A stretch of 64,000 nt of DNA from Eledone cirrhosa (Eukaryota), in assembly GCA_964016885.1 (NCBI GenBank), contig OZ024741.1:45756001-45820000 (forward strand), given 5' to 3'. Below are positions 1 to 64,000 of this stretch, in pieces. Position 1 is the stretch's first letter; each line of letters opens with the position of its first letter. The notes beneath the pieces were generated by a model. It had not been told where the DNA came from and made no database searches. It was given only the letters and a program-made list of their open reading frames with translations. The position numbers and the translations under genes were made by a program.

Positions 1-75
1 CTATGGTTCACTCTTTGATATAATGTCGGTATAACATCTGCCGGAACAAAGGTTTTACGAATAGTAATAATAGTA

Positions 76-259
76 ATTGTTTCTACTTCAGGCACAAGGC
101 CAGCAAATACCCAGTACATTACTGGTACTTTATTTTATCGACCCCCGTAAGGATGAAAGGCAAAGTTAAACTCGGCGGGATTTGAACTCAAAATGGAAAG
201 GGCCGTAACTCTATGCGTCAAAGCATAGCTTCCGTCCTTCTACCGATACTGCCAATCCA
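76..259 (-). mobile_element. tRNA-derived SINE, family A
   Basis: Reverse complement of the 502-692 copy: TGGCAGTATCGGTAGA A-box-like head, GAGTTCAAATCCCGCCGAG B-box, core TTTGCCTTTCATCCTTACGGGG. Confidence 0.8.
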
Positions 260-269
260 AATAATAATG

Positions 270-468
270 ATTTCTAGTATAGGCACAAGGCCAGTAATTT
301 TGGGGAGGGAAAGTCGATTAAATCGATCTCAGTACATTATTGGTTCTATATTTTATCGACCCCGTAAGGCAATGCTAACATCGGCGGGATTTGAAAACAG
401 AATTTAAAGAGACGTAACTATGCCGCGAAGTAGGGTGTCCGATGCCCTACCGATTCTGCCAGTCCACC
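270..468 (-). mobile_element. tRNA-derived SINE, family A (diverged)
   Basis: ggcacaaggccag...ttttatcgaccccgtaagg...cggcgggatttgaa...accgattctgccagtcca. Confidence 0.7.
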
Positions 469-501
469 AATAATAATAATTATCATTATTATCAATTTAA
501 G

Positions 502-692
502 GGCGGTGGATTGGCAGTATCGGTAGAGAGTCGGACACCATCCTTTGAAGCATAGAATTACGTCCCTTTATGATCTGAGTTCAAATCCCGCCGAGGTTAA
601 CTTTGCCTTTCATCCTTACGGGGTTGATAAAATAAAATACCAGTAATGTACTGGATAATTGCTGGCCTTGTGCCTAAAATAGAAACAATTAT
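502..692 (+). mobile_element. tRNA-derived SINE, family A
   Basis: ggcggtggattggcagtatcggtagag (A box), gagttcaaatcccgccgagg (B box), central domain ctttgcctttcatccttacgggg, 3' gctggccttgtgcctaaa and ATT tail; about 9 copies in the window. Confidence 0.85.
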
Positions 693-1889
693 TATCAATT
701 TAAAAACCTTTAAAGACATTTACTGTTGTTTGTGCCCTTATGGCATCATTTGTATGACATTTGATTGTAAAATCTATGTATAATCAGAAGCCAGGCTGAG
801 ACACAGCATGGTTTGTGACTCGGCAGAATTCAAAGAAAATTTGAAATAACAATAATAACGATAATAATATTTCTTAAATTAAGCACAATATTGGCAATTG
901 AACAGCAGTCTGATAGATAAAAACGTTGCAGTGGTACCAGATTCATCGACTCCGAAATGCTAAAACTCCGCAGGAATTTGATCACGTAAGGGGGAATAAT
1001 AGTGGACGAAACACCTGCCTGTAAACTATTCCCCGGCTCTCCACCGAGCGTTACGTCAATCAACTTTTTGATTATTATGATAACAATAATAAAACCTTAT
1101 CGAGTAAAATATCCCGAAGAAAAATTTATTGGCATGAAAGCAATAGTGTTCATTGTTCAATTATTGAATACCAATGAAGCAAATAATTAAAGTTGAGATT
1201 ATCAGAATGTAAGCTATATGAATATCGAATCTCGAGCATCATTGATACAATAATATTGTTATTAGTTAGTAAATAATGAAGAGATAGAAAATAGATCGAT
1301 AAATGGGTAAATTACAAGAAAGAGAAATAGGGAGCTGTGAGAAATTGAAAGAATTTTTCGGAGATAGTGTTTCTGTATTTCTTACTTCTTTTTTGGTGAG
1401 TGGGTGTGTTTTTATAGAGAACGGCGAAAAACAGAGGTTTGTTGAGTGAAAAGGAGAGGAAGAAAGAGAGTGAAGTAGAAAACAGAAAAGACAAAAGAGA
1501 GATACAGAGAAAAGTGTAGATATCCAATATAATTTAAATGTTATCTAATTGAAGATTTGATTGCATTATTCTCATGTTCTAATTCTATTTATTTAAACTG
1601 AGAATTCGATTAATTAACTGCCGCACAATATACTCTCAAGCATTAAATTTCCCAAGAAAAGCTGTCGATAAATTGTTGTATATTTCTGTGAGTGTTTATT
1701 GAACACATTCTCAAATAACTGAAGCAGAGATGGAAACGTAAAACAATACGTTTTCTAGCATCTCAAATACGTTACTATTTATTCAATGATAAGATGATTA
1801 TTCGTCCATCAGTGTATGGGTCAGAAATTAAGAGAGAATATGATCAACATATATTACCAATTATACAATTGCTCCAAAAATAACAAGGG

Positions 1890-2050
1890 TATCATCATCA
1901 TCATCATGGTCAACATCATCATCATCATCATCATCATAATCATCATCATCACCGTCATCGTTATCATCAACATCACCATCATCATCATCATCATCGTCAT
2001 CATGATGATGATCATGATCATCATCATCATCAACATCATTATCATCATGG

Positions 2051-2080
<30 letters not shown>
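1890..2080. repeat. (ATC)n microsatellite
   Basis: Imperfect CAT/ATC trinucleotide array; explains the poly-I/M/D ORFs. Confidence 0.95.
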
Positions 2081-2081
<1 letters not shown>

Positions 2082-2559
2082 ATGTCATCTGCTTTCAGCG
2101 TTTAGTATAGTATGGGTCGCTCTAATGCTATATGTAGTTTATTACAGGATGGTGTATGACTTTAATTGAGGATACCAAACCCTACAATATGCACTAGATT
2201 GGTTGTAGATTACATATTTGTTTACCTTAGCAGCATATAGTCGAGACATAGTTTTCTAGATCCAGAAATACATCTAGGGACTCAAAAACCTTCTGTAGCC
2301 CTACGACACCCCCCCCACCCCCCCACCCCCCACCACCACCACCACCACCCATAACGTATGGGTTGATTGTGGCATAATAAACATGACGAGGATTTGGGTT
2401 TATAAAGTTTACATACTAAATGCTCTTTTGTACCTTTCCGAAACTTGGTCAGTACACTGTAAACAATAATGTTTGAGACATACACAACATTAAGTGGCAA
2501 AATACTACACTTCATACACAAATCTCTATAAACGTCGGATGAGCAAGCATTGAATCTCT

Positions 2560-2930
2560 CATTATAGTATTTCAAATGCGTTGAGGATTATAGACTCCCA
2601 AAGAAGTTATTTTGTAGTCAGAAAAATCCTCACCCCTGCAAGTGACCGTGTACAGCTTTTTAAATCTGGGTGTGTCACTCATTTAAAGTCACATGAAAGA
2701 TCAACTGCACACAATACTTCCACTGAAAGACCGGGGGAGACAACCTGTGGTGTGCAGAAAAATCTGAAAATCGATTTCTGGTCTCAAATGGCACGTAAGA
2801 GTACATAAGGCTCACATCCTCAAACCGAATGACCTAACCAATCCAATGGAGGGCATATCTTTTGTCTGTCATCTTTGCTGCAGAGCATGCAACTTCACAT
2901 CTGAGAAGGCACAAACAGATGGGTGTGGGT
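2560..2930 (+). pseudogene. Degenerate 3' remnant of an RTE LINE (C2H2 finger tail)
   Basis: LFKSGCVTHLKSHER and frameshifted SISGLKWHVRVH / FVCHLCCRAC resemble the zinc-finger tail of the RTE at 32650-36505. Confidence 0.45.
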
Positions 2931-4499
2931 TATGATGGTGATGAGGTTACACAAGAAGACTGCAATAATATGCGAAGAAGGAACAGCCAACATAAATCTA
3001 GGATATATTGTGGAAAAATAGAATCATGAGGAATTCTGTTCCATTGCTGTCTCCAAAATTTGATATGTTACTGCAACATTTTATTTTATAGAGAGATTAC
3101 ACTTCTCTACAAAACGGTTGTATGTATTAAACGAATCTTGATAAACTTACCGGAGATTTCGTCGCACGTTTCTAACACACTAACCTCCATTGATGACACC
3201 CACTGGTCAGATGTTATATGAAATGACAAGTTAGTAGTATCACCCCAAAACTCCTGCAAGCTATCAAGCATATTTTATAGCTATTTAATCTGTGTCTCTG
3301 ATACATGACAGGCCCACGATACCGCCGAATGGATTTGTTCTTAGTGTCAAATGATTGGCAGCTATATTTTTATAAAATATAGATAGCCTCACTTCTAATA
3401 CGGTTATCAGTGTCATAACTCATGCTGTAAGAATATCTCAGTGATGTTTAAATCCCTGGTTTTAACGAATTACATTGGCTATATTCATGCTATAAGCACG
3501 ATCACAATCGTACCTAATTCAATATTAATATAAAGCAGATTAATTCTAAACATTGAGAAGAACGATAGAGATGGAATTAAGGGTTCTGAAATGGGATTGG
3601 ATTTTCTTTGAAATTTGTTTATCAAGCACAATTAACAAAGCTAACATACGTAGGGATACTTTAGATCATTACTATACGGACTACCTACTAGATGTCGCCT
3701 TACGTGTTGAGTAACTTTGAATTTATATAGCTAATGTTATTGAAGTCAATTAAGGTTGATGGTGTGCTTATAGTACATAATATTGCACTTAAAACTACAT
3801 CTAACTCCTCTGTAATCAATATGATCAAGAATATAGTTTCATCTTTCACACATTCCTATTTCAGCTAATAAGGAGTCCAGTACGGATAATACACTAACGA
3901 TACAATTCAAACCAATTTGAGTTATGATATAGTTAAAGGGAGGGATGATTGTATCCATCTCTCTATATATTGGATATTGAAGTATTAGTTAATTATATAC
4001 TGCTTCCATTGCAATAAATATGTTATGAGAATATTAGGAATTACTTCATCAAAGCTGTCAATGATTGATGTATTCATTGGAGAATCTAGAGAAGCCTGGT
4101 TAAGATCTAAGAGCATAAATTAATGATTACAAAATAAATAATTTCAGAATCAATAGATGAATAAATGGCGAGGTGGTTATAATAAATTTTGATGTTGAAA
4201 TTCTTCTTTGGGTGATTAACAATGACTTACCTTAACCAACAAAGATTAAACCTAAGCATCAAAATCGCCTTGTGAACTCTTATATTCATGCTGATATGTT
4301 ATCCACGAGAGGATTCAACATCAGAGTGTAAAACTAAGTAAAAAGCTATGGTATATGATTTGTATTCTATTTCATTCAAGCTCTAATTCTGCAACGTTCC
4401 TCATAATATTTATTGTTGTCATTTTATCGACCCCTTTCATGCTAATTCTTTTGTGAAACAAATAATAGAATAACTGTCACGAATATATATATATATGTG

Positions 4500-4865
4500 T
4501 AAATTAATCGATAAAATGCCTTGGGCGTACCGCAGATCGCTTTTGATGTCCTCTATTGAGCGCTGAAACATCAATGATCTACGGTTTACAGCTGATGAAG
4601 GATTTCGTCTCTTGCTTCGTCCATATTAACTATCCTAAATTTTGTTTACAGTAACCACACAGCTCACTTCGTGTCATGTAATGTTGTATATATATACATA
4701 TTTCCACTCCACCCGTCCCTTCAATCTATCTAATTTATCATTCTTTCTTCTGATGAAGGACTAGCGTCCGAAACGATAAGACACTCTTCCTGTTATTTCA
4801 AGCGTTAACCTAATATATTCCTTCCATATACTGTAGTGATTGTGTTGTTATTTCTGTTTACCTTT

Positions 4866-4870
<5 letters not shown>
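4500..4870 (+). mobile_element. Solo PLE pseudo-LTR with degenerate HHR (4746-4781)
   Basis: TCTT-CTGATGA-AGGAC-TAGC-GTCC-GAAAC-GAT-AAGA; similar to the inverted segment at 40400-40470 next to a PLE; flanked by TA/CA repeats. Confidence 0.6.
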
Positions 4871-4915
<45 letters not shown>

Positions 4916-4919
4916 AATG

Positions 4920-7900
4920 AAAGAATAGAAATTGTTGTGAGCATGAAGCCAACAGTACTTCATAATATATAAGTGACTATAACGTCAAAATGGAAAAATA
5001 ATTAACGTAAGATGTGGGAAAATAATTCAAACTCAATAAATATATAATTCCTTGCTGGAATTAACACGTGACAGCTATAGATACGATACGCTGCATCTAG
5101 CGGCAACATTTAGCCTATCACCCCGTCCTGGGTAGAACGAAAATCTGTTGAAGAACTGAATCCTCTGTTCGATTATGAATACCACGAGCTTGCCAGTCAC
5201 GTAAGTCTGATATTTGATTTCGGATTCAAAGAAACACTTTAAACGTATAATCGTTTGATTTGTCCAGGTGTATTTTTCTCAACCTGCTAGTTCTATCGTT
5301 ACTTTGGTATATTATTGTGTGTTAGATTTTGCCTACCACAATGTTCGATTTGTCAAGCTATTTAAACGTATGTTATTACTCTAAGGACCTACCTTATCGA
5401 CTTCTTTGCTAACTCATCATTTCATATAAGTAGGCCGAATTTGCTTGCAAACCGCCAGAGATTCGATTTTACTAAATTTCCAATTATTACAGTGGTAATA
5501 ATGGAAATAGTACATGTAGCAACATCAATGATAGACACAACAAAAACAAGAAACATAATGAAAGTAACAACCACAATGGTAGAAATAACAGTAACAACAA
5601 CAACTATAACGGTGAAGTAAACAACAATACATCTAGCAATCATAACAATAATAGTAATGCTAATGATAGAAACAACAACAACCACCCTGATAACAATAAT
5701 AGCAACACACACAACTATGACGATAGATATAATGACAACCCCTTAGAGAAACTATTTTTCAACCCAGCTGACAAAACATATAAGATGGGTAATATATATC
5801 CTACGAGGTTACCCTTTAATAAAAGAGTTTGCATACCACAACAAATAGATGACGAGACAGAGGCACAGTTCACCATAGCTAGAAATAAGATTAGTCAAAT
5901 AGTAGACAGGTATACTAAGAGACAGAGCAGACCAGAGGCCCAACAACTTGGGAGGAAACCTGTAGAAGGCTTGGTTAGCCTCAAGCAGCGCACAAGGGAT
6001 GGTGAGGTAGTGTGTCTACCCACGGATAAGTCTGGTAGGATGTCAATAGATAGCATGCCGAACTACATCGAGGCTATGCAACCCCACATCACCAACACGA
6101 GTGAAATTGCACAACAAACACACGATGGGAGAGAAAAAATCCTCAACGCTCACATGATGATGTGGACTGACATCCTAAAGCCAAGCAGACGCACTGCCAA
6201 CAACTTCCAGGCGTCTAACAATGGCATACCACCCTTGTATGGGCTCCGCAAAGACCACAAGACAGTCGACGACCCGACAACAGGACCACCAACAAGACCC
6301 GTATGCGGAGCTAATATAGCTAGCAACTACAGGATCTCCTACTTCCTCTCAATGGTTATACGCCCCATAATCAAGATGTCCCCAGATGTATGTGACAGTA
6401 CAGAGGACCTCCTCAGCAGAATCAGTGAGTGCAACAAAAACAGGAGCCTATCCAACTGCATAATAGGCAGCATGGATGAGGTGTCACTGTACCCATCCAT
6501 TAACATTGATTTTGCTGTGAAAAGATGTGTGGAGATGATCATTGAGAGTGAGGTGGAGTTCTGCGACGTCGACACAGACGAACTGGGCCTCCTACTTAGA
6601 CTTACCTACGACACTGACTACCTAGACAGCCATGACCTTAGATGTTTCTGCCCTAGTAGACCTATAAGAGGTAGACCCCCACCATAACCTCAATGGCAAA
6701 AAAGACCCCCATGGGAAGGTGGATTGGGTGGACCAAAGCTATACGGACCCCCAAAACAATGATCAGGTAAGAAAACTGGTCGCACATGCAATAGGGGCTA
6801 GTATCAAAACTACCCTAAAGGGCCACATTTTGTAAGTTCAATGAGAAAATCTACACCCAAAATGAGGGAGCAGCCATCGGCGTCAGCTTAGCTGGTGATG
6901 TTGCCAACCTTTTAATGGTATAGTGGGAAAGGAGACTTAAAGATCTCCTTAATGAAAGCTCCATAGACCTCATCATGTACTCTCGTTATGTAGACGATAT
7001 CAATATAGTTATAAGAACACCTCCACTAGAGAGCACTAACAAGTTTGATTTAGAACGTAGCACGATGGAAAGCATCCAGCAGATAGCTAATTCCATACAC
7101 CAGAGTATAACTGTAACTATCGACTTCCCTTCCAAACACCCTAACAATAGACTACCTGTATTAGACACAGAACTCTGGATTAACACTATAGACGAGAGAG
7201 CCCAAATTCTCCACTCACACTATGCTAAACCCATGGCCTCCAAATACCTGATACTCAAAAACTCAGCAATGTCCAGTAGTGCTAAGTTTAATATTCTGAT
7301 CGCAGATTTGGTACGAGTGATGAAGAATGTGTCCCGCATGTGCGACCCAACAGAAATGGAAAGACACATCCAATACTTCATCAACCGCATGCAGTTCTCT
7401 GGCTACAACCAAAGAGACAGAGTCAGAGTATACGAAGGAGCCATGGAAAAGTATAAGACCCTCATAGAACGGGACATGAAAGGAATTTGCCCATTATACA
7501 GGAGCAAATTATGGAATAGCTTAGATAGGGCTAGACATAAGATAGGGAAAGCCACCTCATGGTACGACAACCAGAGATACCAGAGTGTCATGTTTGTGGA
7601 CGCCACCCCTGGAGGGAAATTAACTAACCAGTGTAGAAAGGCCCTGAGAAAGACCCACTTAAAAATAAAGGTGGTAGAAGAGCCAGGAACCACCATAAAA
7701 TCCCTGATCAGCAAAACCTACCCTTTTAAGAAAACCCACTGTACCAATAGGAAATGTATCATATGTAAGGTGAACCCCCGGATAAACTGTAAAACTAGAA
7801 ACGTAGTCTATAGCATAAGATGTACAGAGGGTACTTGCAGAAACATGACAACAACATACATAGGTGAGACAGCTCGTAGCATAGGTGAAAGGATAGACCA

Positions 7901-8633
7901 ACACTCGGGGGAACTAAAAGGACGAAAAAACGGGTGAGTACTATACGAACATGCTAGACAACAACATGACGGTAACATAGACAACATAGAAATTAGAATA
8001 ATATCTAAACATAGAAATGACCCAGCAGATAGGCAAATCAGAGAGGCCAGTGAAATAGAAATTAGAAGACCAAAGCTAAACAGAAAGAATGAATGGAATA
8101 ACAACAACAGCCAAACAAAATACACTGACCTAAGAGAAGTATAAATAAGTAAATAAAATAAGATAAATAAATAAATAAATAAATACATACACAAGCACAA
8201 TAACAACAAGCACATAAACACACACTAGTCACCCATCACACAACAAACATAACACTATACACACACACAAACGCATGCGCAAAGAAAACAAAATAAAATA
8301 AAATAAACAAACAAGCAAATAAATAAATAAATATATAGATAGACTGAATAAAAATGGCGTAGACATACAACACAACAGGAGGAAAATATAACACCACTGA
8401 CGATGTTGCAGATGTGCAACGAAAGATTTATGATAAACTATATATATGCGTTTGTGTCTATATTGTATCTGTATTTTTTTTTTTGACCGTCGGTCAGTCA
8501 ATGGCAACATTGAGGACCGAGTAAGTTAGATTACCGATATAAAAGACAGCGAGAAGCGAAAACCAACCAAACAGTGAGTGTGTTCTGTTATTAATTCTGG
8601 CAATATTACACAAATATGACCCTCCCCAAGTAT

Positions 8634-8640
<7 letters not shown>
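4920..8640 (+). mobile_element. Penelope-like retroelement, Neptune-like, disrupted by frameshifts and stops
   Basis: ORF pieces 5785-6687 and 6975-7937: PTDKSG, PPLYGLRKDHK, RPV, GSMDEVSLYPSI, GAAIGVSLAG, RYVDD, Cys-rich linker CTNRKCIIC, GIY-YIG VVYSIRC...YIGETARS; 3' pLTR with HHR ends in (TA)n; 5' boundary approximate. Confidence 0.9.
8393..8434 (+). ncRNA. Type I hammerhead ribozyme (weak stems I and III)
   Basis: ACCA-CTGACGA-T-GTTGCA-gatg-TGCAAC-GAAA-GATTTA-TGAT. Confidence 0.6.
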
Positions 8641-8682
<42 letters not shown>

Positions 8683-8819
8683 ACGAAAGAGGGGGAGAGA
8701 GGCGTGTGGATGGATAGATGGGTGTTTGTTTCCCATATTCAGCTAAAATATTTGCTACGTAAGCGTAGTGGAATAGCTTCAAATAAAATGTGCTATTCCA
8801 TTCAGAAATCGTTTTAACG

Positions 8820-8925
8820 TCGTGATGTTAACTTTGCGTTTCATCCTTACGGGGTCGATAAAATAAAGTACCAGTAATGCACTGGGTAATTGCTGGCCTT
8901 GTGCCTAAAGTAGAAACAATTATTA
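8820..8925 (+). mobile_element. SINE family A, 5'-truncated
   Basis: gttaactttgcgtttcatccttacggggtcgataaaataaagtaccag...gctggccttgtgcctaaag. Confidence 0.75.
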
Positions 8926-10999
8926 CTGTTTTACGGTTTAGCCGTCAGTAGAGAACAAACTGATGATACGGAAGTAAGTTACATTTGAAACTAAACAAGA
9001 AAATGGTAACTATAATCATATATGGTTTATCATAGAATACGAAATATGCATTCTTGTATATTATACATGAAGTCCAATGTAAAATGTTACGTATATCTCT
9101 TATAACAACTTCAAGGAATACATTTTTGAATATACCCAATACAATTTGAAGTTAACACCAGAGGTAATTTCTTAAGAATGTTAGTATTTCATTCTGTCAC
9201 CTTGTTATACCTGTTATTTCACTTCACTGAAATTAACGCAATTATGTGTTTCACTAAAATAAAGATATCTGCTTTTTCCTATGTTGTATTAGTTTTCCGT
9301 CCAAATCAAAACATTGTATGTGACATATATTCCGTTACGCATTTGTTAAAATAGAATCAGAAGAATATAACTGTATATAAATGTATAACTTGATTTTTCT
9401 GCTATATAATTCCCCAAGTATATCACAGTTAAATGTGATCTAGTAGTTGGTAACACTACAGTTATCGTGATGTACATATACTCAACCCAGTCAGCAACCT
9501 TCTAATTTAGATAAATGTTCCCACTTACACACACCAACCTCTCATTATGAGATATGATATCTCCTTCACAAGACCTTACTGTCGCAGGATCAGCGGTTTC
9601 TGTTTATAAGAAATAGGTATTATTTTGCCGTTCTCTTCTATTGTCCACACATTGCGTCTACCCTCAATATCTAGGCCTGCAATAGCAACTAGATCTAATC
9701 CTTCCGCCCCAGAACGTTAGCACTCTTTCAATACATTTAAGCTCATGTTTTTCTTACAACAATTAACATATTCAATAGCAATGTTATTTTCAATTAAAAT
9801 GTTCAATAGGAATATTACTCTTGTCAATCTCATCACGAGAGCGGTGAAAGGGCATTGACGCCACATCTAACAGAGCAAACATATAAAAGTAACAAAGCAA
9901 TTATATAAAACAGTAAACGTCTACATCAGTAAATTAAGTTAAAGTTCATAATAGAACCATTGAAATGAAATACAACTCTAAATCACTACCGAAATCCAGT
10001 ATGTATTTATAGATACAGCTGAATGTTGACACTTGACAGACACCTTTTCATCTAAATAAATTCGTACTTTGCATTACAGATCAATGATGAACGCTGCTTT
10101 AAAGTATTGTGGTAAATGTGTGTTTGTTAAAATGTTTAGCTTTAATCAAGGGAATATTAGGCATAACGATGTTTTTAAATATATCTGACAGATATATTAT
10201 ATTTAAATGATAATGAATGGTTGAGAAAAATATATTGCTATCTGATGAAAATGATGTACATAACTAGTTACAATGTTTATGGAAATTGATATTTTGTCTG
10301 ACAGGAAACAGAGTGCTGTGATATGATATATAGATAATCTGAATAGATATGATGTCAAAACGATGGCTTTTAGGTCAGCCATTTTATCTCTGTAAATGCT
10401 GTAATTCTCTTTACTCATAATATTTAATTGTATGTACTTCGGACGGCTGTCTGCTCATTTGCTCTCATTGCTGCAATAATGTTAAATGTATTTCGTGACA
10501 GAAGTCCCTATGGTTTTTAATGTTTAGTTATTAGGTTCAAAGCGTTACGCTGATATATTCTATATCTTCATCTTGATATAATATAATATGTCTGACATAC
10601 TAGACTATATATAGTTTTAGCAATTCGTATGCAGTTTTCTTTCTGGTGAACAATTCATCACACTGAGGTAGTCATAAAACAATAAAATGTAGTTACAGGG
10701 GAATTAAGAAATTAAAATTAAGTACGAATTTATAGCTTAAAATTAATTTACTATGTATCCATACTACACAGTCCTTCTCACGTGATAGCAAAGGTCACAT
10801 TCAGACCTTAGGTATAAGAGCCTGTTCAAAAATATGTTGCATCGAACGCTATAAGAACTAGCGATAGGCATGCGAACTCTTCTGGGTGGTGTGGGATGTA
10901 TGTCCCAAACTTACGTATCCTGCTATCTCAAAGAGTGTCCGGAAGGGAGTAAATGAAACGTTACAACCTTTACAGGATAGGAACAACAAATGCAGGCGA

Positions 11000-11640
11000 C
11001 ATGGTATTATTTAACAAGTCAGAAGGTGATCAGCGATCACCGTTAAGCCTACTACTGAGTGCTGCACAGCAGGAATGAAGATCAGTGCTCCGAAGACTGA
11101 GACACTCGTCCTCTCAAGGAAGCCTGCGCAGTGCACGTTACATGTGAATGTAGTTCCATTGAAGTTGGTAGAGATGTTCAAATATTTCTAGGCCATGTCC
11201 ACGAGTGATGGAAGATAAGTGGCTGAATTAAGTGCAAGAATTGCAGAAGCTGGTGCAGTAATGTGCAAGCTTCAACGTTCGGTTATCAGAAGAAGGTAGG
11301 TATGTGTAAAAGGCAAACTCGCTATCTTCAAGTCGGTATTGGTGCCAACCCTCAACTAAGGTCTTGAACTTTGGGTAATGACTTAAAAAATATGATCGCG
11401 AATACAAGCAACCGAAATGGCGTTACTCCGAAGGGTTTTGGGAGGAACGTTACTTGATAAAGTGTGTAACTCGGAGATCAGAAAACGCTGCAGGTAGAGC
11501 CGACACCTCCCAATTGAGAGAACAACGGACATGTGATTAATATGTATAAGGAGAGAATCTGCTTCTGATAAGAACCGGTAGATGTTCTTGATGTATCTAC
11601 ACGCATGAACCATCCAGGAATAAGAGGGCGGAGTTATAGA
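11000..11640 (+). pseudogene. Degenerate RTE LINE reverse transcriptase C-terminal fragment
   Basis: ARIAEAGAVMCKLQRSVI...KLAIFKSVLVPTL...IQATEMALLRRVLG.TLLDKVCNSEIR, with stops. Confidence 0.7.
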
Positions 11641-11659
11641 TGAAGCCACACATTATAAA

Positions 11660-11715
<56 letters not shown>

Positions 11716-11717
11716 CA

Positions 11718-12853
11718 ATATATTTAGAAACACACAGATACATGCGGACACACACATATATACACAGTTGGGTGCGGATGCATTCATGTATATATGTGTG
11801 TGTCCGCATGTATCTGTGTGTTTCTAAATATATTGTTAATAACTCCCTCTGGTCGAGCAATCTTTGAAGTGTGGGGACAACTGGAAAGCTTCCATTACTC
11901 ATACTTCTAGCCTTCTTCACCACCTCTTCTGCGGCCTCGATATGAATACCCCCTCCGCCTCCGTGGTATTTTCTTCGTGGTTATAGGAGGCTTAGCTCTG
12001 TTTCTCGACCGTTATATCGCGTGACTATCTCCCCCTCCGCCTTTTGGGATTCTTTCTCACGTCGTGTAGACGCGTTCTTGAGACTAGTAAAATGAGGTAT
12101 CCTCTTGATAAGTCGGCAGACCTCGCAGGGACTCTATATCTTTATGATATATTGTTTTTGTTTATGCCACGAAACTACGTAGTCGAGGAATTTAGGAGCA
12201 GTTTAGGTATGATACATTTTATTACTAATTATATCTAAATGTTTCTTCTCTCTTCATAATGTATTTTTAACTCTGATACTGGTTCAGTCTAGTTCAACTG
12301 AATTGGTCTGTCCCGGTCATTCATTGAGCAACATCGGTGAAGTTGGCACCCTTAACTCACAGTTGGGTGCGGATGCATTCATGTATATATGTGTGTGTCC
12401 GCATGTATCTGTGTGTTTCTAAATATATTGTTAATAACTCCCTCTGGTCGAGCAATCTTTGAAGTGTGGGGACAACTGGAAAGCTTCCATTACTCATACT
12501 TCTAGCCTTCTTCACCACCTCTTCTGCGGCCTCGATATGAATACCCCCTCCGCCTCCGTGGTATTTTCTTCGTGGTTATAGGAGGCTTAGCTCTGTTTCT
12601 CGACCGTTATATCGCGTGACTATCTCCCCCTCCGCCTTTTGGGATTCTTTCTCACGTCGTGTAGACCCGTTCTTGAGACTAGTAAAATGAGGTATCCTCT
12701 TGATAAGTCGGCAGACCTCGCAGGGACTCTATATCTTTATGATATATTGTTTTTGTTTATGCCACGAAACTACGTAGTCGAGGAATTTAGGAGCAGTTTA
12801 GGTATGATACATTTTATTACTAATTATATCTAAATGTTTCTTCTCTCTTCATA

Positions 12854-12856
<3 letters not shown>
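11718..12856 (+). mobile_element. Non-coding PLE-derived element: 5' inverted stub plus about 1.8 tandem copies of a 595-bp unit, each with an HHR-like motif
   Basis: 11764-12358 repeated at 12359-12856; 11718-11763 is inverted relative to 11787-11833; HHR-like motifs at 12100-12189 and 12695-12784; (TA)n on both sides. Confidence 0.75.
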
Positions 12857-12902
<46 letters not shown>

Positions 12903-13009
12903 TGTGTGTGTGTGTGTGTGCATGTGTGTGTGTGTGTGTCAGTGTGTCTGTGTTTGACGGGATAACGTATTGCTTATAAAAGTGAACATTATATTTAAAT
13001 AAGGTTGAA

Positions 13010-13225
13010 GGGCGTTGGACTGGCAGTATCGGTAGAGGGTCGAATGCCATGTTTTTGAACATAGAGTTACGGCCCTTTATGATCTGAGTTCAAATCCCGC
13101 CGAGGTTAACTTTGCCTTTCATCCTTACGGGGTCGATAAAATAAAGTACCAGTCACGTACTGGGGTCGATTTAATCGACTTCACCTCCTCCCAAATTGCT
13201 GGCCTTGTGCCTATATAAGAAACCT
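13010..13225 (+). mobile_element. SINE family A
   Basis: Full A/B boxes and central domain. Confidence 0.85.
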
Positions 13226-13568
13226 ATATTTAGATAAGGTTGGTATTTTCAAATACTATTGATGCCATTCTAATTCTACACGATGCGAATTTCTCGTGAT
13301 TGACATATGAGGAGCAACTTGGTAGTAGCAGACATACGAGCAGCTGTAATTGTTATTTGTATAATAAAACACGTTTGTTATATAAAAGCACCATTGTGCT
13401 GGATTTGCTTTGGGAAATGGTAATCTGATATATTTGAGTGACCAGTGAGAGAATGTCCAGCAGCTTTACATAAAATGTTGTATCAAGGAATTATTAGATT
13501 AAATACATTTACTATAAACCCGGCCTTATTTTAAGGATACTGTGTCAGTATCTCTAAATATACATGTA

Positions 13569-13720
<152 letters not shown>

Positions 13721-13871
13721 ACACGGGTGTGTATGATTGTGTATAGAAGATTATATTAATAAGAGGAATTCCAACTTTGTCTGATTTACTCGTGTTATTT
13801 ACAATCCTTTAAAATTTATAATGGTATTAGAATGAAATAGTATGATAGAATATTAAATGTTAAGTTATAAT

Positions 13872-13910
13872 TGAACAAGTACTTTCATGCTTTCGCAATC
13901 TTCAGGTTCA
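13872..13910 (-). ncRNA. Minimal type I hammerhead ribozyme
   Basis: Minus strand: TGAAC-CTGAAGA-TTGC-GAAA-GCAT-GAAAG-TA-CTT-GTTCA; palindromic stem III (AAGTACTT). Confidence 0.8.
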
Positions 13911-13983
13911 TAATGTGTGGTGACAGTCAAGTTTGCAATTTTCAACTGCTGAAAATTGCAAACTTGACTGTCACCACATATTA

Positions 13984-14022
13984 TGAACCTGAAGATTGCA
14001 AAAGCATGAAAGTACTTGTTCA
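13984..14022 (+). ncRNA. Minimal type I hammerhead ribozyme
   Basis: TGAAC-CTGAAGA-TTGC-AAAA-GCAT-GAAAG-TA-CTT-GTTCA. Confidence 0.8.
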
Positions 14023-14135
14023 ATTAACACTTAGAATTTAATATTCTATCATACTATTTCATTATAATACCATTATAAATTTTATAAGGATTGTAAATAA
14101 AACGAGTAAATCAGACAAAGTTGGAATTCCTCTTA

Positions 14136-14185
<50 letters not shown>

Positions 14186-14194
14186 TACACACAC

Positions 14195-14241
<47 letters not shown>

Positions 14242-14900
14242 TATATTCAGAGTTATAAACTCAAACAGTCCTGTATTTCTCGGCTCAAACAGTATAAACT
14301 CAAACAGTACATGTATTTCTCGGCTCAGAAATGCTTCTTTCTTTGAGCTAATTAATTGTAAAGGACTGTTTGAGTTTATAACTCTGAATATAATATAATA
14401 TTACGGCTCCTTTTTGTTGAGCTAGTTTTTAATCCCATATAAACGGCTGTTATTTCTAGCGCCATAAATATGAGATAGCTAGTGAGCTGGAAAACCTCGT
14501 GCAAAACCTCGTGCGTTTGCGCTAGTGAACCAGACCTTCTAAATTATTTAGAGGTGAGACATCCTAATTTTTCTGGATACCTGTTGAGAAGCACAGAAAA
14601 TTGGTATATTTCACTTTTTATACTATCGTTGCTAAACTTATTTGCGTTTTGAAATTAAAATTAATCTGCGGAACAGGTTTGGATTTTGAAATTTAAATTT
14701 GTCCAGGTATCACGCCTATTTGCCAATATGGGTTTGTTTTTATTGATTTATTATTTTAAATCGAGACAGACAAACTATATTTTATTTGAATTAGTTTATT
14801 TCATTCTAGCTAACTTCGTCTTTTGCAATACAAACACTTTTGTGTTTATCATATATTAATTTATATTAACTTGTATTATATATATATATATATATATATA

Positions 14901-15051
14901 TAGTAATAATAATAAATTTGAAAACTAAAATCCAAAGAGGGCTCGATAAGTATATATCAACTATATAAGAACCGTAGAGCAAATATTTATTAAAATAATA
15001 GATTAAAGTTTAAGCATAGAGTCTTTGCTTAAACTTTAATCTTTTATTTTA

Positions 15052-15058
<7 letters not shown>
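14901..15058 (-). mobile_element. Terminal fragment of the 26156-family Naiad pLTR with a short hairpin
   Basis: Reverse complement of 28140-28260 (tccaaagagggctcgataag...aagaaccgtagagcaaatatttattaaaat); between (TA)n tracts. Confidence 0.7.
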
Positions 15059-15096
<38 letters not shown>

Positions 15097-15115
15097 ATAT
15101 ATATGTATATATATT

Positions 15116-15752
15116 TTAAATTAGTATTTTTTCAATCTAGCTAACTTGGTCATTTGCAATTCGAACACATGTATACTTGTATCGGTGTTCATCCCTCTCA
15201 TATATTCAATCATATATATATATATATATATAAATAGAATAGAATGAAACGAAATTTCATTTCTCACTCTTTTAAGTCGGCACTTACTTAAATGTAAGTA
15301 TGTATGTATGTATACGTACATACATATATGTATACAGACGTACAGTAGTATGTATATATATACATACATGCACACATATATACATTCGGTTTACCGAACA
15401 TTTATTATAATGCTCGGTTTGTTTGTAAACAAACAAACAGCTCGAATTACGCCGTACAGTGTTTAGGCAATCACATCACCTTTTTCTTTTTTTATGGCAG
15501 GAAGGTATACGATGATGACGATGGCTAATAAGCTTGAAACTAGTACATCGTTCCTGTGTTAGTGTTGAACAAAAGGTGATGTGGTTGCCTAAACACTGTA
15601 CGGCGTAATCCGGGCTGTTTGTTTGTTTACAAACAAACAAACCGAGCATTATAATAAATGTTCGGTAAACCGATACGTGCACGTATATATGTGTGCATGT
15701 ATGTATATATATACATACTACTGAACATCTGTATACATATATGTATGTACGT

Positions 15753-15830
<78 letters not shown>

Positions 15831-15924
15831 GAATATATGAGAGGGATGAACACCGATACAAGTATACATGTGTTCGAATTGCAAATGACCAAGTTAGCTA
15901 GGTTGAAAAAATACTAATTTAAAA
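15116..15924. repeat. Fold-back element with an HHR-like motif in the loop (15510-15550)
   Basis: Arms 15116-15485 and 15570-15924; loop CGATG-ATGACGA-TGGCT-aata-AGCTT-GAAAC-TA-GTA-CATCG (C3 changed to A). Confidence 0.75.
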
Positions 15925-16133
15925 CAATATGGTTTGCCTGTCTCGATTTCAAGTTATAAATCAATAAAAATAACAAACCTATATCGGACAACTGCCTTTG
16001 ATACCCGAGTATCAAAGGCAGATGCCCGATATAGGATTTTTATTTTTAGTAAGTGACATAGTAAACTACTTTAAAACAATAGCGCAAGGTCTTCAAAATG
16101 CTTTTAATTAAGCATACAGTATATTGCCAAATA

Positions 16134-16193
<60 letters not shown>

Positions 16194-16459
16194 TAGAAAG
16201 TGAGGTTTTTTTACAAAATGAAAAATAACCGAGGTGTCCTACACGAGTGAAAGTATAAAGAAAAAAAGGATAGAGGGTGTGTGATTTTTCTCACATGTGA
16301 GAAAAACCAGACACCCTCCATCTTAACTCTACTTTTGAAAAGCAGAAGAACTGCGAAACCGGTAAAGGAACCAAATAAATATATATATTTTTTTTTAAAT
16401 AAGACTCCAGTTGCATTTTCGATTTCATCTTGTTTTCTATATATATATATATATATAAA

Positions 16460-17512
16460 GAATGAATAATAACAGGTAGACATCATAAAAAAGGTAATTT
16501 ATTCCGTGTGCTTACAAATGTTTCCACGGTGGTAGTACAGCCTAGTTATGCTATGTGCAAATTATCAACTATTTGCAGAATGCAAATATCAAATGCTGTG
16601 ACCACAGTATCATCAGAGCAGAATGGTTAAAATGTACAATGTAAATAGCCTTAAGTGAGGTTATTGGAGAAGATAGAGTAGAAAAGGAAGAGGGAAAAGT
16701 AGAGGAGAGGGAGAGAGAGAGAAAGATATGCAGGGGTTGGAGAAATGGGAGAGAGTGGTTTGTAGATATCTTAATCAAAATGTTGTGGTAGGGGTTTTAT
16801 TATACTGGTTACTTTTAGAGAGATGCGGTGATAGTCAAGGTTGCAATTATTTATTGCCCCAGAGGGCAGGTTCATAGATGTGGAGAGGGAGGTAGGTCAA
16901 AGGCGAGAGAGTGGGAGTGGAATGGATATAGAGGGAGAGATAGAGAGGGGACAGACGAGGTCTATGGGGTGGCTGAACTTTGGGTTCGTAGTAGTAATCC
17001 GCGAATTGCACTGAGTTACCATTTATAGTGATAAGCAGGGTATTGTCTTGTAGTGTGGGGGAAGAGAAGGTGGTTAGCTAGAAAGCGATGTTATAGTTAC
17101 GGGTTCGAATGTTAAGTTATTTTATAGTGAGAGAATTTAGCTTTTAGTTTGTGCTTGCAGTATAATGATCGTTCGATTCTATCGTTAAGTAGTTTATTTT
17201 TGGATTTTAATATGTAAAAGAGTTCAAGGTTACATAACCTACAGTACTTCAATCCACTCCGATATGCACTTGCGCTGGAAAGTATATCCCATTTTAAGGT
17301 GAACTGTTGGTTGCATTCACGGAGTTGCCATGTCTTGTTGGCTAGCGTGGTGACAAAACGGTTATCAGGATGTTTCATTGAGAATCGATGACGGTAACAG
17401 CGAGATTTAAACGAGGTGGTGGTGGATCCGATGTAATACCATTTCTGGTCGTTCGATTCAACCGTGCATTGGTAAACAATGTTGGACTTTAGGCATTCAT
17501 TCTTCAATGGAC
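16460..17512 (-). mobile_element. 5'-truncated Naiad-like PLE: GIY-YIG C-terminus plus 3' pLTR
   Basis: [16 protein letters not shown]...[12 protein letters not shown]...WDIL...CRLCNLE...LLN.R.E...CKH; stop at 17112; HHR at 16509-16620. Confidence 0.85.
16509..16620 (-). ncRNA. Type I hammerhead with extended stem II
   Basis: Minus strand: TGCT-CTGATGA-TACTGTGGT...ACCACCGTG-GAAAC-ATTT-GTA-AGCA. Confidence 0.75.
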
Positions 17513-17547
17513 ATATATATATATATGTGTGTGTGTGTGTGCGTATG

Positions 17548-17650
<103 letters not shown>

Positions 17651-17739
17651 TAAGGTTGCTTGGATGCGCCCAAAGAGGGTATGCTTGTAATACGTAATAA
17701 ACTGTGTTCCGATGCATCACTGATTCTTCGTTTTCCATG

Positions 17740-17773
<34 letters not shown>

Positions 17774-18123
17774 CGGCCCTTTTTCTCTTTTTTCTTTTTA
17801 CTTCATAAACCTTGTTTGTAAATAACATTATTCTTTCTGCACCATTTCTTTAACACGTCCTACAGCACCATTCTACACCAATACACATTAATATCATTTG
17901 ATAATGCATAAAAATGGTGAAACCGGTAATAGACAATTATTAAATATATAAATAAATAAATAAATGCCATTGTTAATTAATAAATAAACAACTAATACTT
18001 TAACACTTCACACAAAGTAAAATATTTCGTTTTAATCATTTTATAACCCAGAAAAAAGAGAGAGAAAAATAAAAAGGGAAAAAAATATATTTTTCTTCCT
18101 AATAATCGTCTTTTTCTCCCTGT

Positions 18124-18170
<47 letters not shown>

Positions 18171-18175
<5 letters not shown>

Positions 18176-19345
18176 TAAAACATGTCTATAAAATCATAAG
18201 ATAAAATATAAAAATATATACCATTTCCTCTCCCAATTAGCATAATTAACTATATAAAAAATCGAATAGACCAGGCTATAAGAATGAGGCTTCTATGAAG
18301 AAATCTCCAACAAATAACCGAAACTAGCCCTTCGCGTCGGCCGCAACGGAATATTTATCGAATATTTCGACAGCGTAATCGCCCAGATACAGTCAATTAA
18401 ACAGAAATAGGTGTAAAATAAACTAGGAGAAAATAGAATACATTTAAATACCTCTACCATGGTTTCGTCCGCATTTTAAGATTTCCAATAATTATGTAAT
18501 AATTATGTCACTCGAGCACCGGATTCATCAGGAAGTTTGCTCTGATCTAGACACTAAAATTTTCCAAAGTGATCGCGCCAAGAATTCATTCAAAATGGCT
18601 ATGAATCGTGACGTAGTCGCGGTCAGGTTCGAAGGGGTGTGGTAGTTGCTTACGGCTGGTGGCTTTTTTGCTAGAAAGCACAGCACAATACAGCCAAATT
18701 TGTATCTCAACCTAATGGGAGATTATTACATATAAAAGTTTACATATATATATACATATATATACACATATACGTGTTTTGCAACGGGTCAATTGTGGCT
18801 CAATGATAATTTGATAAATTAAATAATCAGAGCTATATATCATAAAACATGTCTATAAAATACTTTTGAATGAATTCTTGGCGCGATCACTTTGGAAAAT
18901 TTTAGTGTCTAGATCAGAGCAAACTTCCCGATGAATCCGGTGCTCGAGTGACATAATTATTACATAATTATTTGAAATCTCAAAATGCGGACGAAACCAT
19001 AGTAGAGGTATTTAAATGTATTCTATTTTCTCCTAGTTTATTTTACACCTATTTCTGTTTAATTGACTGTATCTAGGCGATTACGCTGTCGAAATATTCG
19101 ATAAATATTCCGTTGCGGCCGACGCGAAGGGCTAGTTTCGGTTATTTGTTGGAGATTTCTTCATAGAAGCCTCATTCTTATAGCCTGGTCTATTCGATTT
19201 TTTATATAGTTAATTATGCTAATTGGGAGAGGAAATGGTATATATTTTATCTTGTGATTTTATAGACATGTTTTATGATATATAGCTCTGATTATTTAAT
19301 TTATTAAATTTTCATTGAGCCACAATGTAACCCGTTGCAAAACAC

Positions 19346-19352
<7 letters not shown>
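18171..19352. repeat. Compound inverted-repeat pLTR structure with two opposed HHRs
   Basis: 18171-18595 inverted vs 18864-19280; 18770-18861 inverted vs about 19258-19350; HHRs at 18450-18536 (-) and 18923-19009 (+). Confidence 0.85.
18450..18536 (-). ncRNA. Type I hammerhead with extended stem II
   Basis: Minus strand: ACTTC-CTGATGA-ATCCG...(about 50 nt)...CGGAC-GAAAC-CATG-GTA-GAGGT. Confidence 0.75.
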
Positions 19353-19401
<49 letters not shown>

Positions 19402-19404
19402 TTT

Positions 19405-19489
<85 letters not shown>

Positions 19490-19537
19490 TAATAAAATAA
19501 TGAATAAACAAAGAAACAGTTCCTTATATTAAAAAAT

Positions 19538-19679
19538 TCATCATTTTACGATCGTTTCTAGGATATATATGTGTTAGAGTTGGTATGCATATTCTATAGA
19601 TCTATGTACAATATTTATACAAACTATCAGAGTGAATATACATACCTACACATATATATGCTGTCTTCAGAAATAATGA
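19538..19679 (-). ncRNA. Type I hammerhead with about 105-nt stem II region
   Basis: Minus strand: TCATTATTT-CTGAAGA-..ATATATATGTGT...ACACATATATAT..-GAAAC-GATC-GTA-AAATGATGA. Confidence 0.65.
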
Positions 19680-20335
19680 TATTTGTTTATTGAAAAAAAC
19701 AAAGATTCAATACAATAGGTCTGTTTGGGAACAGGTTTTGAATTGACCAATAGAGAGATAGTGAGGGTCAAGATAGTAATATAGTAGTAGAAGAACCTTA
19801 AATTATGGGTAGAGGAAGGTAGATTTCAGTTTTGGATGGAAAAGAATATTATGAATGAAGGATTATTTTAGGGAAGAAATAGGTCTTATGCTGACCTCAG
19901 AAATAATTTTATTTGTTCATTGAATAAAACCAACAAAGATCTAATATATTCTGTCTGTTTCGTAAGAGGTTTAGAATTAACCAATAGAAAGTTAATAATT
20001 GGCCAAATGGTAAAATAGTAGTAATTGAAGCTTATTTTAGGGGTGAAAATAGGTCAGGTGGTCAGTAAAAGGTATACAAGCAGTTGCTGTTATAAAGTAG
20101 TAATGCCAATACAAATATCTAAGGTGACTAAAGTTTTACGATAAGAATGTTAGTGAAAAAAATACATCTATGAAAAGAATATAAATTAATTTAATTGATG
20201 GGTATATTTATATTGATAAAATTATACTAATACATATAGATATGATAAATAAGAGTTAGATGCAGTTGAAAAGTGCTGTTAAAGATGAGGGGAAATTAAA
20301 AGAATATAAAAATAATATATATATATATATACACT

Positions 20336-20367
<32 letters not shown>

Positions 20368-22325
20368 TATACACATACACACACACATATACACACATAT
20401 ATATATATACATATATACACATATATATATATATATATAAATATATATACAGACTTATCTACGGTATCTACCAACCTTACCATAAACCCAACCAAAATTT
20501 ACACTACATACACTCACAATCTAATCACCCTAAATCTATCCTTAAAAACCTTGCATATAATATATCACTTAGAATTTCTAACCTTTCGTCTAACCAAGAT
20601 GTATTTGATAAAAATGCGACCTTTTATAACGAAGCTCTAGCTAGAAGTGGCCACAAAAATAGATTAGTATATATACCTTCTACCAATAACACTACAAACA
20701 TACAACCTAATATTACCAACAGACACCAAAGGAAAAATACACACCTAAATGCCACTCACACTATACCCCAAAACACCAACATAAAACCAAATTTCTCTAA
20801 CTCTTCTAATATACAGTATAGTAACTCTCAAAAAACTACTCATCATACAACTCTAATAAATGTTAATAATAAAACTCCTAATAAACAAGCTAAAACACCT
20901 AAATCAATAAATCTAACTAAAAATGTGTGTGGTGAGGTCATTAACAATAATTCTCTTAATAAACATCAGGATGCATCCTATAAAAACAATAAACAACATC
21001 GAAACCGTAATAGACGAGTTACTTGGTATAATGCTCCATTTAATTTACAAATTAAGGATAATATACCTAAAAAATTCTTTAATATCCTAGAGAAAAACTT
21101 CCCGCCAAACCACAAATACCATCAAATCTTAAATAGATCAATGGTTAAATTCTCCTACTCAACAAACAAAAACATAAAACAAAATATAAGTGCCTATAAT
21201 GCATATAAATGTAAAAGAACCATGAGTATACCACCAGTACATCAAACTAACCATAATATCTCCTCAGATACAGGATTCACGAAAAGTTGTAACTGTAGAA
21301 ACAAGGCAAACTGTCCATTAAAAGGAAATAGCCTTGTTAATAACATAGTATATAAATGTAAAGTTAACACTAAGGACTCAATTTATTCATATATAGGAGC
21401 TACCTCTAACAAATTTAAGGTAAGATTTAATACCCACAAACATAATTTTAAAAATGCCGCACTAGCTAATACAACATCTCTAGCTGAAATAATTAATAGT
21501 TATAGAAAGAGGAATATAGATTATGACCTGACCTGGAGTGTGCTCAAAAAGGCCACCCCTTATCAAAATAGTAGATATGAATGTAGATTATGTTCCCAAG
21601 AACTTTTTGAAATAAGGAAATCTAAGGATATCCTATTAAATAAGCGACAGGAATTAATAATATCGTGTAATCATAAACTGAGAAAAACCTTTAAATATTA
21701 TAAACCTAATTAATATACACTTTAGAAATTAATATATAAACTATTTTTTAATTTTTTAATTTAGTTAACCCATAATTAATATTCTACTACTGATGAACTA
21801 CATAATTCTGCTTTAAATATTATAAACCTAATTAATTTACACTTTAGAAATTAATATATAAACTATTTTTAATTTAGTTAACCTATAATTAATATTCTAC
21901 TACTGATGAACTACATAATTTTGCTTTCCTTCTTACAACTATCATTTCCTAAAACTGATACCATTAAGTAAACATATATAATGCTTTAACTTCATGTTAT
22001 GACTCTATGTTCCTTGAAAACTATATATATTTATTATTTCTCACTAATAAATTTAATCCCCCCCCCCCCAATAATTATATGTATATGTAAGTGTGTATGT
22101 GTGTATATATATATATATATATGTATTTCTTCCCTAAAATAATCCTTCATTCATAATATTCTTTTCCATCCAAAACTGAAATCTACCTTCCTCTACCCAT
22201 AATTTAAGGTTCTTCTACTACTATATTACTATCTTGACCCTCACTATCTCTCTATTGGTCAATTCAAAACCTGTTCCCAAACAGACCTATTGTATTGAAT
22301 CTTTGTTTTTTTCAATAAACAAATA

Positions 22326-22467
22326 TCATTATTTCTGAAGACAGCATATATATGTGTAGGTATGTATATTCCCTCTGATAGTTTGTATAAATATTGTACA
22401 TAGATCTATAGAATATGCATACCAACTCTAACACATATATATCCTAGAAACAATCGTAAAATGATGA
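22326..22467 (+). ncRNA. Type I hammerhead with about 105-nt stem II region
   Basis: Same as the 19538 copy, with stem III loop AATC. Confidence 0.65.
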
Positions 22468-23115
22468 ATTTTTTTAATATAAGGAACTGTTTCTTTGTTT
22501 ATTCATTATTTTATTTATTTATCTTGACTCTGTTTTCCGTTTATTTTTCACCGAAAGTAGTTTTTGAATGCATCTTCTCTTTTCATGATATCCGGATTAC
22601 ATTGAGTTCTTCATACGGATTGGACACCACCGTAAACTTTTGGTAGATTTATCTACATATATATATATATATATATATATGTATATTTATATATATATTT
22701 ATGTATATTGTTATACTTTAAGGGCGTCATTCACCTGTCGAGATTGACAGTTTATTTTTAATTGAGTATCTAACATCTTGATCGTTTAGCTTAATGACTG
22801 GGTGGTTCTTGTTAAGCTCTTTCGTCACCCAACCTGTCTTTATTCTTGTTCTTCTGTGCCTCCTCTCTGTTGTGATTCTTTGGGGGCAATATCTTCTCAA
22901 ATATCTCTATTTTAAATGACAGAGTACAGATTCTATGACTAGTATTATGTACTAGATTGTTAAAAACGATGAGAACAGTGGACAATTTAGGATTTTGCAA
23001 GGACTGTACTTACCAAACACATATCTAATCTCTAAGACTGAAGTTATTAGAGTTTACCTGCACCTCAAAATCGATCTTCACTCAGCAAACCTTGTTAACG
23101 GCGTAGTCAGCATAG

Positions 23116-23181
<66 letters not shown>

Positions 23182-25049
23182 ATATATAAATATAGAGAGA
23201 GAGAAAGAGAGAGAGGGAAAGAGAGAAAGAGAGAAAGAGAGAGGGGGATGGAGAGGTAGAGGAAGAGAGAGAAGATAGGCGCGTGGATTAGTATTTAAAG
23301 AGCTGGATTCACAGAAAAGCGTATTAGAGATGATCTGTGCGTGTAAAGAAATAATGTTGTACAAGGTGGTCCATACAAATCATATTGGACAAGGGGTTGT
23401 GTGTAGAAATCTATGTATTTAGAGTTATAAGTATGTGTGGAGTTAGTATGTTTCTTTGCTGGAGTACGTGTGTATGTGGTATGTGCAGTCTATGTGATTG
23501 TACGGATGTGAAGGATTGGAATACGTAGTCTTTAAAGTGTATAGTGAAATGTGGAAGGTTACGAAATGAAAGGATGTGCAGTTGTAGGATGCGAACAAAT
23601 GAGTATAAAGCGGAGTTAGCTATATGTCACTACAGAATGTATACCAAAGGGAATAGAGCACCCATGTCAACAAACCAGACGGTGTTCTTTGTGATAGCGA
23701 GCAGCAGGTCAGCCGAGGTGTAAATATATATACACATAAATATATTTAGGCCAACAACTCAAAAATAAATTTTTAATTTAGAAATGCAGATTCATTATTC
23801 AAAATATTCAAATATGGAATAAGTATTCAATTTTACATTACTTTTCAATAAATTGGTTGGGATTCGATCCTTGAATATTATTGTTTGCGATTCTCTTTTA
23901 AATCTACAGTGAATGATATTATTAATGGATCCAACATTGTTCTTATATTTGTACGTTGTGAATTGAAAGAATGACTGAAAATTAATGTATTTTTAAAACC
24001 ATTGTTGAAAATTACTTGTTATTTCTGCCTCTGTTACATATAACATTCAAAGTAATATGTGGGCTGGTGAGCTCAACGTTAATGCGATTTACTAACCATG
24101 GTCGTATCAAGCAGAAAATAAATGCATATTTGGAAATACTCATAAGCTTTTCTGTTCTTAATACTTTAGTTTTTCTACTTTATTTTGCATTTAAATACAA
24201 GTAAATGGCTGATTTGTTTCCTCTGTTATTTATTTCAATATCGAATTCCATTAGACTTTGTAATAGCCTATTTTGTTAAATTTAATAGAAATTCTTAAGC
24301 CTGCAACTTGTAATACATTTTCATAACGATATCATTATCATGCTTGAAATTAAATTTTGAGGTTTGGAGAAAGATTCCATAATTCACATGAAATATTCTT
24401 CCATATTTTCAGAAACTATATTATTTATTACAGCACTGCAAATAAAAATGTATATACACCATTGAATTATTGTACCATTTTTCCACATTATCTTTGGCCT
24501 AATATAGTGTAATGAATCAATATTCACGGAATGTACTATTCATAATTCTTAATTTTTATTCCTTAATAATTTTTGACTGGCCAAAATACCATTTTTTTTC
24601 CGAAGAGTTTAATGTTAATAAAATTAAGGAAGAACCTTTCTTTCGTTTTACTTGGAACAATGATTCTGTATTCTATATATAGTGAAGTGCTACTTTTGAT
24701 GTTGATTCTATTCTCTAAAAGTATTGATTTCATTCTCTAAAAATTGATTCCATTTTCTAAATGTAACGCCTTATAAAAGCGGGATAATCTCTCGCCACAC
24801 TCCAGCTCCGGTAAGCATAGACGCGCAGCCATGCAAAGCAAAACATGTCTCTCTCCGATCTTCCTTCTTATTCTCTCATGCACACACACGAATCCATTTC
24901 ATGCACTTCACTGCTTAGATTTATAAAGTAATAAGTGTGAGATACTAGTGCGTGGCGTGAACTAAATATATATGCGTGTGTGGGGGTTGGGGTAGGGGCT
25001 TGTCTGCGTGGGGGTGGGGCGGGGGGGACGTCTGTGTGTGTGTGTGTCC

Positions 25050-25826
25050 AAGTCTCAGACCGTACAGCAGCATAGACTCCACTACAGCAACAAAGAGACG
25101 TATCTTCAGGTCTTTACGAAGGTCCGACTTCTTCCACACCGATCTCAATCTATGGCACGTCGCCCAGGCTTTGCTCTTCCTCTCGACCACATCATCTTCC
25201 GTATTCCCAATCTTTGCTCCCAAATACAGGAATTCCTCAACCAATTCTAGCGCTTCCCGCCTACATTAGTAATCTTCTCTGGCTTCTTAATATTCTCTAC
25301 CAGATACTTCGTCTTAATCTCATTCATTCTCAGCCCAACACTCATGGACACTGTCTCCACCTCCTGCATCAAATCCTCTGCCTCCTTCACTGTGTTTGTC
25401 ACCAGAGCAATGTCGTCAGCGGATTCAGCATCAGATATCTTTCGCCTTAACTCTGAGCCGGTTTTACAGTAAAACCAGAGACTGGTGTTTCTCCAGCGCA
25501 AGGCGCATGCAATAGTCTACTGTGATGATAAAAGGAAACTCACTCAGATGGTGGCTGGGTGCTACATGAGAATGCTGAGGATGGCTCTGAACATTCATCA
25601 GTATACATTGCGGATGAAGAACTCATAGCTGTACGGGAGCCTCCCAAAAGTCAGCCCGAGAGTAGCCCAGAGAAGACTGAGATTATCTGGACCGACATCC
25701 AGAGTTGACACTACACTCAGTGCAGACACTGGTTTCTTGGAGACGCAAGACATGGCAGCGATAATGAGGGACAGAGACCGCTGGAGAGATCTCGTCCATG
25801 GATCTCGGGAATTTTACACGCCCTAG

Positions 25827-25830
<4 letters not shown>
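25050..25830. mobile_element. RTE-like LINE fragment with 5' inversion
   Basis: Minus 25050-25500: ADDIALV...GLRMNEIKTK...FLYLG...KIRLFVAVVESMLLYG; plus 25540-25830 continues with RMLRMALNI...LYGSLPKVS..VAQRRLRL. Confidence 0.75.
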
Positions 25831-25907
<77 letters not shown>

Positions 25908-25912
25908 AGCCA

Positions 25913-25961
25913 GATTCCTGATGATTTCTAAAGAATGAAACAGTTCTAGTCCCGTAGAATC
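25913..25961 (+). ncRNA. Type I hammerhead ribozyme in a short TA-flanked pLTR fragment
   Basis: GATTC-CTGATGA-TTTC-taaa-GAAT-GAAAC-agttctagtccc-GTA-GAATC. Confidence 0.65.
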
Positions 25962-26049
25962 TCATCTATATTAAAACTTTTTTACTCTGCTATGTATTGA
26001 GTACCTTACTTACTGTGGTTACCTCCGATTCAACCCGGAACAACTTACC

Positions 26050-26135
<86 letters not shown>

Positions 26136-26140
<5 letters not shown>

Positions 26141-28431
26141 AAATGTGTGTAATCCTTGGTACAGTTAGGTATATTAAGACAGGGGGGAAGAAAAAATGGC
26201 TTCACTTGTGCTTTCAACAAATTTATTTTCTTCACAAAATCCAAAAAGAATTTTTCTTACCCGTATAGAAAGCCGAATGATACGCTTAATTACATAAGTA
26301 AGCATTCCAACCATCCTGCCAGAATAACCAAGAACCTGGTAAGAAACGTTTCGTTGAGGCTTTCCCGTCTTTCCACCAACGAGCGCATTTTCAACGACCA
26401 TTCCACTTATTACAATGAAGCTCTTGCTCGAAGTGGATTTGTCGATAAGGTAGCTTATACTGAGTACAAAAATAGACCTAGAAGAAATAGATCCCGTCGC
26501 ATTTGTTGGAATAACCCACCATATAATATGGAGGTGGCCACACCATTAGCTAAGATCTTTCTTTCCATTATTACGAAGCATTTTCCCCCTACACATAAAT
26601 ATAGTAAAATTTTTAATAGAAATACTATTAAAATGTCTTACTCTACGACTCCTAACCTTGCACATAACATCACAGCTTCAAATTTAGCTAAAGTACCGAG
26701 CCGTAGGAACACGTGCAACCCTGTAGTTAGTACTAACTGTAATTGTAGGAATCGGGCTGATTGCCCCATATCCGGGAAATGCCTCTCTAGTAACATTGTC
26801 TACAAATGTAAGGTTGTAACACCCACGTCCCGTAGGGCCTACATAGGGTTAACTGCCAATAGTTTCAAGCAGCGACTTTACATGCATACCCATTCTTTTC
26901 GTTACCCTCTTAGAAGGAATATGACGTCACTTTCAGCTTATATCTGGAGTCTAAAAGACAACTACACCCAATATAAGTTACACTGGGAGATCCTAGCTAG
27001 GGCTAGATCGTATAACGGAAATAAAAGACCATGTGACCTCAGCGGCGCAGAGGCCCTGGAAATACTCTACGCCACAGACCACATCTTAAACAAAAAATCT
27101 GAGGCAATTTTGGCTTGTAAACATAAATTGCACAAAACTTTCCTGTATTACAGCCCCACTTTATATCCTAACGGATAGTACGATCTATACGTGGATATTT
27201 TACGTCTTGATGTGGGAGCTAAGTATATGTTTTGTTTATTCCTTTACTTATTTGCATAGGTAAGTATGTATTACCCGTTTGTTTTGTGAAGGTACGTATA
27301 CCTTCTCGTACGTATATTTGATTGTTTTAGCGTATAATTTTATATATTCTGGTACACAGGTTTGGCTATGTGTATACGGGTGTTTTGCGTCTGTGTGAGT
27401 ATGCGTGTTCGTACGTATGGTGTGTGTGTGTATTGTGTACTTCTTGTTTTAGTTGACCTATGTCTCCGAACATTCGTGTATTTATATGTAGGTATGTGTG
27501 TGCGCTTGTTATATACGTATTCATTTATTTATATACGTTTATATAATTATTTATTTATTTGTATACACGCATACACACACACACATATTTATATGTGCGT
27601 GGTTTTGTATACCTATGGTAAGGTTTTGTGTATGCTTGTGTATGTACGTATTTGTTTGCGTGTATGTATTTATTTATTTCTATTACTTCTGTATTGTATT
27701 TATTTACTTGTTCTTAACTCTGTAGCCGAGATTCATTTGGTCTCCTAGTTAGAATTTTAGTCTACGACTTCTGTTATGCCATTTACGTGGTTCTGTCTTT
27801 GCGTGCTATTGTTCTCCACGCTCCACATATGACGTATTATCTTCGTTTTTTCGTTCATTGCCAGAGAACGTCTCTATGCACCACCTAAGAGAATTAGTCT
27901 ACGACCTCTTTTATACCATAAACGTGGTTCTGTCTTTGCGCGTAATTGTTTTTCACCGCTCTATTAATGACGTATTATTCGTTTTTTCCCGTTCTTTGCC
28001 AGCGAACGTTTCCACGAACCAAAGTATCGTCTTCCTGTCTTCCTCCGGTTGCAACGTTTTTTGAAATATCCAGTTCTGCGTTTACAGATTGACTTTGTTA
28101 GTTTCAGAAGATCCCGTTAAGGGTGAAAGCAGCGATTCTTTGCTTAAACTTTAATCTGTTATTTTAATAAATATTTGCTCTACGGTTCTTATATATTTGA
28201 TATATATTTATCCTTATCGAGCCCTCTTTGGATTTTACTCTTCAAATTTATTATTATTACTATATATATATATTAGTTTCAGAAGATCCCGTTAAGGGTG
28301 AAAGCAGCGATTCTTTGCTTAAACTTTAATCTGTTATTTTAATAAATATTTGCTCTACGGTTCTTATATATTTGATATATATTTTCCTTATCGAGCCCTC
28401 TTTGGATTTTAGTCATCAATTTTATTATTAT

Positions 28432-28435
<4 letters not shown>
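26136..28435 (+). mobile_element. 5'-truncated Naiad-like PLE with tandemly duplicated pLTR end
   Basis: ORF to 27178: PYRKPN..YISKHSNHP..WNNPP..CNCRNRADCP..YIGLTANSFKQR..ILN..E...CKH; about 1.1-kb 3' UTR; 28100-28260 repeated at 28275-28435. Confidence 0.9.
28100..28150 (+). ncRNA. Hammerhead variant with CAGAAGA core (also 28275-28325, 60461-60511, partial 59408-59453 minus)
   Basis: AGTTT-CAGAAGA-TCCC-gttaa-GGGT-GAAAGCA-gcgattctt-TGCT-T-AAACT. Confidence 0.6.
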
Positions 28436-28477
<42 letters not shown>

Positions 28478-28479
<2 letters not shown>

Positions 28480-29395
28480 CTAAAAGTTTAACAAGGTTCA
28501 TTGATTAATCAATGAATAAAGTTTTACAATAGATTAGAAGCACTCATATTAACGGCTAGGCGAACCTTGATTAATTTTAATAATGATTTTCGGACTCGTT
28601 CTGATAGGCATAAAAAGTTCGACATTACCATGGGATCGTCCGATTCTGCGCAGGTCACCGAACTTCTGGGAATTTTCCTCCTTAATATTATAAATAGAAA
28701 ATTGCCGGAGATTACCGGTGGTTTATATAGAGATGATATATTATTTACTGTAGTTAAACATAGCAATAGTGAACTAAATAGGGTAAAGAAAACAATTATA
28801 GAATTCTTTAAAAATTATGACCTGAAATTAGAAGTAGAAATATACAGTAAAGTAGTTAACTTCCTTGATGTCACCCTTAATTTAAATTCAGGACTATATT
28901 ACCCCTTCCATAAACCCAATGAAAACCTAAATTATGTTAGCTTTCATTCCAACCATCTTAAATGTGTTAAAAATGCAATAGTCAATAGTGTTCAACAACG
29001 ACTAACTAGATTATCTGCTAACAAATCAATTTTTAATAACAAAGCTGGATATTATAATGAAGCGTTGCATAAGGCAGGATATAAAAATAATATTGAATAT
29101 CTAGATAATAGTATTTCTAATTATAAAATCAGAACTAAATCTGTTATTTGGTATGCACCACTAGCATCTTTAGCTATTAAAACACTCCTAGCACAATTAT
29201 TTTTTAAAGTATTAGCTAAATGTTTCTCCAGAACACATATATACTACTCTATCTTCAATAGACACACAGTTAAGCTATCTTACTCTACAATTATGAATAT
29301 GGCTCAAAACATTGCAAAAATAAATAGCAGAATTCTTAATTATAACCAACAGGTAATTTGTGATAATGACAATATTAATATTAACAATAATATTA
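28478..29395 (+). pseudogene. Naiad-like PLE reverse transcriptase fragment
   Basis: FDITMGSSDSAQVTELLG, GLYRDD, VNFLDVTLNL, PFHKPN, SNH, WYAP, FNRHTVKLSYS. Confidence 0.85.
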
Positions 29396-29690
29396 ATGCT
29401 TTAAACGTGTCTTGGAGGGAACACCCAACAGATAAGGATCTCTATGGCAATATACCACCTATCAGCAGGTCAATACGTAGACAGAGACTCAGATTTAATG
29501 GCCACTGTTGGCGCAGCAAAGAAGAAATAGCAGGTGATGTGTTGTTATGGAGTCCATCTCATGGAGCAAGAAACGCTGGTCGTCCTAAGAAGACATACGT
29601 CAAGAAACTTGAGGACGATACTGGATGCACTGCGGAAGAACTGGCAAACTCTATGAGAGACAGCGATGGATGGAGGAAGCGTATCGTATG
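29395..29690 (+). mobile_element. 5'-truncated RTE-like LINE 3' end, in frame with the preceding Naiad RT
   Basis: ALNVSWREH...LYG...IRRQRLRFNGHCWR...LLW.P..G.R..GRPKKTY. Confidence 0.75.
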
Positions 29691-31019
29691 TGTGCACATG
29701 TATATCTACTCACCAATATTGTATTGCTCCTTGTATGGAAATGTTTCAATAGTAATTGAGTAGATCAGAGAACGCCGGTTATATTTATGAAATACTGTAA
29801 AGGAAGCATCAACTTTGCTCCTGAACTAAGGCTCGGCGTGGAAAGGCATTGTAGACACCATGTCAAATACATTGGCCTAAATCGATACTGGCCTAAATCT
29901 ATCAAATGTAATAACATTGAATAAAGAAATATGGAATATGAAATGTCTTTTCTTCCGGGTGACAACCTGGTCATAGACAGAAATTTAGTACTTGTAGATT
30001 TTATAAATATTTGGAATATCCATCCATGTTTCTAGAAACAGGACCTACCCGAACCAACAGTTCTGAAAAATACAAACTGAGAAATATATGTTTCCCAATT
30101 ATCGATAAACTGATGCATTTATAAACTAAATTTAAAACTTCAAATATACATTTTTTTTATTTCAGTCGAAATTTATTTTCAAAGTTAGAAAAATGTTACG
30201 AAATTTCCTCCGTTGAATTAACGAAGCAAAAGTTTTATCCATACAGTTCAACGTACACCTAATCTGTGCTATTAAGGTTTATTCCAAAACCATTGAAAAT
30301 TTATTTTCTCGAATATATAAATATATTATAAATTACAATTATTTTCTATACTGCCTGTTATCGACATATGCTGAATTCACATACAACCAACAACAAACCA
30401 ACCAGACAGATATGTTTTACGAGAAAAGCCATACGATATGATTAATAAGAAAAAAAGTTACAATGAAGTAAAATAACTTCAGATAAAAAGATGCGAATTT
30501 GAATTTCTTATTTTAAAAAAAAATCAATTTGTTTTAAAAGAATAAAGTAATCTGAGTGTTTAGAATTATATTTACATGAAAATTATGGTTTTGAAAGGTG
30601 AACTAATATGACATTTAACTCCAGTACTTTTATATTAAGTCTAAATATAATTTTCTTTAAAATAATTATGAAAGGAAAAGGCATACTAAATGCGTTTCGT
30701 TGTATAGCAACTATATAAATGTTAAATGATAATGAGTCGGAAAATATAGAATAATAGAAAACCACGCAAATCTAAATTCCTTGTCTTCAATAATGTGACA
30801 ATGTTAATGATATATAAAATTCATTATTCATCTATTGATACTGTCCTCTATATTTTCTTTTTCAGAACCCAACTGCTGATTTTGTTTCATGATCGTGAAG
30901 GTTAGCATGGGAGATGCGTTGAAAGAGCCATCTTAACGGTACGGGCTCATTTTTTTTTGGGGGGGGGGGGGGGGCATTTGCATCCCTATCTCAGACAGTA
31001 AGGAAATGGTTCGGTGACC

Positions 31020-32625
31020 CAGAACAGCGGATGTCTCGGCTGCTATGGATTTGCTGATAAACCTATCGGAGAGCGACTGGTATCGTAAATAAAATCACAC
31101 ACTGGTATTTTACAGCTTATGATAAAATAATTTTCTTCACAGATGCTACACAATATCCTGAGTATATCCTTATATAGTAAGCTATTTACTTCTAAACATG
31201 TTGTATTTCCGACCATTTCAGAAGATTTGCCGCTATTTACTTTAGTCACTGCTATCTCCACTTTTTCAAATGAAGAAGCATTCATCACGTCATGTTTCAC
31301 GGGGTTGTTAGGTAGGCTGTCTATATAGACCTCATCAATATTCGAAGGCAGATTAAGATCATCAAAATGTTGTTGCCACTTTCTTACTGTACCCAGTGAA
31401 TACCGAACGAGCTCATTTCCGTCCTTATAGCGAAGAGGCGCAATGAGAGAAAAGGTTGATCCGTAAATCTCACGCAAATGGAGTCTGATACAGCCTGAAT
31501 CTCACGGGCCATCTTATTTCACCATGCATCTTCATCTACACACCTTGATTGCTGTCAGGTCGCCTGTCAGTCTTTCCTTTCTCACAGCATTACAAACATT
31601 ACAGCTGTCATTAAGAAGGCTCAACCAAACATTTCTCTTCTTCTGTAAGATCTTTTATATCTCCTTATCATTCTCATTCACACATTTCTAGTGGTCTTGC
31701 TTCACATAGCCGAAATTATAAGCACCAACGCTGTAAAGTGCTTCTTTAAAAGACGGCCAGTAGTCCTCACCACACACAAGATGGTTAATAGCGGCCTGTA
31801 ATCTTCCAGAGATACTTTTGTTTCTAGAAACGTGCGACATTCATTTTTTGGAGCATATACATTAACTTAAGTCATATAATTACATATTTGCAGTAGAATT
31901 CTCATTATCATCAAATGCTCTTTTATACCCAATGGGAATTCCTCAAGCCTGTGAATAAGTTCTGATTTCACTGGAAAGACCACTTCAGCCTCTCTTATTA
32001 GCCATTCCACAACAAAGTGTAGTCACCAGCGCAATCCCTTGTGTGACATACCCCTGGGAATAGCGACGCAGCACCTTGGCTACAAGAGTTGACCTTCTCT
32101 CAAGATATTCCGAAGACGTAATGTCAAGCGTGTTTTCACATTCCAACAACCAATATTACAAGGTTTCAATAGTTTCAAAGGTTTTACCATAGTATGACGA
32201 CCGTGCCTGGGCTCTGGTGTCCCAGAACACCTGCCGATTTCACAAGATGTTGTTCCAGAGACATTATTGCCTTTTACTTCAACATTTTGAGCGCTCATTT
32301 TAATCAGGTCATCTCTTAAGTCTACCTTCAACCATTCACATTGTACAAAGATCCTATGATATCGCGTCATGCTTTTTTCAGCCATTCACATTGTACAAAG
32401 ATCCTATGATATCGAGTCATGCCTAAGCGTGAATCATTTTATAGTGTGGAAAGGCCTTACACTGGACCAATCCTACTCACTGAACAACAGTTACTCTTGA
32501 GTCGCAGGTTTTACGTCAGGGTTTCCCTCTCCTAGAAAGATACCCTAACTAGAATCATGCGTCTCTGACTCCCAGTGGGCTTAATACACACTGAGACACT
32601 AATCTGAGTAAATTTATGTCCCTGT
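31020..32625 (-). mobile_element. Older, deleted RTE LINE (5' UTR, EN start, linker remnant)
   Basis: IGCWNVKT (32080-32385); REIYG..APLRYKDGNELV...WQQHFDDLN (31043-31477); 32480-32625 resembles 36350-36505. Confidence 0.75.
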
Positions 32626-32649
32626 ACATACATACACACATTCATACAT

Positions 32650-35600
32650 GCACAGAGTCGGCAACAAAACATTCACTGGGAATAGTCGGCCCTGGTTGGA
32701 GTTCGTGTACTTTTGCATGTCGCTTGAGCCCTCCTGGTGATTTACATTCTCTACCACATGTTTGGCAAGCATGATGAGTAGCATCTCCAACAGCAGCCTG
32801 GTAGTCAACCACTGGTCTTACTTTATGACTGCGAAAATGACGTTCGAGTCCAGCTTTGCTTAGGCAGAGTCTCGCACAGACGCTGCATGTCAGCACCATA
32901 GGAGGACCCTCGCCGTCTGGAAGTGCAACAGCAATGCCCTTCCTCACATCCCGCTTTACTTTCTCGTATGCGATTGGAGATGCCTCAAAGGCAACTTTTC
33001 CCTCATATACAGTCTTTCTCCATTTATTACGATCAGCAGCAATATTTTCCCATGTATCAGCAGAGATGTTAGCGTCTTTCAGAGAGGCTTTCAAGGAACC
33101 CTTATACCTCTTTTTTGGTTTATGTGGCGGTCGTTTTCCTTTAACCAACTCTCCATAAAAGAGTTGTTTTGGCATTCTAGAATCCTTCATCCTGGCAAGG
33201 TGACCACTCCAACGGAGTCGTTGCTTAAGCACAAGAGCTTCTATACTGTCACACATAGAGCTTTCCAAAATCTCGACATCACTGATGTGGTCTCTCCAGT
33301 GAACGCCATGGATCCGTCTGAGACACATCTGATGGAAACGCTCCAATTGCTTAAGGTGGTGTCGATATGTGACCCAAGTCTCGCAGGCATAAAGAAGACA
33401 AGAGAGCACACATGCCCTGTACACCTTTACCTTTGTCCTCCTGCATATGTCTCGCCGACCCCAGAGTCGCCTTTCTAGCTTTCCGAAAGCATCACTTGCT
33501 TTCCTAATCCTAAGTGAGATTTCACTGTCAAGGTTGCTGTATCGATTGACAGTGCTTCCCAGGTAGACAAACTGATCAACCACTCCAAGTCGTTTACCAT
33601 ACACATAGATATTTGGTTCAGTGTACTGCTTACCAGGGGCAGGTTGGTACATGACGACGGTTTTCTTGAGACTGACAGTCAATCCTAGGGCAGTGCAAGC
33701 GTCAGAAAATGCATTCAAAATGTGCTGCATATCACTCTCTGTGTGCGCTACAAGATCGCAATCATCTGCATACAAGAGGTCTCTTATGATTGATGTAAAT
33801 ACTTTTGTCTTTGCAGCAAAGCGCCTGATGTTAAATATGCTGCCTGAGGTTCGATATCGGATGTAAACACCATGCTCGCAATTCCTGAATGCAATACAGA
33901 AAACCATTGCAAAGTATATGGCAAACAGGGTCGGTGCTGGAATATCCCCCTGTTTGACTCCATTTTTTACTGAGATAGGCTCCGACATGTTACCTCCGAC
34001 ATTAACCCAAGCCGTCATGTCGTCATGGAAAGACCTAACTAAAGCAAGGAACTTATCAGAGCAACCAAGTTTCTGGAGAACCTTCCATAATACATCTCTG
34101 TTAACAGTATCGAAAGCTTTTGTCAGATCGACAAAAACCTGATACAGATCCAAGCCTTGTTCCATGCACTTCTCCTGGAGCTGTCCAGCTGAGAAGATCA
34201 TATCAGTAGTACCGCGTCCAGCAAGAAAACCAGATTGACTTTCAGGAAGAACACAATCTACAATGTGTGTCAGCAGACGGTCCAGAAGCACCCTACATAA
34301 AACTTTCCCTACGACAGAAAGCAATGATATACCTCTGTAGTTCCCACAATCATTCCTGTTACCCTTTCCCTTGTACAAGACCACCATTACTGCATTTCTC
34401 CAGTCCTCAGGTACGGATTCATTAGCCCATATCCTGCCAAACAAAGAGTGAAGATGTTGCAGGAGTCTCTCACCACCATATTGTAGGAGCTCAGCATGTA
34501 TGCCATCCATACCTGGAGATCTTCCACTGTTCAGCTTCAAAATAGCCACTGCAACCTCCACAAGCGTCGGAGGTTCTGCGAGAGCTACTTTCACAGGACT
34601 TTCTGGAATGATATTGAGGAAATCTTCACTGACGATAGACGGCTGATTCAAAAGATCATCAAAGTGCTCTCGCCACCTTCGTAGAATTCCTTGTGAGTCA
34701 CGAAGAATTTCTCTGCCATCCTTGCTGCGAAGCGGTGTCACCAGAGAGAAGACGGTCCATAAACCTCACGCAAGAGACTGTACAACAGCTTTGTGTTATT
34801 GGAATCTGACGCAGTTTGTATCTCACCAGCATTCTCACTCCACCACTGATACTTCATCTGAGAAAGACTCCGCCTAACACCTGATTTTACATCCTTGAGT
34901 TCCTCATGCAACGTATTCCTCTCCTGTGGTTTTGCCGTCAAGTAGCGTGACAGAGCACGCCTCTTATCAGCCAACATGTCTTCTATATGTACATCATTCT
35001 CATTAAACCAGTCCTGATGTTTTCTCTGCACCAATTACAGAACACGCCTGCCTACATCATAAACCGACTTTTTAAGGGCCGACCAATCCTCACCAAGATC
35101 TGCAGCCTGCATCTCTTCTTCCAATGTCCTCTTCACATTTTTATCCTTAAGGCGAGCAGCATTCAATCTTTTGGGCAGGGCAACACCAGGAGCCCGGATT
35201 TTACGTTTAGTGATTAGTTTCACTTTTGCGCGTACCAGGCGGTGGTCCGTCCAGCACTCGGCTCCACGAAGAGCACGAACACACTGCACATCCTGTCTGT
35301 CACGCATCCTGACTAAGACGTAGTTCAAAAGATGCCATTCCTTAGATGCAGGATGCATCCATGTGGTCTTGAATTTGTTCTTTTGTTGGAACATGGTGTT
35401 GGTAACACACAGATCCAGCTCCTCACACATCTGCAGCAGGATCATACCATTGTTGTTACACTTTCCCACCCCATGCCTTCCGATTACATTCCATGTGGTA
35501 AAATCTCTACCCACTCTAGCATTAAAGTCACCAAGCACGATGACTTTGTCTGCCTGAGGGATATTTCTTAAAATACCTTTCAAGGCATGGTAAAAGGACA

Positions 35601-36505
35601 CTTTTTCTTCATCGATAGAATTCATAGTTGGAGCATACACACTCACCGGGGTCGCATATCTTCCTCTGTCCAGCGGAATTCTCATGGACATAAGACGCTC
35701 ACTAATCCCTACTGGGAATTCTTCTAATTTATTCACAAGTACAGTCTTAACAGCAAATCCTACCCAGCCTCTCTTCTGGTTCCTTCATCTCTTCCTTTCC
35801 AGAAGAATGTATATTCTCCGCAAAATTCTGTAAGATGACCATCTCCAGCTAACCTCGTCTCAGATAAAGCCACGATGTCAAGATCGTAACGTCGAAGCTC
35901 CTTTGCAACAAGAGCGGTCCTTCGTTCAGGACGCTCCAAGGAATCCCTGTAAAGCAGCGTCCGTACGTTCCAGCAACCAAGACTAAATGCCTTGTTTGGC
36001 TCTATTACAATGGCACAATGACGAGCGGGCCCAGGCTGTGATAACCTGGGGCCCCTGCCCTTATTGCCAATTATCTTTTTTGTTCCAGAACCTAAATTGC
36101 CAATTATCTCTTTTATATTGTTCTGGAACATCATTGAATTGGAAAAAAAAAAAAAAAAAAAAGTAATAATAATAGTAACAATAATAATAATAATAATAAT
36201 AGTACACTATTAATAATTATTAATGCACTCGTACAATGCCTGTGCGTGACGAATATTTTTAAAGTAAGGAAAGACTGTGCACTGAGCCAATCCGACTCTC
36301 TGAGCGACAGTAGCTATAACCCGAAAAGAAGAAAAGATCAATATCATCGGTAACTACTGAGCCGCAGGTTTTATGTCGGTGTTAACCCAGTTTCCTGAGA
36401 TGCCTTCTCCTAGAAGAATGCCCTGACAAGGGCTAGGGGTTCTTCACTCCCAGTGGTTTAACTGCGCGATCGGGCATCCAGCCCGATTATTTCTATGTCC
36501 CCGCG
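32650..36505 (-). mobile_element. Near full-length RTE-clade LINE (APE endonuclease, RT, C2H2 fingers) with a few disabling mutations
   Basis: GCWNVRTL, VALSETR, SVYAPT, VLGDFNARVG, TDHRLV; RT: NYRGISLL, FVDLTKAFD, GVKQG, LLYADD, YLGS, LRWSGH; CSVC..H..H and CQTC..H..H; split into four ORFs at about 35750, 35035 and 34740. Confidence 0.95.
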
Positions 36506-36653
36506 CAAAAAAAAAAAAAGAAAAATCACTTATTGACACTTATACGTACGACATACACACACGCGCATACATATGCGCGCACACACACGCATACATACGC
36601 GCGCACACAGGAACACTCATACATACAAACAAACACACACACGCTACTCACTT

Positions 36654-36691
<38 letters not shown>

Positions 36692-36789
36692 TGCCGTCAT
36701 TACTGATACAAGATTACAAGATTATGTCAACTGTTGACTTTCAAGAGTTCGTATAGTTGAAGCCGATCGTATTACAGTCCAGTATTATT

Positions 36790-36945
36790 ATAATTGCTTT
36801 GCAGCATAGAGTTATGGCTCTCCACGCTCTGAGCTCAAATCCCGCCGAGGTCAACCTTGCCTTTCATCCCCACGGAGTCAACAAAAGAGAGTACCAGTGA
36901 TGCGCTGGACCAGTCGCTGGATCCGTGCCAAAAGCAGAAAAATTA
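36790..36945 (+). mobile_element. SINE family A (diverged)
   Basis: gagctcaaatcccgccgaggtcaaccttgcctttcatccc. Confidence 0.65.
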
Positions 36946-37659
36946 TTATTAAAGTTGTTTTCCAAAAGGCCCGTTCGCTGGTGATGGTGATGGCGGCGGT
37001 GATGGCGGTGGTGGTGGTGGTGGCAGTTGATGTTGTTGTTGTGTTCTGTGCGTGTGTATGTGTTTTGTTATTTTTAGTTTTTTTGTTTGTTTGTGGGGGT
37101 TTTTCTTTCTTTTTATCTTTTGATGCCGCTGTTGTTGTTGTTGTAAATGTTCATTTCAATTCATTCTGAAGCTGTTGTTGCTGTAAACAGTAGTGCAGGT
37201 GTTGTTGTAGATGTTGGGGTTGAAATCTGGTCGTTTGACTGAGTGATGTATATACACACATATACATACATATATATATATATATATATACACATTCAAC
37301 ACAGAGTAGAGAGTTTGACAACAGGTCGATGACTTTAGTCTAGATAGGGTAATGACATGTGATGGTGGGGAGTACACGTTATTGTGGTGGCGGGGGACAG
37401 TGAGATGTATCTAGTTCATTTGTCCGTTTGCAAAATTTGAATTTTAGCCATGTTATATTGAGATGTAAGTAAATGTAAAATGTAAAATATAAATAAGGAT
37501 TGCTCTGGTAAAATATACTAAAATATTTGTGTAACTTCCACAAACTTCTATCGTGACATTCCCGAGTCCAGTGACCAAAAAATTGTTGTATTTTGATGTT
37601 TCAGAATACAAAAATTAATTAAAAACTTACCCCACGAAAAGACAGCGTGTGCTGTCCTA

Positions 37660-38640
37660 TCTCATACATACATACATACATACATACATACATACATACA
37701 TACATACATACATACATACATACATACATACATACATACATACACGATGCATGCATGATGGCCGCTAATTGATTTAGAGTAATGTCATCGTTTGATATGG
37801 AAACATGAGCAGCACGGAGGTGGCTTTTTAGTCATGCTAGGGACTTGCATACGAACACTAATACCATACATCGCAAAAGATATCACATATCAAGCTATGC
37901 CTGTTTTGATGCTTTTTTTAAGTGAAGAAACGCCACAGTGCCAATCCCACTCTCTGGACATCAAATGCATTTACTTAGAGAAAAACTGGTCTATATCACT
38001 GGATGCAAACAACATTGCAACCGTGGGTTGTTCAATCTCACCTCTAAGCTTTGCCTCTTCACACATACATACACACATGGTGGCTGCCAACTCGTTTTCG
38101 AGTACGGCCACTACTTTATATCCATGTAGGAGAACCCCTACCGATGCGCTGAACGAGTGTGACTTTTTAGTCCAGCCAGCGACTTGAAAACTCTGGTACA
38201 AACACTACACTTGTGACAATTATTGACACATAGTGCTGGGCCCATGGTACCATGTGACGACAAGTGCAGAGAGATCTCCAGATATAAAGCAATGCCTGTG
38301 CCGTGAAGCTTTTATAGTGAGCAAAGGCATTGCACAAAACCAGTCCCACTCTCTTAACCAAGATGTTATTTACCAAAAAAAGAACAAGTCAACATCATTG
38401 GATACCATCAGGGTTGCAGGTGTTATATCAGAGTTTTCCTTCTCCTAGAATTCTGCCTTGACAAAGGCTAAGGAGTCATCTCTCCCGGTGATTTTGGATG
38501 GCCATAGTCCTGCAGGATGTCCAAAGTCACCCTCCTCACCAAGAAACCTTGGTGGGTTTGCCAGTTTAGTCGCCAACGATCCGACCATGAGACAGGTTGT
38601 ACTGGGATACATGTTACCAGTGGCACCAACTGGTGACCTG
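37660..38640 (-). mobile_element. Internally deleted RTE-derived element (5' UTR motif joined to 3' remnant, ATGT tail)
   Basis: 38430-38480 shares ttctcctagaa...ccttgacaaaggcta with the RTE 5' UTR at 36400-36435; KSHLRAAH-like remnant and gcggccatcatgcatg followed by (TATG)n on the minus strand. Confidence 0.45.
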
Positions 38641-40233
38641 ACATACACACATACATACATACATACATACATACATACATACATACATACATACATACAT
38701 ACATGCATACATATATATATATATATATATGCATACAAACAAGCACACATACATGCTAACACACATGCATACATACCTTTATAAATACATATATGCCTGC
38801 ATACATATATAGATATATGCATACTTACATACATACTAACATACACACACTCATACATACACACATGCATACAAACATGAATACATACATACATACATAC
38901 ATACATACATACATACATACATACATACATACATACATACATACATACATACATACATACACCACTTTTCCAGATTAGAACTGTACATTTATTTCTTAAA
39001 CCATTCAAATATGGAATATTTATTTTATCTTACATTATTTTTCAATAAATAGAATCGTATTCGATCTTTTGAACGTTATCGATTATAATTCTCTGCTAAA
39101 TGTAGCAACATCATCTGAGGTGATTGGTAATATTAATCCAACCCTCGTTATTGTATTTTTACATTTCTAAATTGAAAGAAAAAGAAATTGAAATTGATAT
39201 AATTTTAACGCCTTTTTTTGAAAATAAAATTTGCTATTTCTGAATGTATATTATATATGACGTCCATGATATCAAGTGTGCAGGTGAGCCGATCGTTATA
39301 TCGATTGACTACCTTAGAGAATTGAATGCAGCAAGTAAATTCATATTTAAACATAAATACTGATATTACATTCTTTCTTAATATTTTCGTTTTTATGTTT
39401 CACATTGCATTAAAATACATGTAACTTTTATTCTTTTATTTTGTATTTCAGTATAGAATTTCTATTAGACATTGTAATAGCCTATTTTGTTAAATTTTAA
39501 TAAAAATTCTTAAATCTGTAGTTCGTTATATATTCTCATAACGATATCATTAAAACTTTTGAAATTAAATTCGGAGGTTTAGAGAAAGATTTCATACTTC
39601 AAATAAAATATTCTTCCATATTTTCAGAAACTATATTGCACACGGAAATGAATATACCCTATTGAATTATTGTAAGATTTCTGACTATTATAATGTAATA
39701 AATCAAGGTTCATGGAATGTAAGATGCCCAATTTTAAATGTGTAATCATTAATTACTTCTGAGTGGTCACAATGACAATGTTTCTATAAAAGGGTTTCGC
39801 GTTGATTGAATCTAGGAAGCTTACGGTTTTCTTTTTAGCTTGAACAAAGGCCGTATGTTATATTGAAAGTTATATTGTGCAAGTGAACTAAAATATAACG
39901 TGTTCTAAACGTTAAGATCCCGTTTTGAACTCAAACTGCCAAATTCAAACAAAGCATAAATAACCTTGGTAATTTGTATAGTTGACACTGCATTTGTTTT
40001 TAATGGTTAAATATGCTACCACGCAACAGGAATCATGAAATGTTGTTATATGAGAGTAGATTTTCCAGTAAGAGATCAGTAAATTTAGAAAATGCGTTTT
40101 TAATGCGTTGTTAACCTATTACAGACAGACGAACACACAAACACACAAGCACACACGCATACAGACGTGTATATGTATGTATGTATATATATATGTGTGT
40201 GCGTGTGTATTTGCATTAAATATATATGTATGT

Positions 40234-40340
<107 letters not shown>

Positions 40341-40399
40341 TATATGTATATATGTAAAAGATGAACAAAAATAACAAAGCAAACGACACATTATATTGA

Positions 40400-43090
40400 A
40401 AAAATATATTAGTTTAACCCTTGAATTAGCAGGAAAAGAGTCTTAACGTTACGGACATGTTAGATAAATAGAAAGATGGAGTGATAAGAGGAAAGACCGA
40501 GGAAAAATACGGTTGGAAAAACACACGTGCGTATTCAGTCAGCCATTTTGGATATATATATATCTCGTTACGGATCTAAGCGGGTCTCTTTCCAACGATG
40601 AAATACAACTCCCCCGTCTCTGATACAGAGACTCAATGACAATTTCTACAGAGCCACCTACAACCTCAAGTGGCTGTCTTCCATCTACACTTACAAGACT
40701 TCCACAATGAACTAAACATTCCTCACTTACCATCTCGACAATTTACTACACCCTCCACCCGCCATCTGTGACCCCGAGACTAAACTCTCATGGTTAAAAC
40801 TTACCATTTCTAACATCCTACAAAAACACACACATACTCACCACAACCTCTGCAGATCACAACTCGCTACCCTAAGCAACCTCAGATCTAAGAACATCCA
40901 TCGGACAAGGGAAAAGTGTTTTGTTTTATTACCAGAGAGTCCTAGAATAACCCAGCCCACCAACAGCTCAACGACGACAGGTCTCAACTCGGAATTCACT
41001 GGAATTACACCGGCGCTGATAGAGAACTGGATCAACACCGCCTTTGCGAACATCTGTGATCGGCGAAGGCTCCCGAAGGGATTCCGGTACAATTACATAA
41101 CGAGAAACAGCAGGCTACCCAACTTCTACGACATGATCAAAACCCACAAAGAAGGACCCGACCTGAAAATTAGACCCATTGTTTTCAGTGTTGAAGGACC
41201 AGCATATAAAATCTATTGGCTTCAGTCCAAGATTTTAAAGCCCATGTTGATAACTTTCCTGGGCCACGTCTACAATTCGAATGAAGTCATACAGCGACGT
41301 AACCAACTCAAAGTTGTAACCATGAAATTCAACAGGTACTTCTTCAGCCTAGATGCAGTATCCCTCTACACATTGGTACCTGCACTCCCAGCTGTGGACA
41401 TACTCATTGAATGAGTCGTTTCCAGCGACCTGAATCGTTTCGGCGTCACCACCACTGACATCCACCAGCTGCTATCCATCATTGTCAACAACGCCTTTTT
41501 CAACTTCCTGGCACAAACCTACCGACAGACCTCTGGACTACCCATGGGATCCATCCTCTCAGGTTTACTTGTCATTTCGAATATGAACAGACTAAAACCC
41601 CGAGTACCCAGCTCCTGCGACACCTGCGTCCTCTTCACTAGATATACTCATCTTCATATCCACCAAGGAGAATGCCAACAAGATTTTCGAATCTTTCAAT
41701 AATGCTGACATTAACATAAAATTCAGCATTGATCATCTCACCGACTTGGGGCCCTCGCTCTACTTAATTTCCGACTGAACATCTCTGATAGTGGTGAAAT
41801 CCACACCAATTTCTACCGCAAAACAGCCAGCAGGGACATGTTTGTGCATTACAAATCTGCCCTCCCCAACAGCTCTAAAAGAGGGTACATCTTCAACGAA
41901 ATGAGTCGCATACGCAACCGAAACAGCGACGCTGCTAATATAACCACCCATATCAGACGATTCCACAGGTTTTTAGAGATTAATGGCTACCCAGCTTCCT
42001 TGTCCAGCCCACGACGAAACCCCAGGCACAGGGACCGGACCAACATAAATAACAGTTGCTTCTACAAGATCCCACATCTCAGCGAGAAGACTACCAACGC
42101 CATACGCAAAGCCATCAGGTGAGAGAGCCTCAATATCAAACTAGCTCACTTTGGACCTGCCCTGCGAAGATACCTCTCCACAAGACAACCCCTAACGAGG
42201 ATAACGGATGCACCCTAGCCAATTGCCCCATCCACAACACTAATTGTTGCCTACGTACCTAGGTGGTATACAGGCTACAATGTAACAAAGCAATCTATTT
42301 TACATAGGCAGCACTATTCGACTGTTATATCTCCGTATTAAAGAGCATGTTAACACCAACACCTCTTCCTTCCGCAAACACATCATCAAATGTGGGAACC
42401 GAGACAACAACATTACTAGCAACCGAACGCAGAGCAGGCACGCTGAGAATTAAGGAAGCCCTCTTGATTAAGTAATTAAACTCTAGGATCAATAATCGAA
42501 TTGAAAGAAGTGCACCTGAATGGCTAATTTAAATTATCCAACACAATTACGCCATTACTCCAACGTTCCAGTTGCCCGTTATAAGGAACGTTTCATTCTT
42601 TCTTTCAAATTAAATCTACGTCCTCACTAAGCATACACACGTACACTCACACACACATTTTTCCCTTTTTATCATATACCTATTCACACTCACCTTTCAC
42701 TACATAAACATATACTCACGCTCACATACATATATCACACAAATTAAATCAACGGCATCGACACATACATCACACACATATTTTTTCTCTTATGTCATAT
42801 ACATATTCGCACACGCCTTTCGCCTACGTAAACTTACACTGACGCACATACATACATCTACCACTAAGCACACTTACAGTCACACAAACATGCATATATC
42901 AAACACTTTTTCTCACACATATTTCACAACGCGCACTCTCGAAATTTTAACGTCTTTTCATTACATTTAAATTAAATTCTGTCTTCCTAACAACAATTAA
43001 TCTCCAACCGATCTGTTAAGACCTTAACAGGAATAATCCTTTGATAATGGGATAATTAAATTTCCTGAGGTAAGATTCTATCGTTGTCTA
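40400..43090 (+). mobile_element. Degenerate Penelope-like element (Penelope/Poseidon-like)
   Basis: RLPNFYDMIKTHKE..KIRPIV, FSLDAVSLYT, QTSGLPMGS, FYRK...MFVHYKSALP, CPIH...C, VVYRLQC...YIGSTIR; many frameshifts; inverted pLTR stub at 40400-40540. Confidence 0.8.
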
Positions 43091-43189
43091 GGCACCTTTA
43101 ATTTTCTGTATTGTATGGTTTTTAAAATTATTCAAATCTATATTTCCTATTAAACAATGCTTGAAGCAAACTACAACACTTCGATACAA

Positions 43190-43284
<95 letters not shown>

Positions 43285-43365
43285 TATATATATATATATA
43301 CTTATATTTAAGTAAGTGCCGTACTAAGAGTGAGAAATGAAATTTCGTTTTCATTTTATTACAAC

Positions 43366-43485
<120 letters not shown>

Positions 43486-43522
43486 TATATATATATGTAT
43501 GTATGTATATATGTATGTATAT

Positions 43523-44118
43523 GATGACGCTAACATCTCTGCTGATACATGGGAAAATGTTGCTGCTGATCGTAATATATGGAGAAAGACTGTATATGAG
43601 GGAAAAGTTGCCTTTGAGGCATCTCCAATCGCATACGAGAAAGTAAAGCGGGATGTGAGGAAGGGCATTGCTGTTGCACTTCCAGACGGCGAGGGTCCTC
43701 CTATGGTGCTGACATGCAGCGTCTGTGCGAGACTCTGCCTAAGCAAAGCTGGACTCGAAAGTCATCTTCGCAGTCATAAAGTAAGACCAGTGGTTGACTA
43801 CCAGGCTGCTGTTGGAGATGCTACTCATCATGCTTGCCAAACATGTGGTAGAGAATGTAAATCACCAGGAGGGCTCAAGCGACATGCAAAAGTACACGAA
43901 CTCCAACCACAGCCGGCTATTCCCAGTGAATGTTTTGGTTGCCGACTCTGTGCAAGACATTTTAGATCATTGGCTGGGCTAAAAAGCCACATTCGATCGC
44001 AGCGCTGTTAGTTGCTATCGTGTGTGTGTGTGTGTATAGATATGCTTATGTGTGTGCGTGTATGTGTATATATATATGTATATGTATATTATTATTGTTG
44101 TTGTCGTTATTATTATTG

Positions 44119-44170
<52 letters not shown>

Positions 44171-44320
44171 ATGCGTGTGTGTGTGTGTATGTGTATATAT
44201 ATATATGTTTTTGTTTTTTCTATTTTAATTTAATTTTTTATTTATTTATTAATTTTTTTTTTCTCCTCGTGCAATGGCCATACTCGATAACGAGGGGGCA
44301 GCCATCATGTATGTATGTAT
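43523..44320 (+). mobile_element. 5'-truncated copy of the same RTE family, with three C2H2 fingers and 3' UTR
   Basis: Near identical to 32650-33075 reverse complement; extra CRLCARHFRSLAGLKSHIRS; ends ctcgataacgagggggcagccatc(atgt)n. Confidence 0.9.
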
Positions 44321-45029
44321 ATAAATTGAGTGACGTGCCTTCCAACGATCATCGATTTTTAGACACCCCATCCAAATGAAACAATTGTTAATACTTAATC
44401 CAGAATATGACAGCGAATAACACTGGCTGTTTGTTTAACGAGGCAACCATTTTGCCCGCTTGTCTGGTGAACGTAGCTGAGATATGATTTTCAAATGGTG
44501 TGGCATTTATCTGTTTTTAAATTTCAGTTTAGATTTATAAAAAGCTATATAATTTAATCCATTTAAAACATACTCTAAACATACTCTATCTTAAATAGGA
44601 AATCTCTGTTGGGGCGAAGTATATATTAGGGATTTCATGACAGGAAGAAAACTATTGATCAAGAAATGGTCGTTGTCGTCTGATTTTCGCCTAAACAATA
44701 AAAAATCATTCTTTCATTCGATTCGAGATTAAAGCTAACAATTGTTAAAAATTCAATCTTTTTCAAAGTAAATTATATCGATAAGAAATATATAATGCTA
44801 TTAAGATACTGTTAGGTAACAGTATCTAATATATATAGGGTTTATTCAGTGCTTTTAAGACTTGTCAATAAATACACATTAAATATATATCCTGTCTTTG
44901 ACCACCTATTTCTAAATCTATTAACATTATGTAGTATTTGATATTTTGAGGTTGTAATAATTAATAAACATTATTTTGGTAGTTTATTGAATTAGTGACC
45001 TAGGCATTCGTTATACAACCATTATGGAT

Positions 45030-45190
45030 GTAGGTATAGTTGAGTGGTTAGGATGTTTGCTTTGTAACGAAAAGGTTCCGGTTTTGATCCACTGTGTAGC
45101 CCCTTTGGCAATTTTCTTTACCATAGCCTTGTGTTGATCCAAACTTTTTGAATAAAACAATGTTGACAGAAATTCTTTGAACGCCCATCA
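45030..45190 (+). mobile_element. tRNA-derived SINE family C (old)
   Basis: gagtggttaggatgtttgct...ggttccgg...ccatagcc...; related to 61940-62085. Confidence 0.5.
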
Positions 45191-46789
45191 GATGGATTCT
45201 ACCTGTAATTGAATGGTCGAGCACTGTTATATACTGTATCATTTTGATTACCTTAAAAATACAGGTGACTGTAATACTCAAAGAATTACACGTTAATTCA
45301 CGTCCATTTGATCGAATAACTGAATGATCGAAACCGACGGGTAATCCGTCATACAAAGCTTCATATATGTTGGTCTGGAATTTAGACACATAGTTTAAAT
45401 TGTTTATATCTATTTCAGTAAGTATCTGCCACAATCAGATCTCCTTGGACACTGAATTGTAAATAAGTGGTGCTTATCAAGGCGACAAACAACCATATAA
45501 TTATTTGTTTGACATCGAAACGATCAGCAAAAATAAAATGTTTAATATACTCTATAGGGCGCTTTGACATATATATCATAATCCTTATTTCAGTTAAATG
45601 TTGATAGATGTATAATCTCATTCCAGAATTAGTTCATTTAAACGGTTAATATTATGCAATAGAAGTAATAAACATGCAATATTTCCAAGTTTTAAAGCTC
45701 GATATAAATTGTTCATACTCATGTACGAATTGCAAATAGCGATCTTTTTTTTCTTTTCTTTTTTTAGAATCACTCTCAATGGTAGTAAAGATTCTTTAAA
45801 GCAGAATGATGAATAAAGATTATTTATAGATATATAAATATTCTTATTTTCATTAAATATGTTCAGTATAAATGTATTTATATAAAATGCTGCCGCTAAC
45901 AATTTATTTTCTCGAACATGTAAATATGTAAATAATGAGTCTCGAAAAATGTGATCCGGCTATACAGAAAATGGAAAATAAAAACAGGCTATTTATGGAG
46001 ATTCTAACTGCTAAAGTAATATGTACACTTGTGCGTCCCATAGGAAGTTTCATATTCTATACTCACAGCATAGAGAGAATATAAAAAGGAAATTATACAA
46101 AAATTATGAAAAGATTTGTGAGCGTAAAAGAGGGCTAAGAAAGAAAGAAAAAAAGAAACAAGAAGAAAAATTACAATGTAGCAAAAGTAAGAAATATATG
46201 GTGAGTTGTACACTGGTGGTCTTATTTTAGCCAAAAAAGAAAATATCTTGTTAGAGAATGAAGAATTCTAATTTTGTGGAAATATTTTCTTATGAAAAAT
46301 TTTGTTTTCAAATTTGAGAATATGATGTAACAACAGTACTTCTATCAATATATAAATTTGTTGGTGGGGTTGTGCGAATGTATGTGTGTGTAAAAGGAAA
46401 GAAGGGGAGGGTGAAAAAATATAGCAAGACAGCGGCTGGCGTTCCATTTGCTACGCTCTGTGTATGTGTGTGTGTATTTGTGTGAATGTGTGTCTGCGAG
46501 TTTGTATTTGTGTAAGTATGTCTGTGTTGCGCGTTTATGATTATATATGCATACATATAAATGTATGCATATGCACACACACACACACATATATATATAC
46601 ACATACACGTCAGCGTATTGAAAAATTCTAGTCTACAATACTTCTAAATAAAGTTTTATAAGATTTGAGAAATCAAAAGGCATGCTACGTCTTTCTTGTC
46701 ATGTCTTAAATTTGTAGACGTTCACTGTCACTAAGAGGGAAGATAATGATCCATACAGGTGTAAGTTACAGATTGTCCCGAGGACAGAA

Positions 46790-47010
46790 GCTCATCAAGC
46801 GGGAACCTGTCCCGGTTTAATTGACGTCGATCCACCGTAGGTTTAACCTCTCGCTGATATTGATACTCATATTTTTCAACTGAGCGGAGAAGAGCAGCAT
46901 GAAATTAAATATCTTACTCAAGGACACAATGCGCTATTCGGTTCGAAAGTCAAACCTACTCTCTTACAAATGTGAGTCAAGTACCCTAAACAGTAAGTCG
47001 AGCCTTCATA
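46790..47010 (-). mobile_element. SINE family B (diverged)
   Basis: ctgagcggagaagagcagcatgaaattaaatatcttactcaaggacacaatgc. Confidence 0.5.
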
Positions 47011-47029
47011 AAGCCTTAACCGCTGGAAA

Positions 47030-47218
47030 TAATTGTTTCTACTTTTGGCACAAGGCCAGCAATTACACCAGTGCATTACTGCTACTTTATTTTATCGACC
47101 CCGTAAAGATGAATGGCAAAGTTAATCTCGGCGGGATTTGAACTCAGAACGTCAAGGGCCGTAACTCTATGCTGCATAACTTGGCGTCCGGCCCTCTACC
47201 GATACTGCCAATCCACCG
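47030..47218 (-). mobile_element. SINE family A
   Basis: ggcacaaggccagc...ctcggcgggatttgaactcag...ccgatactgccaatccaccgc. Confidence 0.8.
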
Positions 47219-47814
47219 CTGGAAATAATCAAACATGGTTTGTTATTTATTAGAAAACGATGTAATCGTCTAAGTACACAACTGTCTCCGTTGCATACAT
47301 GCGCAGGCACAGAAATAATGGTTCCTAATTTTGGCACACAGCCAGTTGAGCCACAGAAATAACGGAATCTTAACACAAATGAGGTTCCCTAATTCCAATT
47401 TGTAACTCTAATGTGGTTATTTCCTCGTATTGAAAATATTGTACATAATCAATTCCAGCTTTTCAAAAATATAGTATTTGTTCTGCAAGTTCGATCTAAG
47501 TTACTCTCATTCCCAGATCTACTTTAAATTTCATTCTTTAAGTGATGACAAATAATACATCCGCAGAAATATCCATTAAACCATCTTTTATTATAAAGAT
47601 GAAGGTCACGTGATACACCATTTCATGCATCCGGAAATTGTAAATGTAGAGTGAAAAAATAAAACGTACAGCAGATTTGTTTTCATAGTTACTTTACTTC
47701 TTCCACTACAAGTCCAGTGTCCTGTGATACATCTACATAAATCCCCCTCTCTCCTCCTTCCTCTCTCGCCCTCACTCTCCCTCTCTAAATCTCTCTCCCT
47801 TGTTTCTCTCTCTT

Positions 47815-47852
<38 letters not shown>

Positions 47853-47853
47853 G

Positions 47854-47884
<31 letters not shown>

Positions 47885-48299
47885 CCCCTCTCTCTCTCTC
47901 TCTCTCTGTATATATATATATGTGTTTGTGTGAATATGTGCGTGCCTATTCCTATTGTGTGTCTTATATTCATTAGACTGCGACCATGTTGCAGCACAAA
48001 GTAAAGGGATTGAGTCATTTTTCCCCGTTTGGCTCTAGTTATTAATCGATATGAGAGACCTGACTCCATTATTGATCCGCTCATCAGACGTCTTATTTCT
48101 ACGTCTTCGGTACACGATTTTCCTATTTATATATATAACAACTATCATGTTTACCATTAGTCTCATTGTTGTAGGGGTGGAACGTAATGGGTAGGTTTTC
48201 GATATATTTCAGTAAGGAAGGCAACAGAAGGGTGGGGCTTATTGGGCAAGAAACCCCAGCACCAGCAACAGTGGGGGCAACGTTGAGAGAACAAGACAC

Positions 48300-48680
48300 C
48301 CCATAGGACAGGACGCTAGTCCATCGTAGGGTTAAACCTCCAGCTATTTTTTGTACTCATTTTCGGCTGAGTATACTGGAGCAACGTGAAATAAAGTGGT
48401 TTGCTTAACAACACAACACGCTACCCAGTCCAAGAATATATATATGACTCATTTGGCCGGTGCTTATCACGGTTTCATCGCGTAAAGTGACTGAGAGTAC
48501 AAGACTCCCCTCTGGAGAGGACGCCAGTCCGTCGCAGGGTTAAACCTCAGTTGAGTATACAGGAGCAACGTAAAATGAAGTGTTTTGCTTAATAACACAA
48601 CACGCTACCCAGTACAGGAATTGAACCTACGGGATTTTGAACGTGAGTCCAACACCCTTACCACTAGGACACACGCATAA
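48300..48680 (-). mobile_element. Two adjacent SINE family B copies
   Basis: ggacgc(c/t)agtcc..cg.agggttaaacctc...ggagcaacgt...acacaacacgctacccagt, twice. Confidence 0.65.
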
Positions 48681-48835
48681 GGGGAAACAGGCAGGCCGAA
48701 ATTTGTTTGGACCAGAAAGCTCAATATCATTCTTAAACATCGATACATTAGATACCTTGCAGCAAGATGGAAAACAAGGCATAACAAGACATATATTGAA
48801 TTTATTAGAGTGCAAAGAAAATATCTCAGAAGCAC

Positions 48836-48837
<2 letters not shown>

Positions 48838-48921
<84 letters not shown>

Positions 48922-48980
48922 CGTGTGTGTGTGTGCGTGCGCGCGTGTGTGTGTGTGCGTGTGTGTGCGTCTGTGTGTGT

Positions 48981-49060
<80 letters not shown>

Positions 49061-49087
49061 GTGTGTGCGTGTGTGTGTGTGTGTGTG
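48838..49087. repeat. (GT)n microsatellite
   Basis: About 250-bp GT/GC dinucleotide array. Confidence 0.95.
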
Positions 49088-49414
49088 ATGGGATCAAGTT
49101 CACCCATAGAAGTTATCGATGCTACTCCATGATCGATCAGCCCCCCCAGACAAGTGATTCAACAAAGAATAGAGTTTTTTTTTTGAAACACCAGTCTAAA
49201 GAGCAGATCGATAATGGAGTCGGGTTCATAACGATTATGGTTGATTTTGACCCAATCCTCTGCGAATCGCGCATGACAGGTCGATAAACAATAAAAACCT
49301 AAATGCATGTAAATGAAACTTTAGTGTATTTTCTTTATATATGCACTCTGCCTGTGCATGGAGTTCTCATATTGATACCACCACCAGTAATTCACTGAAT
49401 CGCATACACTATAT

Positions 49415-49468
<54 letters not shown>

Positions 49469-49495
49469 TTTCATATATATATATATACACATATA

Positions 49496-50114
49496 CAGTA
49501 ATCGCCCGCTTATCGCGGGGGTACGTTCCAGAACCACAAATGAATATCTACGATATAGAGAGACCATAAAGACAACCGTTGTTTTCCTGGTGTAAGAGTG
49601 AAAATAACTCTCCTACCCGCTTTAAGTACATATAAACTCATTAAAACACACTTTTGTATTTAAACGCCAAAAACAGCCAGTAAGGATCATATAGAAACTA
49701 CCACCTACGATCGTACCACTTGTTATCAATGACGACGATCACTAGCCACCTTAGCGACTGGGTAATATACTACACATGTCCCGTCTATGGAGGGTTTGTT
49801 GTAGATTAGAAAAAAACACTAATAGTAAAACAGTAATGAAATGAAAAATGAGAACATTTTTTTATAGTTAAAGCCTTAAGATGCCCCTTCCTTACGATAT
49901 ACATTTCAATAACATCGAAACTTATCTAATAAGTATAAATTTTAAACATTTTTTATTCAGCTGTATGTACCGCGATAAGAAAATAGATATATTCTAACGA
50001 AAAATCTGCGATGTAGCGAGGATTACCGTGATAGGAAAATAGATACGTTCCAAAGAAAATTCCGCGATGTAGCCGGACCACGAAAAGTGAACCACGATAT
50101 AGCGGGGATTACTG
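49496..50114. mobile_element. pogo/Tigger-like (Tc1-mariner superfamily) MITE
   Basis: TA|CAGTAATCGCCCGCTTATCGCGG ... CCACGATATAGCGGGGATTACTG|TA: terminal inverted repeats and TA target-site duplication; no ORF. Confidence 0.8.
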
Positions 50115-51199
50115 TACATATATGTGAGCGTGGTATGCATGTGTGTGTCTTCAAGAGATAAAGTGAGAGACCTGTGAATTTGTGAATTCTATTGTTCAAA
50201 CCAAACGTAAAGAATTAACGAAATATATATAATCCTCAATAAAAAACATCAAAAATGTTATGTATACATGTATTTCTTTATGTGCTAGTGTGTGTATATG
50301 TGTGTGAATGTATGTGTGTTTATGTGTGAGTGTGTGTGAGAGAGAGAGAGAGTATGTTTGTTTGTGTGTGTGTGTGTGGATGTGTGTGTGTGTGTATATG
50401 TTTTATGTGTGTGTTACATCTTTTACTTCATTATTTCTACGAAGCTATAGCTTAAATCTATCTACAATCCATTTAGCAAGAACATTTTCTTTTAATATAA
50501 TTTTATCAAACCATTGTCATGGACGATAATGTAATAACATATTTCAAAATATTTCTGTAAGCAAAACTCTTATGTAATTGCATACTTGCAATTGTTCTGA
50601 AAATTGTATTAATGAATAAATATTTTAAACAGGCGTGAAATTCCGTCTTTATATATTTCTTGTTTTTATCTTCAAATATAGGTATGTTTTAGACATCTAT
50701 AGCATCAGGTGTTGAGTATATTTTCTATTTATCACTAAAACTTCATTCACTCCAGAAAAAAGAAGTATTATTTTGTTTGCTTTGGGTGTCGATTACGTAT
50801 CTTTCAAAATGTATAGGATTCTATATGTTCTCAAGATTCATAGAATCTAGGCAAGAAGGATCACTTTAAATAAGTAATTACGTTATGGAAAATAACGATA
50901 CCTTGGTGTATGTGGAATAATCATTTAGTTATATATGTTTATGTTTTGTTGCATAAATATGTGTTAAATAAATAGGCCGGGATTATTTACCTGATATACA
51001 AAATCTTTGGTATATACCAAATCTGTGTAAACATACACACTTACACTGACAACCACACATATGTGATAAGAGTCTATTGACAAATATCCCAGTCTTCATT
51101 TGCTTAACGAGTCGGGTGGAGCGCGTCAAATCGGACCGAGGAAACAATGTTTCCATTGGTCTTTCCAATTGCGAATAATATCTACTGACCGCAAATGTA

Positions 51200-51330
51200 G
51201 GCAGAAGAAGCCACATGAAATATAATGTCTTGCTCAAAGACATAACGCATACCTAGGTCCGGGAATCGAACTCACAACTTCACGATTGCGAATCCAATTC
51301 TCTAAACACTCATTCACCCGTCTTCACAAC
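51200..51330 (-). mobile_element. SINE family B head
   Basis: tgtcttgctcaaagacataacgc...ccgggaatcgaactcacaac (B box on minus strand). Confidence 0.6.
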
Positions 51331-51389
51331 ATATATATGTAGTTATATATATACATATATGTGTGTGTCTGTCTGTGTATGTGTGCCTC

Positions 51390-51421
<32 letters not shown>

Positions 51422-51422
51422 C

Positions 51423-51470
<48 letters not shown>

Positions 51471-51559
51471 CAGCTCACACCTATACAGGTTTAGCTGGCC
51501 TCCTCTAAGGTATATCTTGTTTGGGGTGTCTTGGGTGATTTAATGATAGGGACTCCAGT

Positions 51560-51710
51560 CCTATCATCTCATTTCTACAGCTGAGTAAACTGGAGCAACG
51601 TGAAATAAAGTGTCTTGCTCAAGGAAACAACACATCACCCGGTCGGGAGAATTGAACTCACAACCTTTCGGTGCAAGCCCAATGCTCTAACCACTAAGCC
51701 ATGCGCCTTC
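51560..51710 (-). mobile_element. SINE family B
   Basis: cagctgagtaaactggagcaacgtgaaataaagtgtcttgctcaagg...attgaactcacaacc...ctaaccactaagccatgcgcc. Confidence 0.7.
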
Positions 51711-52477
51711 ACTGTGTGTGTGTGTGTTTGTGTGTGTGTGTTTGTGTGTAAATAAGTCAACGACTTCCAGCAAACGTAGCTGCTCATATCAAACCAAAAC
51801 AGATTAAAGCAAAGCCAGATAACACTAAAATAAAAAGAAGGAAATAAATATACTACAATCTAAACATCCTGAAATTATATTAATTAAAATTATAAAACAT
51901 AGCCTACAATTTATAAAAGTTTAATAAAGTTATTGAAATATATATAAATAAATTATCACATAAAATATTATCTAAATAAAATAAAATATTAACTAAGTAA
52001 ACACCTTTTAAAACATTCAATATTAGGTTAAATAATATTTTGAAACTAAGATTATTATCTATAAATAAATAAATATAAATTTATCTAAATAAAAGTATGT
52101 ATGTTCGTATGTTTGTATGGTTGTAAATATGTATATATGTTTGTATGTTTGTATGGTTGTCTGTATGTATGCATGTATGGTTGTTTGTATGTAATTATGT
52201 TTGTATGTAGGTATGTAATATTACTTGTAATGGTTACCTTTCAAGAAAGTTTTCGTACATACTCTTCATAAGTAGAGTATAGAACTTTATTGAATGCATA
52301 AAAATAATCTCCCACTGACTTCTCTATTCTGTCCTTGTCTGTATTAGAAAAAATCGTTAGTCGTTAAAACATTGTGGAATCTGTTTTTATAAATAACCGC
52401 CGTATCAGTATAAACGAAGAGTGTTAAAATTATGTCTCACTATTACTAATAACTTTCATGTCGATGGAGATACAGCA

Positions 52478-52519
<42 letters not shown>

Positions 52520-53085
52520 ACTAGAGATTGATTAACATATAAATAAACATGAATAATCACAGGAGATAATTTTTACAAGTGTGTAACCACACATAGCTCG
52601 GTAGGTAACTAAATAAAGTTGACTGGAACTTCAAAAATAGATACCTTATAATATGATTAATCTTCCCTGTATATATTCCATTAAAGAAATATATTTCACC
52701 AATTAATCAGATGGTAAATCACAGAAGTGGAGATTTGGATTTTCAACAAGGAAGAAATTTCCAGCAATCCGTGTTTACACTACAAGTTCAAATCACCAAC
52801 TGGCCAGCACGTGTAGTATTTACTAGAAATACTCACATCATACTAGCTTCGTCCCAGTGGCGTGAATAGGGTTATCGACAACTAGAAACAGCAGTCGAGT
52901 CCTTTCAACAGAGTTAAATTAAATTCATTTGATTTATCTTAATTTTGGATATAGATATATAGATATAGATATATAAAACACAGTTGCTTTCACTTCAATT
53001 TATTATGAATTAAATTTATAAATTTAGGAATTTATAAATTTCCGGTTGGTTCGTTGGTTCCACAACCAGACGATTGTTCATATAT

Positions 53086-53130
53086 TGTCAAAGTTCTTTC
53101 GTCACACATTCTGTGACCTCTTCAGTGACT
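53086..53130 (-). ncRNA. Type I hammerhead ribozyme (Neptune-type pLTR fragment 52976-53200)
   Basis: Minus strand: AGTCA-CTGAAGA-GGTCACA-gaatg-TGTGAC-GAAAG-AA-CTT-TGACA. Confidence 0.8.
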
Positions 53131-53318
53131 GGGGATTCTTTCTTTGTTTTTGTGCCTCTCCTTTGTTCTGTCCTACGCCATCTTGTTTTTCAGAAACGAA
53201 ATATATATATATATATATATATATACTTAGGTTAATAGGAGTTAAGTATTGTATACCCGTGTCCCATTAAGGTATTGGCAGCATAATAATTAGCTCTATG
53301 CTTTGGAGCAGAGCCGTA

Positions 53319-53446
53319 TATATGATAAAGAACACAAGAGCGTCTGTTATAGCTCTAACGAATCCTACGGTTACGTAAGGAAGAAACATTGTAAGCCAAT
53401 AAAAATCTTTTGATGTTGTAGACGCTCTTGTGTTTTTTATCATATA
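53319..53446. repeat. Mini fold-back with HHR-like loop (53352-53396)
   Basis: Arms tatgataaagaacacaagagcgtct / agacgctcttgtgttttttatcata; loop GCT-CTAACGA-ATCCTACG-gtta-CGTAAGGAA-GAAAC-ATT-GTA-AGC. Confidence 0.65.
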
Positions 53447-53586
53447 TATATATATTTATATATATATATATCCAAAATTAAGATAAATTAAATGAATTTA
53501 ATCTAAATCGAAATTGTGGGTGTCATGTCATAATGACATGCGCCATATCGCCTGGAAATAAGCTCAAAGATAAATCCGAGCATTTT

Positions 53587-54065
53587 ATAATAACTAGAAA
53601 TTGATTAACATATAAATATACATGAATAATCACAGGAGATAATTTTTACACGCGTGTAACCACGCATAGCTAGTTTGGGTAATAATTAAATTTATACCTT
53701 TAAGTATGATTAACCTTCTTTGTATATATTAAAGAAATATATTTCACCAATTAAAGAAATATATTTCACCAATTAATCAGATGGTAGCGGCCAGATGAGG
53801 ATTTAAACTCGTTGTGTAAGGATGGATAGCTGGACATTATTACTCTTCCTTGTTGACAATCCAATAATATCTACTTTCCGTGACTTACCATCTGATTAAT
53901 TGGTGAAATATATTTCTTTAATGGGATATATACAAAGAAGGTTAATCATACTTAAAGGTATAAATTTAATTATTACCCAAACTATCTATGCGTGGTTACA
54001 CGCATGTAAAAATTATCTCCTGTGATTATTCATGTATATTTATATGTTAATCAATTTCTAGTTAT

Positions 54066-54068
<3 letters not shown>
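53587..54068. repeat. Fold-back element (arms about 190 bp); diverged copy at 52515-52810
   Basis: ataactagaaattgattaacatataaat...cagatggta vs taccatctg...atcaatttctagttat. Confidence 0.85.
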
Positions 54069-54098
<30 letters not shown>

Positions 54099-54218
54099 TC
54101 CAAGACACTGCTTAATTTACAGGTATTGACCGCTCATTCAGTTAATGTGCAAACGTTTTAAGTACAATCAATAGTGTTACTTTTAACATCCATCCAATAA
54201 ATATTGTGTCCTTGTGTA

Positions 54219-54254
<36 letters not shown>

Positions 54255-54261
<7 letters not shown>

Positions 54262-55332
54262 AAAGTTTTATTTAAGATTGTTGGGTTACAACGAGTAAAT
54301 ATTTTATAACTGATATAAAAGCACTCAACAGTTTCTGGAGTAGATTTACGATATTAAACAAATGGAAACTATATTTATCAAACCATATTTATTTCGTTAT
54401 ATATATTTCTGGGATATCATATTAAAAATATGTTATGCCTTCCTCAGACAAAATACAATACATAAGCTGTTTTATAGATTTGAAGACTCTGTCTAGGTCT
54501 GAGGCATTTTCATTTACGTTAGATTTAGATTTATCAAAGTGGAATGCACGCCACCTGATTCTCCTTATAAAGGAGTCTGATTTATCTATTAGTTGTTTAA
54601 TAAAGTCCTTGTTTCTAGGTAGAGGTATGTCTTTTAGAGAAGAAGAGATCTTAAAGAATTCCATTTTTTTCAGTTATAATATAAAGCGCTCAACGGTATT
54701 GGAGCAAAATATATGCAAAAGTTTTATTTAAGATTGTTGGGTTACAACGAGTAAATATTTTATAACTGATATAAGAGCACTCAACAGTTTCTGGAGTAGG
54801 TTTACGATATTAAACAAATGGAAACTATATTTATAAAACCATATTTATTTCGTTATATATATTTCTGGGATATCATATTAAAAATATGTTATGCCTTCCT
54901 CAGACAAAATACAATACATAAGCTGTTTTATAGATTTGAAGACTCTGTCTAGGTCTGAGGCATTTTCATTTACGTTAGATTTAGATTTATCAAAGTGGAA
55001 TGCACGCCACCTGATTCTCCTTATAAAGGAGTCTGATTTATCTATTAATTGTTTAATATAGTCCTTGTTTCTAGGTAGAGGTATGTCTTTTAGAGAAGAA
55101 GAGATCTTAAAGAATTCCATTTTTTTCAGTTATAATATAAAGCGCTCAACGGTATTGGAGCAAAATATATGCAAAAGTTTTATTTAAGATTGTTGGGTTA
55201 CAACGAGTAAATATTTTATAACTGATATAAAAGCACTCAACAGTTTCTGGAGTAGGTTTACGATATTAAACAAATGGAAACTATATTTATAAAACCATAT
55301 TTATTTCGTTATATATATTTCTGGGATATCAT
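54255..55332 (-). mobile_element. About 2.4 tandem copies of a 456-bp Naiad-derived unit (HHR, 5' UTR, ORF start)
   Basis: Unit starts at 54255, 54711 and 55167; ORFs 54422-54664 and 54878-55120 begin SLKDIPLP...LIDKSDSFIRRIRWRAFHF, a PLE N-terminus; HHRs at 54390-54455 and 54846-54911. Confidence 0.85.
54390..54455 (-). ncRNA. Type I hammerhead ribozyme (second copy at 54846-54911)
   Basis: Minus strand: TATTTTGT-CTGAGGA-AGGCATAACATATT-ttt-AATATGATATCCCA-GAAAT-ATAT-ATA-ACGAAATA. Confidence 0.7.
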
Positions 55333-56287
55333 ATATATATATATGGAACTGGAGCAGCAGGAAATTAAATATCTTGTTCAAGGACACAATATTTATTGGA
55401 TGGATGTTAAAAGTAACACTATTGATTGTACTTAAAACGTTTGCACATTAACTGAATGAGCGGTGAATACCTGTAAATGAAGTGTACATTTTTTTTCTGA
55501 AGAGAAAAGGGCCAGTGTCTTGGAAGTTTTATCCTTGTTGGAACCTGCTTATTTATGAAGTTCATTTCTAGCATAGCCATGGTTTCATGCTTAATAGATG
55601 AACGTAGAGTTTATATTTTATGTGTGTAAGGTTATAAGGATGAGGTATAGATATATACAACATGACTGGCAAGCGACTCAGCGACCGTATCTGTATCCGT
55701 GAGCTGCTCAACATTATCATATGTAGACCAAGTACATCAATTGTCAAGTCAAGATACTCAAACTATACGGTCATATAAAAGATCAACTCGTGGTGTGAAG
55801 GAAGGTTGGCTGGTAAGAGGAGCAGAGGTCGGCAGCCAAAACGATGGCTTGATAATGTCAATATATGGACGGGACTTGATGTTTGCTGTTTAAACTCTGC
55901 TACTGGTGATCGAACTTTGTGGAGAAGAATATCTCATGTTGAGGCCCAGTCTGCAACTGGCGGAGTTTAGCGTCAAAGTAGTAGGTAGCATATATATATT
56001 CAATAATAACATGATTTGTAATCGAATAACTGTGGCTTTGTATTGATTAGAAAGCAGTCGTTTACGCAAAAGTTTAATAAATAAATAAAATTTTATGAGG
56101 TAAAAGAATGTCGTATGTTGAAAGAAGTGATTTTATACTGGGAAGAATCATCTACGGAAATGGTGGGTAATGTCTGGTGAAGGAATTATAATTGCATGTG
56201 TGTTTATTCCCAAATTAGTCATAAGTAGAATGAAGAATTAAGGTGTGTTTGACAAGGAAATTAAGTCATTACTAATATCTGGGTGTG

Positions 56288-56319
<32 letters not shown>

Positions 56320-56348
56320 CAATAATTGTAATATGTTCTTTATTATGG

Positions 56349-56427
<79 letters not shown>

Positions 56428-56568
56428 TCGAGCCCTCTTTGGATTTTAGTCTTCAATTTTATTATTATTACTATATATATATATTGTTTATTACTTAATT
56501 ATATATATATATTTCGTTTCTGAATTTGTTTAGCAAGATTCTTTATCTGAAATCGTGTGTTGAAACCG

Positions 56569-57171
56569 ATATTGTTATACTTTGGGAGGGTCATGTTGCC
56601 AATAAGAAACACACGCACCAGTTGCTTTCACTTCAATTTATTATATATTTATAAATTTACAAATCTACAAACTTATAAATTTCTGGTTGGATGTTTGTTC
56701 TATGTGTGTGTGTGTTTTGATTTTGTCCTGTGTGTGTTTTCATTTTGTGTGTGTTTTCAATTGTAAGTTGTTTGTTCTATGTGTGTGTGTGTTTTCATTT
56801 TGTCCTTAATTGTAAGTTGTGATGTTGCTGTTACACAAATAGAAAAATGAACACAAACACACACAGACACCCGAATGTGGCGCATGCGCAAACTGAGCAC
56901 ACAACACACACACAGAAACAAAATGGCGTAGGATAGAAGAAAGAAAAGGCACAGAAACGAAGAAAGGAATCCCCAGTCACTGAAGAGGTCACAGAGTGTG
57001 TGACGAAAGGACTATGACTATATATATAAACAACTATCTGGTTGTGGAACCAACCAACCAACCAGAAATTTATAAGTTTGTAGATTTGTAAATTTATAAA
57101 TATATAATAAATTGAAGTGAAAGCAACTGGTGCGTGTGTTTCTTATTGGCAACATGACCCTCCCAAAGTAT

Positions 57172-57179
<8 letters not shown>
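56569..57179. repeat. Fold-back element from a Neptune-type pLTR, with HHR in the spacer
   Basis: Arms 56569-56690 and 57057-57179; terminus atgaccctcccaaagtataacaata matches the PLE end at 8616-8640. Confidence 0.85.
56975..57019 (+). ncRNA. Type I hammerhead ribozyme
   Basis: AGTCA-CTGAAGA-GGTCACA-gagtg-TGTGAC-GAAAG-GA-CTA-TGACT. Confidence 0.85.
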
Positions 57180-57253
<74 letters not shown>

Positions 57254-57260
57254 ATCAACA

Positions 57261-57439
57261 CAATATAATTATTTCATTAGCGAAGGTTTCAAGAAACTAG
57301 ATGATTCTTGCAAGAAATATCCAGCCCGTTCAACAGACAAAACAACTCTAATAATTGTCTTGTCTGACGAACAAGCTAGGTGTTTCTTGCAAGAATCATC
57401 TAGTTTCTTGAAACCTTCGCTAATGAAATAATTATATTG
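57261..57439. repeat. Fold-back hairpin next to (TA)n
   Basis: caatataattatttcattagcgaaggtttcaagaaactagatgattcttgcaagaaa and its reverse complement. Confidence 0.85.
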
Positions 57440-57462
57440 CGTTATTTATAATGTATAAAAAG

Positions 57463-57650
57463 AGCGGTGAATTGGCAGTATCGGTAGAGGGTTGGACACC
57501 ATGCTGTCTAGCATAGTTACGTCCCTTTACAGTCTGAGTTCAAATCCCGCCGAGGTTAACTTTGCCTTTCATCCTTACGGGGTCGATAAAATAAAGTACC
57601 AGTAATGTACTGGTTAATTGCTGTCCTTGTGCCTAAAGTAGAAACAGTTA
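57463..57650 (+). mobile_element. SINE family A
   Basis: Full A/B boxes and central domain. Confidence 0.85.
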
Positions 57651-58081
57651 TTTATAATGTAATTAAATAGCTCTCTAAAATACATAGAGCACTCTTCTTT
57701 CCTTTACCTTTTCTACGGAAATACTTAACACATATATATGTGTGCGTTTGTGTGCATGTGTGTGTGTGAGGTTATATCCGTAGTAGGTAGACCACTCAGA
57801 CCATAGGATGAGTTCAGTATAGATTTAGTTCCACAACATATTAGCAATACACGTCTCCAGCACGGATTAACAGATTCTTCACACCTACATCACGTGGAAG
57901 GTTCGCATTCTACCCTGTGAACGCTCGTTATATCCTCGTGTTTTACACAACTTGAACATTACCAGCCTTGGAATGGATCTATATGAGCTGGATTACTCTT
58001 TGAAGAATATTCCCATTCCCTCCAACCAGGTCTAATAATGTTTATTGTGGAACTAACTTCATATATATGTATATATATATA

Positions 58082-58163
58082 TAGGAAAATGTTTAACCCC
58101 GACGGCAGAACTCAAGCCGTCGAAACGGCTTGAGCTCTACCGTCGGGGTTAAACATTTTCCTA
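58082..58163. repeat. GC-rich hairpin at a TA boundary
   Basis: taggaaaatgtttaaccccgacggcagaactcaagccgt-cgaa-acggcttgagctctaccgtcggggttaaacattttccta. Confidence 0.85.
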
Positions 58164-58853
58164 TTACCCACTCTACTACCCTAAGTATTGAGTACTCTGG
58201 TGCGTTATGGTCCTTCTGGTTCCTTACCACACCTCCTTCATTATATATATATAATAAGTTGAAGGAACTAGCATGGGTATCACGGCTAGGACCGGTTTCA
58301 TCTTAGCGTACTCAATAGGTAATGTTAAATAAACTCCCGGAGTATATACATAGTTATCGCTTCGATACAGCGCACGTAAACGGGTACCTTCAATTGTTCC
58401 CCAACTTGAGTCTCGGCCACACTCAATGCAGCAATAGAGTGCACAGCAACCGGTGTCCGCATGTATTATGCATCAATGCATAATCGGCGCATGTGGCTTC
58501 ATCAGCCTCTGTCGCCTAATCAATAACCAATCGATCGACAGAATTCGACTCCAGTCCGTGCCGGCTATGACTGTATGTGACGGCCAATAAAACATTGGTA
58601 ACTGGTATCTCTACGCGTCACAATGCTGTCCCCTGATTGGCTACCGACTTAGAAATTTAAAAATTTAAATAGTTCCGCTCCCGGAATATATGCTATGGTA
58701 GTTTTTGCAGGTGTTTAAGGTATTGATATGAAGATTGTATAAGATACTGTGAACAGAAACAGGTGATTGGAATCAAAGAATATGGAGCGTATTTTGTTAG
58801 AATTGGTGGTAGAATTTTTTTTACAGAATTGTCAGTTAAGGGGATTCGTATTC

Positions 58854-58908
<55 letters not shown>

Positions 58909-58959
58909 ATATTAAATTCAAATATTAATAAAATAGATGTTCTTGTGATCAATTAAATG

Positions 58960-59019
58960 TTATTACACATATTTCAGAGGTACGTGAATCACGTTCAGCA
59001 GTACGTCCTCATCAGATAA
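58960..59019 (-). ncRNA. Type I hammerhead overlapping the hairpin at 58999-59061
   Basis: Minus strand: TTAT-CTGATGA-GGACGT...ACGTACCTCT-GAAAT-ATGT-GTA-ATAA. Confidence 0.55.
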
Positions 59020-59314
59020 AATAAAATGTATCATTTTATTTTATCTGATGAGGACGTACTGTATATTAATAACCCTAGAAAATATTTTACTGTAGAGTGC
59101 TTCCAATCTACTGTAAAACTCATTATTTGATGTACTCATTGAATCTTGTTTAACTCTTTAATATATATATATATATATAGATAGATAGATAGAAAGAGAG
59201 AGAGAGAGAGGGGGGAGAGGGATTCTGCGATGCTGAGACAGGGGAGACCACCAATCATGGGAGTACTCAATGCATGGAGCGATATAGAGTGCATATACCT
59301 GTCCCTCTCCCCTT

Positions 59315-59385
<71 letters not shown>

Positions 59386-59391
<6 letters not shown>

Positions 59392-60622
59392 TAAAATAAC
59401 AGATTAAAGTTTAAGCAAAGAATCGCTGCTTTCACCCTTAACGGGATCTTCTGAGGCAATTTCGGCTTGTAAACATAAATTGCACAAAACTTTCCTGTAT
59501 TACAGCCCCACGTTATACCCTAACGGATAGTACGATCTATACGTGGATATTTTCGTCTTGATGTGGGAGCTAAGTATATGTTTTGTTTATACCTTTACTT
59601 ATTTGCATAGGTAAGTATATTTTACCCGTATGTTTTGTGAAGGTACGTATACCTTCTCGTACGTATGTTTGATTGTTATGGCGTATAATTTTATATATTC
59701 TGGTACATATGGTTTGGCTATGTGTATACGGGAGTTTTGCGTCTGTGTGAGTATGCAGGTTCGTAAGTTTGGTGGATGTGTGTATATGTGTACTTCATGT
59801 TTTGGTTGACTTACGTCTCCGAACATTCGTGTATTTATATGTAGGTATGTGTGTGCGCTTGTTATATACGTATTTATTTATTTATATACGTTTATATAAT
59901 TATTTATTTATTTGTATACACGCATACACACATACACACATATTTATATGTGCGGGGTTTTGTATACCTATGCTAAGTTTTTGCGTATGCTTGTGTATGT
60001 GCGTATTTGTTTGCGTGTATGTATTTATTTATTTCTATTACTTCTGTATTGTATTTATTTACTTTGTTCTTAACTCTGTAACGGAGATTCATTTGGTCTC
60101 CTAGTTAGAATTTTAGTCTACGACTTCTGCTATACCATTTACGTGGTTTTGTGTTTGCGTGCTATTGTTCTCCACGCTCCACATATGACGTATTATCTTC
60201 GTTTTTTCGTTCATTGCCAGGGAACGTCTCTATCCACCACCTAAGAGAACATTAGTCTACGACCTCTTTTATACCATAAACGTGGTTCTGTCTTTGCGCA
60301 TAATTGTTTTTCACCGATCCTATTAATGACGTATTATATTCGTTTTTTCCCGTTCTTTGCCAGCGAACGTTTCCACGAACCAAAGTATCGTCTTCCTGTC
60401 TTCCTCCGGTTGCAACGTTTTTTGAAATATCCAGTTCTGCGTTTACAGATTGACTTTGTTAGTTTCAGAAGATCCCGTTAAGGGTGAAAGCAGCGATTCT
60501 TTGCTTAAACTTTAATCTGTTATTTTAATAAATATTTGCTCTACGGTTCTTATATATTTGATATATATTTATCCTTATCGAGCCCTCTTTGGATTTTAGT
60601 CTTCAAATTTATTATTATTACT
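59386..60622 (+). mobile_element. Second copy of the 26156-family 3' end with inverted pLTR stub
   Basis: 59450-60622 closely matches 27098-28260; 59386-59454 is the reverse complement of 60465-60535. Confidence 0.9.
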
Positions 60623-60865
60623 ATATATATATATATATATGTATATATATAATAAGGGTTGACGGACCCAGCATATTTATCAATGCCAGTACCGGTTGTA
60701 TCTCAGCGCACTCAATGGGCAATGTAAGATACATTACCAGAGTATACACATAGTTATTTGCCTCAACACAACACACGTAAAACGGGTGCCTATATCTATA
60801 TATAGGCAGGCATTCTGCGTGTCTTTTTACACATCTGTATCTATGTATATATATATGTGTGTGTG

Positions 60866-60991
<126 letters not shown>

Positions 60992-61939
60992 TGTGTGTGC
61001 GTGTGTGTGTGTGAATGTTAAGCTATGTATGTGCACAGTCATATTGATAATGATCGGATTATAGTAAAACTATAACTAAAGATAATTGGCATTTAACTCC
61101 TCCATTCAAATTCAATTCAACAATCATCGTTAACTTCAACAGTGAAAACTTCACGTGTGTATATGATTTAGAATGAGATAGTTTTACGAAAGTTTTAAAT
61201 TAGATTAGACTTTTATGTCTAGAAAAGGTTAATTGAGATGCTGCTGGAACACATGATAAATTTTCCGCTCGGACATTCATTGGCTACTCGGTAAATAAAT
61301 GGTTTTATGCTTGGTTGACTCCTGTAACCGAGTGACGCCGAGATCGATGTTTAGTTAAAGAGGGAAAATAATGAACTTTGTCATGAGAAATGGCGTTTCA
61401 AGAAATAAATGGCCGTTTGAGAGAAGGGCGAGGAAGTAGAGAAGAGGAGGAGGGATGTAGAGGTGATGTGAGTACAGGTGGGTGTGGGGTAATGAGAGGT
61501 GAAGTGGGGAGGGGGAGAGAAATGAGAGAAGGTGTAAAACAGAGAAGGAGATAGACTGGCTGTGAGAGAAATAGAGAATGGCGGATGAGGGGAGCCAGAC
61601 ACAGAGACAGACAGAGAGATTTACACACAGTAAGACAGACAGACAGACATTGAGATCGACTGTCAGTCAGGCAGAGGAGAAAGAAGGTAATGTGTGAGAG
61701 AGGGAGAGGATTAGTTGATATAATTTTGTTTGTTTATGGTTTGAATCTTCTTTGAGACTGATTACAAAAGGGTGGTGACGGTGGTGGGTTGTTACAGCGG
61801 TGGCGGTGGTGTTGTTGGTGGTGCAACCCCTGCTGCTGAATTAAATATGAACGTACAAGAAGCGTAATAAGAAATGTGTTCAAATAACTATTCAGAAAAA
61901 GAGAGGGGTGGAACGAGAAAGATAAGAGAAATATCTGTT

Positions 61940-62085
61940 GAATTAAGTAGCTCGTTTCGTAATCATATGGTTCTGAGTTCAGTTCTGCTACACGGCAGAG
62001 AGACAAGTATCTCTACTATATCCTCGGGTTCAACAACACCTTGTAAATAGAATTTGATAAACGGAAGCTGCAAAAGCCCGTCGTA
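61940..62085 (+). mobile_element. SINE family C
   Basis: catatggttctgagttcagttc...ctactatatcctcggg...aacggaagctgcaaaagcccgtcgtatata. Confidence 0.6.
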
Positions 62086-62371
62086 TATATACATGTATAC
62101 ATGTGAGTATATATATATATATATATACTTATATGTATGTGTGTGCATGTGTGTGTCTGCGCGCGCACACGTGTGTGTCTGTCTATGTTTAAATCCCATA
62201 ATATAGCGATTCGACAAAAAAGCGATCGATACAATATGACTTGAAAAGTGGAGACGATCTTATCAAGGAATTGATGCACGTGTCAATAACACACACTGTT
62301 ATTGATACGTAACAGGGGTTAACTATTGAATCATATCGAAATATTCATGTGTATAGATATTGTTATACCCT

Positions 62372-62737
62372 CGCTATTAATTTTGAAAGCGGTGATTAAT
62401 TCACCACTAATTAGTCTCTAGTAACCAAGAGAGAGCACTATGACGACGACGCTTCTGGTTCTTTAGTCCTCTTCATTGAGACTAACTCCTTGGGTGCTAA
62501 GACGAAAATTGGCTAAAGGCTTATAGGTTTTATGCTTGTGAACATCAGCTGACAATGCTCATTTGCATACAGAGCAAAACCCTAAAGCCTATAAATTTAT
62601 TTTCGTCTTAGCATCCAAAGAGTTAGGCTTTCTGAAGAGGGTTGAATAACCAGCAACAAAACCGTCAGAGTGCTCTTTCTTGGCTGATAAAGACTAAGTA
62701 GAGGTGAATTAATTACCATTTCTAAAATTTATAGCGC
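62372..62737. repeat. Old imperfect palindrome (MITE/foldback-like)
   Basis: ggtgattaattcacc / ggtgaattaattacc; ccaagagagagcact / agtgctctttcttgg; gctaagacgaaaat / attttcgtcttagc. Confidence 0.7.
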
Positions 62738-62999
62738 GCCTATTTACTTGAACATTTCGTATCAATCACGCGATGTCAGAGCATCATTACCTCTCATTCA
62801 TTAAAGTCCCCAACTGAGGTTTCTGCAAATAAGAAAGATTACTAATTATCTCAATAAATTAAGACAACTAATATTGGAAGAATATTCCGTCAACGGGGAT
62901 GGAGAATCTTCGGATCATCCAGGGGAAAATCTACAAACCGTTTCCTTGTCGTAACAGCATGGTACGTCCAATAACGTGCGTCATTCAACTACTAAATAA

Positions 63000-63078
<79 letters not shown>

Positions 63079-63644
63079 GCAATACAACAGTATTTTTAAT
63101 GACGCTAGAAATAACACCAAAAGCCCATCTAAATCAACTCAACAACCAAGGGGTAGCAAATATCAAACAGAAAGTTATTTGTCTCTAATATAGTCAGACA
63201 TATCAATGAAAAGATATACATCAACTCAGAGAACCATTCAACTTAAGTTAAATACTCGTTTGTGTGGAAAGAGTATAAGCCAAACAAACTAAAATAAGTT
63301 GTTTCCATATAAGGTCTCCAACTGCAGTTTCTGGAATTATGAAACAATGCTAATTATCTTAATAAATTAAGACAACAAATATTGTAAGAATATTTTCTCA
63401 TCGGAGGAAGGTCTTTTTGGAAGTTGAGAATATATTGAATAGACAGCATACAGACCTCTACTTGTCAAATATTTCTCTTTGTATGCGCATGCAGTGCCTC
63501 GACTATTTAGATAGAAAATATATTAATTTCCCTTGCCACTCTTCCCTAAATTATAGGGATCGGGCCCAAACAAAATAACTTATGAACGTTTCTGTAAAAT
63601 AATATATTACCTTTGATCAGAATATCATGACTAAATGGATTCTA

Positions 63645-63850
63645 ACATAGGCACAAAGCCAGCAATTTCGGGTGATTGAAAAGTCGGTTAAATCAACCCC
63701 ACTACCGGTCTGCTAGTTTAATTTATCAGCCCCGGAAGAATAAAAGGCAAACTTGACCTGAGCAAGATTTGAACACAGAACATAAAGAGTCGGAAGAAAT
63801 ACGACAGAAAACATCGAGAGGCGCTCTAATAATTCTACCAACCTACCACA
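63645..63850 (-). mobile_element. SINE family A (diverged)
   Basis: ggcacaaagccagc...aaaggcaaacttgacctgagcaagatttgaacacag. Confidence 0.55.
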
Positions 63851-64000
63851 TTCATATGTGAAATATATAAAAATTAAAAGTTACTTTCAAATTCTTTAGA
63901 AAAACTCTATTTACAATTGATTTTTTTTTCTTCTTGTCATTTTCTCATTACAGAAATCTTCTCACATTTAAAGAGTTTGAATGTTGTTTAACACTTCGTT

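What the first reader, a model, noticed from the sequence alone, without database searches (positions are those of the whole stretch)
54255..55332. 456-nt tandem mini-Naiad: HHR, 5' UTR and 80-aa micro-ORF, a candidate circular-RNA replicon
About 2.4 near-identical head-to-tail units inserted in (TA)n. On the minus strand each unit has an intact-core HHR with an 8-bp stem I, then a UTR, then an ATG-initiated ORF. The ORF encodes the Naiad-like N-terminus and reads into the next HHR before stopping. Cleavage at consecutive HHRs would release a unit-length 456-nt RNA. Partial-multimer insertion is what rolling reverse transcription of a circle would give, as proposed for retrozymes. This would directly link an autonomous PLE to a retrozyme that retains coding capacity (inference).
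Basis: partly seen in the sequence, partly recalled or inferred. Interest (0 to 1): 0.75.

Follow-up and report, generated by a model that had tools for sequence, protein, structure and literature searches.

The report
One-off tandem mini Hydra-Penelope retroelement
This is a single shrunken copy of a known kind of animal jumping gene (Hydra-type Penelope, not Naiad), repeated 2.4 times and carrying a predicted self-cutting RNA; it was likely made when the element's copying enzyme went round a short template more than twice, and no second copy was found in this genome assembly.

Summary
The 456-bp array is real: 2.36 units, about 99% identical, between (TA)n tracts. The parent is a 3.72-kb Penelope-like element of the Hydra clade (RT, then C-terminal endonuclease), not Naiad. 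Each unit is the parent with 3,268 bp deleted at an 8/10 microhomology. The 80-aa ORF is the leftover N-terminus (63 codons) plus 17 codons of 3' UTR. Only two hammerheads are complete. The family fold covaries, but this subfamily has an A·A mismatch closing stem II and a predicted sequestered core. Plain local duplication is still not the best reading. Two sister loci (285- and 270-bp periods) repeat their deletion junctions within fewer than two periods, which tandem duplication alone cannot make. They lack the hammerhead core, so a hammerhead inside the unit is not required. Best reading: a dead-end product of reiterative reverse transcription of a short deleted template (0.55); local duplication 0.3. 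No RNA data were available. This scan had already reassigned similar 'Naiad' calls in this genome to Hydra on other DNA.

The parts
54259..55334 (-). Whole array: 163-bp 5'-truncated pLTR-like piece plus two 456-bp internally deleted bodies, ending at the family's long 3' end
55172..55334 (-). Partial unit (unit positions 294-456): 3' half of a hammerhead plus tail; no CUGAGGA core
54716..55171 (-). Full unit 1 (3 private substitutions)
54260..54715 (-). Full unit 2 (2 private substitutions)
54878..55120 (-). 80-aa ORF, copy 1: 63 codons of the parent RT N-terminus fused to 17 codons of 3' UTR
54422..54664 (-). 80-aa ORF, copy 2
54926..54935 (-). Deletion junction 1: ORF joined to 3' UTR at an 8-of-10 microhomology; 3,268 bp of the parent missing
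54470..54479 (-). Deletion junction 2, identical to junction 1
54846..54911 (-). Type I hammerhead 1 (8-bp stem I, long stem II closed by A·A, palindromic stem III); predicted cleavage between 54854 and 54853
54390..54455 (-). Type I hammerhead 2; predicted cleavage between 54398 and 54397
54398..54853 (-). The one hammerhead-to-hammerhead monomer (456 nt) that the array could release; predicted only
54221..54258 (.). (AT)19 tract at the element's 3' end (target microsatellite)
55335..55345 (.). Short (TA)n at the 5' junction
54111..54214 (.). 98%-identical inverted copy of the opposite flank (55379-55482), specific to this locus

Best explanation
The array is an internally deleted, single-locus derivative of a Hydra-clade Penelope-like element, likely written into a (TA)n tract in one integration event in which the family's reverse transcriptase copied a 456-nt deleted template 2.36 times. 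Shown: parentage, the deletion, the single locus, the normal 3' end and the 5' truncation. Inferred: copying began at the family's usual 3' start, ran back through the hammerhead, crossed the deletion junction into the ORF start and leader, went round again and stopped at unit position 294. The template was most likely a small circular RNA; re-use of one short linear template by end-to-end jumps at the 8/10 microhomology would give the same DNA. The product is a dead end: it has not seeded other loci, the micro-ORF is a remnant, and the hammerhead may be a passenger.
For: All other matches cover unit positions 1-246 or 237-456 separately (71 matches from 40 scored candidates). The unit's positions 1-239 and 241-365 differ at 0-2 sites from full-length copies L034-L036. 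The two full units share no private change; their 5 differences are each private, a Bayes factor of about 2 for 'made at once'. Sister locus L174 has a 285-bp period, about 1.6 turns, (TA)n on both sides, two deletion junctions each present twice, and ends at the family's short 3' end. Sister locus L264 ends in a 270-bp period of about 1.3 turns with one chimeric junction present twice. Fewer than two periods cannot come from plain tandem duplication, so this family group does re-copy rearranged short templates. Only 4 of 100 sampled copies begin within about 15 nt upstream of the cleavage site and none begins at it, so copying normally runs across that site. That fits a circle or an uncut RNA.
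Against: No deleted donor locus exists in the assembly, and a hammerhead-made circle needs one. pLTR + 2 bodies is also exactly what unequal crossover between the 163-bp direct repeats of a 1.36-unit insertion gives. DNA-level duplication acts on this family: a 3-unit block is duplicated in L072 and a block of about 1,050 bp with flank is triplicated in L264. A recent inverted duplication of flank sits beside the array. The mutation test is weak. This hammerhead is predicted to misfold (core unpaired with P 0.01, against a mean of 0.72 for 44 A-U siblings) and the 456-nt circle is not unusually self-paired (z -0.94).
Confidence: 0.55

Rival explanations
1. An ordinary insertion of pLTR + one deleted body (deletion made by one RT jump or by later DNA repair) was duplicated locally by unequal crossover or slippage between its 163-bp direct repeats; no circle and no repeated copying.
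For: Junction unique to this locus. The geometry matches exactly. Single deleted bodies occur among the 100 ORF starts examined: L193, L198, L231, L274, L279. DNA-level duplications are seen in L072 and L264, and many two-copy tandems lie in this window.
Against: Needs two events close in time, since no private mutation is shared. None of those five single deleted bodies is duplicated. L174 and L264 show that repeated junctions arise without tandem duplication.
Confidence: 0.3
2. One reading: a hammerhead-processed 456-nt circular RNA that propagates as a retrozyme and keeps a functional micro-ORF.
For: Two complete hammerhead cores 456 nt apart with palindromic stem III suited to dimer cleavage (sequence; PMC4209133). 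The family fold covaries. The unit keeps both 3' start sites and the ORF 5' end, which is the protein-binding region in another Penelope-like element (PMC11167929). The A·A subfamily has 1,166 exact hits, so the mismatch does not block transposition.
Against: One locus only. No other near-identical hammerhead-bearing tandem among the 263 loci held minus overlaps. Weak predicted fold. The ORF is a truncation remnant with an upstream ORF ahead of it, and a released RNA would be uncapped. 8 of 9 Xenopus retrozyme dimers did not cleave in vitro (bioRxiv 10.64898/2026.07.22.740005).
Confidence: 0.1
3. Assembly artefact that duplicated one unit.
For: No read or contig spanning the array was available to confirm it.
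Against: The units differ at 5 sites, none a family variant, spread over both units.
Confidence: 0.04

Closest known systems
Hydra clade of C-terminal EN+ Penelope-like elements (Craig et al. 2021, PMC8557442)
   Same: Parent ORF has RWR (RWK motif), DKT, CxCX5C linker, CxxC and CxH, C-terminal endonuclease region, (TA)n target, hammerhead near the 3' end, partial tandems and inverted copies.
   Different: Parent is 3.72 kb with a 3' UTR of about 1.4 kb (published Hydra are generally under 3 kb). Stem II arm is longer (31 nt between core halves). The array itself lacks RT and endonuclease.
Naiad clade (same paper)
   Same: (TA)n insertion bias and pLTR/partial-tandem structure.
   Different: Naiads have an N-terminal GIY-YIG, a DKA motif and no canonical hammerhead; the parent has none of these traits.
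Metazoan non-LTR retrozymes (Cervera and de la Peña 2020, PMC7229834; Li et al. bioRxiv 10.64898/2026.07.22.740005)
   Same: Head-to-tail units of a few hundred bp, low GC, a type I hammerhead in each full unit; meets Li et al.'s structural rule of two consecutive units with complete motifs.
   Different: Single locus rather than a family; keeps the parent's leader and 63 ORF codons; monomer not highly self-paired; circles and cleavage untested.
Non-autonomous Chlamys elements such as MRC1 (PMC8557442, passage)
   Same: Non-autonomous Penelope-like derivatives forming multicopy head-to-tail insertions.
   Different: Those are active multi-copy families similar to their parents mainly at the 3' end; this is a one-off that also keeps the 5' end.

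Membership tests
Naiad PLE | N-terminal GIY-YIG endonuclease before RT | tested here: not met
   Parent 741-aa ORF starts with the helical RWR region and RT; the endonuclease-type motifs are at residues ~600-740. The GIY-YIG call rests on motif reading; Pfam hit 2 of 32 aligned relatives and not the parent itself.
Naiad PLE | DKG motif modified to DKA | tested here: not met
   Parent has DKT.
Naiad PLE | No canonical hammerhead | tested here: not met
   86 of 100 sampled family copies carry a full core with stems I-III.
Hydra PLE (parent) | RWK motif, DKT, CxCX5C linker, CxxC and CxH, C-terminal EN | tested here: met
   RWR, DKT, CNCRDRSKC, CDLC, CRH against the description.
Hydra PLE (parent) | Telomerase-like RT | tested here: met
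   Top fold-search hits of the predicted model are TERT structures.
Hydra PLE (parent) | (TA)n insertion and 3' hammerhead | tested here: met
Hydra PLE (parent) | Placement inside the Hydra clade in an RT tree with published references | not tested
   Published Hydra proteins were not available as stored sequences; the assignment is by motifs.
Non-LTR retrozyme | Tandem units each with a complete type I hammerhead | tested here: met
   Two consecutive complete motifs; the third is truncated.
Non-LTR retrozyme | Dispersed multi-locus family | tested here: not met
   Junction found only here.
Non-LTR retrozyme | Non-coding, highly self-paired monomer | tested here: not met
   80-aa remnant ORF; fold z -1.13 linear and -0.94 circular.
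Non-LTR retrozyme | Self-cleavage and circular RNA in vivo | not testable with these tools
   No RNA run was listed.

The most novel reading that the evidence does not exclude
Hydra-type Penelope-like elements reverse-transcribe circular RNAs made by hammerhead cleavage and ligation, and this array is a retrozyme caught at birth: a 456-nt hammerhead-to-hammerhead circle from an identifiable parent subfamily, copied 2.36 times. Sister mini-arrays whose units begin at the predicted cleavage site (L174, 285 bp; L072, 97 bp) would be circles closed between a hammerhead-cut 5' end and a broken 3' end, giving genomic evidence of cleavage in vivo and of rolling-circle integration, which would also explain pLTRs.
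Probability: 0.3. Interest if true: 0.7.

Novelty: new variant of a known kind. Interest (0 to 1): 0.42.

Why it matters
How Penelope-like elements make their partial tandems, and whether their hammerheads act in vivo, is open: an in vitro study found cleavage dispensable for insertion (PMC11167929), while retrozyme papers propose rolling copying of circles (PMC7229834). Mini-arrays in which a unique deletion junction is repeated within fewer than two periods are a direct genomic mark of reiterative copying. This locus and its sisters give short substrates with a known parent for testing that. As an element in its own right, the array is a one-off dead copy of modest interest.

Tried and rejected
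Rfam scan of the window: no hit. Pfam and solved-structure sequence searches with the parent ORF: none. Sequencing runs: no RNA holder listed; no listed contig or read bridged the junction, but these were short contigs and RAD-seq with holes on the ORF side, so they say nothing about presence or copy number. A genome-wide gapped pattern for hammerhead tandems of any period could not be run, so tandems were sought only in listed hits and fetched loci. A BLAST-based map of 5' ends timed out; the k-mer replacement is confounded by inverted pieces, so I used direct inspection. Idea that 5' ends pile up at the cleavage site genome-wide: rejected. Raw counts were 109 at the site against 64 and 48 at two control offsets, and about 17 of 30 inspected hits were small deletions in stem III with the hammerhead still upstream. 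Those deletions could be ligation scars but are equally explained by AT-repeat slippage. Splicing as the source of the deletion: no GT-AG at its ends (read). Flank-duplication survey (7 of 99) is confounded by inverted element partners and was not used. 13 same-strand hammerhead pairs under 3.3 kb were neighbouring insertions of different subfamilies, not tandems.

Full report
Observation. Tandem Repeats Finder gives period 456, 2.4 copies, 99% matches at 54253-55334. On the minus strand (unit position q1 = 55171) the array is a partial unit q294-456 (55334-55172), two full units (55171-54716, 54715-54260) and then (AT)19. Each full unit has an 80-aa ATG ORF whose stop lies in loop II of a type I hammerhead: 8-bp stem I, CUGAGGA, a 31-nt stem II arm, GAAA and a palindromic stem III. 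The partial unit lacks the core, so there are two complete hammerheads and one releasable 456-nt monomer.

Parent. Every other genomic match covers q1-246 or q237-456 but not both in this order. In many loci q237-456 is followed by q1-246 and a continuing ORF. The full element is 3,724 bp in L037 with a 741-aa ORF. The predicted model's best fold matches are telomerase RTs. The protein shows RWR, DKT, CxCX5C, CxxC and CxH motifs with the endonuclease-type region at the C-terminus. These are the diagnostic features of the Hydra clade in Craig et al. 2021 (PMC8557442, section 11). Naiads have an N-terminal endonuclease, DKA and no canonical hammerhead (section 6). So 'mini-Naiad' is wrong. The assignment is by motifs, not by a tree. 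I reached it before seeing that earlier notes of this scan made the same correction on other DNA of this genome.

Anatomy of the unit. The unit is the parent with 3,268 bp removed between ORF codon 63 and a point about 20 nt upstream of the hammerhead, at an imperfect 8-of-10 microhomology. The micro-ORF is therefore 63 parent codons plus 17 codons read from 3' UTR. The array ends at the family's long 3' end and is 5'-truncated, the ordinary pLTR + body layout with one extra body. Positions 1-239 and 241-365 differ from full-length copies L034, L035 and L036 at 0, 1 and 2 sites, so the source subfamily is young and identifiable.

Is it a family? The junction 27-mer with up to 2 mismatches has 2 hits in 3.0 Gb, both in this array. 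For scale, the hammerhead 20-mer has 5,356 exact hits, the tail 32-mer 25,772, this hammerhead variant 1,166 and the ORF start 274. All 40 other exact pLTR/body junctions were fetched; none leads into a hammerhead-bearing deleted tandem. Of the first 100 of 274 ORF-start hits, all examined, only this array and L174 repeat the start within 1 kb. Five are single deleted bodies with other junctions (L193, L198, L231, L274, L279).

The hammerhead. In the first 100 tail hits, 86 have a full core; N7 takes all four bases; 75 of 86 close stem II with A-U, 5 with A·A as here. On 43 distinct variants (short-arm deletion variants left out) 96% of cells pair, 3 stem II pairs change on both sides, and slid controls pair 35-52%; these are related sequences, so this is support and not a probability. 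Published Hydra hammerheads often have a mismatch at this position (supplement of PMC8557442), so A·A is not disqualifying. In this variant, however, the core is predicted to pair with the 3' side of stem II (C3-U4-G5 unpaired with P 0.01; hammerhead-like fold 3.4 kcal/mol above the minimum; A-U siblings mean 0.72 and 2.05). The 456-nt circle folds no better than shuffles (z -0.94, 60 shuffles), unlike the highly self-paired retrozyme circles described in PMC7229834.

How the array arose. Two routes give this exact geometry: repeated copying of a deleted template in one event, or a 1.36-unit insertion duplicated later through its 163-bp direct repeats. The five differences between units are all private and no private change is shared; this favours one event only about 2 to 1. 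Stronger evidence comes from sister loci. L174 is a 285-bp period of about 1.6 turns between (TA)n tracts; a 41-nt ORF deletion and an ORF-to-tail junction are each present twice, and it ends at the short 3' end. L264 ends with a 270-bp period of about 1.3 turns with a chimeric junction present twice. Tandem duplication cannot give fewer than two periods, so this family group re-copies short rearranged templates during integration (inference). Both units, and the 97-bp nine-copy array in L072, lack the hammerhead core, so a hammerhead in the unit is not needed. The L174 and L072 units begin at the predicted cleavage site (within 1 nt), and neither was found by a search for that site; L264 begins about 6 nt downstream and was found through a control pattern at that offset. 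This hints at cleavage in vivo but rests on two loci; genome-wide, 5' junctions are not clearly enriched there. Against this, DNA-level duplication is also documented in L072 and L264, and a 98% inverted copy of flank lies beside the array. I give one-step reiterative copying 0.55 (about 0.3 a true circle, 0.25 end-to-end jumps), local duplication 0.3, a functional coding replicon 0.1.

Comparison with print. Retrozymes as non-autonomous derivatives of Penelope-like elements is proposed in PMC7229834 and argued phylogenetically in bioRxiv 10.64898/2026.07.22.740005, which also suggests local amplification of terminal sequences. PMC11167929 found internal initiation and no need for hammerhead cleavage in vitro. 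In five searches I saw no listing that describes repeated deletion junctions in sub-two-period arrays as evidence for reiterative copying; the library is incomplete. Seen: PMC8557442 abstract, passages, sections 6 and 11, and part 2 of 59 of its supplement plus a term search; the bioRxiv paper parts 1-3 of 5 (its supplements, listing retrozyme families, were not seen and could hold ORF-bearing examples); PMC11167929 parts 1-2 of 4; PMC7229834 part 2 of 6 and passages; PMC4209133 part 1 of 4; PMC3846280 passages. Hammerhead numbering and the GIY-YIG fold layout are from my own knowledge.

Verdict. A real but one-off mini-element of a known clade, mislabelled as Naiad and not shown to be a replicon. 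Its value is as one of a small set of arrays that bear on how Penelope-like elements copy their RNA. Interest 0.42; new variant of a known kind.

Noticed in passing
L174:2387-2852 (G000:C1 near 377,086,000): 285-bp period mini-array of a sister subfamily, about 1.6 turns; two deletion junctions each repeated; unit starts at the predicted hammerhead cleavage site and lacks the core.
   Followed up: yes
L264:5125-5465 (G000:C4 near 319,066,700): 270-bp chimeric mini-unit of about 1.3 turns without hammerhead; its first part also lies in a block of about 1,050 bp, with flank, present three times.
   Followed up: partly
L072:4041-4933 (G000:C26 near 23,054,700): 97-bp x 9 array starting at the predicted cleavage site, with a duplicated 3-unit block; preceded by inverted and forward pieces that share a deletion removing the hammerhead.
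   Followed up: partly
L274:3818-4561: Single deleted body of the same A·A subfamily (ORF position ~641 joined to the 3' end) with intact hammerhead; not tandem.
   Followed up: partly
L243/L244, L252/L253, L259/L260: Inverted partner copies share small deletions ending at the cleavage site; possible ligation scars or AT slippage already present in the template.
   Followed up: partly
window 54111-54214 and 55379-55482: Locus-specific 98% inverted duplication of flanking DNA on either side of the array, with a further short jump.
   Followed up: partly
window 53586-54069: Another 99% inverted pair (144 bp arms) ending in (TA)n, possibly the ends of a different Penelope-like family.
   Followed up: no
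window 21282-21371 and 28546-29339: Old fragments 68-72% identical to the parent's RT region.
   Followed up: no
family-wide: Two fixed 3' ends 90 nt apart (unit positions 366 and 456), usually one on each arm of inverted insertions.
   Followed up: partly
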